The notes under the pieces were generated by a model, which did not search any database, had not been told where the DNA came from, and saw only the letters and a program-made list of their open reading frames with translations. DNA of 64,000 nucleotides from Obrimoposthia wandeli (taxonomy: Eukaryota). Positions 1 through 64,000 of the stretch are shown here, in pieces. The stretch's first letter is position 1; each line of letters begins with the position of its first letter. The position numbers and the translations under genes were made by a program. Location of the stretch: the NCBI GenBank assembly GCA_977020255.1, contig CDROCS010001089.1, positions 558,001-622,000 on the forward strand. The letters run 5' to 3'.

Positions 1-287
1 GATTAAGTACCACCCAAGATACTCAAGCGATTGAATTTGTGCGCAAACTAGCGCAAAACCGTGAGGTGGCGAGTATTAATTTTGGCACTGAAGGTGGTTT
101 GTTTAGTAATAGGTTAGGTGTAGCTACGCTGGTGTGCGGGCCTGGTAGTATGGATCAAGGGCATAAGCCAGATGAGTTTATCGAAAATCAACAGCTAGAA
201 GAGTGTGAAGCTTTTATGGCTCGTTTAATTGCTGAATTAAGGTCACCGCAAATAAAACTTGTGGTTAACGTTAAATCAATGAATTAA
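1..287 (+). CDS. argE: M20 family acetylornithine deacetylase-like protein, 3' part (5' end outside window)
   Basis: Frame is open from position 3 (LSTTQDTQAIEFVRKL...). C-terminal M20/ArgE motifs FGTEGGLF and CGPGSMDQGHKPDEF are present. The last ~10 codons come from a repeat (257-323). Confidence 0.75.
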   Translation, partial: LSTTQDTQAIEFVRKLAQNREVASINFGTEGGLFSNRLGVATLVCGPGSMDQGHKPDEFIENQQLEECEAFMARLIAELRSPQIKLVVNVKSMN

Positions 288-323
288 AGAACAACAACAA
301 TTAAACCGGACACTAATGATCTT
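257..323 (+). repeat. 67-bp direct repeat, copy A (contains IHF-consensus site AATCAATGAATTA at 274-286)
   Basis: Gapless alignment to 6084-6150 with 59/67 identities (counted by hand). Confidence 0.9.
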
Positions 324-338
324 CAATAGAAAGGGCTT

Positions 339-1238
339 TCATTTAGGGTGAACATGATGAGCAAGTTTAGCGCAGCGCTCTATCTGATGTGCGAGCGAAC
401 GGCTTATATCAGTATTAACTCCCCAATGTTGCCAATACAGAGGGATTTGTATGGAGTGTTCGGGGGTAAGCAAGCAGAGTTCGCCGCTATCTAGATAGCG
501 CTGAATTTGTAATTTAGGTGCCATACCAAAGCCCATAGAGCGCAAAATCCACTCGATATAACCTTCAGATGAGGGGATGAAATGCTGTAACTGCTGGCTT
601 GAGTTAAGGTTAAAAAAACGCTTTAGATATTCATGCTGTAATTGATCTTTATAGTTAAAAACCACCATAGGTGCTTTTTTAAAAGCATCCCTAGTTACCC
701 CTTTTGCAAAGTATTGTTTAATAAATTCGCTACTGGCAACACAGTGATATTCTAATGAGCCCAAAGGCGTTGTTGCGCAGCCCTGAAATACTTGCTCAAT
801 AGAGCTTATACAGCCAATGACCTCTCCACTGCGCAATAATTGGTGAGTTTGATCTTGATCATCCACTTTTAAATCTAATAACACTTTGTTGGCGGCGCAC
901 CAAGGAGCTAAAGCACTTAGCAGCCAAGTCGCTAAAGTGTCAGCATTTGTCGCTATTGCTATTTTTAACCACTGTGATTGGGTTCTTGGTGCTAGGTCAT
1001 TCATTAAGCTACGCTCAATCAATTGTAAACTGTTAGCGTATTTGAGTAACGATTGCCCTGCAGCGGTGGTTTTTATTTGAGGTGAGCGGATTAATAAACT
1101 CTGGCCTAGCTGCTCTTCTAAAGCTTTCAAGCGTTGTGAAACGGCTGATTGAGTAATGCATAATTGAATGGCTGCTCGTTCAAAACTGCGCTGTGAAACT
1201 ATTGCCGTAAATGCAGATAATCCTTTTGCATCAATCAT
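339..1238 (-). CDS. argP: ArgP/LysG-type LysR transcriptional regulator
   Basis: N-terminal SFERAA..LCITQSAVSQRLKALE HTH, NADTLATW and IPLYWQHW motifs; divergent from a LysE/ArgO exporter. Confidence 0.88.
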   Translation of the reverse strand: MIDAKGLSAFTAIVSQRSFERAAIQLCITQSAVSQRLKALEEQLGQSLLIRSPQIKTTAAGQSLLKYANSLQLIERSLMNDLAPRTQSQWLKIAIATNADTLATWLLSALAPWCAANKVLLDLKVDDQDQTHQLLRSGEVIGCISSIEQVFQGCATTPLGSLEYHCVASSEFIKQYFAKGVTRDAFKKAPMVVFNYKDQLQHEYLKRFFNLNSSQQLQHFIPSSEGYIEWILRSMGFGMAPKLQIQRYLDSGELCLLTPEHSIQIPLYWQHWGVNTDISRSLAHQIERCAKLAHHVHPK

Positions 1239-1435
1239 TTTAATCTCACCCCTTTTTCCTGTATTTCAGTCTCAGCTCAGATAACAATGACAGACATACA
1301 TAAACTTAGTCATTAATTTAATTAATGTATAGTAAATATGTTTAATTTTACTTATGCAAGAACATAAAGCATAGTTCTAGCGGTGCTTAGAGGCAAAATT
1401 TTTTCATTATAGTTATTTAACAATAGGCGTTTAAT

Positions 1436-2047
1436 ATGTGGTTTTTCCCTTTTATAAAAGGTTTAGGCATTGGAATGAGTTTGATTATGGCGATAGGCTC
1501 GCAAAATGCGTTTGTGCTCAGTAGTGCGATACGTAAACAGCACGCCTATATGATTGGTTTTGTGTGCATTGTAATTGATATAGTTCTGATATATAGCGGT
1601 GTCTTAGGTTTAGGCATCATCATTAAAGAGCAGCCGATACTGGTGACGTTAGCGAGCTATTTTGGGGCTGCATTTTTAATCGTATACGGGTTTTGGGCTT
1701 TTCAGCGCGCCTTGGCCCCACAAGGGTTAGCTGAGCAATCTATACAAAAGATGTCATTGCTCGCGGCGGTATCTAGTACTGCTGCGCTGAGTTTATTAAA
1801 TCCACATGTATATTTAGATACCGTGGTTTTACTCGGTAGTATCGGTGGCCAATTGCCGGGATCAGATCCTTTGTGGTTCGCCTTTGGAGCAAGTGTTGGA
1901 TCCATCCTTTGGTTTTCCTTATTAGTGGTGGGTGGGATTGCGCTGGCGCCTTGGTTTAAAAGTGAAAAGAGTTGGCAAAAGTTAGATATTTTCGTGGGGA
2001 TCACCATGTGGGTTATTGCCGCTTTTTTAATAGTATCGGTTGTGTAA
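1436..2047 (+). CDS. argO: LysE/ArgO family arginine/lysine exporter
   Basis: LIMAIGSQNAFVL and LLNPHVYLDTVVLLGSIG motifs; hydrophobic; divergent from argP. Confidence 0.88.
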   Translation: MWFFPFIKGLGIGMSLIMAIGSQNAFVLSSAIRKQHAYMIGFVCIVIDIVLIYSGVLGLGIIIKEQPILVTLASYFGAAFLIVYGFWAFQRALAPQGLAEQSIQKMSLLAAVSSTAALSLLNPHVYLDTVVLLGSIGGQLPGSDPLWFAFGASVGSILWFSLLVVGGIALAPWFKSEKSWQKLDIFVGITMWVIAAFLIVSVV

Positions 2048-2218
2048 TATATCAAAGCTTACCTTTGATGTATAAATGCGTTATTAGCATTACCTTAAGT
2101 CGGTAAGTTTTATGGCGAAATTTGGTAAAGAGGTTTAAGCTGAGATGGAAATGTTAGGTGGGTTGCTTTAACCCTTCACTCCTTGATTGTTTTAGCAGAG
2201 CATTCAATAAGATAAGGA

Positions 2219-3214
2219 TTAAGTCTTTTCAGGGCTATCTACAGTGTTCGTTTGTGTAGTTGATTCGGACTGTCCTAAAGGCTTGTAAAAACGCTGATCG
2301 GTAAATACCGATTGAGCTAACTCAGCGGCACGCTCTTTTAGGGTGTTTATGAATGCTTCGGCGACAGGCGTTAATCTAAAGCGCGCTATTTTGGCCACCC
2401 CTAAACGTAGCGGGCGCAGCTTCCCCGTTAAAGGAATAGCCACTATTTCGCTACCATCAAGTGCAAAATTATTAACTAACGGGGTGTTGAATAGCGAGTA
2501 ACCAAAGCCATTAGCAACAAGGCCGCTTACCATCGCTAATGATTGTGCACGATAAGCGAAGTTAGGCTCAACATCTTGGCTTAAAAACAGTGAAAAAAAG
2601 TATTCTCGACTCATTGGCCAATCTAATAACACCATCGGATATTCTGCCAACTCAGTTAAAGATAGCTCTACACGTTTGGCGAGCGGATGATCCTTAGCGA
2701 GTGCTACATAAGGTGGGAATTCGATAATGGGTTCGAACTCTATATCTGTAGGCAGTTGCAGATCATAAGTAAGTGCTAGTTCATAACTACCTACCATTAA
2801 GCTTTGGATAATATCCTTTTGATGGCTTTCATCGCATTGAATATTTACTTCAGGATAGCTCTCTATAAATTTTTTCATTAACGAGGGCAGCAGAATTGGT
2901 GTAAAAGTAGGAAAGCTAACAATACGCAGTGAACCTGCAATATCCGTGCAGAGTGTGCTGGCGTAGTGGCCTAGATTTTCTGCATCCAGTAACAATTGCT
3001 TAGATTTAATAATAAATTGGCGCCCAGCAGGGGTAAGCGATAAGCCTTGTGCGTGATGGCGCATAAACAGTTGTAAGCCGGTGGCTTCCTCTAAGTGTAA
3101 AATGGCCGTTGAAATAGATGGCTGAGAAACGTGTAGCTCTTCAGCGGCACGGGTCACACTGCTGTGCTCTCCCGCCTTAACAAAATAACGCAAATGCTTG
3201 AGTGTAAAGTGCAT
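2219..3214 (-). CDS. LysR family transcriptional regulator of the adjacent monooxygenase unit
   Basis: LysR HTH (LRYFVKAGEHSSVTRAAEELHVSQPSIS), RHHAQG motif; divergent from 3492. Confidence 0.9.
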   Translation of the reverse strand: MHFTLKHLRYFVKAGEHSSVTRAAEELHVSQPSISTAILHLEEATGLQLFMRHHAQGLSLTPAGRQFIIKSKQLLLDAENLGHYASTLCTDIAGSLRIVSFPTFTPILLPSLMKKFIESYPEVNIQCDESHQKDIIQSLMVGSYELALTYDLQLPTDIEFEPIIEFPPYVALAKDHPLAKRVELSLTELAEYPMVLLDWPMSREYFFSLFLSQDVEPNFAYRAQSLAMVSGLVANGFGYSLFNTPLVNNFALDGSEIVAIPLTGKLRPLRLGVAKIARFRLTPVAEAFINTLKERAAELAQSVFTDQRFYKPLGQSESTTQTNTVDSPEKT

Positions 3215-3491
3215 TGAAAGCTCCCTTGTCTAGCTTGCGTTAGTGGCAAGTCTTAATTTTATATTGCAGTCTATATTAGAAAAAACAATCCAATAACGCT
3301 ACTAGGTTAGTATTTTTAATTTAAGGGTGATGTCTAAAGCTCGTCAACGCATGGCAGATCAAAGCGCTGCATAGGTTTTACTGATTCAAGTTATATATTA
3401 ATAGTATTTTAATTATGCAGAAATGTTTCTTACTCTTAAGCGAATGCAAAAACAGAATGGGCTAACGCATTCGCGAAAATAGGACGCAAAC

Positions 3492-4751
3492 ATGACAGTT
3501 GAGAACATAGATACACTGGTTATTGGCGCAGGCCAAGCTGGCGTTGCAATGAGTGAGCATTTAAGCAATTTATCAGTACCGCATATCGTACTCGAACGCG
3601 ATCGTATAGCAGAGCGCTGGCGCACAGGGCGCTGGGATTCACTAGTAGCTAATGGACCCGCTTGGCACGATCGCTTTCCTGGGTTAGAGTTTGAAAATCT
3701 CGACGCTGATGATTTTGCCCCTAAAGAGCAAGTGGCAGACTATTTTGTAGCCTATGCAAAAAAGTTTAAAGCACCGATACGCACTGGAGTCTCAGTGACT
3801 AAAGTGCAGCGTAATCAAAACGAGCCAGGTTTTCGGGTAGAGACTTCCCAAGGAGTGATTAATGCTCAAAGAATTGTTGCCGCTACAGGGCCTTTTCAGC
3901 GCTCAGTAATTCCGCCTATCGCGCCTAAAGACAGTACATTGCATCAAATTCACTCTGCTGATTACCGTAATCCACAACAAATGCCTGAAGGTGGCGTGCT
4001 GGTGGTAGGTGCAGGCTCTTCAGGTGTGCAAATAGCAGATGAGCTACGCCGTGCAGGTAGAAAAGTTTACTTATCAGTGGGTGCACATGACAGGCCACCG
4101 CGCGCTTATCGAAATCGTGATTTTGTGTGGTGGTTAGGTGTGTTAGGTGAATGGGATGCCGCTGAAATGAAACCTGGTGCTGAACATGTCACTATCGCGG
4201 TAAGCGGTGCTCATGGCGGCCAGACCATCGACTTTAGAAATTTAGCGCATCAGGGTATTACGCTGACGGGAGTAACTGAATCTTTTACAGATGGTGTGGT
4301 TACTTTCAAGCAAAATTTGGTTGATAACATTAATCGCGGTGATGCCAATTATTTGGCTGTTTTAGATGCCGCAGATGCTTATATTGCTAGCAATGGATTA
4401 GATTTACCTGAGGAGCCTACAGCGCGTCACATCTATGATGATCCCGATTGTATGACGAAGCCAATTGTTGAACTTGATTTAGCCGCAGCAAGGGTTAACT
4501 CTATCATTTGGGCAACTGGCTTTGCTGTTGACTATAGTTGGATGAAAGTTGATGCGTTTAATGATCAGGGAAGGCCGCTGCATCAGCGGGGGGTATCGAC
4601 ACAAGCAGGTATTTATTTTGTAGGGTTGCCGTGGCAGTCTCGTCGCGGCTCTTCATTTATATGGGGTGTTTGGCACGATGCAAAATACGTTGCAGATCAT
4701 ATAGATACACAGCGCAAATACATAGAATACCGTGATAGCTCGCAGTACTAA
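3492..4751 (+). CDS. Flavin-containing monooxygenase-like NAD(P)/FAD oxidoreductase
   Basis: Two Rossmann motifs (VIGAGQAG; VVGAGSSG), FMO-type HSADYRNP, WATGF and GIYFVGL. Confidence 0.88.
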   Translation: MTVENIDTLVIGAGQAGVAMSEHLSNLSVPHIVLERDRIAERWRTGRWDSLVANGPAWHDRFPGLEFENLDADDFAPKEQVADYFVAYAKKFKAPIRTGVSVTKVQRNQNEPGFRVETSQGVINAQRIVAATGPFQRSVIPPIAPKDSTLHQIHSADYRNPQQMPEGGVLVVGAGSSGVQIADELRRAGRKVYLSVGAHDRPPRAYRNRDFVWWLGVLGEWDAAEMKPGAEHVTIAVSGAHGGQTIDFRNLAHQGITLTGVTESFTDGVVTFKQNLVDNINRGDANYLAVLDAADAYIASNGLDLPEEPTARHIYDDPDCMTKPIVELDLAAARVNSIIWATGFAVDYSWMKVDAFNDQGRPLHQRGVSTQAGIYFVGLPWQSRRGSSFIWGVWHDAKYVADHIDTQRKYIEYRDSSQY

Positions 4752-4829
4752 GCCGGTTTGTATAGCACAAGGTGCTGTTGTTGATACGACAGCTGCATTA
4801 TTTACACATCACTTATTTGGAATAACAAC

Positions 4830-5255
4830 ATGGCTACTCCTGCTCCTACTCATACTCGAATCCGTATGTTTAACACAAAAGAAACCTACCCAAATCAGGA
4901 ACTAGATAATGATCTTTGCCAAGCAGTGCGCGCAGGTAATACTGTATATGTGCGCGGTCAAGTAGGCACCGATTTTGAGGGTAATTTAATTGGCTTAGGT
5001 GACCCCGGTGCGCAAGCTGAGCAGGCGATGAGAAATGTTGATCAGCTGTTAAAAGAAGCGGGGTCAGATATTAGTCATGTAGTGAAAACAACTACTTATA
5101 TCACTGATCCACGTTTTCGCGAAGCGGTTTATAAAGAGACTGGAAAATGGTTTAAAGGTGTATTTCCTATCTCTACAGGCTTAGTTGTACAAGGCTTGGC
5201 GCAACCTGAGTGGTTGATGGAAATTGATATTATTGCGGTTATTCCAGACCAGTAA
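4830..5255 (+). CDS. RidA/YjgF family protein
   Basis: VRAGNTVYVRGQVG and LAQPEWLMEIDIIAV Rid-fold motifs. Confidence 0.88.
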   Translation: MATPAPTHTRIRMFNTKETYPNQELDNDLCQAVRAGNTVYVRGQVGTDFEGNLIGLGDPGAQAEQAMRNVDQLLKEAGSDISHVVKTTTYITDPRFREAVYKETGKWFKGVFPISTGLVVQGLAQPEWLMEIDIIAVIPDQ

Positions 5256-5307
5256 TCGCTCACCATTCATCTGTATTGATATGAACTAATTAAAAGAAGG
5301 AGTTGTT

Positions 5308-5979
5308 ATGACGTTTTCTGTCGCGGGTATCTGCCCTGATACAGGCATGTTGGGCTGTGCAATTAGCTCATCGAGTATTTGTGTCACTAGCCGTTGTGCG
5401 TTCACAGCGAGTGGTACAGGGGTTGCTTTAACACAAAACATTACCAATCCAGATCTTGGGCCTTTAGCGCTTAAGTTAATGGATCAAGGAAAAGCAGTAG
5501 AAGAGATTATGCAGGCGCTGGCTGAAGCGGATAGTGATGTTCAGTGGCGCCAGCTTGGAATTATTAACAACAGTGGCCAGAGCTGCACTTTTAGCGGTGA
5601 GCAAGCATTGGGTTTACATGCCTCTGCCAGTGGTAAAAACTGTATCGCGCTGGGGAATATGTTGGCAGACACGGCTGTACCTCAGGTGATGGTGGAGCAT
5701 TTTGAGCAAAGTAGCGGCCACCTTGCAGAGCGATTACTTAAAGCATTAGCCGCAGGGTTAGCGGCAGGTGGAGAGTTGGGCCCAGTGCACTCAGCAGGGC
5801 TTCGGGTTAATGCCGATCCTGCATGGCCAGTGGTTGATCTTCGGGTAGATTGGCATTCCACGCCCATAGAAGAACTAGGCCTGCTGTGGAGTAACTATCA
5901 GCCACAGATGCAAGCGTATATTATCCGTGCGGCGGATCCAGCGAACTCAGAGTCGTATGGCGTGCCTGGGAGCGAGTAA
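5308..5979 (+). CDS. DUF1028 family protein (Ntn-hydrolase-like)
   Basis: N-terminal MTFS (Thr2 nucleophile position), TQNITNP, GNMLA, LRVDWH motifs. Confidence 0.85.
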   Translation: MTFSVAGICPDTGMLGCAISSSSICVTSRCAFTASGTGVALTQNITNPDLGPLALKLMDQGKAVEEIMQALAEADSDVQWRQLGIINNSGQSCTFSGEQALGLHASASGKNCIALGNMLADTAVPQVMVEHFEQSSGHLAERLLKALAAGLAAGGELGPVHSAGLRVNADPAWPVVDLRVDWHSTPIEELGLLWSNYQPQMQAYIIRAADPANSESYGVPGSE

Positions 5980-5985
5980 TAGATT

Positions 5986-6154
5986 ATCTTGGCTCATTGC
6001 TGACCGGTTAAAAAGTGTAAGCTCTTTACTCATTGGCTTGTGATTTTCTAACATAGTTAATTGGGCTTTTTCAGCCAAGTAATACTTGTGGTTAGCGTAA
6101 AATCAATGAGTTAAAGAACAACAAAAATCATACCAAACACTAATGATCTTGGCT
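5986..6154. mobile_element. Candidate non-autonomous miniature element (151 bp, 5995-6145) with 9-bp flanking direct repeat ATCTTGGCT
   Basis: ATCTTGGCT at 5986-5994 and 6146-6154; imperfect terminal inverted repeats CATT...AATG; internal IHF consensus at 6101-6113. Removing it restores a terminator a few bp after the DUF1028 stop. Confidence 0.6.
6084..6150 (+). repeat. 67-bp direct repeat, copy B
   Basis: 59/67 identical to 257-323, no gaps. Confidence 0.9.
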
Positions 6155-6179
6155 AAGCTTTACAATCAAAGCTTAGCCA
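6150..6179 (+). terminator. Intrinsic terminator-like hairpin of the monooxygenase operon
   Basis: Perfect 12-bp stem TGGCTAAGCTTT / AAAGCTTAGCCA, 6-nt loop, T-rich tract shortly after. Confidence 0.75.
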
Positions 6180-6326
6180 CAGTTCTTTTTACAACGCAAA
6201 AGGAGTGTAACTGCGCAGCATTGTTTTTGTACACTCTCTGGTTTGTTCTGTTTAGTAAACTGATTCATAGCAATAATTAGTGCTAGGTTAGTCGGCTTAC
6301 TTTCGTTTAACCTCTATGTAATTTTT

Positions 6327-7541
6327 GTGAGAAATATGACTGCTAAACCACTATTAAATTTACCGTTACTGGTTTTGGCGCGAATCTGCACGACCGCAAT
6401 TTTCATGACTTATCCGGCCTGTTTGAACTTGTTGCTTAGTGAATGGCAAATGAGCGCTGCGCAGGGCGGTTTGATTCAGGGTGTGTTTACCATTTGCTTT
6501 GCTTTATCATTATTAGCAACCTCTTTTCTATGTGACCATTACGGGGCTCGCAAAGTATTTGTGCTCTCTTGTGCCGCGGTAGCTATTAGTGCGCTAGCCT
6601 TTGCCTTGTTTGCAGATGGTTTTTGGTCGGCGATGTGGCTGTTAGCTTTAATAGGCTTAGCACAAGGAGGTACTTATACCCCTTCGATCATGCTGGTGTC
6701 TGTGCACAGTCCTATTGGTAAAAAGAGCGCAGCTATTGGCTGGGCAATATCGGGAATGTCTGCCGGTTACATAATCTCTATTTTCTTATCAACTATAATG
6801 TTGGATCTTTATGGCTATCAAGCAGCCTTTATAGCCACTGCAAGTTTCTCAGTACTAGGCTGGGTGCTTGGCGTTGCTGCCGTGAAACACACACCCACTA
6901 CACCTGTGGGGGCTTCTCAAAAAGTACAGGTATTTACCGCGAAAAAGCAGCGCCGCTCAAGATTACTGACACTTGGCTATATTGGACACAGCTGGGAGTT
7001 AATGGGGATGTGGGCGTGGATGCCCGCTTTTTTGACCGCTACAATAGTGCTCAGTGATGATTTTACAGCGATAGAGCTGGGCCTGTGGACTGCCCTTGCA
7101 CTACATTTATCTGGCGCTATAGCCTCGCTTTCTTCTGGTTATGCCGCCGAACGTTTCGGTATTCGCCCGGTGTTGATTTTCTTTGCTGCGCTAGGGCTAA
7201 TCTGCTCTTTAAGCATCGGTTGGCTACACACTGCTGAGGGCATTACGACAGGCGTTTCTTTAGTCATGTTGTTTGCTGCGGTGGCGGTATATGGATTTTC
7301 CTCGGTAGGAGATTCAGCGGTGATGTCCTCTGCAATGGCGCAAGCGGTACCTGCACAGCATTTGGGCAAAGCGTTAGGTTTGCGCTCAATTTTAGGGATG
7401 GGAGCAGGGGCGTTGGCACCAATTAGCTTTGGTGTTGTGCTAGATTTGGTTGCTACTGATATTGCTTGGGGACTATCATTTACGAGCTTGGCCGTCGGCG
7501 GTTTAATTGCTTTAGTGTGTGCTTTATCCTTACCAGATTAG
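6327..7541 (+). CDS. MFS transporter
   Basis: About 12 hydrophobic segments, motif-A-like CDHYGARKV and AERFGIRP. Confidence 0.88.
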   Translation: MRNMTAKPLLNLPLLVLARICTTAIFMTYPACLNLLLSEWQMSAAQGGLIQGVFTICFALSLLATSFLCDHYGARKVFVLSCAAVAISALAFALFADGFWSAMWLLALIGLAQGGTYTPSIMLVSVHSPIGKKSAAIGWAISGMSAGYIISIFLSTIMLDLYGYQAAFIATASFSVLGWVLGVAAVKHTPTTPVGASQKVQVFTAKKQRRSRLLTLGYIGHSWELMGMWAWMPAFLTATIVLSDDFTAIELGLWTALALHLSGAIASLSSGYAAERFGIRPVLIFFAALGLICSLSIGWLHTAEGITTGVSLVMLFAAVAVYGFSSVGDSAVMSSAMAQAVPAQHLGKALGLRSILGMGAGALAPISFGVVLDLVATDIAWGLSFTSLAVGGLIALVCALSLPD

Positions 7542-7622
7542 CGATAGATTACCTTTGATTTACTAATCAGCGTGATTTGCTATATGCTGTTCGTATCAAA
7601 ATATGAGACGAATAGGGTGTTC

Positions 7623-8546
7623 ATGGATATTCTAGAAGATATTTTTAATACGTTAGGCTTGAAAGGGGCACTGTATTTTCGCACGGATTTCAGTGCTCCT
7701 TGGGGAGTTACTGTACCTTATCATGAAGGTGTAGCGCGCTTTCATCTGGTGATTCAAGGGCATTGCTTTATAAGGGTTAATGGCAGTGAGTGTGTTGAAC
7801 TCAGTGCTGGAGATTTAATCATGGTGCCGCGCGGCGTGCCCCATGAATTACTTGCAAGTCCTGATGCAGATGCGCCACCGCTTGAGCAAGTACTTACTGA
7901 TACGGGTTATCAAGGCAAAGGCGTCTTAGCAGTAGGTGATGGTGACCCACGCGCCACCACACAATTGGTATGCGGTCATTTAAGTTTTCGCAACCAAGCA
8001 GATCATCCAGTATTAAGGGTATTGCCAGACTATCTGTTAGTCGCCAATAGTTGTCGTGCTAAACATCCTTTACTAGACAGTGTGTTGCGTTTAATTACCC
8101 AGCGCATCTTTGATGATCAATTGGGCGCTGCCGCGTCAGTCACACGTCTTTCTGAGATCGTTTTTATTGAGCTGCTAAAAGCTGGCATAAGTGAGAGGCC
8201 TGAGCTAATAGCGTTATTAGAAGGCCTTCAAGATCCAAAAATAGGAAAATCACTGCAATTAATCCACGCACAGCCTGATAGTCTCTGGACCGTTGAATCA
8301 CTCGCGACAGAAGTGGCTATGTCTCGAAGCCGCTTTGCACAGCGCTTTAATGAGTTGATGGGTATTGGGCCGATGGCTTATTTATCGGATTGGCGTTTAC
8401 AAAAGGCTGTGTCGATGCTGGAGGGATCTCGGATGAGCGTACAGCAAATCGCTGCAAAAACCGGTTACCAGTCGGCATCCTCATTTACCCGAGCATTCTC
8501 TGGAAAGTTTGGTATTGCGCCAAGAGAATATCGCCAAACGGCGTAA
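7623..8546 (+). CDS. AraC family regulator with N-terminal cupin (RclR-like)
   Basis: FRTDFSAPWG cupin start; C-terminal WTVESLA..VAMSRSRFA and GYQSASSFTRAF. ATG at 7623 preferred over the track start 7572. Confidence 0.88.
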   Translation: MDILEDIFNTLGLKGALYFRTDFSAPWGVTVPYHEGVARFHLVIQGHCFIRVNGSECVELSAGDLIMVPRGVPHELLASPDADAPPLEQVLTDTGYQGKGVLAVGDGDPRATTQLVCGHLSFRNQADHPVLRVLPDYLLVANSCRAKHPLLDSVLRLITQRIFDDQLGAAASVTRLSEIVFIELLKAGISERPELIALLEGLQDPKIGKSLQLIHAQPDSLWTVESLATEVAMSRSRFAQRFNELMGIGPMAYLSDWRLQKAVSMLEGSRMSVQQIAAKTGYQSASSFTRAFSGKFGIAPREYRQTA

Positions 8547-8739
8547 ACAATACATATCGTATCTAATGCTTTGCAATTAATCTCAATATAAAGTCATAGT
8601 ATTTACATATCATCTCATTTGATCAAAACTAAACTTACTCAGGCAATTAGCTTGATGTTAGCAACTTTGATCACGGCTCGGCGCTTATTCTTTATTAACT
8701 AAAGATAATAAGTGCCTTATAAGCGCCGCAACATAAAAG

Positions 8740-9258
8740 GTGAATACGATGTCTAAAGCTATCTCAAAAAAACCTATCACTGGTGCAGGTTTTGTTTCTG
8801 TTGCCTTACTTACTTCGCTTTCTTTTTCAACATTAGCCACCGCTGCAGATGAACACAATGTTGCTCCAGGTTTAACAGCAGCAGGTGCACCATTAGGCCT
8901 GCACGGTGTTGACCCAGTTGCAGCTGTTAGTACGGGAAAAGCAGTAGAAGGCAGTGCCACTTTTACCGCGACACATGAAGATGTGGCCTATTACTTTAGC
9001 GATGGCGCAAGTATGAAACGATTCCAAGCAAGCCCAGCTAGCTATATTCCACAAAACGGTGGTTTCTGTACCTTCGGTGTTTCTGTTGGCAAGAAGTTTG
9101 ACGGTGATCCTAATTTTGCCAGCATTGTTGGCGGCAAACTTTACGTGTTCCTCAATGAAGATATCTACAAGCTCTTTCTCAAAGATAAAGCAGGCACTAT
9201 TGCGAAAGCTGAGCAACAGTGGAAAAGCATTGAGCACACTACTGCCAGCGCTTTATAA
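8740..9258 (+). CDS. Exported YHS domain-containing protein
   Basis: Signal-peptide-like N-terminus; LHGVDPVA, YYFSD, PQNGGFCTFGVSVGKKFDGDP motifs. Confidence 0.8.
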   Translation: MNTMSKAISKKPITGAGFVSVALLTSLSFSTLATAADEHNVAPGLTAAGAPLGLHGVDPVAAVSTGKAVEGSATFTATHEDVAYYFSDGASMKRFQASPASYIPQNGGFCTFGVSVGKKFDGDPNFASIVGGKLYVFLNEDIYKLFLKDKAGTIAKAEQQWKSIEHTTASAL

Positions 9259-9281
9259 ATATTTATCAGTGATAGAAATAA

Positions 9282-9306
9282 AGATCAGGTGAAGGGTGCC
9301 TGATCT
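9282..9306 (+). terminator. Hairpin terminator after YHS gene
   Basis: AGATCAGG / CCTGATCT 8-bp stem followed by CTTT. Confidence 0.6.
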
Positions 9307-9525
9307 CTTTGGTAATGAGTTAGAAATTATCCACAAGGCTTTTCTAATTTAGCAGCCTGTCGGACTTAACGCTAATCTACTGCGAAAAATCAGAATTTGG
9401 CCATATTTACTGCTCTTTCTCGTTAAATAGCTCGCTATTCGCCTCAAAAGACCAAGAAATCTATCTCAAATCTGCTTTTTCTCGCTACGATCGGCCAAGC
9501 CCGACAGACTGCTAGGGGGAAAATC

Positions 9526-9942
9526 ATGAGTACATTATATTATTATCTGCTGCTAAGTGGTGCCTTAACTTTATTGTTGTGGGTACCTTATATATTAGCG
9601 CGGGTGTTTGTTTGGGGCTTACCTACTTTTCTCAATAATTACCCACAAGGCTTTCCTGCTAAGCAGCCTGAGTCGTCGTTATGGGCACAAAGGGCACAAC
9701 GTGCACATTTGAATATGGTAGAAACAATGCCAGCATTCATTGCAGTGGTGCTAGCAGCGGGAACGCTTGCCAGTGAAACGTTGTTAGTAACGCTTGGTTT
9801 TTGGGCAGGGTTGTTCTTTTATGCACGCGTTGTGTATGCCGTAGTATATATTTTAGGTTTGCCTTACTTGCGTACGCCAGTGTATTTAGTATCGTGGCCA
9901 GCGGTGCTGGCTATCGGTTATCAGGTGTTTGTAGCGCTGTAA
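9526..9942 (+). CDS. MAPEG family membrane protein
   Basis: WAQRAQRAHLNMVETMP and FYARVVYA motifs. Confidence 0.85.
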   Translation: MSTLYYYLLLSGALTLLLWVPYILARVFVWGLPTFLNNYPQGFPAKQPESSLWAQRAQRAHLNMVETMPAFIAVVLAAGTLASETLLVTLGFWAGLFFYARVVYAVVYILGLPYLRTPVYLVSWPAVLAIGYQVFVAL

Positions 9943-9964
9943 TTTATTACTAAGAAGCACCCAT

Positions 9965-9995
9965 AAAAAAGCAGCCAATTGGCTGCTTCTTTTTT
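9965..9995. terminator. Bidirectional terminator between MAPEG gene and gyrB
   Basis: AAGCAGCC-AATT-GGCTGCTT with A-run on the left and T-run on the right. Confidence 0.85.
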
Positions 9996-9997
9996 AC

Positions 9998-10060
9998 ATA
10001 TCATTCGATATGAGATTATATATCACACTTATGAGACGATATCTCATTCGATATGAGATT
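9998..10060. repeat. Three imperfect ~21-bp tandem units with TATGAGAY core (17-bp exact repeat at 10001-10017 and 10044-10060)
   Basis: TCATTCGATATGAGATT occurs twice; ATGAGAY starts at 10010, 10031 and 10053. Confidence 0.8.
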
Positions 10061-10072
10061 TGACACAGATCT

Positions 10073-12496
<2,424 letters not shown>

Positions 12497-12594
12497 CTAG
12501 CTCGTGTGGGTAAACTGCGATTACTATCGCATCCCTGCAAAATTCTTTAGATAACCAGTTGTCGTTATCTCTATGTGTTCAGCCAAAGGGTGAT

Positions 12595-13677
12595 TTAAAC
12601 CAGTTGGCCTTCTTTAATCTCAAAACTTTGTACTTGTGTGGTGCTATTCCAGTAACTCATGAGTGTGGTAGGTTCAACACACGTGATAAAACACTGGCTG
12701 TTAGTTTGTTCTAAGAACTGGCAAAACAGTTGGCAGTGCTGCGCATCTAGCTCAGAGGGCAAATCATCTATCAAGTAAATGCAGCTGTCCTCTTTGTGCT
12801 GGTTGTAAACGGTTCCTTGTGCTAGCTTAAGGGCGCTCACCACTAACTTTTTTTGCCCGCGAGATAAGCGCTCACTAGCGCTTACTCCATCAATTTTTAT
12901 ACGCATATCAGCGCGTTGTGGCCCTGCTGCGGTATATCCTTGCTTTAAATCTCGCGGTAATTGCTCTTCTAATAACTCGTCTAACGCGCGCTTTTGATCC
13001 CAACCCGGTGAGAACGATAAGCTCAAATCTACCTCGCCCATCAACCTTTGGCTGATGGCTAAAAAATCGGGTAATAGTTGGTTTATATAGCGCTGGCGCA
13101 TATCGGTAATCTGCTGAGCATGCTTTACAAATTCAGCATCCCAGACACGGCGAATTTGAGGATCTATTTTACCACACTTTAGAAGAGAATTACGCTGTTG
13201 TAACACACGTTTAAAGCTTCTCCAGGCCTGAATATAGCCTTGGTCTGCATGAAAGCTACCCCAATCGATAAACTGGCGTCTAATTGATGGGCTTCCCTCT
13301 AAAATTTGGAAGGTATCAGTGTTAATAACTAGAAGCGGTACTAGGCTTGCCAACTGCGAAATGTCAATATTTGCACCGTTGTGGCGAATACTAACCGAGC
13401 CACTAAGATCACGGCTTACACCAAGCGGTTGGTGATTTACTTGCGCTTCTTGTTGAAGTTGCGCAAAGACCAGCGATTCTTTTTGATCATGAGTAACAAA
13501 ATAGGGAAACTTGCGCGTGCGAAAGGAGCGCGTCAGTCCTAAAAAGTTGATAGCTTCCAATAGGGAAGTTTTGCCACTGCCATTAGCGCCGTAAATAAGA
13601 TTTACATTGGCTGAAGGGGCAAGTTCAACTTGAGATAGATTGCGAATATTTTGGATTTTGAGTGATTTAATCGCCAT
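12595..13677 (-). CDS. recF: DNA replication/repair protein RecF
   Basis: GANGSGKTS, LSRGQKK, LIDDLPSELD; position in dnaA-dnaN-recF-gyrB. Confidence 0.98.
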   Translation of the reverse strand: MAIKSLKIQNIRNLSQVELAPSANVNLIYGANGSGKTSLLEAINFLGLTRSFRTRKFPYFVTHDQKESLVFAQLQQEAQVNHQPLGVSRDLSGSVSIRHNGANIDISQLASLVPLLVINTDTFQILEGSPSIRRQFIDWGSFHADQGYIQAWRSFKRVLQQRNSLLKCGKIDPQIRRVWDAEFVKHAQQITDMRQRYINQLLPDFLAISQRLMGEVDLSLSFSPGWDQKRALDELLEEQLPRDLKQGYTAAGPQRADMRIKIDGVSASERLSRGQKKLVVSALKLAQGTVYNQHKEDSCIYLIDDLPSELDAQHCQLFCQFLEQTNSQCFITCVEPTTLMSYWNSTTQVQSFEIKEGQLV

Positions 13678-13771
13678 TATTCACTCAATTTCAGCAGCTA
13701 ACATTACTAAGCACTTATAGAAAGACCACAATAACAGGTTAATTATGTTGGGTTGTATAAAGAAATATAAC

Positions 13772-13808
13772 GCTTCTGGTTTGCGCAAAGCATGTTTAAA
13801 CCAGAAGC
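13772..13808 (-). terminator. Hairpin between dnaN and recF
   Basis: GCTTCTGGTTT / AAACCAGAAGC 11-bp stem, long loop, 21 bp after the dnaN stop. Confidence 0.5.
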
Positions 13809-13829
13809 ATATATTGTGTGTAAACCAGA

Positions 13830-14933
13830 TTACATGCGCATTGGCATAACAACAAACACACTACCTTCTTCGTCATAGCCTTCTACTAATGCACTGCTGT
13901 TTGAATCAGAGAGGGTGAAACGCACAATGTCAGAATTGATAATAGATAGCACATCAATCAAGTAGTTTACGTTGAAGCCAATTTCTAGAGAATCGCCTTG
14001 GTAATCAATCGCAATGGTTTCTTCTGCTTCTTCTTGCTCTGGGTTGTTTGCCATGACCTTTAAGAAACCGCTGGTCAGTGTCAAACGTACGCCACGGTAT
14101 TTTTCATTGGATAAGATAGCAATACGGCTAAATACTTGGCGCAACTCCTGGCGGTTACCTAACACTAATTTGTCGCCGCCACGGGGAATAACACGTTGGT
14201 AATCAGGAAATTTCCCATCAACTAGTTTAGATGTAAAAATAAAATTATTTACATAAGCGCGAATATGACTAGGGCTAACGACCAGTTTTATAGGGTTGTC
14301 ACCGCCCTGTAATAGGCGTGCCATTTCTAAAATACCTTTGCGCGGAATGATGATCTGCTCAGCGGTTTCGTTGGCTGTTTCGGCAACCGATACACTGGTT
14401 GCTAAACGGTGTCCGTCAGTCGCAACGGTACGTAACATGCCATCGCTGACTTCAATCATCATGCCGTTCAAGTAATAGCGAACATCTTGTTGCGCCATCG
14501 AAAAACCAGTTTGATCAATTAAGTGGCGCATTTTATCTTGCGACAAGCTCAGCTCGTAGCTCTGTTCAGAATCTTCTACATTGGGAAATTCTGTGGCAGG
14601 TAAAGTGGTTAAACTAAAGCGGCTGCGCCCAGCTTTGATGATAACTTTAACGTCATCAAGCTTCATTTCGATAATAGCGTTATCTGGCAGTGATTTACAA
14701 ATATCCATCAACTTACGCGCAGGTACTGTGATAGAGCCTGCCTCAGCAGGTTCGTTTAACTCTACATGGCCCACTAATTCAACTTCAAGATCAGTACCCG
14801 TCATCGAAAGTTGATCACCTTCAGCACTGAGTAAGATATTGGATAATACCGGTAAAGTCTGACGACGTTCAACAACACCTGCTACCAGTTGTAATGGTTT
14901 GATAAGTGCTTCACGGGAAATGACAAATCTCAT
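13830..14933 (-). CDS. dnaN: DNA polymerase III beta sliding clamp
   Basis: QTLPVLSN, QQDVRYYLNG, ATDGHRLA, VVMPMR. Confidence 0.99.
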   Translation of the reverse strand: MRFVISREALIKPLQLVAGVVERRQTLPVLSNILLSAEGDQLSMTGTDLEVELVGHVELNEPAEAGSITVPARKLMDICKSLPDNAIIEMKLDDVKVIIKAGRSRFSLTTLPATEFPNVEDSEQSYELSLSQDKMRHLIDQTGFSMAQQDVRYYLNGMMIEVSDGMLRTVATDGHRLATSVSVAETANETAEQIIIPRKGILEMARLLQGGDNPIKLVVSPSHIRAYVNNFIFTSKLVDGKFPDYQRVIPRGGDKLVLGNRQELRQVFSRIAILSNEKYRGVRLTLTSGFLKVMANNPEQEEAEETIAIDYQGDSLEIGFNVNYLIDVLSIINSDIVRFTLSDSNSSALVEGYDEEGSVFVVMPMRM

Positions 14934-14957
14934 GTTTTCGCTACCCTTCTAATCAAG

Positions 14958-16442
14958 TTACGCCGTTAAGTGGCGCAGTAGATTTTGATAATCTTCACGG
15001 ATATCCGCATCGGATTCACGCAATTCTTTAATTTTACGACAAGCATGTAACACTGTAGTGTGATCTCTGCCACCGAAAGCATCGCCAATTTCCGGTAGGG
15101 AATGGTTGGTTAATTCTTTGGCTAAGCTCATTGCTACTTGTCTCGGTCTTGCCACCGAGCGATTACGTCTTTTAGAAAGCAAATCCGAAATCTTAATTTT
15201 ATAATATTCTGCTACAACTCTTTGTATATTATCAATACTAACTTGTTTATCTTGTAAAGCTAGTAAGTCTTTCAAAGATTCTTTAATAAAGGCGGTAGTA
15301 ATCGCGTTGCCGGTGAAGTGGGCATTGGCGATAACTCTCTTTAAAGCGCCTTCTAATTCACGTACGTTTGAACGGATTTTCTGTGCTAAAAAGAACGCTG
15401 CATCATCCGGTAGCATTACGCCGGCTTCCTGTGCTTTTTTCATCACAATCGCAACACGCGTTTCAAGTTCAGGGGGTTCTACTGCAACGGTTAAGCCCCA
15501 GCCAAACCTAGATTTTAAGCGATCCTCAACACCGACAATTTCTTTAGGATAACGATCACTGGTTAAAATCATTTGCTGTCCGCCTTCTAGCAAGGCGTTG
15601 AACGTATGGAAAAACTCTTCTTGAGAACGCTCTTTTCCGGCAAAAAATTGAATATCATCAATAAGCAGTGCATCAACTGAGCGATAATAACGCTTAAAGT
15701 CGTTAATAGCGTTTAACTGCAACGCTTTGACCATATCGGCGACAAAGCGCTCTGAGTGCAAATAAATAATGCGAGCGCTAGGGTTTTTCTTTAACAGTTC
15801 CATGCCCACAGCGTGCATTAAGTGAGTCTTACCTAAACCGACACCACCGTATATAAACAGTGGGTTGTAAGAGCCGCCCGGGTTGTCGCTTACTTGTTGA
15901 GCTGCCGCCAACGCTAATTGATTTGACTTGCCTTGTACGAAAGAGTCAAACGTAAATGCCTCGTTGAGATTGGATTGATGACGCAAGCCTCCTTCCACAT
16001 CAACTACTCTCTGGCTTCTGCCATAATCACCTACGTCTAGCTCTAGCTGAGGTGCCGGTTCATTATAGCTGCGAGCGATAGGGGCCGGTACTGGTACAGG
16101 ATCGTCTCTATGTGACTGAAAATTCTGGTTCAAGCTTACCCGAGGAGAAGGTCGGATACGAGGTTGTACTATTGGCATACTAATAGGCGACGCTGCGGTG
16201 TTTTGGCGTATCTCAATACGCACTACAAAACCTGGGTCGTTAAGCACATCACAAACCACTTGTGAAATACGTGACAAAAATTTGTCATTTACCCAGTCGC
16301 GTACAAAGCGATTAGGTGCAATCAATATCAAAGTGGAGTTAGCTACTTCTGCTTGTAGCGGTCTTATCCAGGTATTGAATTGCTGAGCGGGGAATTCATT
16401 TTGCAAGCTTTGCAAGCAGCGATCCCACAACTCTATTGACAT
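14958..16442 (-). CDS. dnaA: Chromosomal replication initiator DnaA
   Basis: [44 protein letters not shown]. Confidence 0.99.
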
Positions 16443-16915
16443 AAAACGCGCTCCAAGAAAAATTAGTTATTAGCATTGGCGTAGAATTAGAAGTGACGCT
16501 TTAGCCAGTGTAATAATGAAAGGCGCATTCTACCTTTCTTCTTTTAGGTTATCCACATATTCACAATTTATTTTCGAAATATCTGTATTTTCTTTTCAAT
16601 TGTGTTGATAATGCTGCCAAATTGACTGCTTTTTTGTCAAAATAATGCTGTTTTTTAATAAATAACGAGTTATTATAGTACTTATCAACAGGCCAACTTA
16701 TTGTATTTGTTTGTATTTATTTGCTTACCAACAATAAAATGGTGGGTTGGGAAGCATAATAGCTCTTTTTACAGACCTTTCAGCTAGTGCAATTAATTGC
16801 ATTATATTCAGAAAAAGGTTTGATATAAACAGAAAAATTCTATAAAATTTCGCGACTAAATTTTGCTATGTGGGCATCAGGCCACTAAACAAATAATCGT
16901 TCAGAGGACTGACAA
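16443..16915. promoter_or_regulatory. dnaA-rpmH divergent region with DnaA boxes (probable oriC / dnaA promoter)
   Basis: Perfect TTATCCACA at 16549-16557; 1-mismatch boxes at 16557-16565, 16603-16611 (rev) and 16682-16690; 2-mismatch box at 16725-16733; very AT-rich 16561-16680; I saw no GATC sites. Confidence 0.8.
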
Positions 16916-17050
16916 ATGAAAAGAACTTTCCAACCTAGCGTTTTAAAGCGTGCACGTACTCATGGTTTCCGCGCTCGTATGGCGACAAAAAGTGGCCGTG
17001 CGATTATCAATCGCCGTCGTGCAAAGGGTCGTAAGAAGCTTTCCGCTTAA
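16916..17050 (+). CDS. rpmH: 50S ribosomal protein L34 (not in ORF track)
   Basis: Manual translation [44 protein letters not shown]; RBS GAGGA upstream. Confidence 0.99.
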
Positions 17051-17070
17051 TATCGCGGAATAAAAGAGCT

Positions 17071-17439
17071 ATGCAAAACTATCCCCGCTCCTTAAGATTA
17101 TTATCTGGCGGGGATTTTCAAAAAGTTTTCGACGCAGTTGAAATCAAAGTACCAGATCAGCGCATTTTAATCCTTTCCCGCGCCAATGGACTCGATCATC
17201 CTAGAATCGGCTTCATCATTTCTAAAAAGAATATTCGCCACGCAGTGAACCGTAATTTAGTTAGACGTGTTATGCGCGAATCATTTCGTCTCAATCAAGA
17301 AAACTTACCCGCACATGACATGATAATTATGGCACGTAAAGGTGCTGGAGAGATAAGCTCAGAAGAGCTACATCGCCTGGCAAAGAAATGTTGGTCTCGA
17401 TTAAACAAAAAAGCTAAACAAGCAAATTCTGCAAAATAA
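17071..17439 (+). CDS. rnpA: Ribonuclease P protein component
   Basis: YPRSLRL, RIGFIISKKNIRHAVNRNLVRR. Confidence 0.97.
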   Translation: MQNYPRSLRLLSGGDFQKVFDAVEIKVPDQRILILSRANGLDHPRIGFIISKKNIRHAVNRNLVRRVMRESFRLNQENLPAHDMIIMARKGAGEISSEELHRLAKKCWSRLNKKAKQANSAK

Positions 17440-17453
17440 GGGTTGTAAATTCC

Positions 17454-19112
17454 ATGGATTTTCAGCGAATCATTTTAGGTTCCACGCTAGCAGTTATTAC
17501 TTATATGCTGGTATTACAGTGGAATGAAGATTACGGCACTAAACCAGTTACAGCAGAGCACAGCGTCACAGTTTCTGCTTATGGTAGTACCGATAAAACA
17601 GCGACAGGTGATTTACCTGCCACATTAAAAGCAGCAGCCGAAATACCTGCTAAAGCTGCAGTAGCAGTGGCTGATGTCACCACAAATGGTCAATTAATCA
17701 GTGTTAAAACTGATGTTCTTAATGTAATTATTGATAGCAAAGGCGGTGACATAATTGAAGTCAGCCTGCCTAAGCAAAAAGCGCAGCTAGGACAAGATTT
17801 ACCTTTTGTTTTATTAGAGCAAAATGCTGAGCGTACCTATATTGCGCAAAGTGGTTTAGTGGGTGCAAATGGCCCAGATGCAGATAAAGATGGCCGCCCT
17901 ACCTACACGACAAGTAGCACTGATTATACGCTAACAGGTGAGACCCTTGAAGTAGACTTAAACTTCACTAAAGATGGTGTAAACATCATTAAGCGTTTTA
18001 CCTTTTCAGAAGGTAAATTTGCCGTTGCTGTTAACTATCTAATCGACAACCAATCTAGCCAAAACTGGCAAGCTAGCTTATTTGCACAAATTAAGCGTGG
18101 TAACTTTGGTGACCCAACTAGCCAAACTGAAATGGGCATGCAATCATACTTAGGACCAGTGTTTTCAACGGTTGAAGATAACTACCAGAAATATGATTTT
18201 GACGATATAGATGAAGCAAACTACAACAAGAAGACCTTAGATGGTTGGGTAGCGATGGTTCAGCACTATTTTGTGAGTGCATGGGTACCTGCTCCAGGGG
18301 CAGAGTACACCTACAGTACGCGTAAATCAGGTAACAACTACATTGCGGGTTTTGTTTCACCGACTATTGACGTTGCAGCTGGCTCGACCGCGGATGTGTC
18401 TGCCACATTCTTTGCCGGTCCCAAAGATCAAGCGCAAATGGAAGCGACGGCACCTGCGCTTAAGCTAACCGTTGATTATGGTTGGTTGTGGTGGATTGCT
18501 TCACCGTTGTATTGGTTACTAACAACTATTCACGGTTTCCTAGGTAACTGGGGCTTAGCGATCATTGGTATTACCATGACCGTAAAAGCTGCACTGTTCC
18601 ACCTTAACGCCAAAGCCTTTAGATCAATGGCTAAAATGCGTAAGTTTGGTCCTGTGATTGCAAGCTTGAAAGAAAAGCACGGCGAAGATAAGCAGAAGAT
18701 GTCTAAGGAAATGATGGAGCTCTATAAAAAAGAGAAAATCAATCCACTAGGCGGCTGTTTACCTATTGTTGCTCAAATGCCAATCTTTATTGCACTGTAT
18801 TGGGTATTGATGGAATCCGTTGAGCTGCGCCATGCAAGCTTCTTATACATCAATGATTTATCAGTACAAGATCCGTACTTCATCCTACCTATTTTGATGG
18901 GTGCGAGTATGTTTATTCAGCAATCGCTTAACCCTGCGCCGCCAGATCCAATGCAGGCGAAGATCATGAAAATGTTACCTATCATTTTCACTTTCTTCTT
19001 CTTATGGTTCCCAGCAGGACTAACATTGTACTGGGTAGTAAACAACGTGTTGTCAATTGCGCAACAGTATGTGATCAACAAGCAGATCGAAAAAGAACCT
19101 AGCAAAAGCTAA
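17454..19112 (+). CDS. yidC: Membrane protein insertase YidC
   Basis: VDYGWLW, GNWGLAII, NPLGGCLP, DPYFILP, PAGLTLYW. Confidence 0.99.
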   Translation: MDFQRIILGSTLAVITYMLVLQWNEDYGTKPVTAEHSVTVSAYGSTDKTATGDLPATLKAAAEIPAKAAVAVADVTTNGQLISVKTDVLNVIIDSKGGDIIEVSLPKQKAQLGQDLPFVLLEQNAERTYIAQSGLVGANGPDADKDGRPTYTTSSTDYTLTGETLEVDLNFTKDGVNIIKRFTFSEGKFAVAVNYLIDNQSSQNWQASLFAQIKRGNFGDPTSQTEMGMQSYLGPVFSTVEDNYQKYDFDDIDEANYNKKTLDGWVAMVQHYFVSAWVPAPGAEYTYSTRKSGNNYIAGFVSPTIDVAAGSTADVSATFFAGPKDQAQMEATAPALKLTVDYGWLWWIASPLYWLLTTIHGFLGNWGLAIIGITMTVKAALFHLNAKAFRSMAKMRKFGPVIASLKEKHGEDKQKMSKEMMELYKKEKINPLGGCLPIVAQMPIFIALYWVLMESVELRHASFLYINDLSVQDPYFILPILMGASMFIQQSLNPAPPDPMQAKIMKMLPIIFTFFFLWFPAGLTLYWVVNNVLSIAQQYVINKQIEKEPSKS

Positions 19113-19138
19113 ACGCTAAGTTGATGACTACTGATCAA

Positions 19139-19166
19139 AAACAAGGCTCCTTCGGGAGCCTTGTTT
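19139..19166 (+). terminator. Intrinsic terminator after yidC
   Basis: Perfect 12-bp stem AAACAAGGCTCC / GGAGCCTTGTTT with TTCG tetraloop. Confidence 0.9.
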
Positions 19167-19204
19167 GTATTTAAGCTGAAATTATTTAACAAGGAATACC
19201 TCAT

Positions 19205-20572
19205 ATGCCTACTACGTCTCAAGATACTATTGCCGCTCAAGCAACAGCGCCGGGCCGTGGAGGCGTAGGTATTATTCGCGTATCCGGACCAAAAGCGGCA
19301 GCGATAGCCACTGCGGTTATTGGTGATTTACCAAAGCCTCGCTATGCACAGTATGGCCCTTTTCTAGATGAGAACGGGACCGAACTTGATGAAGGGATTG
19401 CGCTTTACTTCCCTGGACCAAACTCATTCACCGGCGAAGATGTGCTTGAGTTACAAGGACACGGCGGCCCAATAGTAATGGATTTTCTATTACAAAGAGT
19501 ACAAGCACTCGGCTGTCGATTGGCAAACCCTGGAGAGTTTTCTGAACGTGCTTTTTTAAATGACAAGCTAGATTTAGCACAGGCAGAAGCCATAGCTGAT
19601 TTAATTGATAGCTCTTCGCAACAAGCTGCTAAATGCGCACTGCGTTCTCTGCAAGGTGAGTTTTCCAAACGTATCTATACATTAGTGGAAAATCTCACTA
19701 ATTTACGCATTTACGTGGAAGCCGCGATCGATTTCCCCGAAGAAGAAATAGACTTTCTCGCTGACGGTATTGTGCAAGGGCGACTTGAAAAAATTATTGC
19801 CAACTTACACGCTGTTAAAGGTGAAGCGAAGCAAGGCAGCTTAATCAGAGAGGGCATGAACGTGGTTATTGCTGGTCGCCCAAATGCTGGTAAATCGAGC
19901 TTACTCAATGCATTAGCGGGTAAAGATGCTGCGATAGTGACTGATATCGCCGGTACTACAAGAGACGTGTTACGCGAGCATATCCATATCGATGGTATGC
20001 CTTTACACATTATCGATACCGCAGGCTTACGCGATGCCCCAGACGAAGTTGAGCGCATTGGCATCTCTAGAGCTTGGCAAGAAATTCAAGCGGCAGATCG
20101 TATTTTACTCATGGTAGATAGCACCCAAACGGCAGCGGATGATCCTCAGCAAATTTGGCCTGAATTTGTTGAGCAGTTAGAAGATGCCAGTAAAATCACT
20201 ATCATTCGCAATAAGGCAGATTTAACTGGCGAAGCGATTGGCATGCAAGTTGGTGAAGGCACCCCGCTAGTTAATTTATCTGCAAAAGCGGATTTAGGTA
20301 TCGACGTGTTGCGTGAGCACTTGAAAACGTGCATGGGATACCAGGCAACCGCTGAAGGTGGTTTTTTAGCAAGGCGCCGCCATTTAGATGCTATAGATAG
20401 AGCTGATAAGTTATTAGATTTAGGGCTAGCGCAACTGATCTACAATAATGCAGGAGAGCTTCTGGCAGAAGATTTACGCCAAGCACAACAAGCCTTGTCG
20501 GAAATCACGGGTGAAGTGAGTAGTGATGACTTGCTTGGTAAAATATTCTCTAGTTTCTGTATTGGTAAGTAA
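19205..20572 (+). CDS. mnmE: tRNA modification GTPase MnmE (TrmE)
   Basis: [38 protein letters not shown]. Confidence 0.99.
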
Positions 20573-20863
20573 TAAAGGAAGGAATAAGAAACTAAAGGCA
20601 ATAAGTTCAGATAGTTAAACATTAATGCGCCGGCTACTTATTCTTTGTTATAACAATTTTGTCCCCGTATTTCCCTGTTTATGAGAAAATGGGGACAACA
20701 GGTTTGCTAAGTGTGGTTTAAATGATGCCACCAAATTGAGAGCATGCTTGTTTGCTTATTATGACAGGATAACAGGGTATAAAGAATCCACAGGCAAGCC
20801 GAACGACAGTGTGTGGATAAGTGCGGCCACACATTTACGTACTTATTATGAATACATGATATG
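20573..20863. promoter_or_regulatory. Second DnaA-box patch downstream of mnmE (oriC-like remnant)
   Basis: Perfect TGTGGATAA at 20812-20820; 2-mismatch boxes at 20712-20720, 20774-20782 and 20784-20792; inverted repeat TTGTCCCC/GGGGACAA at 20659-20698. Confidence 0.6.
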
Positions 20864-21289
20864 TTATTTTTCGCCTGAATATTGAGCAAAGACTTCTTCA
20901 CCAGTCATGTTTTTTGTTTTATTAGCGAAAGAGTAATATTGTGGCTGTTGATCAATGAATATTTGATGATCAAAGTGTAATTTAGATTCTGCGTCAAGTA
21001 ACCCAGCAGGCACGATATACTGGTTTTGTTCTTTTAGTCTATAGAAAAGATGAGTGCCACACATAGAGCAAAAGGCACGTTCGGCCCACTCAGAAGAATC
21101 AAATACGGTAATATTTTCTTTACCTTCAAAACGAACAGCACTCTTGCAATCAACTGCCAGTAATGGACCACCGTTCCATTTTCGACAAGAGTTGCAATGG
21201 CAAGCTCCAACCTTAGTATTCATTGACTGAGCGTGGATTTTAACAGCACCACATAAACAGCTTCCCTTTGCTTCGATATCTGAACTCAT
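20864..21289 (-). CDS. GFA/CENP-V family zinc-binding protein
   Basis: GSCLCGAV, CHCNSCRKW, RAFCSMCGTHLFY. Confidence 0.92.
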   Translation of the reverse strand: MSSDIEAKGSCLCGAVKIHAQSMNTKVGACHCNSCRKWNGGPLLAVDCKSAVRFEGKENITVFDSSEWAERAFCSMCGTHLFYRLKEQNQYIVPAGLLDAESKLHFDHQIFIDQQPQYYSFANKTKNMTGEEVFAQYSGEK

Positions 21290-21748
21290 TGTCCTGTCTC
21301 CTTAAATATGGATTTAAAAGTGAAATTGACCTATGTTTTATACAAAATATAGTTGTAAAAAAATACAGGTAAAATCACTAAAATGAACTAAGATAATTTA
21401 GTTGATTAGATTAGTTCATTAGGCTAGTTTGGCACAATGCAATGACAATAAGTGTCAGTAGGAAAGCAAACTGCGCGAAATTGACTTAAATAGCGGCTAT
21501 AGAATAGAAGGCGTTAATCACTAATGTTTCAATTTTTCTGATTTAACAGCAGAGATTTGATTAAAAGTAGTGAAACATAGCCAGCTAAAACTAATCTTTT
21601 CTATCACTAAGCCTTATTCACGAATGTGCAAGTGTCGTTTGTCGATATAGCGAGTGGGCTAAATTTGTGTCTCATATCGTTCATGGATATAGCTGTATCG
21701 TTACTCTTTGGTTTTATCTTCACAATTTAAATAACGTATTATCTTTGC

Positions 21749-22254
21749 TTATAGCCCAAAAAATAATACATTGATTATGGCAGAAAAATAGAGGTCTAAT
21801 CCAAAAACTACATGTGTTAATAAACTGCGAAATCGTGCAACATTTGGTTTAGGAGCCTTTGCTGCTGCAATGCCTAAACCCAAACAGAGCTGCATTATAA
21901 AATATGGGAAGGTTACGGTGAGTGCACCAAATGCAATTGCAGGTAGAATAGGTGGCTCCATCAACCAAGCATTTCCCGTAAACACCACTAGTACTGTCGC
22001 AAATATAAAGCCGATCAAATAGTGTGCTACCCAACCTACTACCGCTTCAACTGCAACTGGCTCAGCCTTAGTGATATCGTCATGACCAACTACCCCTCCA
22101 GGTATGTATGCTAACCAACGCCCCACCAGAGCATTATTAAGTGGTGCAATACCAAAAATACGTTGCAATAAAATAGCCCGAATATCTATGACCACGGTTG
22201 TACCAATACCAATAATTACAGCATTGGTAACTAGTTTAGAAAAGAATAATTCAT
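21749..22254 (-). pseudogene. DUF2938 family membrane protein, frameshifted near 5' end
   Basis: ATG at 22254 with RBS AGGCGG reads MNYSFLN-stop; conserved-looking LVTNAVIIGIGTTVV..., LVGRW, GWVAHYLIG, TFPYFIMQ, HVVFG are in another frame that has no start upstream of GTG 22195. Confidence 0.7.
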
Positions 22255-22300
22255 TAAATAATCCGCCTAAGTTGTATTTATAAAAAAATGTTCAAATTTA

Positions 22301-22329
22301 CAACTAATACCAAAGTTTGGTATTAGTTG
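22301..22329. repeat. Perfect 14-1-14 inverted repeat
   Basis: CAACTAATACCAAA-G-TTTGGTATTAGTTG. Confidence 0.9.
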
Positions 22330-22354
22330 GTGTTACCGTGCTAGCTCGTTATGA

Positions 22355-22381
22355 TTGCACTTCAAGTCGGCTTGAAATCAA
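22355..22381. promoter_or_regulatory. MerR-type dyad operator between DUF2938 and merR
   Basis: TTCAAG-TCGG-CTTGAA at 22361-22376, directly following a TTGATT -35-like hexamer on the minus strand. Confidence 0.7.
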
Positions 22382-22401
22382 GTATAAATGGCAAAAAATC
22401 T

Positions 22402-22820
22402 TTGGATATTGGCAAAGTAGTAAAATGTACGGGATTACCAGCATCAACTCTGCGCTATTATGAAGAAAAGGCTTGATCCAATCAGTGGGCCGTCATGGGT
22501 TACGACGTATATTTGATGTTAATGTGCTGCAGCGATTACCTTTGATTTCCTTAGCTCGTCTTGCAGCTATGTCGTTAGAAGAAATTGGTGTTACGTTTGC
22601 CACCGATGGCCTTTCTAAAATAGATAGGCAGCAATTGTCTAATGAAGCGGATGGGTTGGAGCAAATGATTAAGCAGCTCAGTGCAATGCGTGACGGTCTG
22701 CGCCATGCCGCAAACCGTCCTGATCCAAGTCATTTTAAATGTTGTAAGTTTAATCAAATGCTTGGTGTTGCTAATCGTCAAGTACGGGCATTAAACAAAA
22801 AAGGGTGGAAGTCAGTTTAA
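22402..22820 (+). pseudogene. MerR family regulator, frameshifted
   Basis: 22402 TTG frame gives (M)DIGKVVKCTGLPASTLRYYEEKA-stop (22474-22476); the continuation LIQSVGRHGLRR is in the frame of ORF 22473-22820. One extra A in GAAGAAAAGGC restores EEKGLI. Confidence 0.8.
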
Positions 22821-23233
22821 GCTTTGATATGTTAATTTAATGACTGCATGGGTGTGATTGTTTATTTTGATAAAGGGGATTCACAAATGTTACTTGAAGT
22901 AGGGTGGCTTAGCATTGAGGACCATCAGATCTATATAAAACTTATTCAAAGCAATGGTATATTAGGTGAAATAGCGACATGCTTAGTGTCAGTCCCTGTT
23001 ATTAAATAATTACAAAAAATAAAATGTTTAAACAGGAAAATATTCATAACGAGTGCTTAACAAGAATCTTAAACGGACATAAAGTACTTGGCTGTACTGG
23101 TTCTTCGAAGTATAGCCAATACTTTTAAGTCGTTTAGCGAAGCGTTTATAATGTCTGCTTTTTCTGCCCCCCATAATCTATAAGGCTTTGAGACAAGCTT
23201 TTTCAAAATAATATCTTACTGAATAAAGTTGGC

Positions 23234-25309
23234 TTATTGGGATTCTCGCAATGGATTTTGAGCCACTTCAGTGGTTAGTGTAGTTTGGTTGCTCTCTTTC
23301 ATATAAATGATGAAATCGCTCCAAGGTAGAGGTTTTGAAAAGTGATAGCCTTGTAACATATCACAGCCTAACTCTTTCAAAAGCTTGTATTGCTGAAATG
23401 TCTCTACACCCTCAGCGATGGTTTGCAATTCGTATGATTGAGCAATTGAAATAATAGCTTTAACCATAGCTATGTAAGAGGAGTTATCGGAACACAAGTT
23501 ATCTACGAACGATTTATCTATTTTAAGACAGTCTACAGGGTAGTTAATTAATTGATTAAACGCTGTATAACCTGTGCCAAAGTCATCAAGTGCTAACCTA
23601 ACTCCCATTGCCTTTATATCTTCAAGAATTTGAATACTTCGATCATCTATTTCAATCAAACTTGTTTCTGTGATTTCTAATTCAATAAATTGAGGGTCAA
23701 TTTGATATTTTTTTAATAAATCGTGCAGTGCGTTAGTAAAGTCTAAATTGCGCAACTCAGCTGCAGAAATATTTATACAAAATACTAATGCTAGATCTGA
23801 AATATAGTTTTGAGCAGCATTAATCTGTTTGAAAACAGTTTCAATGACCCAGAAGTCAATTTGTTCAATTAAATTATATTCCTCAGCAATAGGGATAAAT
23901 ACATCGGGACCTATGCCATTCATTGGCTCTGACTGGCATCTTAATAAAACCTCAACATGCCGGGTAACGAGATCGTGAGATGAAACTATAGGCATATAAT
24001 TCAAGGTGAAATCATTATTCTCAATCGTTATTTTTATCTTTTCCACAACCGATTTACGAAAGAAAATCTCATCGGCGACATTATCGTCAAAAATCTTATA
24101 TTGACAATTCCCTCTATTTTTAGCGTAATTCATAGCTGAATCAGCTCGTAATAAAATTGACTCAAATGTGGGCATCTCGTTACTTATTCCGACAGCACCT
24201 ATGCAGATATTTAAATATATTTTATGCTTCCTTAACAATACGGGTGCTTGGTAATCCTTTAGTATTAGCTCAATCAGTTTTTCTACTTCTAATAAATTAA
24301 CCATTGACAACAAAATCGCAAACTCACCACCTGAAAGGTTACCCAATTTATATTGGGTTTTATGTTGTTTGTTTAGTAAATCACACACTCTATTAGCAAA
24401 TACTACTATGAGCTCATCGCCGACTACATGGCCAAAAGTAGCAATGACTTTTTTAAAGTTATCAATATCAATATAAATGAAATGAATATCTGAACTATCG
24501 TTTACAGGTAGCACATCACGTTCAATGTATTTTTGAACGCCTCTTCTGTTTAGACTTCCTGTCAATGTATCTGTAAATGACAGTCGTGAGTGTATATTTT
24601 TTTGTCTGATCACTAATAAAATTGCACTTACTAACCATAGTATTAACATCAATTTGAATAAATATATTTCAGAAATTAGCTCTCCATGTAAAGTTAACTC
24701 ACTGATAGTTATCTTATAATTACCGGCTAGGGGGAGGTCTTGTGCAATGATTTCTACAGAGCTAATATTGCTCATATCGCGATAGCTATTAGCAAAGCTG
24801 ACTTGATATTGATTAATCCACCAGTTTTCTACCTGGAAAGCACTCAGAGGTACAATGATCTGATCTGGGTAGTCTACAGGCCTAAAGGTAATGGTATTAA
24901 ATTTAAGAGAGACAAAATCTTTTTCATTTGCATATTTTTCATTAAAATTTCTAAACGAAACTTTAAGTTTTGGATTTTTGTGTGGGGACTGAAAGTTAAT
25001 TTTTAGTGCTACTTGATCATAAATTGATAAATCAACGCCATTTCGGATGTGCTCAGTAAGCCTATAACTAAGTCCACATAAGCTAAATTTTTGAATGCCA
25101 GTGGCCATACAGTTTACTGTAGAAACTCTTTTTTGCTGTTCTAATTTTGCAGTAGTATCGCCCATAGAAAAAGCTACAATGTCATGATGATTTTGAGATT
25201 CAGTAAGCTTCAAGGACACATCTAGTAAGCCGATACGGTGTGAGAAAAATGTAAGCAGAGAAATAACAATGAGAAACAGAATGGCCTTAATATTAAAATC
25301 AGCAAACAC
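23234..25309 (-). CDS. Membrane-anchored GGDEF-EAL protein (probable c-di-GMP phosphodiesterase) with periplasmic beta-sandwich-like sensor
   Basis: Two TM segments flank an ~180-aa domain; degenerate SGGEF; EAL domain residues EVL, INISA, ELEITE, DDFGTG, LKID, EGVE. Confidence 0.88.
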   Translation of the reverse strand: MFADFNIKAILFLIVISLLTFFSHRIGLLDVSLKLTESQNHHDIVAFSMGDTTAKLEQQKRVSTVNCMATGIQKFSLCGLSYRLTEHIRNGVDLSIYDQVALKINFQSPHKNPKLKVSFRNFNEKYANEKDFVSLKFNTITFRPVDYPDQIIVPLSAFQVENWWINQYQVSFANSYRDMSNISSVEIIAQDLPLAGNYKITISELTLHGELISEIYLFKLMLILWLVSAILLVIRQKNIHSRLSFTDTLTGSLNRRGVQKYIERDVLPVNDSSDIHFIYIDIDNFKKVIATFGHVVGDELIVVFANRVCDLLNKQHKTQYKLGNLSGGEFAILLSMVNLLEVEKLIELILKDYQAPVLLRKHKIYLNICIGAVGISNEMPTFESILLRADSAMNYAKNRGNCQYKIFDDNVADEIFFRKSVVEKIKITIENNDFTLNYMPIVSSHDLVTRHVEVLLRCQSEPMNGIGPDVFIPIAEEYNLIEQIDFWVIETVFKQINAAQNYISDLALVFCINISAAELRNLDFTNALHDLLKKYQIDPQFIELEITETSLIEIDDRSIQILEDIKAMGVRLALDDFGTGYTAFNQLINYPVDCLKIDKSFVDNLCSDNSSYIAMVKAIISIAQSYELQTIAEGVETFQQYKLLKELGCDMLQGYHFSKPLPWSDFIIYMKESNQTTLTTEVAQNPLRESQ

Positions 25310-25524
25310 AGGGTTACTCCATAATCCAATAAATAAAGTGGTTCTAATAATTAAAAAAGGGATCGTTGAAAAAACTGACCATATTACAATAAAATATTAT
25401 AAACATTTTATCTCCCCTAGTCCTCTTTCATCACTTTAGCTTATTGTTTAGTAATATATTTTTAAAATCTATTTTGGTAAACAGTAATGAGCTGAACAAA
25501 AAAAAACTTGGCACACTCGCTATT

Positions 25525-25950
25525 TTATTGTGAAATGCGCAGCGAGACGTGATGCTTCGATTTCATCTGTAATAAATCCCATCGGTTACCATACAAATCC
25601 TCAAATACCGCCACTGTACCATAATCAGCTTCGCTGGGTTCGCGTACAAACTTAACTCCTTTTTTTGAATACAGTTTATAATCGCGCCAAAAATCATCAG
25701 TATTTAAGAAAAAAGAGACTCTGCCACCGGTTTGATTTCCAATAAAATTGCGTTGTTCATCATTAGAGGCTCTTGCTAATAAAATACTGACACCTATGGA
25801 GTTTTTTGGCGCCACTAAAACCCACCTTTTATCTTGCTCTGGTTGGTAAGAATCTTCGAGCAAATCAAACCCCAAAATACTTACATAAAAATCAATCGCT
25901 TCATCATAGTCATTGACGACGATTGAAAAGTGGATTATTTCCTGGGTCAT
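25525..25950 (-). CDS. VOC/glyoxalase family protein
   Basis: IVVNDYDEAIDFY, DKRWVLV, QTGGRV, YGTVAVFEDLYGNRWDL. Confidence 0.92.
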   Translation of the reverse strand: MTQEIIHFSIVVNDYDEAIDFYVSILGFDLLEDSYQPEQDKRWVLVAPKNSIGVSILLARASNDEQRNFIGNQTGGRVSFFLNTDDFWRDYKLYSKKGVKFVREPSEADYGTVAVFEDLYGNRWDLLQMKSKHHVSLRISQ

Positions 25951-26235
25951 TGGCTTTTCCTGTCTATAATCTTAATATGAAATCTCAGCATAACTAACTC
26001 AAAAGGTATGATAACTGCGCTATTTTGCCGATGTTGGTTAGAATCCTGCAGGCTAAAAGAAGTCGTTGCACCTATAAATAATAGCATGCTCCTTACGTTT
26101 TGCTCTCGTTGTCTTGCCTAACTTACACTCGGCACATTATGCGCAGGGCTCAATACAAAATTGTTGCGAAATACTTTACTCTCTTGCGGCTTCAGGGTTT
26201 ATGATAGCAGCCTATTTTTTAGAGGCTTTTGTGAC

Positions 26236-26685
26236 GTGAAAAAAACACCACAACCACCCGTAACTACATCTATCAATGCTTGGTGGTTGTTGTGCATCAC
26301 TTGGTTTATTGTAGCGGCTGCTTCTTTGGCCGCTATATTTATCGGGGAAATATTAGGGAAAATGCCCTGTACTTTATGTTGGTATCAGCGTATTTGCATG
26401 TTTCCGTTAGTTGTTATTCTGGGCATTGGTTGTTATACATCAGATTATAAAGCCGCGTTATACGCGCTACCGCTGGCGTTAATGGGTATGGCGTTTGCGC
26501 TTTACCACTCCTTGTTATTTGCCGAGGTGATTACTCTTAAAATAGTCCCCTGTGCTAGTAATATCCCCTGCGGTGGTAGTGGTATGACGCTATTTGATGT
26601 TATTGCGCTGCCTTACCTATCGCTGTTTTGTTTTACCGTTATTTCAATAACACTTACAATTTTTATGAGGAAAAATGTTTCATGA
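26236..26685 (+). CDS. dsbB: Disulfide bond formation protein B (BdbC-like)
   Basis: PCTLCWYQRICMFPL and second Cys pair (VPCASNIPC); GTG 26236 with AGAGG RBS preferred over 26161. Confidence 0.85.
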   Translation: MKKTPQPPVTTSINAWWLLCITWFIVAAASLAAIFIGEILGKMPCTLCWYQRICMFPLVVILGIGCYTSDYKAALYALPLALMGMAFALYHSLLFAEVITLKIVPCASNIPCGGSGMTLFDVIALPYLSLFCFTVISITLTIFMRKNVS

Positions 26686-27329
26686 ACCGCAAAAATATAA
26701 TGATTTTATCCAGTGTGTTTGCAATTGTCATTTTTGCAATATCAAGCTTTGCTTGGCTGCAGTCTAGCCAGTCTAACCAAAGCATGCAGCCTAAGGTCGA
26801 TGCCACAGTGCTTGAGCGGGGTTTCTCTCCAAGCTTTGGTCCGGAAAACGCTAAAGTAACTGTTGTGGAATTTTTTGATCCGGCATGTGAAGCATGTAGA
26901 GCTTTCTATCCCGTCGTTAAAGAGATCTTAAGCAAATACCCTGAAGATGTAAGGGTCGTTTTACGCTACACCACATTTCATGAAGGCTCTGATCAAGTGG
27001 TGAAAATACTAGAAGCTGCACGTTTACAAAATGTATTTAAACCTGTTTTGGAAGCTATTTTAGACAATCAGCCTGAGTGGGCAGTTCATGGGCAGCCAAA
27101 TATTGAAAAAGCTTGGCAGATAGCAGCTTCGGCGGGTTTAAATTTGCCAAGAGCAAAAATTGATATACAAGACCCAAAATTTGCAGCATTGCTTAAACAA
27201 GAGGCATTAGATGTGCAAAGTGCAGGTGTCAAAAAAACACCGACCTTTTTTGTTAATGGTAAAAGTTTACCAAGTTTTGGTGCGCAGCAATTATTTGACT
27301 TAGTGGTTAGTGAAGTAAAAGCTGATTGA
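26682..27329 (+). CDS. DsbA family thiol-disulfide oxidoreductase (BdbD-like)
   Basis: EFFDPACEACRAF (CxxC), KTPTFFVNG cis-Pro loop; ATGA overlap with dsbB stop. Confidence 0.88.
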   Translation: MNRKNIMILSSVFAIVIFAISSFAWLQSSQSNQSMQPKVDATVLERGFSPSFGPENAKVTVVEFFDPACEACRAFYPVVKEILSKYPEDVRVVLRYTTFHEGSDQVVKILEAARLQNVFKPVLEAILDNQPEWAVHGQPNIEKAWQIAASAGLNLPRAKIDIQDPKFAALLKQEALDVQSAGVKKTPTFFVNGKSLPSFGAQQLFDLVVSEVKAD

Positions 27330-27353
27330 TATTAGATGGATAGCAGATGATAC

Positions 27354-27375
27354 AAAGTACTGTCTGCAGTACTTT
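27354..27375. terminator. Hairpin between convergent dsbA-like and membrane protein genes
   Basis: AAAGTACTG-TCTG-CAGTACTTT. Confidence 0.7.
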
Positions 27376-27382
27376 CTAGCTA

Positions 27383-27844
27383 TTAATCTCTAACGGGCTG
27401 TTTTTTCTGACGCGCAATCGCTTTTTCTTCCTCGCGAAATAAGCGCTGTTCTAAGGCGCGTTCGGTATTTATCTTCCGCTCGACTTTAGATGAAATAAAA
27501 TACCTTATAAGAAATAGCAGCGGTAGTAGAGGTGTGGCTACTGCAAATATAAATGGAATAGGCATACCATAAGTACGATATTCCTTAGTAACCGTGGCCA
27601 GTAAAAACCAAAAAAGCATTACAATGCTGATGCCTGCACAAAAGAATAAAAAGTCCATATTAGATTGGTTTTCAAGTTTTCCGAAATACGGAAGTATTAT
27701 CGGTATCAGCATAACTGCCACGAGTAATAAGCCCAGAAAACTAAAAAGCCGGTACACGAATTCCTTTGTAGAAATTACGCCAAAGGGTGAAAGGTATTCA
27801 AAAAAAGAGTTTCCTCTTAGTTTGCTTGTATTGTTTTGACTCAA
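27383..27844 (-). CDS. Hypothetical membrane protein (weakly DUF805-like)
   Basis: 153 aa, three hydrophobic segments, charged C-tail; LSPFG start and LATVTKEYRTYG resemble a degenerate DUF805 pattern. Confidence 0.55.
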   Translation of the reverse strand: MSQNNTSKLRGNSFFEYLSPFGVISTKEFVYRLFSFLGLLLVAVMLIPIILPYFGKLENQSNMDFLFFCAGISIVMLFWFLLATVTKEYRTYGMPIPFIFAVATPLLPLLFLIRYFISSKVERKINTERALEQRLFREEEKAIARQKKQPVRD

Positions 27845-28214
27845 AATATTTAGCCTGTTAATGACCAGTTAGTCCAGCTACTACCAATAATAGACAGGCG
27901 CTAGTTTAAAAACAAATTAGCGTGATAAAATTGCACAAATTCTTTGATGGCCTTTATACCAGAGAAATATTGTTTTATCGACTGATATAAACTGCCTTTT
28001 TTGCAGCGAAACATTAGTGTAGAGAATTTGCATTGAATTATCAGGTCCTCGGCAAAACTATTTTTTACAGGCGATGAACGCTGGCAACGCCAATAGGATA
28101 AAGCTTTCTTATGCAGCGATAAAATATACTCAGGTACATTTTTGCAGCAGCGGTCGACATCCAGAACGCTTCATATTAGAGTGGCGTTTTTGGTATAACA
28201 AAAGGCAATTATCA

Positions 28215-28562
28215 ATGGATATTCAACGCAGTGGTTCAACCGACCGCTCTAGTAAAATTGTTAAACACAACCATACCGTTTATTTATGCGGCCAAGTGGC
28301 AAGTGACTCTTCTCAAGGTATTGGCGAGCAAACTCAAAGCTGTCTTGATAAAATTGATGCGCTCCTTGCTGAAGCGGGTAGTGCAAAAGAACAGCTGTTG
28401 TCAGTAACAATTTATCTGCGAGATATGAAAGATTTTGCCGCGCTAAATGTGGTATGGAATGATTGGTTAGCCGATAGTCCAAAACCTGCTCGCGCCTGTG
28501 TTGAAGCACGTTTAGCTCGCCAAGAATTACTGGTCGAATTAACAGTAACCGCAGCTTATTAA
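28215..28562 (+). CDS. RidA family protein (YoaB-like)
   Basis: SKIVKHNHTVYLCGQV, DMKDFAALNVVW, PARACVEARL; ATG 28215 preferred over 28074. Confidence 0.88.
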   Translation: MDIQRSGSTDRSSKIVKHNHTVYLCGQVASDSSQGIGEQTQSCLDKIDALLAEAGSAKEQLLSVTIYLRDMKDFAALNVVWNDWLADSPKPARACVEARLARQELLVELTVTAAY

Positions 28563-28747
28563 AACACCGCTTAATTGATCATAAATAGGGTGGTAGCTGT
28601 TAAGCTTTGCCATCCCGCTTGATTGTATCGATAGCGGTGTTGTTAATGTTGGCAATAGACAAAAGCGTTTTTTTAGCGAGACTGTAATGAGGGCAAAGAT
28701 AATCGCCTGAAATGTTCTGGTTAAAGTACTCTCAGTAATCAGCTGTG

Positions 28748-28775
28748 GCTCCGCGCGTGGTGAAGAGCGCGGAGC
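28748..28775 (-). terminator. Hairpin downstream of 28796-29002
   Basis: GCTCCGCGC / GCGCGGAGC 9-bp GC-rich stem. Confidence 0.6.
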
Positions 28776-28795
28776 AATTGTGTAGCAAAAATGAT

Positions 28796-29002
28796 TTAGT
28801 GCTCTTCGCTGAACCAAATTTCATTTATATATAAGGATAGTTGCTTTGTTTCTCGATGCTGTTCTATAGCGCGCCTAGCCGCAAACATGCGTTTTGATTG
28901 CTTTTCTTTTTTAGAGTTATTTTGATTATCGTGGTATCCAACAATGGCATTAAATACATCAGTCTGGATATTGTCTTTCTCTAAGTTATTTAGGGTTAAC
29001 AT
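28796..29002 (-). CDS. Small conserved protein, PA3496-family-like
   Basis: KRMFAARRAIEQHRE..L motif; 68 aa; next to an RpiR/HexR regulator. Confidence 0.65.
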   Translation of the reverse strand: MLTLNNLEKDNIQTDVFNAIVGYHDNQNNSKKEKQSKRMFAARRAIEQHRETKQLSLYINEIWFSEEH

Positions 29003-29247
29003 TATCTAATCTCCATAAATTTAACAGTTAAAGTAGTCAAAGTTCTGACAGGGAGTCGTTTGTGAGTATTGCGCTAACTCATGAGTCACTGCATTAATTT
29101 ACAATAACCACTATATGTTACTGATAAATGACATTTTGAAGATAAAGCATAGAAGTGAAATCTAAAGTGTTAAATAGAGGAAAGCGCGCTGACATTTGTG
29201 TATAAAAAGAATAGCGCAAACGCTAAAAATATTTGGAAGGTAGAATG

Positions 29248-29270
29248 CCAGGCTGAATTATCCAGCCTGG
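29248..29270 (-). terminator. Hairpin downstream of RpiR/HexR gene
   Basis: CCAGGCTG-AATTATC-CAGCCTGG. Confidence 0.65.
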
Positions 29271-29340
29271 AAAAATAGCAGGTAGTTAGCGTTTAAACGG
29301 CTAGTTTATAACTGCTTAAAAGGACACAACAATATAGAGA

Positions 29341-30216
29341 TTACTGTTTAGGCAGAAAATTACGTTTATCATTTTGTCGCAAGTTACGTAAGCTGCGCTT
29401 GATGGTTTTTAAGTGCTCTAGCACTCTAGGTCCTAACTTCATGGCAACGCCTACTGCTAACACATCCATGACCACTAAATGCAAAACGCGAGATGACATC
29501 AATGCACTTAAATCTTTATCTTCCTCTAAATCGATAGGGATGGAAATGCTAGCAAGCTCAGCTAAAGGGGTATTGACAGGGCAGAGTGTTAATAGAGTTG
29601 CGCCTGTTTCGCGCACTAATTTACAAGTGTGTAGCATATCTTTAGTGCGCCCAGTTTGTGAGATAGCGACCACTACGTCTTGATCATTCATGGTAACAGC
29701 AGAGATGATCTGCATATGTGGATCAGAATGGGCGGCAGCTGAAATTTGTAAGCGCTGGAACTTGTGTTGTGCATCACTACAAACGGCAGCTGAGGCACCA
29801 AAGCCGTAAAACTCGATACGCCTAGCGCCAGCTAAGGCGTCTATAGCACGCTCTAGATTTAGCGGCTCTAAATGATCGCGGATATGGATTAAATTACCAA
29901 TCATGGAGTCAAAGATTTTTTTCTGAAAATCTTTCACTGAATCATCAGAGTCTAAAGTGAACTGCTCAAAATTTGGGTTGCTAGCAAGGTCTTGTGCCAG
30001 TGTCATTTTGAAGTCTTGGAATCCGTCATATTGTAATGCTCGACAAAAGCGTACTACGGTCGGTTCGCTGACGTTCGCTTTAGCAGCTAAATCAATAATA
30101 CGCATATGAATCACATCTTCGGAATGCTCCAATACATAATCAGCAACTTTCTGCTCTGATTTTCTTAGGCCTTCGCGGGCATTGTGAATTGATTTTAATA
30201 AATTGCTCGGGTTCAA
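29341..30216 (-). CDS. hexR: RpiR/HexR family transcriptional regulator (HexR or RccR-like)
   Basis: LRKSEQKVAD, VSEPTVVRFCR, SIS domain FYGFGAS, AISQTGRT. Confidence 0.75.
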   Translation of the reverse strand: MNPSNLLKSIHNAREGLRKSEQKVADYVLEHSEDVIHMRIIDLAAKANVSEPTVVRFCRALQYDGFQDFKMTLAQDLASNPNFEQFTLDSDDSVKDFQKKIFDSMIGNLIHIRDHLEPLNLERAIDALAGARRIEFYGFGASAAVCSDAQHKFQRLQISAAAHSDPHMQIISAVTMNDQDVVVAISQTGRTKDMLHTCKLVRETGATLLTLCPVNTPLAELASISIPIDLEEDKDLSALMSSRVLHLVVMDVLAVGVAMKLGPRVLEHLKTIKRSLRNLRQNDKRNFLPKQ

Positions 30217-30717
30217 TTGTCTGCGCCACTGGTAAGTTATAGTTATAACAGATTATTCTATATGCTCTAGTCTAGAGTGCAAATGACTAAGTGACTAGAA
30301 CCAGAAAAAAGTTAATCACTGGACCTGTTGTTTTTTATCGGCGACTTTTACTAAAGTGGATACTTAAACAACTGGTCCTCACAAACAAACGTTAAAATGT
30401 GCATAACTAGTATTATAACAACCCAAATCAGTGGATAGAGATTAGGTTTTAAACCAATATTTAGCTTATTTTCGCTCTGCATTTTATATTTAAATATTTA
30501 GCTTTAGTGGTTAGTATTGGATTAGTGAAGCAGCCATTACATAAAAACACAAAAACGGATAAAAAATGCGTTAATGAGCTGCAATCATAGCAAAAAACTT
30601 TACAATAAAGCCTACCGTAAACAGGTGGATGTTGTAGCACAATACTCAGGTTAACCCCTTGTGCTACTATTTTTTTACTTTCTTTCAGTTACTGTTTTTT
30701 AATATTGGGAAAATGCA

Positions 30718-31320
30718 ATGAATGATACTTTTTCGTTAGAACCACAGTTAAAGATGCTTGAGAAGCCTCAACTCATTGCTTACTGCGTGGCGATAGCGCA
30801 GCGTCAATTTCCCAATTTTGCGCTATTTAGCAATATTGTTGAATTTGGCGATGCTAAGAAAATGGGTAATATTATCGATGGCATTTGGCAATCGTTAGTG
30901 CCAGGCGGTGCGCAGATGAATTTTGAGCTACAACTGACTAAAGTTGAAGACAATATGCCTGATTTGGAAGCTTTTGATATGTATGGCGCAGCACCTGCTC
31001 TGGATGCTATTAGCTGCTTACATGCGACTATTTCTTGTATCTTAACGGGCGAGTATGAAGAAGCGGTGACGATAGGTTTACTTTCAACAGAAACCGTGGC
31101 CAGCTTTATTGAGGTCTCTGAAAGCGATGATCAGATGTCAGATGCGGATGTGATGCGCTTAATTAGCACTCATCAATTAACTGAGCAAGAAGAAGAGTTT
31201 CAAGAAACGGTGATTGAGCGCTTACAAAATGTTAAAAAATTAGATAAAGAGTTTTTGGATTCTTTAAAAGAGTTGGCAACGAATCAAGGTTTTAGCAACA
31301 TAGGTATCAGTGTCGAGTAA
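30718..31320 (+). CDS. YjaG/DUF416 family protein
   Basis: QRQFPNFALF, PDLEAFDMYGAAPALDA, VASFIE. Confidence 0.85.
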   Translation: MNDTFSLEPQLKMLEKPQLIAYCVAIAQRQFPNFALFSNIVEFGDAKKMGNIIDGIWQSLVPGGAQMNFELQLTKVEDNMPDLEAFDMYGAAPALDAISCLHATISCILTGEYEEAVTIGLLSTETVASFIEVSESDDQMSDADVMRLISTHQLTEQEEEFQETVIERLQNVKKLDKEFLDSLKELATNQGFSNIGISVE

Positions 31321-31426
31321 AGCGTGAGTAAACGTGCGCTTATTCAATACAGCCAGTAACACAGCTTCTTTAGCTGTGCTTATGTGCGCTTTTAAATACC
31401 TCAACGATGATAACAGAAAATAATTC

Positions 31427-31693
31427 ATGATTAGAATTGGATTACTGCTTTTAATACTGCCGTGTTTGCTGCTAATGGGGATGTACATCCCCGAACAATC
31501 TAACATGACAGATTGTGTCTCCGCTGGTGGTTCTTATGACTACCAGCAGCAGCTTTGTGATATGAAAAATACCCATGCTAATTCTCCTTTTATGGCGCGC
31601 CATACCCTACTTGTAAATAGCTCTATGCTGTTGGCGTTAACCGGGTTTATTGTTTGTATCATTGGGTTATACCAACCTAAAAAATCACATTGA
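31427..31693 (+). CDS. Small hypothetical membrane protein with Cys pair
   Basis: 88 aa, two hydrophobic ends, DCVSAGGSYDY..LCD loop. Confidence 0.7.
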   Translation: MIRIGLLLLILPCLLLMGMYIPEQSNMTDCVSAGGSYDYQQQLCDMKNTHANSPFMARHTLLVNSSMLLALTGFIVCIIGLYQPKKSH

Positions 31694-31700
31694 GCTCATA

Positions 31701-32159
31701 ATGATTAAAAAAATACTGTTGCTTTCACTGGTAGTAATTGCGATTGCTATGCTGGCTTTTTGGTTTAATCGAGAGCAATGGCTCAGTGACTTTAACCAAC
31801 AGCGGCAACAGCAATCAGCGTTGTTTGAGTTACAAGGAAGCCAGTTTGCGGCCAGCGGTAATAACGGCAAAAGTGCTGATCAGCAGCAGTGTTTAGAAGA
31901 AAGCTTTAAACAAATGACAGGCTGCTTTGAGTTTAGCTGCACACTGAATCAAGCTGTGTTTTTAAAATCATGTTTAGCAACGGCGCAACAGACTGAGCGG
32001 TTTTGTGGCGGCGTGCCTGAATATAAAGAAAAGCTCAGTGCAGATGATAAACAATGGCTGAAAAGTAGCTGTTGGAATAAAAATATTAATGGTGAGGGCT
32101 GTAGGTTCTTGTATAAGCAACAGATACACTACTGCTCAGCTGCTACGATTAACAAGTGA
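31701..32159 (+). CDS. Hypothetical membrane-anchored Cys-rich protein
   Basis: N-terminal TM/signal (MIKKILLLSLVV), 8 Cys in the soluble domain; tight spacing with neighbours. Confidence 0.7.
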   Translation: MIKKILLLSLVVIAIAMLAFWFNREQWLSDFNQQRQQQSALFELQGSQFAASGNNGKSADQQQCLEESFKQMTGCFEFSCTLNQAVFLKSCLATAQQTERFCGGVPEYKEKLSADDKQWLKSSCWNKNINGEGCRFLYKQQIHYCSAATINK

Positions 32160-32169
32160 GAGAGAATAA

Positions 32170-32895
32170 ATGTTAGGTAATCCTGTGAAAGGTGGCAAAT
32201 ACTTACTGCGTGGTTTGAGTATGCTTCCTGAAAAGCGTCTGCGCGTATTTGTGTTAATCCCGTTATTCATTAATATAGTATTGTTTTCAATAGCACTGTT
32301 TGTGTTATTTGAGCAATTGCCTAATTGGATCAATGGCTGGTTAAGCTATTTGCCAGGTTTTTTATCTTTTTTAGAAGTCATTATCTATCCGATATTTGCG
32401 ATCACCGCCGCACTAGTGGTGTATTACAGCTTTAATGTAGTGGCCAATATTATCGCAGCGCCTTTTAATGGCATCTTATCTGAGCGTGTAGAGCAAATGG
32501 TTGCTGGACAAACAGTGCAAGAGGAAAGCTTGGCAGAGCTACTAGCGGTATTTCCAAGGGCCATAGGACGTGAGTTGTCTAAATTAGCTTATTACTTGCC
32601 GCGTTTTATTTTAGTGCTCATCTTGAGTTTTATTCCAGGGGTGAATTTATTTGCACCCATTTTTTGGTTTCTATTTGCCGCTTGGATGATGGCGATCCAA
32701 TATTGCGATTATCCGATGGATAACAACAAAGTATCATTTAAAGACATGCTGATACTCTTGAAAAAGCAGCGCTTAACCAGTTTAGGTTTTGGCGGCTTGG
32801 TACAGCTAGGTATGATGATTCCTATCTTGAACTTCATTTTGATGCCAGTGGCTGTGATTGGTGCAACTTTGTATTGGATTGAAGAGCATAGGTAA
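32170..32895 (+). CDS. cysZ: Sulfate transporter CysZ / EI24 family
   Basis: FVLIPLFIN, IAAPFNGILSE, WMMAIQYCDYPMDN. Confidence 0.93.
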   Translation: MLGNPVKGGKYLLRGLSMLPEKRLRVFVLIPLFINIVLFSIALFVLFEQLPNWINGWLSYLPGFLSFLEVIIYPIFAITAALVVYYSFNVVANIIAAPFNGILSERVEQMVAGQTVQEESLAELLAVFPRAIGRELSKLAYYLPRFILVLILSFIPGVNLFAPIFWFLFAAWMMAIQYCDYPMDNNKVSFKDMLILLKKQRLTSLGFGGLVQLGMMIPILNFILMPVAVIGATLYWIEEHR

Positions 32896-32972
32896 TCAGT
32901 GACACCCTATGCTGCTCTAAAAACCTGTAGCACCCATGATTGAAAAATTGTAACTGGCATATTCTCTAAACT

Positions 32973-32993
32973 TAGCTACCATTAAGGTAGCTA
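32973..32993. terminator. Hairpin between convergent cysZ and phoR
   Basis: TAGCTACC-ATTAA-GGTAGCTA. Confidence 0.6.
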
Positions 32994-33047
32994 TTCGCTG
33001 GGGAGGCTGAGGTAGCTATTTTTTGAGACTATGATCGCTGTCTTTAG

Positions 33048-34340
33048 TTACAGTTCTATCAATGTATCCAGTGGGAAGTGGCAACTAAAGGAGCTGCCTT
33101 CACCCAAGGTACTGTTAATTTCTAAGTGGCCTTGGTGTCTGTTTAAGACATTTTTCACGATGGCCAACCCGAGCCCAGAACCGCCAGTATCGGCAGATCT
33201 ATCATCGTCTACTCTATAAAAACGCTCAGTTAATCTATCTAAATGGATCGAATTAATACCGGCGCCATTATCTTTAACACTTAGACATCCGCCGTTGGCA
33301 TCACAGCTCCAGATGATATCTAAATTGCCGCCATCTTGGGTATAGCGCAACGCATTATAAATAAGGTTGGAAAATGCACTATGTAGTTCTTTTTCGCGAC
33401 CTATCAGGCCTATGTTCTCCGCTAATTCAACGCTAATGTTGTGCTTCTTACCATTGGCAACTTGCTCTGCTGCACCGAGAATGGTGAGTATTAAACTAGA
33501 GATATCAACCGGAGTTTGATCGATATTCACCTCGGTGGAATCTAAGCGTGACAACAGTAGCAAATCTTCTACTAAGCTTTGCATTCGATCAGATTGCTGC
33601 TGCATTTGTTGCATTGCTCGATTGAGCGGTAGCGGCAAATTTTGCTGATCTAGAAAAGTTTCTAAATAGCCTCTGATCACCGTTAAAGGGGTACGTAATT
33701 CGTGCGAAGCATTGGCAACAAAATCTTGGCGGGTTTGCTCCAGTCTAATCAAATCGGTAATGTCTCTTGCCACTAACAGTTTTTCAGATTCGCCAAATTC
33801 AGTAATGTAATACTGTAGTTCTATCTTGGGATCGTGAGGGCTTTTTTGTAATAACGGCTCCTGGTAGTGCCCGCGTTGCAAGTAGCGAATAAAATTGGGG
33901 TCGCGCATGATATTAAACAGCGGTTTTCCTTGGTCTGAATCGTTCTTAAAACCTAGTAAACGCTCAGCAGAGAGGTTCCACCACTGCATATTGTTTTGTT
34001 TATCAATCACTACCACTGCATCTTTCAGAGCGGCAGAGAACTGCTGAAACTTATCGATAGTTGATAGTAGCTCGGTCTCTCTATTGCGGCGGATTTTACG
34101 AATGCGATACAGCTGATCAAACACTTCTCCCCATACACCGCTCGCCTCTGGAGGGTCGTATTTTAGATCTTGTGCCAACCAATTCTTCAGTTTTCTTAGT
34201 TCAATTAATTGTAAAATTGACCAGCAGAGTAAAGCCGCTACTATGCTCCAAGCTAGAAAGTCAAAAATCCAGCCAACTATAGCTGCACTTATGACCATGA
34301 GCGCAAAATTACTAACTGTTTTATACGAAGCTGATGCCAA
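33048..34340 (-). CDS. phoR: Phosphate regulon sensor kinase PhoR
   Basis: PPEASGVW, DFVANASHELRTPLTV, RLTERFYRVD, GGSGLGLAIVK. Confidence 0.97.
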   Translation of the reverse strand: MASASYKTVSNFALMVISAAIVGWIFDFLAWSIVAALLCWSILQLIELRKLKNWLAQDLKYDPPEASGVWGEVFDQLYRIRKIRRNRETELLSTIDKFQQFSAALKDAVVVIDKQNNMQWWNLSAERLLGFKNDSDQGKPLFNIMRDPNFIRYLQRGHYQEPLLQKSPHDPKIELQYYITEFGESEKLLVARDITDLIRLEQTRQDFVANASHELRTPLTVIRGYLETFLDQQNLPLPLNRAMQQMQQQSDRMQSLVEDLLLLSRLDSTEVNIDQTPVDISSLILTILGAAEQVANGKKHNISVELAENIGLIGREKELHSAFSNLIYNALRYTQDGGNLDIIWSCDANGGCLSVKDNGAGINSIHLDRLTERFYRVDDDRSADTGGSGLGLAIVKNVLNRHQGHLEINSTLGEGSSFSCHFPLDTLIEL

Positions 34341-34392
34341 AAGTTAAATCCTGTTTAATAGAGATGAATTAGGCACAGTCTAAATCATCAAG

Positions 34393-34470
34393 GGTAAATT
34401 TCCCGTCCCTTGGGGCGTGCACTTCACTAGAAATACCCCGCTTCACGAAGTGGAGACGAGTCTAGGCGAG
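34393..34470. repeat. Degenerate GC-rich double-hairpin (REP/IS200-IS605-end-like) element between phoB and phoR
   Basis: GTAAATTTCCCGTCCCTTGGGGCG and AAATACCCCGCTTCACGAAGTGG: two short-loop GC hairpins in an otherwise AT-rich spacer. Confidence 0.45.
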
Positions 34471-34519
34471 AGTGCTTGCCCAGGAGATCGTCATTCGCGT
34501 TTGCAGATGAAAATTGTAA

Positions 34520-35215
34520 CTATTGGGTTTGTGTGGAAAATCGATAGCCCGTACCGCGTACCGTTTGTACCAAATATTCATGGCGTTTGCCAAGTGCTTT
34601 TCGCAGGCGTCTAATATGTACATCAACCGTGCGTTCTTCAACGTAAACGTTACCTCCCCAAACCATATCTAATAACTGGGTGCGCGAATAGGCTCTATCT
34701 TGGTGTGTCATAAAAAATTGTAACAGGCGGTACTCAGTGGGCCCCAGCTCTAAAGGGGTGCCATCGGCACTAGCGCGATGAGAAACAGGATCAAGAATTA
34801 AAGCATCGACCTCAACTTCCTGATCAACCCCTACTGGGGTTACTCGGCGCAATACTGCTTTTAAGCGCGCGACTAGCTCTCTGGGCGAAAATGGCTTGGT
34901 AATATAATCATCAATGCCCGCTTCTAAGCCGTGTATTTTATGATCTTCATCATCTCTAGCGGTTAGCATGATAATAGGGATTTCAGCGGTTTGTTCATCG
35001 TTACGCAAACGCCTTGCCAGTTCGATACCACTAACTTTAGGCATCATCCAATCGAGCAGTACCATATCGGGTTTCGAATCTATGATCATTTGATGTGCTA
35101 GTTGTGCGTTGTCAGCTTCAATACAATGAAAACCAGCCATTTCCAAGGCAACTGCAATCATCTGTCTGATTGGCGCTTCGTCATCTACAATTAAAATCTG
35201 TTTAACAGGGCCCAT
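34520..35215 (-). CDS. phoB: Phosphate regulon response regulator PhoB
   Basis: LLDWMMP, DDYITKPFSPRELVAR, VWGGNVYVEERTVDVHIRRLR. Confidence 0.98.
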   Translation of the reverse strand: MGPVKQILIVDDEAPIRQMIAVALEMAGFHCIEADNAQLAHQMIIDSKPDMVLLDWMMPKVSGIELARRLRNDEQTAEIPIIMLTARDDEDHKIHGLEAGIDDYITKPFSPRELVARLKAVLRRVTPVGVDQEVEVDALILDPVSHRASADGTPLELGPTEYRLLQFFMTHQDRAYSRTQLLDMVWGGNVYVEERTVDVHIRRLRKALGKRHEYLVQTVRGTGYRFSTQTQ

Positions 35216-35387
35216 TTCAACCTCATCATCCTTTTAGATAAAGTAACTGCATAGCCGGTTCAGCCTGCAGACGTTGTAGAGTAGCTCTCGCTTTGTAAAC
35301 AGCGAACTATCTTGCTACAAGGATTATGCCCTTGATAGTTATAACGAATCAAAGCATATATCTTAAAGAGTATTACAAATGATATAT

Positions 35388-35404
35388 GTGACAGAAATGT
35401 TACA
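35388..35404 (-). promoter_or_regulatory. PHO box upstream of phoB
   Basis: Minus strand TGTAAC-ATTTC-TGTCAC, half-sites 11 bp apart. Confidence 0.85.
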
Positions 35405-35614
35405 AGCGTTAATAATAGCCGGATTAAGTATTAAATATCACTGCAGTGCCGTTCAATATTGTCGCTCTCTAGGTTACTAATTCTACACTAACAACAAATA
35501 TCATTGCGTTGATGAATGTCGCTTGGGGCATGTTATAAAAGCACAAAATAATGGGCTAAAGGGCTACGTTATTTAATCGTACAGCAAAGAATAATTGTGC
35601 AGTTTGCGCATTGC

Positions 35615-36475
35615 TTACAAGTAATCTAACACAATGGCGATGAACAAAACCAAACCGGCATAGTGGTTATTGAGAAACGCTTTAAAGCATTGATCTCGCG
35701 CTCTATTGCGAGTTAAGTATTGCTGATATAGAAAGAAGCCTGCCATTAAAGCTAAACCAAAATAGTAAATTGTGCCTAAATGGGCGAGAAAGCCAGCATA
35801 AATTAGCAATGCTATTGTGGTCAGTTGAAAGAGAGCATTGATAAGGTTATCGTATTTACCAAATAATATGGCGGTAGATTTCACGCCTATTTTTAAATCA
35901 TCATCCCTGTCGACCATGGCATACATCGTGTCGTAGGCTATCGTCCAACAAATTTTCGCGAAATAGAGCACCCAGGCAAGCATCGGTAACTGCTCGTTAG
36001 TGGCAGTGAAAGCCATAGGGATTCCAAAGCCAAAAGCAGCCCCTAATACAACTTGTGGTAACTGGGTGTACCTTTTCATGAACGGATAGCTAAACGCGAG
36101 TCCTAAGGCGGCAAATGAGAGATAAACAGTCATGCTATTAGTGGTCAGTACGACCAGCAAAAACGCACACAACATTAGCACCACAAACAAAGCGACAGCT
36201 TCTTTAGTTGATATTAATTTGTTAGCGAGTGGGCGATGGGCAGTGCGTTTTACTTTGCCATCAATTTTTCGATCGGCAATGTCATTAATTACACACCCTG
36301 CTGAGCGAGTGAGAAAAACACCTAAACTAAAAACAATAATGATGTTCAGTGAGGGTTGGCCTGCACTGGCTATCCATATGGCAGACAAAGTAGGCCACAG
36401 CAGTAGGTAACTGCCGATGGGTTTATCAAACCTTGTGAGTATTGAGTATATTTTTAAACGTTCGGTTATAGTCAT
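35615..36475 (-). CDS. ubiA: 4-hydroxybenzoate polyprenyltransferase
   Basis: RFDKPIGSYLLLWP, NDIADRKID, AYDTMYAMVDRDDD. Confidence 0.97.
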   Translation of the reverse strand: MTITERLKIYSILTRFDKPIGSYLLLWPTLSAIWIASAGQPSLNIIIVFSLGVFLTRSAGCVINDIADRKIDGKVKRTAHRPLANKLISTKEAVALFVVLMLCAFLLVVLTTNSMTVYLSFAALGLAFSYPFMKRYTQLPQVVLGAAFGFGIPMAFTATNEQLPMLAWVLYFAKICWTIAYDTMYAMVDRDDDLKIGVKSTAILFGKYDNLINALFQLTTIALLIYAGFLAHLGTIYYFGLALMAGFFLYQQYLTRNRARDQCFKAFLNNHYAGLVLFIAIVLDYL

Positions 36476-36606
36476 AAAATTAAGTATTTCAAATTTGCTG
36501 AACAGTGGATGGTGATTTTGCGTATAGAAGCATTAATACTAAGTCCTTACGTATATAGGGTGCAAATGATCTCGCTTAAAAAATACACTTTAGATTAACA
36601 ATTTTT

Positions 36607-37173
36607 TTACTGCTCACCAGGGAAAATCGGCGGCTGATAGCTAAGATCTGCCAACACAGGCATAAACACTTCACACACTAGCAATGGCTTATTTGATAAA
36701 TAAAACACGGAACGACGCGCCCAAACTTTTTCACCCGTGGCTAATTGCAGTTGGGTAATTTGAAATTTACCACGGCGCATGCTCGGATCAGTAAAAAGTA
36801 GGCTGCCTAAAGAGCGATTACCCAACATGGCTAATTGCTTTTGTTTACCGCTTAGAGTGCTCGTGGGAATAACAGTGCGCGCAAATACATAAAGTTGACC
36901 GGCGCCCATTAATTTAACTTCTCTGATAAGGGCGGCTTGGCGATGTTTAATACCCAACACTTTAGCTTCACTGCGACTGGGTATTAACCAATCTTGCTGC
37001 TGTAATTGCACTTGAAATTGTTGGTTACTCGCTTCAATTAAATGTTGGGTTAACGAGCCTCTATCACAGAGCCAGCGCCGCCAAATTCGCGGTGCTTGCA
37101 AGCTGTTAGGACGTCTATAAGTGGTCCAACGAGTATCAAAGTTGATTGCAGAAAGCGCAGTTTTTATGGGCAA
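36607..37173 (-). CDS. ubiC: Chorismate pyruvate-lyase
   Basis: WLCDRGSLT, IREVKL, VFARTVIP, WARRSVF, LLVCEVF. Confidence 0.93.
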   Translation of the reverse strand: MPIKTALSAINFDTRWTTYRRPNSLQAPRIWRRWLCDRGSLTQHLIEASNQQFQVQLQQQDWLIPSRSEAKVLGIKHRQAALIREVKLMGAGQLYVFARTVIPTSTLSGKQKQLAMLGNRSLGSLLFTDPSMRRGKFQITQLQLATGEKVWARRSVFYLSNKPLLVCEVFMPVLADLSYQPPIFPGEQ

Positions 37174-37457
37174 GAAAAACTCCTATAAAACCCAGTGAAT
37201 GAGTGTTTTTTCAGCTATATTTTATGTTAAAAACTTGGTAAATGACGACTATTAGCAATAGCTAGTATCAGCTGTGTGTCACTATCAGTTAAAATAAGCC
37301 ATTGTCAGTTATAATAACCCACTAGGAAATCTTGAGTGCTTAATCAACGATTTATAGCTAGTTTTTGTGGTGGTTATGCTTACACGTGGCGCTGTGGATA
37401 TAGTAGCGGCTTATGCGTTTTGAATACAGTAGTTGCTAAGAGAAATGAGTGATATAA

Positions 37458-38009
37458 ATGAAACAAGATATACAACAACAGCAATTGGAATTGAGTCAAC
37501 AGTGGGTAGAAAAAGTCGTTGTTGGGCTCAATCTTTGCCCCTTTGCTAAGCCCGTGATTAAAGCCAACGGTTTACGTTATGCGCTAACACAAAGCGTGGC
37601 TGATGATGCACTAATAGCTTTCTTTTTGGCAGAGCTAGAACTTATCAGCAGTGCTGATGAAACAAAGATAGCGACGAGCTTGATTATTTATCCCAACGCA
37701 CTGGTTGATTTCTATGACTATTTAGATTTTGTAGCACAATGCGAAGAGCTATTAGCGCAGGCGGGCTTAAGTGCGGAATTTCAAATAGCCAGTTTCCACC
37801 CTAATTATCAATTTGCAGGGGTTAGCGAAGATGACGTTAGCCATTGGACGAACCGCTCGCCATTTCCTATGTTGCATCTCATTCGCGAAGCACAGATGAG
37901 CCGCGTATTGGCCAATCATCCTAATCCAGATAGCATTCCTGAGCGCAATATAGAACTACTGAGGGAAATGGGTAAAGAAGCGATATTACAGTTAACTGCT
38001 AAAGTATAA
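37458..38009 (+). CDS. DUF1415 family protein
   Basis: VVGLNLCPFA, QIASFHPNYQF, NRSPFPMLHLIRE. Confidence 0.92.
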   Translation: MKQDIQQQQLELSQQWVEKVVVGLNLCPFAKPVIKANGLRYALTQSVADDALIAFFLAELELISSADETKIATSLIIYPNALVDFYDYLDFVAQCEELLAQAGLSAEFQIASFHPNYQFAGVSEDDVSHWTNRSPFPMLHLIREAQMSRVLANHPNPDSIPERNIELLREMGKEAILQLTAKV

Positions 38010-38071
38010 ATTAGCAGAGTTTGGATTATCAAAATCTAATTTACTCAATTAGATTATAGCAATTAAAGCGA

Positions 38072-39592
38072 TCAATACTCTCCGGCGGTAGTGATGTTAT
38101 TTCTGCAGGTGTTTTTAGTGTGATACAACGCTTTATCTGCAGCCTGAACTAGCAGCATGGGCGAATTAGTATCATTTGGGATGAAACAAGAAACTCCTTG
38201 GCTGACGGTCACAATACTGGCAACGTTAGAGTCTTCATGGGGTATTGCTAGGTGCTCAATAGCTGCTTTTATTTGCAGAGCCACTTTTTGCGCGCCTCTT
38301 GCGTTGGTTTCAGGCATTAAAATAGCAAACTCTTCACCGCCGTAACGACACACAGCATCGTAAGGGCGGTTAACCGTTTGTTGTAGCGCCGCTGAAATTT
38401 TTCTAAGTGCTGAATCGCCTGCTAAATGACCATATTGGTCATTGAACGGTTTAAAAAAATCTACATCTAGCATGATAAGCGAAATGCTTTGGTTGATACG
38501 TGAGCTGCGTCGCCATTCTTGTTCTAACAGCTTTTCAAATTCACGCCGATTGTTGATACCGGTTAAACCGTCGATCCGCGCAGAGCGTTCCAGAAAATCG
38601 CGCGATTTTTTTAAATCTAGCATCATGCCGATGCGTGCTTTAAGAATGCCAGCTGAGCGCCCTTTAGAAATGTAATCGGCCGCGCCAGCTGAATACGCTG
38701 ACAACTCTAATGTATCGTCGTCTTCGCCGCCCACAATAGCAATAGGGGTGTAGTTAATATTCATCCGCTCAATAAAGCTTTGATAGCCGCGTAATAGGTC
38801 GTGCCAGTTGTCGTCGCTATGTAACAAAACCAAATCAGGGGCATGGTTTTCTGAATCAAATAGTAGCTTTAGTTCTGCCATCGAAGTTGGCAAAAAAAGA
38901 TTATATTCACCGCGAATGGCATCGATAGGTGCCCACATGGAGGCAATTTCATCGGAGCATAAAATGGCGATCGAATGTAAGTTAGTAGAGCGCTGCAATT
39001 TAGTGGAGTCGTTTTGCAGGTTACTTTCTTTACCGGCAAAAAAGGCGCTAATATCTTCAGCGCTTGGTAGCCCTAATAATTTGCGATCATCGGGAGCTAG
39101 TGTAGCAGGGATGCGCGAACCCACTTTACTTCTATCCCATTGTGCTTGCCAACAATCTAGCTGCTCTTCGCTTTTCTCATCTACTTCAAGATCAAGCGGA
39201 AGGCCGGCGAGGCGAATGCAATCAAAAATAACGCTAGGACAAGAAATGTCTTTGCCATTAACCCAAAGCTGTGAATAAAATAAATCGCGCAGTTTATTGG
39301 CCTTTTCCAAATCTACTGCCTGTGCAGAAATAATGCATAAAATAGCAAAGCGGCTGTCTGGACGCTCAGGTGGTAACGCAAGCGGGACATCTTCAGCAAG
39401 GGAGCGCACGGCAAATACATCACCGGCCAGTTCGGTTAAAATCTCGGGACGATTACCATAGAGGCCTAAATCGGGAGCGTGCTCTACAAATCTAAACTCT
39501 ACTTTGTCGAGTAGCGATAAGCCTTTTAGCTTTTCGTGTAATGCATAGCTATAAGGGCAATTTAAATCGCAATAAACAACGTATTTTTCCAT
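38072..39592 (-). CDS. Diguanylate cyclase: DsbA/FrnE-like thioredoxin fold + pseudo-receiver + GGDEF
   Basis: N-term YCDLNCPYSY; middle PDLVLLH...AGAADYISK receiver-like; C-term DVDFFKPFNDQYGH, RPYD I-site, RYGGEEF. Confidence 0.85.
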   Translation of the reverse strand: MEKYVVYCDLNCPYSYALHEKLKGLSLLDKVEFRFVEHAPDLGLYGNRPEILTELAGDVFAVRSLAEDVPLALPPERPDSRFAILCIISAQAVDLEKANKLRDLFYSQLWVNGKDISCPSVIFDCIRLAGLPLDLEVDEKSEEQLDCWQAQWDRSKVGSRIPATLAPDDRKLLGLPSAEDISAFFAGKESNLQNDSTKLQRSTNLHSIAILCSDEIASMWAPIDAIRGEYNLFLPTSMAELKLLFDSENHAPDLVLLHSDDNWHDLLRGYQSFIERMNINYTPIAIVGGEDDDTLELSAYSAGAADYISKGRSAGILKARIGMMLDLKKSRDFLERSARIDGLTGINNRREFEKLLEQEWRRSSRINQSISLIMLDVDFFKPFNDQYGHLAGDSALRKISAALQQTVNRPYDAVCRYGGEEFAILMPETNARGAQKVALQIKAAIEHLAIPHEDSNVASIVTVSQGVSCFIPNDTNSPMLLVQAADKALYHTKNTCRNNITTAGEY

Positions 39593-39973
39593 GCACAGGG
39601 CTCCCGATAAACTTATTAAGAAAATATCATACTTATAACCGCTAAGTACTTAAGTCTCTCACTATTTACTTATATAAGTGAACAGTAAACGATTAAACAC
39701 GCTGGGAATGGCTATATTCTAAAAACTAAAAATAGTTTTTGTATAGTAAGTCATCGGCTTCAATAGCAAAAACTTTTGCTATTTTTATAAACAAGGTGGG
39801 GTTTTCCTTAAGAATAAAGGCGAGAGGGAGTGAAAAAATACAAGGCGAGCCACCTAGTTGCACGTTTTTAGCAATAAAAAGCGGCGTTTTAGTCAGCGAT
39901 GCCTTGCCTTTGTAAGTGTCATTTTCAAAAAGGCACCATTGGTTGTCGCATTCAATTTATAAGCTGATTAGAC

Positions 39974-40714
39974 TTATAAATCAATTGATTGCTCAACAGC
40001 TGTCTTCATATCGCTCAAGCTTTGATGGCGTACATTTTGCCCACTTACTAAGTAAATAATATGCTCTGCCATATTACGTGAGTGGTCGCCTATACGCTCT
40101 AGTGAGCGCAATACCCAAATAACATTGAGGCAGCTAGAAATAGAGCGCGGATCCTCCATCATCAAACTCACTAATGTGCGCATCGCTGAACGGTATTCTT
40201 GATCGACAGATCTATCGCTTTTCGCTACCTTATAAGCTTCTTCAACATCGCCGCGTGCAAAAGCGGTTAATACGTCTTTTACCATGGTGCGCACTAAGTT
40301 GCCGATGTGGCGCACTTCCTGAAAGCCATGCTGTGAACTCCCTGATGCATTCAGCTCTATTGTTTGGCGACAAATACGCACGGCTTCATCGCCCATGCGC
40401 TCTAAATCAACAACCGCCTTAGAGATAGATACTATTAAGCGCAAATCAGATGCCGCAGGTTGTCGTCGCGCAATAATGCTGGTGCAGCGCTCATCAATTT
40501 TTAATTCCATCGCATTGGTTTGAATATCAATCGCGAGAGCTTCTTGCGCCAATTGCACATCACCAGTCAATAAAGCTTCTACTGATTGGTGTACTTGGCG
40601 CTCAACTATGCCACCCATGGCAAGTAGTTCTGTGCGAATTTGTTCTAGCTCTTCATTGAATCGTTTGGAGATGTGGCTAGAAAAACCTTCAGTGTTTGTG
40701 TCATTCGTTGTCAT
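39974..40714 (-). CDS. phoU: Phosphate signalling protein PhoU
   Basis: HISKRFNEELE, RQPAASDLR, DLERMGD, RSLERIGDH. Confidence 0.98.
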   Translation of the reverse strand: MTTNDTNTEGFSSHISKRFNEELEQIRTELLAMGGIVERQVHQSVEALLTGDVQLAQEALAIDIQTNAMELKIDERCTSIIARRQPAASDLRLIVSISKAVVDLERMGDEAVRICRQTIELNASGSSQHGFQEVRHIGNLVRTMVKDVLTAFARGDVEEAYKVAKSDRSVDQEYRSAMRTLVSLMMEDPRSISSCLNVIWVLRSLERIGDHSRNMAEHIIYLVSGQNVRHQSLSDMKTAVEQSIDL

Positions 40715-40737
40715 TGTTTGATCCCTTAAATGTCAAT

Positions 40738-41574
40738 TTAGCCGAATCTGCCGGTAATATAATCTTCGGTCTGTTTTTTCTCAGGGTTAGTGAACAGCGT
40801 ATCAGTGACCCCAAATTCAATTAAATCGCCCATATACATAAACGCGGTATAGTCAGAAACACGCGCTGCTTGTTGCATATTATGCGTAACAATGATGATG
40901 GTGAAATCTTTCTTTAGCTCGTGAATAAGCTCTTCTATTTTCAAGGTAGAAATAGGATCAAGTGCAGAAGCGGGCTCATCTAGTAACAGTACTTCAGGCT
41001 TTACCGCAATAGTACGGGCAATCACTAAACGCTGTTGCTGACCACCTGACAAACCCAGTGCACTTTCATGTAGGCGATCTTTTACTTCATCCCAAAGTGC
41101 CGCTGATTTAAGTGCCCATTCAACGGTTTCATCGATAACGCGCTTCTTTTTAACCCCTTGAATACGCAGGCCATAAGCGACGTTTTCATAAATGCTTTTT
41201 GGAAAAGGGTTAGGCTTTTGAAATACCATACCTACACGGCGGCGCAGCTCTGCCACTTCCACGTCTTTACCATAAATATTGCGATCATCAAGGATGATTT
41301 CACCGCCGATACTACAGTTATCGACTAAATCATTCATGCGATTAAAACAGCGCAACAAAGTGGATTTACCACAGCCAGATGGGCCGATAAAAGCGGTTAC
41401 ACAGTTTTTAGGAATCTCCATGGTGATACCGTGAACAGCTTCCTTTTCACCGTAGAACACTTTTAGATCTTTGGTGTGTAACATAATTTCTTCGTCTGCA
41501 AACTTTAAGTTTTCCTGACCTTTAATAAGTGAACTTAGGTCAATATTTGCGGTTTTAACTTCTGACATGGTCAA
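40738..41574 (-). CDS. pstB: Phosphate ABC transporter ATPase PstB
   Basis: [39 protein letters not shown]. Confidence 0.99.
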
Positions 41575-41618
41575 TTCCTAATCTTTTTGAGTAGAAAGTA
41601 TTAACAAGCATGGGCTGT

Positions 41619-43313
41619 TTACATTTCTAATGCTTTATATTTTTCACGTAATCTATTGCGAATAGCAACGGCGGATAAGTTCAGTAATGCGATCACTAAA
41701 ATGAGCAAGAAGGCGGTCGCGTATACTAGCGGTCTAGCGGCTTCTACGTTAGGGCTTTGAAAGCCTACATCGTAAATGTGAAAGCCTAAGTGCATAATCT
41801 TTTGATCTAAATGCAAGTATGGATAATTCATATTCAACGGCAATGTAGGTGCAAGCTTTACTACACCTACCAGCATTAACGGTGCTACTTCACCTGCGGC
41901 GCGGGCAATGGCTAAAATAACGCCGGTCATCATCGCGGGGCTGGTCATCGGTAAAATAATTTTGAACAGTGTTTCAGCTTTAGTGGCACCAAGAGCCAGC
42001 GAGCCTTCTTTTAAAGCGCTAGGGATACGACTTAAGCCCTCTTCAGTGGCAACAATAACTACTGGTACGGTAAGTAGCGCTAATGTGATTGATGCCCACA
42101 ACAAACCGCCAGTACCAAACGTCGGTGATGGTAGCGCCTCAGGATAAAATAGCTGATCGATTGAGCCACCGAGCAGGTAAACGAAAAATCCTAAACCGAA
42201 CACACCGTAAACAATAGAGGGCACACCTGCCAAGTTATTGACTGCAATTCTAATTAAGCGTGTAAGAAAACCTTGTTTGGCGTATTCACTTAAATATACA
42301 GCTGCTACGACGCCAAAAGGTGTCACCATGATAGACATTAAAATAACCATCATTACTGTACCGAATATGGCAGGAAAGATGCCGCCTTCGGTATTCGCTT
42401 CACGTGGATCTTCTGACACAAACTCCCAAACCTTTTCAACGTAATGCAGCGCTTTGTTGAATTGGTGCATGTCATTAGCACGAAATATACGCACTAAGTT
42501 AGCAACAGGTACATCAATCACTGCACCGGTTGAAACTTCTACGCTAATGCTATCTCGATTAATCTTGCTATATAAGCTAACAAGCTTATCTTCTAAAATT
42601 TTATACTGCGCCGCTAGTTCTTCACTTTGTCGTGCCATTTGTGCACTAACTTTACTATCTTCAATGTCGTCAAGTTGCATCGAACGCTCTTTTAAGCGCA
42701 ATCTTTCAAATTGGTGGTTGATGCTGCCAATTTGATCTTTTTCAATATCGAGTATTTTGTCTCTAATACGTTGCGCGCGCAGCAAACTCTTATCGAGCTG
42801 TTGCCACAAGCCCATGTATTGCTCGCTCTTATCGTAACCGGTGTATTCATTAACAACCGTGTCGCCTTGCTTTAAACTGCGCAAAAATCCATATAAATTA
42901 CCCCATTCATAACGCTCTGCAGTGAATAGCATTGCAGGGGTTTTAATATCACTTAGGTCTCGAGCCAGTGCCCAGCTAAAATCAATCCCGCCAATATCAC
43001 GGTTACCTGTTTTGAGCAGTTTACGCTCTAAACTATCAATGCCTGATGCCACTGTTATACCGGCATCACGTAACTGGGTGGCACTGACTTGCTCTATTTG
43101 TACCACTTCGCCAATAACAATGCTGCGGTTTCCCTTTTCAACATAGGTGGCTTGGATAACATCAGCAGGCCAAAAATGTGCGAGACCGCGAATGGCAATT
43201 AAGCCTATTAAACATGCAACCATAATGACGCTGATCGCGACGGCACCTGCATTTAACCAAACCCAAGGAGAGCCAGATTTTGTCCATTTTGAGATGGAAA
43301 TATTCATTTTCAT
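41619..43313 (-). CDS. pstA: Phosphate ABC permease PstA (long form)
   Basis: PREANTEGGIFPAIFGT, NLAGVPSIVYG, ARAAGEVAPL. Confidence 0.97.
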   Translation of the reverse strand: MKMNISISKWTKSGSPWVWLNAGAVAISVIMVACLIGLIAIRGLAHFWPADVIQATYVEKGNRSIVIGEVVQIEQVSATQLRDAGITVASGIDSLERKLLKTGNRDIGGIDFSWALARDLSDIKTPAMLFTAERYEWGNLYGFLRSLKQGDTVVNEYTGYDKSEQYMGLWQQLDKSLLRAQRIRDKILDIEKDQIGSINHQFERLRLKERSMQLDDIEDSKVSAQMARQSEELAAQYKILEDKLVSLYSKINRDSISVEVSTGAVIDVPVANLVRIFRANDMHQFNKALHYVEKVWEFVSEDPREANTEGGIFPAIFGTVMMVILMSIMVTPFGVVAAVYLSEYAKQGFLTRLIRIAVNNLAGVPSIVYGVFGLGFFVYLLGGSIDQLFYPEALPSPTFGTGGLLWASITLALLTVPVVIVATEEGLSRIPSALKEGSLALGATKAETLFKIILPMTSPAMMTGVILAIARAAGEVAPLMLVGVVKLAPTLPLNMNYPYLHLDQKIMHLGFHIYDVGFQSPNVEAARPLVYATAFLLILVIALLNLSAVAIRNRLREKYKALEM

Positions 43314-43327
43314 TTTCCTTGTAATAC

Positions 43328-45616
43328 TTACAGCGAACCGTATTTATTGCGTAACCTATGGCGAATCACTTCAGCAAAAGTATTTACCACAAAGGTAAAT
43401 AGAAAAAGCGAAAAGGCCGCTAAAAACAATACTCTATAGTGAGTGCTTGCTACTTCTGCTTCTGGCATTTCTACGGCAATGTTGGCCGCGAGTGTGCGCA
43501 TTCCTTCGAAGATATTTACATCCATTATTGGTGTGTTACCGGTGGCCATTAGCACTATCATGGTTTCACCAACCGCACGGCCCATACCCACCATTAATGC
43601 TGAGAAAATACCGGGGCTAGCGGTGGGTAATACAACCCGCACCAATGTTTGCCAAGGGGTTGCGCCTAAAGCCAACGAGCCATAACTTAAGTGTTTAGGC
43701 ACTGAGAAAATGGCATCTTCAGTGATAGTGAAAATAGTGGGAATAACTGCAAAACCCATAGCAATGCCAACAACTAAGGCGTTGCGCTGATCAAAGGGAA
43801 TACCAATATCATCAGTAATCCACTGACGCAAATCACCCCCAAATAACAGCATTTCTACAAAAGGCGCAAACTGGATACTGGTAAGTGTGGCGAGTATGAC
43901 AACGGGAATCAGTAATGCTGCATCCCAGCCCTCTGGCACTGCGTTACGTACTCTTTTGGGTAAATTAGCCCAGCTAAAACCAAAGGCTAAAATAGCGATA
44001 GGAATACCTAGCAGTGTGAGAAAGATGCCAGCTAAGTTGTTTTCAATGAAAGGGGCAAGCCATAAGCCTGCTAAAAAGCCTAAGATAACCGTTGGCAGTG
44101 CTTCCATTAATTCAATCATCGGCTTTACTTTACGACGCATCGCCGGTGCCATGAAATAAGCGGTGTATATCGCACCGCAAATAGCCAGTGGTGTGGCGAG
44201 TAGCATGGCATAAAATGCCGCTTTTAAGGTGCCAAATGCGAGTGGCATTAAACTGTATTTTGGTTCGAAATCGTTGTTCGATGCAGAAGATTGCCAAATG
44301 AATTCAGGCTTTTGATAGCCTTCGTACCAAACTTTTTCCCACAGCGCAGCCCATGAAATATCAGGGTGCTCATTATCGACATTCCACAGCACAATTTTAT
44401 TGTTGTGTTCGACTAATAAAGCGTTAGAACGCGGCGCATAAGCAATCGCTGAAACATTGCTAGTAGCAATGGAAGATTTTAAAGCGATGCGGTTCGCCGT
44501 TGCGTTAAAGAGATACAAATTACCTTGACCATCAACCGTTGCAAAGCCTTTTCGACGATGCTCCATCGCGGTGACAGATACGGCATTCGCCGCTTTTTCA
44601 AAGGTGCGAATCTTTTCTAACTGCCATTGATTATCGTCACTTCTCACTAAAAACCACTGCGATAAGTCGCCGTCAGCATCGCCAATAATAAGTGAGTTAT
44701 TACCGAGTAATAGAGAGAAACTGGTAATGTTAGTGTCGCTTACTTCTACTATCTGTGCAGCTAGGGTGCTTGTTCTATCGTGCAAGTCGAAAAGTGCTAC
44801 TTGGCCTTTTTCACCAGAACTAAGCAGCCACCTATTGCCTGGAAACAATAAAATATTGTCTGTTTTAAAGGTATAAGCAGGTAATTTAAATGATTCACTG
44901 CTAATTTCTAGCTCATCACTAAGTAAGTTGATCTCAGCTAAGATATTGGTTTGGGTGAGCGCTGCGTTTTTACCAGCTACGATGCTCCAATTTTCCTCAT
45001 CGTTAGCAATTGCTAATAAATCAATGCGAGTATCAGCCACTTTAATAGGAGCTTCGCCTAGCGGGTAACTTAATGAAGGGGTGATAAGCCTAACGCCGTC
45101 TGGGTAAGTACTGGTGTATTCGTGTTTGATAATGCTGATTTCGCCATTATCAAAACCCACAGCAAAAATTCTAGAAGGTTCTGACACTATCGCCAGACTG
45201 GTGGCTTTTGCACCTTTAGGAGCAATGATCTGTTGCTGGGATAGTACTGTGCCATCGTGAGTCTTAAAAAAAACTAATTGCTGAGCATCAGTAATACGCA
45301 GGCCTATTTTGGCTTGCTCTTCAATGGCTAAATATAAGGTCTTTCCAGCGCCGGGGCTTTGGTATTCAACTATTTCGCCATTGGATTGTACTGCTTGTTC
45401 GATACTAGCGGTTTTGAAAAGAGGTAATATTTCCCATAACAGATAGAAAAAAATCAATAAGATAGCCACGATAATGCTTAAGCCGCCTGCGGCGATGCTC
45501 TTACTGGCCAATTGGTTTTTAAACGCACGGAATTTTCGATTTCTCACCATGGCTGGCGTATTGAAATCAATATCAGGTGTCGATGAAGGTGAAGCTGAGG
45601 TTGAAGTGCTACTCAT
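43328..45616 (-). CDS. pstC: Phosphate ABC permease PstC (long form with large beta-rich domain)
   Basis: LAFGTLKAA, ELMEALPTV, GMGRAVGETMIVLMATGN. Confidence 0.95.
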   Translation of the reverse strand: MSSTSTSASPSSTPDIDFNTPAMVRNRKFRAFKNQLASKSIAAGGLSIIVAILLIFFYLLWEILPLFKTASIEQAVQSNGEIVEYQSPGAGKTLYLAIEEQAKIGLRITDAQQLVFFKTHDGTVLSQQQIIAPKGAKATSLAIVSEPSRIFAVGFDNGEISIIKHEYTSTYPDGVRLITPSLSYPLGEAPIKVADTRIDLLAIANDEENWSIVAGKNAALTQTNILAEINLLSDELEISSESFKLPAYTFKTDNILLFPGNRWLLSSGEKGQVALFDLHDRTSTLAAQIVEVSDTNITSFSLLLGNNSLIIGDADGDLSQWFLVRSDDNQWQLEKIRTFEKAANAVSVTAMEHRRKGFATVDGQGNLYLFNATANRIALKSSIATSNVSAIAYAPRSNALLVEHNNKIVLWNVDNEHPDISWAALWEKVWYEGYQKPEFIWQSSASNNDFEPKYSLMPLAFGTLKAAFYAMLLATPLAICGAIYTAYFMAPAMRRKVKPMIELMEALPTVILGFLAGLWLAPFIENNLAGIFLTLLGIPIAILAFGFSWANLPKRVRNAVPEGWDAALLIPVVILATLTSIQFAPFVEMLLFGGDLRQWITDDIGIPFDQRNALVVGIAMGFAVIPTIFTITEDAIFSVPKHLSYGSLALGATPWQTLVRVVLPTASPGIFSALMVGMGRAVGETMIVLMATGNTPIMDVNIFEGMRTLAANIAVEMPEAEVASTHYRVLFLAAFSLFLFTFVVNTFAEVIRHRLRNKYGSL

Positions 45617-45665
45617 ACTAGATATTCCAGTTAAAAATACTATGATGAGAATATAGGCTTTAAAT

Positions 45666-45682
45666 GTGACAGAAATGTTACA
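45666..45682 (-). promoter_or_regulatory. PHO box upstream of pstC
   Basis: GTGACAGAAATGTTACA, identical to the phoB box. Confidence 0.85.
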
Positions 45683-45854
45683 GGCGTGCTTTTAGTTGAA
45701 TTAATAGTCAATATCAGGAGGTTTGCAGCTGTTATCAGTTAAGAGATAGAAGCCACCACCATGTTGTGTGTTTTTATGTAGACAAAAGAAGGCGCATTTT
45801 AAAGTACCAGTGCACAATGCTAAATGAATTATATGGCTATTGAACAGTGAATAG

Positions 45855-45879
45855 AAAAAAGAGGAGCTCTAGGCTCCTC
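45855..45879 (-). terminator. Terminator after pstS
   Basis: GAGGAGC-TCTAG-GCTCCTC with a U-tract on the minus strand (A6 at 45855-45860). Confidence 0.8.
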
Positions 45880-45912
45880 AAACGTCAGGTGGATCAATTG
45901 AAGTGCTTTAGT

Positions 45913-46884
45913 TTAAAGGCCGAGTGCTTTCATTTGCTTGGTAACAACCTTTGAAGGTAGTGGGATGTAACCATCTTTAACAACCACTTCTTGACCGGAT
46001 TTAGACATAACCATTTTCAAGAACTCACGCTCCATTGGTGGCAGTGCTTGGCCAGGCTTTTTGTTCACATAAACATATAAGAAGCGCGCAAGAGGATAAA
46101 CACCTTTTACAGCATTATCGGGCGTTGCAGCAACATATTCGCCACCATCTTTCTTAGTTAAAGGCAAAGCACGCACAGATGAGGTTTTATAACCAATCCC
46201 TGAATAGCCAATACCATTTAAAGAAGTAGAAACTGATTGCACAACAGAGGCAGAACCAGGTTGCTCGTTTACGCTGTTACGGTAATCACCTTTGCAGAGT
46301 GCTTTTTTCTTGAAGTAACCATAAGTGCCTGATACTGAATTACGTCCAAAAATTTGAATGTTCTTGCTACCAATATCCCCACCTAAACCAACATCATTCC
46401 ACTTGGTGATATCTTTATCGCCACCACATTTACGTGTTGAAGAGAAAATGGCATCTAGCTGTTTGATGCTCATGCCTTTGATTGGGTTATCTTTATGTAC
46501 GAAAACAGCCAATGCATCGATAGCAACAGCAACTGGAGTGGGCTTATAGCCGTATCTTTTTTCAAAAGCGGCTACTTCTTTATCTTTCATTTTACGGCTC
46601 ATAGGCCCCATGTTAGATGTGCCTTCAGTTAATGCTGGTGGCGCAGTAGAAGAACCCGCTGCTTGAATTTGAATATTAATGTTTGGGTAATGACGCTTAA
46701 AAGACTCAGTCCAAAGTGTCATCAAGTTAGCTAGCGTGTCCGAACCTACGCTTGATAGGTTGCCAGATACGCCAGATGCTTTACTATAAATGGGTAAATC
46801 TTTATCTAATAAATCGGCAGCGTTTAGGGTTAACGTGGTCGTGCAAAGAGTGGCAACAGCCATCATTTTCATCATTGGTTTCAT
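45913..46884 (-). CDS. pstS: Phosphate-binding protein PstS
   Basis: [32 protein letters not shown]; signal peptide. Confidence 0.96.
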
Positions 46885-46939
46885 TTTTAAGCTCCTGAAA
46901 GCTAGTTGAGAGAAGATGAAGCTACTTTAAAAGTTAATT

Positions 46940-46957
46940 GTGACAGAGATATGACAG
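46940..46957 (-). promoter_or_regulatory. PHO box upstream of pstS
   Basis: Minus strand CTGTCAT-ATCT-CTGTCAC, near-consensus. Confidence 0.92.
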
Positions 46958-47175
46958 CAGCTAAATGATTTTAAAATAGCTGTATTCTTGGTGGCCAATG
47001 GTAAGCTTCAAAAATCATTGAAAGCAACGGTAAAAATAGTCTAATCAGGTATATCCCACAATAAAAAGCTATGGTTAAATGCGTATATAAAATCAGTAGA
47101 TAATGGCAGCAGCGTAAAGAGTAGAAGCGCTTTTTTTTCATTCATGCAGCAACACTAACTAAAACAATCAAATTA

Positions 47176-47586
47176 TTGGTAAATACAATGAATAATTCTG
47201 AAAAAACTATCTCGGCCAAAGGCGAATTAAGTTTAATGATACCCGCTGATAGCCAAGCTAAGAATATGTTTGGTGATATTTTTAGTGGTTGGGTGGCTTC
47301 TAAAGCGGTGCTTGCAGCAGAAGTGCGTTCTGGGAAAATATCAAAAGGGCGTGTCGCGACTATCTCTGTGGGAGCGATGGAGTTTATGTCTCCAGTTTTA
47401 GAAGGCACTATTTTGAGTTATTACACGACGCTAGTTGAGCAAGGTAATAGTTCTATGACTATCAAAGTAGAAGTTTGGGGAAATTGCCCAGATGGTTCTG
47501 ATTCGCGGAAAATATCAGAGACTAGCTGTGTTCAAGTCGCTATTGATGGCCATGGGCACATCAGAAGTTTGAGCTTCGGTCAGTAA
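47176..47586 (+). CDS. Acyl-CoA thioesterase (YciA-like hotdog fold)
   Basis: MFGDIFSGWV, GRVATISV..MEFMSPV, GNSSMTIKVEVW. Confidence 0.88.
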   Translation: MVNTMNNSEKTISAKGELSLMIPADSQAKNMFGDIFSGWVASKAVLAAEVRSGKISKGRVATISVGAMEFMSPVLEGTILSYYTTLVEQGNSSMTIKVEVWGNCPDGSDSRKISETSCVQVAIDGHGHIRSLSFGQ

Positions 47587-47602
47587 TTAAATTGGTATAG
47601 TG

Positions 47603-47625
47603 TTTACGCACATGATGTGCGTAAA
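47603..47625 (+). terminator. Hairpin after thioesterase gene
   Basis: TTTACGCACA-TGA-TGTGCGTAAA. Confidence 0.7.
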
Positions 47626-48069
47626 GTAGAGAGGCGTTTATCAACCTCAGATGTAGAGCGAATTCTATTGGTAGTTTGAGTGTAAGCTTCTTTTATAACA
47701 TTATATTTGTACACAGACCTGCGCATAACTTACCAAAAGAACATGATAACTGTACTCAGTAATGCAGTGCAAAATGCTTTTTACCCCCCCACCCCATTAC
47801 TCCTCGTAATATCCCTAAACAAGGAGCATTGACTTCGCTGTTTCGCCTGTTTTGATTAAAACCCTGGGCCAGCTAAAGCTGCTGTTTAGATTCTGCTCCG
47901 GTTGTTTGTTTTATTATCGCTCTATGCTCTATGCAGAGATCTCTACACGCAAGCAGTGATAATAGTTTATTTAATATGAGAGCAATGCGAAATAGGTTTT
48001 AATTGGTATTAATAGCGAAGGTTATTACAGGTTAAAAATGACTGGGAGACTCATCGGAGTATTATCTAA

Positions 48070-48241
48070 AGTAAGGGGTAGAAGATAGTGGTAAGAATCA
48101 TCCTGAAAATACCACTACCTTTACTCCCTATAGCATCGCATCCTGCGCTACTTCACTGAATCATCCTTGTCAGCGTTGTGTCCCTTTCCTAGGGTAATCT
48201 TTTTATCATATCATCCTGATATAAAAAGAAAGTAGACTGCA
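48070..48241 (-). ncRNA. Candidate CsrB/RsmY/RsmZ-type CsrA-sequestering small RNA (ends approximate)
   Basis: Seven GGA triplets on the minus strand between 48101 and 48216, five in hairpin loops: ATATC-AGGAT-GATAT, CCCT-AGGAA-AGGG, CTGA-CAAGGATGAT-TCAG, GC-AGGAT-GC within TAGC/GCTA, TAGTGGTA-(..CAGGATG..)-TACCACTA. Extended -10 TG-T-TATGAT at 48249-48257. Confidence 0.75.
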
Positions 48242-48362
48242 TGGAGCTATCATAACAGTGGAGTTGTCCAATTTGTTAGACACTATAATAATTAGGAGTT
48301 TTTCCTAGATAGAAAATTAAAATTTAAGAATGGCTAAAATTAATTTGGGCTAGATATATATT

Positions 48363-49028
48363 TTATATGGCGACAACTTTAATTAAGCAGCTTAGCGGTT
48401 GCCTCTCAGGGAAAATGACTTGATTGTTAATGTCCACGCATTTCCATTCAGAAATTACCCGACAAAGCGTACTTGGCGCCCTAAATTTCACTGAAAGGCT
48501 AGTGCGCTCGCCAGGCTCTGTGTAGGGAATTTTAATCTTGGAAAACTCAGGAATAAGACAATTGCTAACACCAAGTTTTTCTCTAGCAGCACTTCCTGAT
48601 AAAAAGGCTTCTTCGCATAATGTGTCATCATCAATATCTAGACACTTTAAAAAATAATCTTTCCATGCTGTCTTTCCGGTGTTGATAACAGACCAAGTTT
48701 TAACAAAAAACTGATCTGGGAAAACAGATGAATTATCGGGGTAAGTTATATCAGTGATAAATTCGGTGTCCAGAACCTTGGTTGTGGCTGACAGTTTACG
48801 ATCTGTAATATTCTCGCTGAAATATGGGGTTAGTAACTCAATAGGGTGGGCATCAAGTGCAGCGGCTATTTTAATTAACGTTGAGAGGCGAGCTTCGCTA
48901 ACATTACCTTGCAACACGTTATACAAAGTTGCTCTGGAGATGCCGCTGTTTAGCGCGAGTTGTTTTTTAGTGATGTTTTTAGTAACAATCAAATCATTTA
49001 AAACAGCTTTAAAACGAGAATTATTCAT
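48363..49028 (-). CDS. XRE-family HTH fused to NBR1-type FW (Ig-like) domain
   Basis: N-term ITKKQLALNSGISRATLYNV..ARLSTLIKIA; C-term FITDITYPDN..FVKTWSVINTGKTAW..PGERTSLSVKFRAP..ISEW. Confidence 0.8.
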   Translation of the reverse strand: MNNSRFKAVLNDLIVTKNITKKQLALNSGISRATLYNVLQGNVSEARLSTLIKIAAALDAHPIELLTPYFSENITDRKLSATTKVLDTEFITDITYPDNSSVFPDQFFVKTWSVINTGKTAWKDYFLKCLDIDDDTLCEEAFLSGSAAREKLGVSNCLIPEFSKIKIPYTEPGERTSLSVKFRAPSTLCRVISEWKCVDINNQVIFPERQPLSCLIKVVAI

Positions 49029-49186
49029 AATGCTCAGTCATCTCTAGCGAAGGATCTTAAAGTGATGTTTAGCATAGTCTTAAGTGAGGTCGCTTTTCAA
49101 TGAAAAGCTGATTGCCTCTCGCAATTATCTGATTTTTTGAGTAACTTATACTTTTTCAGCATAGTGTGAATGAGCGAAACAAATCA

Positions 49187-50356
49187 ATGATTAATACAAT
49201 ATCGATTAGTAACTATCGCTCACTGCGCAATTTGGTGATACCGCTAGACTGTTTAAACGTAGTGACAGGAGCCAATGCTAGTGGTAAATCTAACTTGTAT
49301 AAAGCGTTGCGTTTATTAGCAGAAACCGCACAAGGTGGTGTGGTGAATGCGCTTGCTAAAGAAGGCGGGCTAGAATCTACCTTCTGGGCTGGACCTGAAA
49401 ACATCTCCAAGAGAATGATCAGCGGTGAAGTACCTGTACAAGGAGGCCCTAAAGCTAATAGAACACGCTTAAGGCTCGGGTTTTCAGGAGATGATTTTGG
49501 CTATGCTATTTCTTTAGGTTTACCTGTGCCTTCTAATTCAGCGTTTGCATTGGATCCTGAAATTAAGAGGGAAACGATTTGGGCAGGTAATAGTTATCGC
49601 CATGCCAGCGCCTTAATTGATCGAGATGCGGCAGTGATTAAAACGAGAGCAGGTAGAAGCTGGGAAGTGTTGATGCAACAAGCCAATACTTTCGATAGCT
49701 TGTATAGCCAAATAGCCGATCCAGTCAGAACACCAGAAGTGGTTAGTTTAAGGGATAATATACGAGCTTGGCGGTTTTATGATCACTTTAGAACAGATGC
49801 CGATGCACCGGCAAGGCAGCCGCAATTAGGTACGCGCACACCAGTATTACATCACGATGGCCACGATTTAGCTGCAGCGCTGCAAACCATTAAAGAAATA
49901 GGTGATGTACAAGCGTTAACCAGCGCAGTAAGTGACGCATTTCCCGGCGCAAAATTGAGCATCGATATTCAACACGATGGGCGATTTGCCATTCAATTTA
50001 GTCAGTATGGTTTGCTTAGGCCTTTATCAGGGTTAGAGCTGTCCGATGGCACTCTTAGATATTTACTGTGGGTAGCCGTGCTTTTAACCCCAAGGCCGCC
50101 GCCTTTAATGGTATTGAATGAGCCGGAAACGAGTTTGCATCCTGACTTATTGCCTGCACTGGCAAGGTTAATCATTAAAGCCGCTGAGTCGACTCAAGTG
50201 TGGGTCGTCTCTCATGCGCCTCGTTTAATCGCAGCTTTAGAGCAGGCAAAGAACTGCAATTCAATCCGTTTAGATAAGGAGCTTGGCCAAACAAAAGTGG
50301 TCGGCCAAGGGATGCTCGATGCACCGATGTGGGCTTGGCCCGATGGTGGTAAGTAA
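49187..50356 (+). CDS. Stand-alone ABC/SMC-like (AAA_21-type) ATPase
   Basis: Walker A GANASGKS, signature LSDGT, Walker B MVLNEPE, H-loop VSH; upstream GTG 49166 possible. Confidence 0.85.
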   Translation: MINTISISNYRSLRNLVIPLDCLNVVTGANASGKSNLYKALRLLAETAQGGVVNALAKEGGLESTFWAGPENISKRMISGEVPVQGGPKANRTRLRLGFSGDDFGYAISLGLPVPSNSAFALDPEIKRETIWAGNSYRHASALIDRDAAVIKTRAGRSWEVLMQQANTFDSLYSQIADPVRTPEVVSLRDNIRAWRFYDHFRTDADAPARQPQLGTRTPVLHHDGHDLAAALQTIKEIGDVQALTSAVSDAFPGAKLSIDIQHDGRFAIQFSQYGLLRPLSGLELSDGTLRYLLWVAVLLTPRPPPLMVLNEPETSLHPDLLPALARLIIKAAESTQVWVVSHAPRLIAALEQAKNCNSIRLDKELGQTKVVGQGMLDAPMWAWPDGGK

Positions 50357-50374
50357 GTAAAAGCGTTGTTTTGT

Positions 50375-50983
50375 TTAGACTATGGGGCGTTTCAACGAGA
50401 AGCGCTGAGCGGTTTTAGTGTATTGATCCCCCCCCATTTTGCCTACCGCTGCAATTAACTGTGGATCTATTTTATTGTCGACTAAACAGTTGTCATCCAC
50501 AAAAACGGCCAACACATCAAGCAGTATCATGCTGCCGCCCATTGGTTGGTTGGAAACCTCTATTATTTCTCGCAGTTTGCACTCGAATCTAAGGGGTGCA
50601 TTAGCAACCCCCACTACATCAACAAATTCACTGGCAATGGTATCGATATTGAGTGCCGTAAATTCGTCTACATCCGCGGGATAATTACCGCAGCTGCTAT
50701 TCATTACCTCCACTGCACTTAAATCCACTAGATTGACCACGCACTCTTTAGTTTCACGCAAGTTTCGCAATGTATCTTTATCTTTCAAATCACGAGGCAG
50801 TACTTGAGTGATACTTAACACTGGCGGCTGACAACTGGCAACAGTAAAAAATGAGTAGGGCGCCAAATTGTTAATACCATCGCCACTTTTACTGCTAATC
50901 CAAGCGATGGGCCTAGGTATAACGCCGCCCACTAATAGCTGATATTTACTGAGTGCATCAGTTTCTTGCAAATTGAAATACAT
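50375..50983 (-). CDS. Flavin reductase-like (DIM6/NtaB) protein
   Basis: IPRPIAWISS, NLAPYSFF, KDTLRNLRETKECVVN. Confidence 0.92.
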   Translation of the reverse strand: MYFNLQETDALSKYQLLVGGVIPRPIAWISSKSGDGINNLAPYSFFTVASCQPPVLSITQVLPRDLKDKDTLRNLRETKECVVNLVDLSAVEVMNSSCGNYPADVDEFTALNIDTIASEFVDVVGVANAPLRFECKLREIIEVSNQPMGGSMILLDVLAVFVDDNCLVDNKIDPQLIAAVGKMGGDQYTKTAQRFSLKRPIV

Positions 50984-51093
50984 GTGGAGTAACTCTTTGA
51001 TTATTAAAAAAGGTTGGTTTAAGCAATAACCATTATTGTACTCGATTTTGCGGTTGGACGTAAAAACAAGGTCTGCTATTTTTGGATTAATTA

Positions 51094-51124
51094 GCAGGTG
51101 AATACTCTATAGGCACTCACCTGC
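51094..51124 (-). terminator. Hairpin downstream of GST gene
   Basis: GCAGGTGA / TCACCTGC 8-bp stem. Confidence 0.55.
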
Positions 51125-51154
51125 CACGAAACTAGAAACCGAGCTTTAGAAAAT

Positions 51155-51874
51155 CTAAACTTCAGCAACCGCAATAACAGCCTCTTCAGCTTGCGCTTGG
51201 CTTAACCATAATTGATAAGCGGGTAGCTGTAACATGGTTTGCATGTAGCTCTTAACGATGTCAGGTACATCAATAGCATAAATATGAAATCTAGCGACGA
51301 TAGGCATATAAAATGCATCGGCAATAGAAAACTCGGTAAATAAGAAGCTATGAACATTACTGCTTTGTACTGTGTTTGCCTCTAAGTTGTCTTTTAAGCA
51401 CCGCTCAAAAATTTCACAGACACGCGCAATATCCTGTATCGCTTGCGCTGATAGTGTTATAGGCGCAACCGCGCGGCGACAATTCATGGGCATTTCATTT
51501 CTAATCGCATTAAACCCTGAGTGCATCTCTGCGCAAATTGAACGGGCAATAGCACGCTTAGCTTGATCGGCAGGCCAAGCTTTACCTGCTAAGTGTTGTT
51601 CATTAATATGCTCGCAGATGGCTAGTGAATCCCATATTGTTATGTCTTGATCAATTAACACTGGCACTTTATGGCTAGGGCTAAAGCGCTGCATGTCGTT
51701 ATTCATTTGCGCTGAATATAACCAAATTTGCTGTTCTTGAAAGGCTAAACCAAAATGTTCCATTAATAGCCAAGGCCTTAAAGACCAAGATGAGTAGTTT
51801 TTATTACCGATAACTAATTGCACGTTAAACTCCTGTTGCGACGTTGTGTGTTGATACACGGTTTGCATATGCAT
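51155..51874 (-). CDS. Glutathione S-transferase family protein
   Basis: IGNKNYSSWSLRPW, SPSHKVPVL, WDSLAICE, CAEMHSGF. Confidence 0.93.
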   Translation of the reverse strand: MHMQTVYQHTTSQQEFNVQLVIGNKNYSSWSLRPWLLMEHFGLAFQEQQIWLYSAQMNNDMQRFSPSHKVPVLIDQDITIWDSLAICEHINEQHLAGKAWPADQAKRAIARSICAEMHSGFNAIRNEMPMNCRRAVAPITLSAQAIQDIARVCEIFERCLKDNLEANTVQSSNVHSFLFTEFSIADAFYMPIVARFHIYAIDVPDIVKSYMQTMLQLPAYQLWLSQAQAEEAVIAVAEV

Positions 51875-52063
51875 GAATGTATTGAGATAAGACTAGAATG
51901 AAAGTGCGTGGGTTACCAACCAATGTTTTTTATGGCTAGTATTAATATTTTTGGTAGTAAATAGCTTTCAGTGTTTTGTGTGAGGTAATATCCTAGGCTT
52001 ATCAACGTTCAGTCGCTATCTGTTTCTGGATGGAAACTAACCAATAAAGGGCTAGCTGTTTTC

Positions 52064-52912
52064 ATGGATATTGAATTATTACGTACGTTTGTGGCAGTGG
52101 TGGATAATGGCAGTTTCACGCGTGCAGCAGGGCAAATTTATCGTAGCCAATCAGCCATAAGTATGCAGATTAAGCGCTTAGAAGAGCAACTTGAGCGCAA
52201 ACTGTTTTTGCGCAATGCTAGGGCATTAAAGCTCACTTTAGATGGTCGTGCACTCATTCCCTATGCCAGAAAACTACTCAAACTGCACGATGAGGCGATG
52301 GATAATATTTTAAATCGCAGCCAAGCCAAAAACATTCGTATTGGTTGCCCGGATGATTTCTCACACACATTACTACCTGATTTGATTCAAGTAATGCGCA
52401 GCAAAATTCCCAAGGTGCATATTTCCTCTATTTGCGCCAATTCTAATGTATTGCGCCAGCACTTAGACAATGGCGAATTAGATATGACCATCATTACCCG
52501 ACCAGAGAATAGTAATGAGGGCATATTGTTACGCCAAGAACAAGGCGTTTGGTTATGTAATGATCCAGCGTTATTGCAACAGCGCCCGCTGCCATTAGCG
52601 CTGTTAGAGCCTGGTTGTAAATTTCACAGTGCGGTTATCGATGGCTTAGAAAAAGCGGATATCAGTTATGATTTAATATGTGATGCCAGTAACTGTGGCT
52701 TGCTGATTGAACTTGTTAAGCGCAACTGCGCGGTCAGTGTAATGGCTGCACATGCCGCCCCTGATGATTTAACTAAACTTAACGTTGTTGAGGGATTGCC
52801 AACGCTACCTGTGGCTGAAATTGTTATTTGTTTAAAAGGCGGTAATCCGCTGATTGAGGGCATATCTATTGAAGAAATTGCCGGTGAGATGAAAGCGATG
52901 GCCAGTAGATAA
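52064..52912 (+). CDS. LysR family transcriptional regulator
   Basis: LLRTFVAVVDNGSFTRAAGQIYRSQSAISMQIKRLE; RIGCPDDF. Confidence 0.93.
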   Translation: MDIELLRTFVAVVDNGSFTRAAGQIYRSQSAISMQIKRLEEQLERKLFLRNARALKLTLDGRALIPYARKLLKLHDEAMDNILNRSQAKNIRIGCPDDFSHTLLPDLIQVMRSKIPKVHISSICANSNVLRQHLDNGELDMTIITRPENSNEGILLRQEQGVWLCNDPALLQQRPLPLALLEPGCKFHSAVIDGLEKADISYDLICDASNCGLLIELVKRNCAVSVMAAHAAPDDLTKLNVVEGLPTLPVAEIVICLKGGNPLIEGISIEEIAGEMKAMASR

Positions 52913-53164
52913 AATAAAAGCCATTATAAAACTGACTACAGCCAAATCTTTCGTGACATTTGTGCGTATAATAGCGCTGCATTGTTCGCTTCTGGCGATT
53001 ACGCATTCTCTCTTCTTTACAGTTTAGTTCTACATTACGCTAACTATTGTATTTTATCTTATGGCAAGCTCTGCTTATATCAAACTCGGTTTTGAGTAAG
53101 CACAATGTTCAACTTAAAATGCTGTTAACCATCATATGTTATGAAAAGCTAATCAAGGATATTA

Positions 53165-54592
53165 ATGTCTGTCGATAAACCATCGCTAGCAATGGATGAT
53201 GAGGAACAAGAAGCAAACTGGATAGCGCTATTGAGCCTCTGCTTAGCGGCTTTTATCATACCTTTGGCGATGTCTGCTGTTAACTTAGCGCTGCCACAGA
53301 TAGCGCTCGAGTTGCAGGCAGATGCTGTACGCTTAAGCTGGCTTGCGAGCTTACCTCTATGGGGTAGTGTAATTTTTATGTTACCCATTGCACGCGCTGC
53401 CGATATCTGGGGACGCAAGCGTTTGCACTTAATAGGCTTAACGCTTTTTTCAGTGACATCTGTGGCAGTGGTTGCAGTGGATCAGGTGAATCAATTACTG
53501 GCATTACGGGTAATTCAAGGTATTGCCAGCTCGTTTATTTTTGCCACATCACTTGCGATGGTAACCACTTTAGCAGGGCGAAAACACCGCGGTACTTTTT
53601 TAGGAATAGTATCCACTTGTGTCTATTTGGGGTTAACACTTGGGCCAGTGGTTGGTGGGTGGTTAACGCAATGGTTTGGCTGGCGCAGCGTATTTTGGCT
53701 ACCGGTATTTGTGGTGATATTTGCGATTGTACTGATTGCTTGGTTCGTTGAGGAATCAGCAAAAGGTAGCTTGAGTGAAGCGTTAACTTGGTACCAGCGT
53801 GTTGATTTAAAAGGAGGAGCTTGGTTCGCTTTAGCAACTAGTTGCATTTTTTTTGGTTTGGCAGGGTTGCCACAGTGGGATTATATCGGGTTGTTTTTAC
53901 TCGGCTGCTTGGCAGGTTGGGGTTTCTTACGACAACAGAGAACAGCAGCACATCCTTTAGTACGTATTGATTTATTAATGCAAAATCGCACTTTTATTCG
54001 CTCTCTTGCGGCCAGTTTTTGCATGTATAGTGCCAGTTTTCCGATTTTGTTTATCATGAGTGTCTATTTACAATATATTAAACAGATGACACCGGCACAA
54101 GCTGGGGAAATTATCTTGTTACAGGCGCTTTTCATGGCGCTAGTGGCGCCTTTTGCTGGGCGTTTATCAGATAAGTATGAGCCGCGTATTATAGCAACGC
54201 TTGGTGCCTTGTTCTTTGTCGTAGGGGCTTTAGTACTGGCGGGTATTGATGCGCAATCAAGCATAGTGCAAGTGCAGCTAGGGCTCATTGTGTTAGGTAT
54301 CGGTTTTGGCTTGTTTTCATCACCTAATAATAATGCGGCAATGAGTGCTATTGATCCAAATAAACTAGGTGTAGCGGCGGCGCTACTAAATTTAGGCCGC
54401 ACCGGTGGCAATATGTTTAGTACTGCAATCGTGGTGGTATTGTTTAATTATTTTTTGGGCTATAACACCATTAGCCCTGAGCAGTTCCCTAACTTATTTT
54501 TGATTATTAGAATCTGCACAACACTGTGTGCTGTTTACGCACTGTGCGGCGCTTATTTCTCTTGGACAAGGGGCAAAATAGGTCAGCGTTAG
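53165..54592 (+). CDS. MFS transporter (DHA2/EmrB-like)
   Basis: AVNLALPQI, ADIWGRKR, GRLSDKYEPR, FSSPNNNAAM. Confidence 0.9.
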   Translation: MSVDKPSLAMDDEEQEANWIALLSLCLAAFIIPLAMSAVNLALPQIALELQADAVRLSWLASLPLWGSVIFMLPIARAADIWGRKRLHLIGLTLFSVTSVAVVAVDQVNQLLALRVIQGIASSFIFATSLAMVTTLAGRKHRGTFLGIVSTCVYLGLTLGPVVGGWLTQWFGWRSVFWLPVFVVIFAIVLIAWFVEESAKGSLSEALTWYQRVDLKGGAWFALATSCIFFGLAGLPQWDYIGLFLLGCLAGWGFLRQQRTAAHPLVRIDLLMQNRTFIRSLAASFCMYSASFPILFIMSVYLQYIKQMTPAQAGEIILLQALFMALVAPFAGRLSDKYEPRIIATLGALFFVVGALVLAGIDAQSSIVQVQLGLIVLGIGFGLFSSPNNNAAMSAIDPNKLGVAAALLNLGRTGGNMFSTAIVVVLFNYFLGYNTISPEQFPNLFLIIRICTTLCAVYALCGAYFSWTRGKIGQR

Positions 54593-54615
54593 CTGCGTTT
54601 GACGCCAGGTAATAG

Positions 54616-55524
54616 TTATTTTTGAAAGGCCTTCATCCACTGCATTAGATGATTCAACAGTTGCTGCGCACCATTGGGCAGTTGCCGGCCCAATCTTGTG
54701 ACCATATGGGTTTCACCTGAGTTGAGGATATCATCTGCTAAAGGAAGTGCGACTAACTGCTGGTCGGCAATTTCACTGGTAATAACAAATTCAGGTAAAA
54801 AAGTAATCCCCATGTCAGTGCGTACAAACTGTTTCAACACCGCTATAGAGTTAGTGGTTAGGGCAGGGGTAAAATGCAAGCGCTGTTTAAACTCTGCCAG
54901 CGCTAATAGTTGGCGCACCCCAAAACTACTTTCTGACAAAGCGACAGGGTACTCTAGCAAAGTCTCCAACAATAATGGTTCAATACTATTGGCAAGTGGA
55001 TGATTAGGATTAACTACAGCACATATCGGCTGCTGGCTAATTACATGTGAGCGTATGTTTGGATGATTGGCAGGATGAAATAATAAACCTATATGCGCTT
55101 CATCAGTTTCAATTTGGCGGATCACTTCATTAGTGCCTGCCAGTGTGATGGATAATGTCAGTTTAGGAAATTGTTTGGTGAATTGTGAAAGCGGCCCGTG
55201 CATTAAATCGCTGACAAAACCTTCTCCTATCACCAGCTTAATATGCCCTAATTGCAAACCTTGTAAAGCCGATAGCTTGGCTATGCAGCTCTCTTCATGG
55301 CTTTTCGTTTCAAGGTAATAGTGCAGCACAATTTCGCCTGCTTGGGTAACGCCAATGCCAGTGCGGTGCCGCTCTATTAGCTTACAAGAAAGTTCTTCTT
55401 CTAATAGTGCGATATGGCGACTAATAGCCGAGGGAGCTACATTTAATTTATCTGCAGCTCCTCTGATAGAGCCCGCTGTTATGGCCTCGTAAAGATAAGC
55501 GACTCTCTTTTCTTTAATCGACAC
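54616..55524 (-). CDS. LysR family transcriptional regulator
   Basis: GSIRGAADKLNVAPSAISRHIALLEEEL. Confidence 0.92.
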   Translation of the reverse strand: MSIKEKRVAYLYEAITAGSIRGAADKLNVAPSAISRHIALLEEELSCKLIERHRTGIGVTQAGEIVLHYYLETKSHEESCIAKLSALQGLQLGHIKLVIGEGFVSDLMHGPLSQFTKQFPKLTLSITLAGTNEVIRQIETDEAHIGLLFHPANHPNIRSHVISQQPICAVVNPNHPLANSIEPLLLETLLEYPVALSESSFGVRQLLALAEFKQRLHFTPALTTNSIAVLKQFVRTDMGITFLPEFVITSEIADQQLVALPLADDILNSGETHMVTRLGRQLPNGAQQLLNHLMQWMKAFQK

Positions 55525-55560
55525 TGCTGGCTATCCTTAAGCGGTATACAGTCAAGAACA

Positions 55561-56727
55561 CTAGACGAGATGCTGCTGCGCCAAAGCCACCCAGTAACTA
55601 GCGCCTAAGGCGAGTACTTCGTCATTAAAATCATAGTGCGGGTTATGCAGCCCTTTGCCGCCTTCCATAGTACCGTTACCTATCCAAATATAAGCGCCGG
55701 GTTTTTCTAATAACATAAAGGCAAAATCTTCAGAACCCATACTCGGTGCTTGATCTAGCAAGACATTTTCAGCGCCTACTAAGGCCGCTGTCACGTCACT
55801 GCATATTTGAGAATGTTCCGGGTGGTTTTCAGTGCAAGGCGCGACACGGCGATAATCAAGCTCACCTTTAGCGCCAAAAGCTTCACAAGTACTAGTGATG
55901 CGCTGGCGCATTAGTGCTTCTATCTGATCTTGATGCTCGATAGAAAAAGCACGGCAAGTGCCTGATAAAGTGACGGAATCAGGAATGACGTTATACGCTT
56001 CACCGCCGTGCATTTGGGTGATGCTGACGACAGCTGAATTGAGAGGGTCAAAATTTCTGCTGACAATGCTTTGCAGCGCGCCAATTAATTGCCCTGCTAC
56101 CATAATTGGGTCCGTCCCTAAGTGGGGCATGCCCGCGTGGCAACCTTGGCCACTAATTGTAATATCAAACAAATCCATCGAGGCCATCACCGCGCCTTTG
56201 TGCACGGCAAATTTGCCTTGCTCGATCCCCGGCCAGTTATGCATGCCATAAACGGCATCGACATTAAACTGTTCAAACAAGCCTTCATCGCACATCATTT
56301 TAGCGCCGGCTTCACCCTCTTCAGCAGGTTGAAAAATAAACACAACAGTACCGGCAAAGTCTCTGTTTTCAGAAAGGTGTTTAGCCGCGCCTAATAGCAT
56401 TGCAGTATGACCATCGTGGCCACAGGCATGCATTTTGCCATCGTGGCGTGAGCAATGTTCAAAATGATTTAGTTCTTGTAAGTTAAGCGCATCGATATCT
56501 GCACGCAAACCAATTGAACGATCGCCAGGCTTATTGCCTTTTAACGTAGCCACTACCCCCGTCACAGCTAATCCGGTATGCACTTCTAAATCAAAACTTT
56601 GCAACAACTGTGCAACTATTCCAGCAGTGCGGTGTTCTTCATAGGCCGTTTCTGGATGTGCGTGAATATCTTGGCGCCAGGTGCGCATCTGCTGATGTAG
56701 TTCGCTGTCTTTGGCTATCGATCCCAT
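55561..56727 (-). CDS. M20D amidohydrolase (hippurate hydrolase-like)
   Basis: LRADIDAL, MHACGHDGH, FQPAEEG, GMHNWP, SEDF, LHNPHYDFND. Confidence 0.93.
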   Translation of the reverse strand: MGSIAKDSELHQQMRTWRQDIHAHPETAYEEHRTAGIVAQLLQSFDLEVHTGLAVTGVVATLKGNKPGDRSIGLRADIDALNLQELNHFEHCSRHDGKMHACGHDGHTAMLLGAAKHLSENRDFAGTVVFIFQPAEEGEAGAKMMCDEGLFEQFNVDAVYGMHNWPGIEQGKFAVHKGAVMASMDLFDITISGQGCHAGMPHLGTDPIMVAGQLIGALQSIVSRNFDPLNSAVVSITQMHGGEAYNVIPDSVTLSGTCRAFSIEHQDQIEALMRQRITSTCEAFGAKGELDYRRVAPCTENHPEHSQICSDVTAALVGAENVLLDQAPSMGSEDFAFMLLEKPGAYIWIGNGTMEGGKGLHNPHYDFNDEVLALGASYWVALAQQHLV

Positions 56728-56801
56728 TGTGGTTCCTCTTTATTTTTATAGATGGTTCATCAATAACTTATCAATAGTTTTTAGATAACGTATGAATAAT
56801 G

Positions 56802-57692
56802 TTATGGATATATTTCAATTATTGTATTGCCCGCATAACTTGCACTAATGCGTAATCCGCCTTCATCGGTAAGAGTATAAGCCACTTGATTGTCATCTAA
56901 GTGTGCTTTTGCTTGAGCGATTGAGTGTGTCGTTACACGAATGGCAATGCCACTAGGTTGCTGTTGTGCAGTGCAAGGGATTTCAACGCCTGCAAAACGC
57001 ACTTTAGCGCGCGCGCGGCTGAGCAATTCAAAATCGCCTCTATCTGTTTTAGCAACCAAAAGCCCTTCTTCGACACTAATCGCCTCTTCACCGTAGATAC
57101 CTGCAAAGCGTTCGTAAAAATCTGCTGGGTTTTCAGCGATATAACTTACCATGGTAATCGCATTAGCGCCATTAGCATGCGTCATCCAATCTTTAACCCA
57201 CACTAAATCAGGCTTGTGTTGGTGGCAAAAGAAGTTTGAAATTGCCGGCTGCTGTGAGTTTATAAGCATCACGAGTGAAACAACGGCTTCCTCTTCAGAA
57301 CCATCAGGGCGGTGGGCAACGCGGCGAAAATCGACGATGCCTTGGTTTTCTACCCCGCTTTGCTCTAACATTCGATGATCTGCTCTGGCATCTTCGCTAT
57401 GCAGCGCAACCAGTGATATTCCATCTTTGCGTTCTATTGAGTTTTGAATGAAGCGGCCAAAAGCGAACCCTTTTTCATTGGTCATATCTAATTTGCTGTG
57501 ATCGTAAACGCTGATCAGCTCGATAAAGTTTTCTGGGAACATTAATAAATGATTATCAGTGCCCCAAGGATGACGGTGTCTGGGGTTGATAAAAAAACCT
57601 AAACGCGCAAAATCCGCAGCAGCCTTGTCCATATCGGCAATTGCTACTAGAGGATGATCTATACCTAAATGATTTTTCTGGTTAGTCGTCAT
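56802..57692 (-). CDS. VOC family protein (glyoxalase-like domain)
   Basis: GIDHPLVAIADM, HPWGTDNHL, FIELI, FFCHQH. Confidence 0.82.
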   Translation of the reverse strand: MTTNQKNHLGIDHPLVAIADMDKAAADFARLGFFINPRHRHPWGTDNHLLMFPENFIELISVYDHSKLDMTNEKGFAFGRFIQNSIERKDGISLVALHSEDARADHRMLEQSGVENQGIVDFRRVAHRPDGSEEEAVVSLVMLINSQQPAISNFFCHQHKPDLVWVKDWMTHANGANAITMVSYIAENPADFYERFAGIYGEEAISVEEGLLVAKTDRGDFELLSRARAKVRFAGVEIPCTAQQQPSGIAIRVTTHSIAQAKAHLDDNQVAYTLTDEGGLRISASYAGNTIIEIYP

Positions 57693-57883
57693 ATTACCTA
57701 CCTTCTTATTGTTGTTAATTAGTTAGTGCCCAGCTTGAAACCGGGTCGTCGCGAGAGCGTTTCAATGATTCAAGATACGTACTACTAGATATGGGCGTTT
57801 GGTTATTCCAAATAACTAGATCTTGTAGTGAGTAAATTGAGTTAGTGAGGCGTTCGCAGTAGGCATCTGTTCTTGGATGGGCA

Positions 57884-58693
57884 CTAGTTAGTTAATTTAC
57901 TGTTCTTGAGCTTTGCAGTAGCTCCCAATACGGTTGAGTTTTCAGCAACATCTTTAACAACCACTGCACCACCTGCTACTTTGGCGTTTTTACCAATCTC
58001 GATATTGCCGAAAATCACAGCACCAGATCCAATAAAGGCACCTCGCCTTACTTTTGGATGGCGATCGCCACTGCCTTTGCCGGTACCACCTAATGTAACA
58101 CTTTGAAAAATAGTCACATCATCTTCCACCACAGCGGTTTCGCCAATAACAACCGCCACTGAATGATCTAAAAAAATGCCACTGCCGATACGTGCCGCTG
58201 GATGGATATCAACACCGAACAAGGTCACTGTTTTAGCCTGTATAAAGCTGGCCATTGCACGTTGCTCATGATGCCAGCAATAGTGAGCAAAACGATGGCA
58301 TTGTAGTGCTTGGTAACCTGCAAAAAACAGCAATGGAGAATAGTGATCTTTGATACTGGCATTGGCGCGCAATTGACACAAAAGATCCGCTAATGCAGCT
58401 CCTTTGATAGATGTTTGCAGTTCTTTTTCTGTGCATTGTTCAAACTTTTGATGCGTCACTTGTGAACAAATTATTGAGTAAAAATACGCTTGCCACTGAG
58501 TGACGGCGCTTTGCTCATCGGCCAATTTCTCGGCTAAAATGTGACACAAAGCCGCCTCAAAATTAGCATGATCTAAAATATTACGCTGCAAAAAATGGCC
58601 TAGTAAAGGGCTTTTTTTAACTTCTTGCTGAATCTCTTGCAAGATAGTTGGCCATAAATTAACAACATCTATTGCTCTTACATAATCAGACAT
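57884..58693 (-). CDS. Serine O-acetyltransferase-like hexapeptide-repeat acetyltransferase
   Basis: GVDIHPAARIG, FLDHS, QSVTLGGTG, DRHPK; lacks the long CysE C-terminal tail. Confidence 0.82.
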   Translation of the reverse strand: MSDYVRAIDVVNLWPTILQEIQQEVKKSPLLGHFLQRNILDHANFEAALCHILAEKLADEQSAVTQWQAYFYSIICSQVTHQKFEQCTEKELQTSIKGAALADLLCQLRANASIKDHYSPLLFFAGYQALQCHRFAHYCWHHEQRAMASFIQAKTVTLFGVDIHPAARIGSGIFLDHSVAVVIGETAVVEDDVTIFQSVTLGGTGKGSGDRHPKVRRGAFIGSGAVIFGNIEIGKNAKVAGGAVVVKDVAENSTVLGATAKLKNSKLTN

Positions 58694-58715
58694 ATCTCAT
58701 AACCCTCAGCTGGCT

Positions 58716-60266
58716 CTAGCCAACACTATATCCAAACTGAACTGGCGCATCTTGCGCCGTTTCAATCCACACACTTTTAGTTTGGGTATATTCAAGCAAT
58801 CCTTCATAACCGCTGGAGCGACCATAACCACTTTCACCGAAGCCGCCAAAAGGGGACATTACGTTGATTGCCTTATAACTATTCACCCAAAAAGTACCGG
58901 CATTGACTTGCGCCGCCATACGATGGGCACGGCCCACATCGGCTGTCCATACTGCGCCTGCTAAGCCAAAACGGCTGTCATTGGCAATTTCAATGGCTTG
59001 TTCTTCATCATCAAAAGGGATAACAGATACCACAGGTCCAAAAATTTCTTCTTGGGCGACGCTCATGCTATTAACAACGTCAGCGATGACGGTCGGCTTA
59101 TAAAAATAACCGCCTTCACCGCCAGCGACATTACCAACACTCCCGCCCGCTGCGATTGTCGCGCCTTGTGCAACGCCTTGTGCGACTAATGCTTTGATAT
59201 GGTTGAACTGATTAATATTATTAACAGGCCCGACCATGGTGTCTTCTAACCAAGGCAGATTCGGAGCTATTTTATGAGTGGCACAAGCGAGCCTTTCTAC
59301 GACTTGCGCGTAAACCTTTTTGTGCACCAGTAATCTTGAGCCTGAAACGCAGCTTTGCCCAGCTGCTGCAAAAATAGCGGCTTGTGCGCCGACCACTGCA
59401 CGATCTAAATCTGCATCATCAAACACTATATTCGCTGACTTGCCACCGAGCTCTAATACACAGGGAATGACGCGCTTAGCAGCAGCACCTGCAATCAAAC
59501 TACCCGTTTTTGGGGAGCCGACAAAAACCACTTTTTTACAGGCTTTATTGTTGATAGCAGCGGTGCCAGTAGTATGGCCATATCCGTTAATAATATTCAC
59601 TAGCCCTTTAGGGATGCCAGCATCCTCTAACAGTTTAGCGAGCGCGGTAGTACTTAAAGGCGTTAATTCAGAGGGCTTTAAAAGGACCGCGTTACCTGCG
59701 CAAATAGCTGGCGCGATTTGCCAGCCGCCGGTAAAAATAGGCGCATTCCAAGGGGTTATTTGCACCACAACACCGAAAGGTTCATGGCGTGTATAGTTTA
59801 AATGGCTAGTAGGTACAGGAATAACTTGGCCAGTCATTTTATCGCACCAGCCTGCATAGTATTCAAACATCTCTGCTACTTTAGCCACTTCTACTCGACA
59901 ATCTCGTAGCGGCTTGCCCGCAGAGATAGATTCAAGCTTGGCTAGCGCTTCGGCGGCTTCTCGTATTTTAATACCGCAATTGTACATAGCGCGGCCGCGT
60001 GCTGTCGCACTCATTGCCCACCACTGGCGCTGTGCAATAACAGCTGCTTGTGCTGCATCTTCTACATTGCTAACGCCGCAATCTCGATATTGCATGAATA
60101 CTTTACCGGTGGCTGCGTTCACTAAATCAATGTTGTCACCGTTACCTAGTATAAGCTCACCATTAATCCAACTACCGAATTGATCAGTGCCCCCTTCACT
60201 GCCCAAAAGTGAAGTTAATAATGCGGCGACTTGGCTTTCACCATTATTTTCTACTATAAATGTCAT
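58716..60266 (-). CDS. Aldehyde dehydrogenase
   Basis: ITPWNAP, KPSELTP, FVGS, LELGGKS, GQSCVSG, EEIFGPV. Confidence 0.96.
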   Translation of the reverse strand: MTFIVENNGESQVAALLTSLLGSEGGTDQFGSWINGELILGNGDNIDLVNAATGKVFMQYRDCGVSNVEDAAQAAVIAQRQWWAMSATARGRAMYNCGIKIREAAEALAKLESISAGKPLRDCRVEVAKVAEMFEYYAGWCDKMTGQVIPVPTSHLNYTRHEPFGVVVQITPWNAPIFTGGWQIAPAICAGNAVLLKPSELTPLSTTALAKLLEDAGIPKGLVNIINGYGHTTGTAAINNKACKKVVFVGSPKTGSLIAGAAAKRVIPCVLELGGKSANIVFDDADLDRAVVGAQAAIFAAAGQSCVSGSRLLVHKKVYAQVVERLACATHKIAPNLPWLEDTMVGPVNNINQFNHIKALVAQGVAQGATIAAGGSVGNVAGGEGGYFYKPTVIADVVNSMSVAQEEIFGPVVSVIPFDDEEQAIEIANDSRFGLAGAVWTADVGRAHRMAAQVNAGTFWVNSYKAINVMSPFGGFGESGYGRSSGYEGLLEYTQTKSVWIETAQDAPVQFGYSVG

Positions 60267-60311
60267 ATCAGTACTCTCTAAATCTGGGAACTCGGTTATT
60301 TAGCTTTCCAA

Positions 60312-60377
60312 CTTGTAGCTTGTAGCTTGTAGCTTGTAGCTTGTAGCTTGTAGCTTGTAGCTTGTAGCTTGTAGCTT
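60312..60377. repeat. Heptanucleotide tandem repeat (CTTGTAG)x9
   Basis: Nine perfect units 60312-60374 plus CTT, in the spacer between the dehydrogenase stop and the ALDH start. Confidence 0.98.
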
Positions 60378-61277
60378 TCAAAGATAACTCTTCACAATGC
60401 AATTAAAGTCATCTTCGCCAGCAATAGAGCCTTCACTAGCAGCCCATATAGCCGCTGTTTTTTTACTCATTGCAAGGTTGGTGTCCATATCCATATCGGT
60501 AATTAGCTGCTGCGCTAAGCGCACATCTTTGCGCATTAACGCCATGGTGAATCCTGAATCAAAGCCTTTATTTAAAATCCAACGCGGGAAATTAACCTCG
60601 CTAATTGCACTGCGCCCTGAGCCTGCATTTAATCCTTCAATTAATGCTGCGGGATCAAGGCCCGCTTTTTTGCCTAATGCTATCGCCTCAGCGGTTGTCA
60701 CTAAATGCGCAGCACACAGTAAGTTATTAATGAGCTTTGCCACGTGGCCATTGCCAGATTCACCTAAGTGCACTACTTTGCTACTCAAGGCGTTTAAAAA
60801 GGGCATTGCGCGTTCAAGTGCTGGTTTTTCACCACCGGCGACGATTACCATAGAGCCTGCTGCTGCCCCCGTAGGGCCTCCACTAACAGGGCAATCTAGC
60901 ATTTGATGTCCATGATCGTGCAAAATTTTAGCAAGCTCACGTGTCACATTTGGCTCTGAGGTAGTGGTATCTACAACTAAGGTGTTGGCGCTGGCGTGCT
61001 CTAATAAACCACCAGTACCGTTATCTGCACCTAACACTACTGCCTGTACGTGTTTAGCCATCGGTAGTGATAAAATAATATTTTGGCTTTGGCTACAAAG
61101 GGCTTGAATACTCTCAACGACTTCAACACCGATTGCTTTTGCCGATGCGCGTTGCTGCTCGCCTAAATCGGTACCCACCACACTAAACCCTTCACGAATA
61201 AGGGTTTGTGCCATTGCATTGCCCATATTACCAAGGCCGATAATGCCAATTTTATTACTCGCTGTATTTTGAGTCAT
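60378..61277 (-). CDS. NAD(P)-dependent beta-hydroxyacid dehydrogenase (3-hydroxyisobutyrate dehydrogenase family)
   Basis: IGLGNMG, LDCPVSGGP, GHVAKLINN, FTMALMRKD. Confidence 0.92.
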   Translation of the reverse strand: MTQNTASNKIGIIGLGNMGNAMAQTLIREGFSVVGTDLGEQQRASAKAIGVEVVESIQALCSQSQNIILSLPMAKHVQAVVLGADNGTGGLLEHASANTLVVDTTTSEPNVTRELAKILHDHGHQMLDCPVSGGPTGAAAGSMVIVAGGEKPALERAMPFLNALSSKVVHLGESGNGHVAKLINNLLCAAHLVTTAEAIALGKKAGLDPAALIEGLNAGSGRSAISEVNFPRWILNKGFDSGFTMALMRKDVRLAQQLITDMDMDTNLAMSKKTAAIWAASEGSIAGEDDFNCIVKSYL

Positions 61278-61629
61278 ATTTATTCTCTTAATGAGGGAAC
61301 ATGTTGATTAGTGTGCATCGAGAAACTAGTAACCTGTCGCGAGCGCAATTTAATCGTTCGCATTAAGGGGTTGTTTCAAGATAGAGATTAATGAAGTCGT
61401 TTAAGATTAAAATGTTGTGCTTCAAAAATATATAAAGCAAATTCACTTTATTGTTCTCAAAAACGCAACGCTCCATTTAGTTATGAAGTAGGTTTCCACA
61501 CGATTTATTTTGGTAATCAAAACATCACGGAAATAAAACTCAAGAGTAAAAAATTTAACGAGAGCATAGGGAAGGCATTGTTTCCTAGGAGTTCATTGCA
61601 GTGCTAAAATGGCGCGTAATTTTTAGCTA

Positions 61630-61881
61630 ATGAATAACAACACTTTTGAGGATGCTATGCATAAACTTGAACGCTTCTACTTTCCCTTTTTCATGGCGCT
61701 ATTTATGTCATGCATTATGTCGTTTGTTTTAACTGCATTACATATGGGGTTTAGTAGTGAGCTATTCACTAAATGGTTAGAAGCTTGGGGTGTGGCGTTT
61801 ATGGTGGCATTTCCAGCGGTTGTTTTTGTGGCTCCTGTGGTGCTAAAAATATGCACAGCACTGAAAAGTAAAACTAAATAA
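61630..61881 (+). CDS. DUF2798 family small membrane protein
   Basis: FMALFMSCIMS, WLEAWGVAFMVAFP. Confidence 0.85.
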   Translation: MNNNTFEDAMHKLERFYFPFFMALFMSCIMSFVLTALHMGFSSELFTKWLEAWGVAFMVAFPAVVFVAPVVLKICTALKSKTK

Positions 61882-61953
61882 AGTGTTTACAAGAGCTGTG
61901 CCCGCACGTTTTAAATCAAATGCAGTGACGTAAATGTATTAGAGCGTTAATCG

Positions 61954-62694
61954 TTAATACAAACCTTGAAAAGTGTTGCGCGTTGCTGCTGCAAAGTAGC
62001 TATCTATAAGGGTTGTGTAATCAAATACTAATCTGCCCGTCGCTTTTTGCACAGCATTCGCATAGGGAGGTAAATTTGAGCATTCAAGCAAAATAGGGCC
62101 AACTTCAGGGTGCTCTTCAATCATTTTAAGTGCAGTGGCTACCACTTCTTGTTGGACTTTTTCAGGCTCTAAGGTGCCTGTTTCATCTAATATTGGTGCT
62201 CGAAAATATGGCTGATCTTGTAAGCCGTAAATAACGGCGCTATCGGGGTTTTGCAAACCTGCTATAGCCAGTAATTCATGGCTTAAACGCTGTTTGTTCG
62301 CACAGATTATGCCTATTTTTTGGTGTGCGCCTATAGTGCGTTCCAGCATAGGTAATTGCACTAAGCTTGATAGAATCACCGGGATATTAACGGCATCAGC
62401 CACTTTTTTTTGATAGCGTACCATATAGCCGCAATCACTGGTGATCGCCTTTACACCCATACTCTCCATGTATTTAGCAACTTCAATCACATTATCGATT
62501 AAAGACTCATCGCCTTGCTCAATTAGCCTTTCTAAAGTGACATCTGGTACTGTTTTATAAAGTACTGGGTAGTTGTAAGTAGAGGCATTGCCTACATCTC
62601 CGGGTATAAAAGGAGTAGAGCAATCAATCAGCAAAATGCCGATGCCAAATCCGTAACTATCGGCTTGAGGGCGCACGTGATATTGAGTTGTCAT
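61954..62694 (-). CDS. Aspartate/glutamate racemase superfamily protein
   Basis: PFIPGDVGNASTYNYPV, ITSDCGY and ILLECSNLPPY (two Cys motifs). Confidence 0.78.
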   Translation of the reverse strand: MTTQYHVRPQADSYGFGIGILLIDCSTPFIPGDVGNASTYNYPVLYKTVPDVTLERLIEQGDESLIDNVIEVAKYMESMGVKAITSDCGYMVRYQKKVADAVNIPVILSSLVQLPMLERTIGAHQKIGIICANKQRLSHELLAIAGLQNPDSAVIYGLQDQPYFRAPILDETGTLEPEKVQQEVVATALKMIEEHPEVGPILLECSNLPPYANAVQKATGRLVFDYTTLIDSYFAAATRNTFQGLY

Positions 62695-62850
62695 TTAGCT
62701 AATCTCCTATGCTGCTTAACTTAAAATGAGAGTTAAAAATAATCTTTTGCAGGAGTATATGGGAATTTGGAAGTGAACACGAGGCGGGTGAATGAGTGGT
62801 AATTATGATTACGCGGGCTGGGATGTTTAGATCTAAAAAAGAGGGTTTAA

Positions 62851-62890
62851 TTTCTCTTAAACTCTCTTAAACTCTCTTAAACTCTCTTAA
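62851..62890. repeat. Decamer tandem repeat (ACTCTCTTAA)x3 plus one variant unit
   Basis: TTTCTCTTAA ACTCTCTTAA ACTCTCTTAA ACTCTCTTAA abutting a terminator stem. Confidence 0.92.
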
Positions 62891-62918
62891 GCCCTGCCGT
62901 TATAGGGCAGGGTTTAAG
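62886..62918 (-). terminator. Hairpin downstream of MCP gene
   Basis: CTTAAGCCCTGCC / GGCAGGGTTTAAG 13-bp stem with one non-Watson-Crick pair. Confidence 0.7.
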
Positions 62919-62930
62919 AACTTGCTATTC

Positions 62931-64000
62931 TTACAACTTAAAGTAGCTCACTTGAGCTTTAAGTTGCGCTGAGAGTTCTTCTAGTGCGAAAGCAGCGCTA
63001 GAGTTATCTTGTAATGTCACGCCAGTATGTTGTGACATACTCGAAATCTCTTCAACACTTTGATTCACACTGGCAATAGTATCAACTTGATCATTGGTAG
63101 CCTCTACGACTTCTTTGATCTTTAGCAGTGAATCTTCAGCGTGATGTTGAATGTTTTCGAGTAGGTTGTTGGCTTCCTGTGTTAGAGCTAAGCCGCTGTC
63201 AACTTGTGGCACTGTGGTTTGCATGGCAGTAACCGTTTCTTGGGTATTAGTTTGTACTTGGCTAATCATCGTTTCGATTTCACCGGTTGCCGAGCCGGTA
63301 CGTTGTGCTAAGTGCCTGACCTCATCCGCAACCACTGCAAAGCCACGGCCTGATTCACCGGCTCTTGCCGCTTCAATAGCCGCGTTTAATGCTAGCAGAT
63401 TGGTTTGTTCAGAAATTTCACGAATCACATTGGCGATACTACCAATAGCCAATACTCTCTCTTGAAGAATATTAACTTGATCTACTGAGGCTTTAACTGT
63501 GTTGGATATTTTTTCGATTTCAGTGGCCACTTCAAGTACCGCAGCGCGTCCTTTTTGTGACAACTCAAAGGTTAAAGTCGAGTTTTCATCGGTTTGTTGT
63601 ACTTTATCAACAATCGAACTAAGGCTTTGATTCATTTGATCTAAGTTCTGGGCCGCGGTAGCGGTGACTGCATTTTGCTGTTGCGCCGCACTCAGTGCAC
63701 TCTTTGATCCAGAAGCAACCGTACTTGCCTGCTTAGAAAGCTGTGAAGAGGCAGTCATAATGCCAGTAACGGTTTGCTTGAGCTTTGTTTGCATCACCGA
63801 TACTGAGTGCATCATGCTATGTTGATTGCTGACCCCAATTTGCTGGCTTAAATCACCTTGTGAAATGCTCGCTACAACTGAAGAAGCGGTAGCCGGCTCG
63901 CCACCTAAAGCCAGCTTTATACTGCGCCCTATTAGTAAGGCGATAATCAAACCGAAAAATACTGCCACTGCTAACAGCGATATCATCCACCATTGAAAAC
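62931..64000 (-). CDS. Methyl-accepting chemotaxis protein, 3' part (5' end outside window)
   Basis: [37 protein letters not shown]; TM2 plus LGGEP HAMP-like linker; frame open to the window edge. Confidence 0.97.

Follow-up and report, generated by a model that had tools for sequence, protein, structure and literature searches.

A candidate CsrA-sponge RNA with its own predicted promoter next to an XRE-FW regulator gene in a Nitrincolaceae-type gammaproteobacterium

In Gammaproteobacteria, CsrA serves as a master switch of post-transcriptional control and acts on carbon use, motility, biofilm formation and host association. The sponge RNAs of CsrA evolve fast and are thus unannotated in most non-model lineages. 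In the DNA analysed here, hereafter the window (64 kb; G000:C1089:558001-622000, from an assembly of 1.35 Gb in 6912 contigs comprising a host and microbes), positions 48242-48070 probably encode an independent regulatory RNA of the Csr/Rsm class with a length of ~170 nt, i.e. a predicted CsrA sponge. Most likely, this sRNA would be a lineage-specific new member of the class. The preliminary description of the locus had proposed such a Csr sponge, and the identity was largely supported by a conserved fold, by orthologues with compensatory changes, by a promoter palindrome shared with other RNAs and by the presence of csrA. The intergenic gap, described at that time as free of ORFs, indeed held no ORF of at least 30 aa overlapping 47960-48362 on either strand. 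The 5′ end of the sRNA was placed 7 nt after a -10 element and the 3′ end after the terminal hairpin; transcription, the exact RNA ends, CsrA binding and the factors binding the promoter palindromes are all predictions from the DNA sequence. The sRNA, its hairpins and the neighbouring gene are as follows.

48070..48242, minus strand: predicted sRNA of ~173 nt (RNAfold, identity to the relative G189, covariance model R2, compensatory changes)
48198..48229, minus strand: hairpin 1, bulged stem with loop AGGAU at 48217-48213 (GGA unpaired with P 1.00)
48182..48194, minus strand: hairpin 2, CCCU-AGGAA-AGGG (P(unpaired) 0.99-1.00)
48154..48175, minus strand: hairpin 3, loop CAAGGAUGAU (P(unpaired) 0.99-1.00)
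48137..48147, minus strand: hairpin 4, CGC-AGGAU-GCG, extendable to UAGC/GCUA
48074..48129, minus strand: long terminal hairpin, apical loop containing AGGAU (RNAfold)
48363..49028, minus strand: gene for an XRE-type HTH regulator with a C-terminal NBR1-like (FW / N_BRCA1_IG) domain (Pfam HTH_26/HTH_3 and PF16158)

Seven GGA triplets were located on the minus strand within ~115 nt (48216, 48189, 48183, 48166, 48143, 48127 and 48103), as the preliminary description had reported, and counting confirmed that four of the seven occur as AGGATG. A sliding count on both strands of the window gave a mean of 0.78 GGA per 120 nt, with seven in the sRNA and five at the next highest position, so that no stretch of the window is denser on either strand; across the 128 kb of scanned strand, the sRNA was the sole extreme. 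The expectation of 1.4 triplets given previously was too high, and the true enrichment is therefore stronger than had been assumed. The AGGATG motif, with four copies in the sRNA against a window mean of 0.02 per 120 nt, formed no other such cluster in the window.

RNAfold predicted a stable structure for the sRNA stretch (-52.5 kcal/mol, z = -3.24), and none of 200 shuffled sequences was as stable. In the predicted fold, four short hairpins belong to a closed multi-branch body, behind which the long terminal hairpin is located, and all five hairpins named in the preliminary description were recovered. The five AGGA motifs, whose exposure had been proposed as a check, were unpaired with probabilities of 0.82-1.0, provided that the RNA starts at or after 48242, while the two GGGA motifs are located in stems. 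Hairpin 4 depends most visibly on the start site: its P(unpaired) was 0.96-1.00 for an RNA starting at or after 48242, but 0.4-0.5 for a start at 48245. By the strictest count, four GGA triplets lay wholly in hairpin loops, whereas 1000 dinucleotide shuffles averaged 0.28 such triplets and never had more than 3; the fifth loop GGA lies in the 3-nt apical loop of the terminal hairpin and is found there only in part of the ensemble. The sequence of hairpin 3, ACAAGGAUGA, is near the SELEX optimum for CsrA. The terminal hairpin probably acts as a terminator, whose U-run is weak in this genome. A U-rich run had been described behind its stem; the stem is present, but the run is only moderately U-rich, and a simple terminator scan of the window made no call at this site. 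The U-run is likewise weak in G189, whereas G190, a second relative, has a canonical U-tract.

Blastn against 190 genomes of the family identified an orthologue in G189 (G189:C203:8810-9043), which is 88% identical over 238 nt and lies in the same gene order, i.e. pstS, thioesterase, sRNA, XRE-FW and ATPase. Identity between the two loci was unevenly distributed. It amounted to 88% in the 3′ coding region of XRE-FW, 56% in the spacer between its stop codon and the distal promoter box, 100% in the distal box, in the 17-nt core of the proximal palindrome and in the extended -10 element, 50% in the 12 nt between the -10 element and the first stem, 94% in the sRNA core, 83% in the terminal hairpin and 63% in the tail. 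The sRNA core is thus more conserved than the neighbouring coding sequence. Wherever G189 carried a substitution at a paired position, pairing was kept, as in hairpin 3, where an A-U to G-U change preserved the stem.

A covariance model built from the sRNAs of the window and G189 (model R2) scored 227 bits in the window, 210.9 in G189 and 48.9 (E ~3e-10) at a homologue in the more distant genome G190 (G190:C11:57549-57736). An XRE-FW homologue is located directly upstream of the sRNA at this locus, and the neighbourhood is otherwise different. Although 50% diverged, the G190 RNA folded on its own with z = -4.61 into the architecture seen in the window, namely a closing stem, three multiloop hairpins, one further hairpin and a terminator hairpin whose apex carries a GGA, and each loop of this RNA contained a GGA. 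The stem of hairpin 1 is maintained in G190 by a U-A to G-C change together with other changes, hairpin 2 has given way to another stem, likewise with GGA in its loop, and 7 of the 13 inner pairs of the terminal hairpin are altered on both sides. In the alignment of the three sequences, 96.3% of the cells pair. Both sides had changed in 18 of the 55 pairs, compared with 6.6 ± 2.0 in shuffles (0 of 500 reached 18) and 1-4 in slid controls, a count that refers to three sequences only and to an alignment fitted to the model. What G189 and G190 retain are the AGGA loops; stems and linkers have diverged. Judging from these comparisons, the sRNA is a real, conserved and structured RNA gene.

The location at a synteny breakpoint beside a 411-bp insertion would also suit a functionless stretch, either a GGA-rich spacer arisen by chance or the remnant of a decaying mobile element. 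The sRNA is, however, present in a single copy in the assembly and syntenic with G189, for which reason a mobile element was rejected, and its conservation above the level of neighbouring coding sequence, the compensatory changes, the strong fold in a 50%-diverged relative and the extreme GGA density and loop statistics all argue against a lack of function. Conservation and covariation led us to exclude this explanation, which we regard as extremely unlikely.

Upstream of the sRNA, three putative promoter elements were found.

48249..48257, minus strand: extended -10 element TGTTATGAT, 100% conserved in G189; G190 has TGTTAACCT at equal spacing
48265..48282, minus strand: proximal 18-bp imperfect palindrome TGTCTAACAAATTGGACA, at ~-40 to -23, candidate operator
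48293..48307, minus strand: distal palindrome TAGGAAAAACTCCTA, centred at ~-58, candidate upstream activating site

The extended -10 element (48257-48249) points into the sRNA, as had been noted in the preliminary description. The proximal palindrome occurs only once in the window; its 17-nt core GTCTAACAAATTGGACA is identical in G189, where the first T of the 18 bp differs, and its counterpart in G190 is TGTCCAACAAATTAGACA at the same spacing. It was not found in promoters of other multi-GGA sRNAs of the Nitrincolaceae. The distal palindrome, unchanged in G189, has the counterpart TAGGAATAAGTCTTA in G190. The pattern of this distal box, TAGGAANNNNYYCTWA, matched the window only once (0.07 matches expected), with the candidate carrying TAGGAAAAACTCCTAA at 48307-48292. 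From the distal box to the first stem, the promoters of the window, G189 and G190 align without indels. Promoter elements at fixed spacing behind a poorly conserved spacer indicate a separate promoter and an independent start, and the sRNA is best described as a predicted non-coding intergenic gene with its own predicted promoter.

The sRNA lies on the same strand as XRE-FW, ~120 bp downstream of its stop codon at 48363, exactly as had been stated earlier. Instead of being an independent gene, it could be a structured 3′ UTR of the XRE-FW mRNA that is produced by read-through or processing. Such an origin would agree with the shared strand, with the 120-nt distance from the stop codon, with a terminator scan that called no terminator between XRE-FW and the sRNA and with the conserved linkage of the two. 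We nevertheless consider it improbable to a high degree, given that the spacer following the stop codon is the least conserved part of the locus (56%) and that two palindromes and an extended -10 element at fixed spacing in three genomes are the signature of a separate promoter. Read-through from XRE-FW could still supply the sRNA as a second source.

An ATG is located 7 nt past the -10 element, at the predicted transcription start 48242, and would open a frame for a peptide of 17 residues, MQSTFFLYQDDMIKRLP. The transcript could therefore be, alone or additionally, a leaderless mRNA. G189 keeps the frame open, and its three nucleotide differences there affect only third codon positions. In G190, however, the start is GTG, radical substitutions occur (T to I, F to C and L to S), the stop appears at codon 29, and in the RNA stems these very changes compensate each other. 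Also, there is no Shine-Dalgarno sequence, and the 94% conservation runs well beyond the stop codon. A coding function is thus very unlikely, and the non-coding sRNA remains the preferred reading.

XRE-FW adjoins the sRNA in all three genomes in which the latter was found (window, G189 and G190), with homologues directly upstream that share 86% (G189) and 53% (G190) of their amino acids with the XRE-FW protein of the window. No sRNA was found behind the XRE-FW homologues of two other genomes, G037 (43%) and G134 (35%), so that the linkage appears confined to a closer clade. Within the GTDB genus, a scan with R2 detected the RNA in two of 12 species; among 151 sampled genomes of the family, it was found in none beyond those two species. 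This distribution points to an accessory rather than a core sponge, and the sRNA is presumably an accessory gene that travels with XRE-FW.

XRE-FW and the sRNA could together form a portable two-gene module, in which a regulator sensing a ligand through its FW domain would act through the proximal palindrome TGTCYAACAAATTRGACA on a CsrA sponge of its own; we propose this only tentatively and think it rather unlikely. If true, the module would provide an input into the Csr system that is independent of BarA/UvrY-GacS/GacA, in a lineage lacking a UvrY/GacA equivalog above the curated threshold. We know of no dedicated neighbouring regulator of a Csr sponge.

Many contigs of the assembly are AT-rich eukaryotic DNA and several are bacterial. 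PstS of the window was 91% identical to PstS of the 'Osedax' symbiont bacterium Rs2 and ~90% identical to PstS of MAGs labelled Nitrincolaceae/Oceanospirillaceae, and the pst operon and its neighbours were syntenic with those of such Nitrincolaceae-type genomes at 70-93% amino acid identity. On the basis of PstS identity and pst synteny, the sRNA was therefore assigned to a gammaproteobacterium of the Nitrincolaceae. The owner of contig C1089 is, by these protein comparisons, a marine bacterium of the Oceanospirillales type related to bone-worm symbionts; it may be either host-associated or a contaminant of the eukaryotic host sample. Two closely related strains are present in the assembly. 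At the pst loci of relatives, gene order is kept as far as the thioesterase gene, and the break in synteny falls precisely at the sRNA. When the sRNA was compared by blastn with 80 pstS-syntenic loci and with the five genomes initially regarded as nearest, nothing matched. In public sequencing runs, the locus appeared in DNA contigs of one study only and in no RNA run.

Downstream of the sRNA, the window differs from G189 by one insertion.

47598..48009, no strand assigned: insertion of 411 bp, flanked by 12-nt direct repeats and missing from the orthologous G189 locus

The direct repeats bracketing it are at 47587-47598 and 47998-48009, and the insertion lies outside the conserved sRNA element. 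A further GAGGA hairpin at 47796-47810, which the preliminary description had considered as the mark of a longer isoform, does exist, but the isoform itself was abandoned, because this hairpin sits in the strain-specific insertion.

A csrA gene was found on contig C1295. Its product of 60 aa passes both NCBIfam equivalog cut-offs for CsrA (118.6 bits against a cut-off of 73), and the contig matches genomes G001-G003 at 78-80% DNA identity, a distance equal to that of the window. From this relatedness, rather than from linkage, we infer that csrA and C1089 belong to the same cell. The other five csrA loci of the assembly derive from other bacteria. Confirmation of both csrA and gacA/uvrY in the genome had been proposed earlier; csrA of the same lineage was found, while no UvrY/GacA equivalog above the cut-off was detected in this lineage. 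UvrY/GacA equivalogs above the cut-off were encoded on five contigs (C5135, C506, C129, C253 and C6805), and on two of these, C506 and C253, csrA genes belonging to other bacteria are present as well. Among NarL-type regulators of the lineage, the best one, a protein of 216 aa encoded in two near-identical copies on contigs C84 and C2735, had NF007018 (UvrY/GacA) as its first match, with 177.7 bits against a cut-off of 280, and uvrC was not among the neighbours of its gene. A search for UvrY/GacA in five relatives gave no match at E<=1e-60; two of these relatives carry GGA RNAs preceded by the distal box. The canonical GacA box TGTAAGN6CTTACA was absent upstream of the sRNA, the best alignment (48309-48292) matching 4/6 and 1/6 half-site positions. 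As neither a GacA box nor an equivalog above the cut-off was found, the Gac part of the earlier model was not confirmed. It is a reasonable inference that a diverged GacA-like regulator would bind the TAGGAA..TCCTA palindrome.

Rfam 15 gave no match anywhere in the window at gathering thresholds. The match to CsrB, CsrC, RsmY or PrrB_RsmZ models that the preliminary description had put forward as a check was not obtained, as none of the Csr/Rsm models (RF00018, RF00084, RF00166, RF00195, rsmX and related models) hit positions 47500-48500 even at E<=10. Matches of RF00166 in five relatives fell only on 3′ ends of coding genes and on terminators and were discarded as spurious. A motif scan of 190 family genomes for three AGGATG with short gaps revealed many clear RNAs with multiple GGA hairpins. 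The RNAs of loci L128-L132 have four hairpins with visible compensatory changes, and the box TTAGGAATTTTTCYTATA or TAGGAATTATTCCTA precedes the GGA RNAs of L128-L132, L102, L185, L032 (Aliamphritea spongicola) and L022, the last two loci carrying tandem GGA RNAs.

A covariance model made from L128-L132 only, without the candidate (model R1), had its best match in the window at the sRNA (16.5 bits, E ~0.01, shifted by one hairpin), the next match scoring 10.1. We take this weak match as pointing to shared modules and not to collinear homology. Collinear homology with the G101-type RNAs is not claimed, since the MAFFT alignment was out of register. Boxes found by a promoter-box search in G001-G005 adjoined ordinary genes and no sRNA. 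A three-loop pattern scan of metagenomes returned 14 loci with no orthologue among them, one being an unrelated CsrB-like RNA and the rest repeats or coding sequence. Within the assembly itself, the triple-AGGATG pattern was swamped by eukaryotic repeats of the host, and the G101-type box pattern gave six chance matches in the AT-rich host genome (L203-L208).

The candidate RNA shares features with several known systems. RsmY and RsmZ of Pseudomonas and Legionella (110-130 nt; RF00195 and RF00166) are of a similar size class (~100-180 nt) and likewise have four to seven GGA, mostly in loops of short hairpins, a GGA-bearing end hairpin, a palindromic upstream site and titration of CsrA/RsmA dimers as the mode of action, which for the candidate is predicted. 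The candidate differs from them in having no sequence or covariance-model similarity, in its upstream palindrome (TAGGAA-N3-TCCTA instead of TGTAAGN6CTTACA), in a second palindrome over the -35 region, in its tie to XRE-FW and in its accessory status within the genus. With CsrB/CsrC of Enterobacteria, Vibrio and Marinomonas mediterranea (RF00018 and RF00084), it shares the loop repeat CAGGAUG / AAGGAUG, which is the CsrB repeat. CsrB-type RNAs are, however, 350-450 nt long with ~18-22 sites, whereas the candidate has five sites and no Rfam CsrB match. The GGA RNAs of L128-L132, L102, L185 and L032/L022 come from the same family, share the distal box and, like the candidate, contain at least four hairpins whose loops read A(A)GGA(U), but they lack the proximal palindrome and are not beside an XRE-FW gene.

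Lineage-specific Csr RNAs that had been missed by sequence search were described in Marinomonas, a genus of the Oceanospirillales type, by intergenic position, AGGA/ANGGA density, an upstream box, a terminator and the presence of csrA (PMC8523701). A canonical GacA box was reported for these RNAs (PMC8523701), unlike the candidate, which has none. CsrR1 and CsrR2 of Alcanivorax dieselolei, with 5-9 GGA in loops, are CsrA-related sRNAs outside the classic families that sequence search had also missed (PMC9788540). Like the candidate, they belong to a marine bacterium of the Oceanospirillales type; they are supported by dRNA-seq, whereas the candidate is a prediction from sequence, and they come from another family, with no detectable homology to it. 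With Marinomonas (PMC8523701) and Alcanivorax (PMC9788540) as precedents, a further lineage-specific Csr RNA could be expected.

In the proposed mechanism, the sRNA would be transcribed from its own promoter, with the extended -10 element, the proximal palindrome over the -35 region and the distal palindrome at ~-58. The distal palindrome would probably be bound by a GacA-like response regulator of the NarL family, and the neighbouring XRE-FW protein may occupy the proximal one. The RNA would fold into the multi-branch body and the terminal hairpin, presenting AGGA in each of five hairpin loops. These loops would mimic CsrA target sites and bind two to three CsrA dimers, and the bound CsrA would be drawn off its mRNA targets.

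A real structured sRNA need not be a CsrA sponge, and it might act instead by base-pairing with mRNAs or through another protein partner, e.g. in a private circuit with XRE-FW. The link to XRE-FW in three genomes, which persists across 53% amino acid divergence and in different neighbourhoods, would fit such a role, as would the accessory occurrence in 2 of 12 species and the failure to find canonical Gac elements. The AGGA loops are, however, exactly what is conserved while stems and linkers drift, loop sequences such as that of hairpin 3 fit the CsrA optimum, the distal box is common to other multi-GGA RNAs of the family, and no conserved long single-stranded seed region is present. We therefore hold a function other than that of a sponge to be improbable and retain the CsrA sponge as the preferred reading.

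The sRNA provides a concrete sponge candidate for a Nitrincolaceae bacterium near the heterotrophic symbionts of Osedax bone worms. Two aspects appear to go beyond routine annotation. One is the non-canonical box, which by the motif scan extends family-wide in a lineage without a clear UvrY/GacA equivalog, and unannotated GGA-hairpin RNAs stand behind this common promoter box throughout the family. The other is the conserved pairing of XRE-FW and sRNA together with the private palindrome over the -35 region, the pairing being the one unusual feature that could reveal a new input into Csr control. Models R1 and R2 could serve as seeds for a family in Rfam. Sub-threshold matches to Rfam CsrB, with 34.7 and 25.4 bits, were also obtained for two of the longer GGA-repeat RNAs in the Nitrincolaceae.

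The genes next to the predicted sRNA were compared with those of related genomes. The regulator gene lying upstream of the sRNA, XRE-FW, encodes an HTH domain together with PF16158 (N_BRCA1_IG), and its divergent neighbour encodes an AAA_21/AAA_15 ATPase, which is weakly similar to ATPases of defence systems (MAD3, retron Eco8 effector).

48363-50356: XRE-FW gene (minus strand) and ATPase gene, divergently transcribed

The ATPase gene still adjoins XRE-FW in G189, a family genome carrying an sRNA orthologue; at the orthologous locus of G190, the surrounding 4.5 kb of sequence showed no such gene. Because of this difference, the conserved unit is XRE-FW together with the putative sRNA.

Downstream of the sRNA, the window differs from the orthologous G189 locus by an insertion.

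47598-48009: insertion of 411 bp

The insertion is flanked on either side by 12-nt direct repeats (TTAAATTGGTAT / TTTAATTGGTAT) and contains a perfect 11-bp hairpin (47603-47625) directly past the thioesterase stop codon. No further copies were found in the window or the fetched loci.

Unannotated multi-GGA-hairpin RNAs were also present in several Nitrincolaceae genera (loci L128-L132, L102, L185, L032:2585-2990 and L022:2640-3050), including a tandem pair in Aliamphritea spongicola, approximately 7 kb upstream of pstS. They have in common a palindromic box, TTAGGAATTTTTCYTATA / TAGGAATTATTCCTA, placed upstream, and none of them reached the Rfam gathering score. Pooled, these RNAs could serve as the founding set of a new family.

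The palindrome TAGGAAAAATTCCTA (or TAGGAAAATATCCTAA) was likewise observed in intergenic regions beside ordinary genes in several family genomes.

L186, L187, L188, L195, L150, L161, L152: palindrome copies beside ordinary genes

Copies are kept across species, for example the one between gloB and a lipoprotein gene in G001 and G002. This pattern suggests that the regulon of this palindrome extends beyond the sRNAs.

Arrays of approximately 26-nt and 50-nt units (GTTCAGGATGAAC... / GCAAGGATGC...) were located directly past gene terminators in many family genomes, among them G185 and G002, which belong to the same genus.

L120, L121, L100, L111, L138-L140, L097: terminator-adjacent repeat arrays

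The L120 array showed a weak match to Rfam CsrB (25.4 bits). These arrays may be either the main CsrB-like RNA of the family or a REP-like repeat.

Two Nitrincolaceae strains or species that are close relatives of each other occur in the assembly, represented by L198 (contig C84) and L199 (contig C2735), with 94-99% amino acid identity across a 5.7-kb syntenic block. The sRNA locus was found in a single copy across the assembly.
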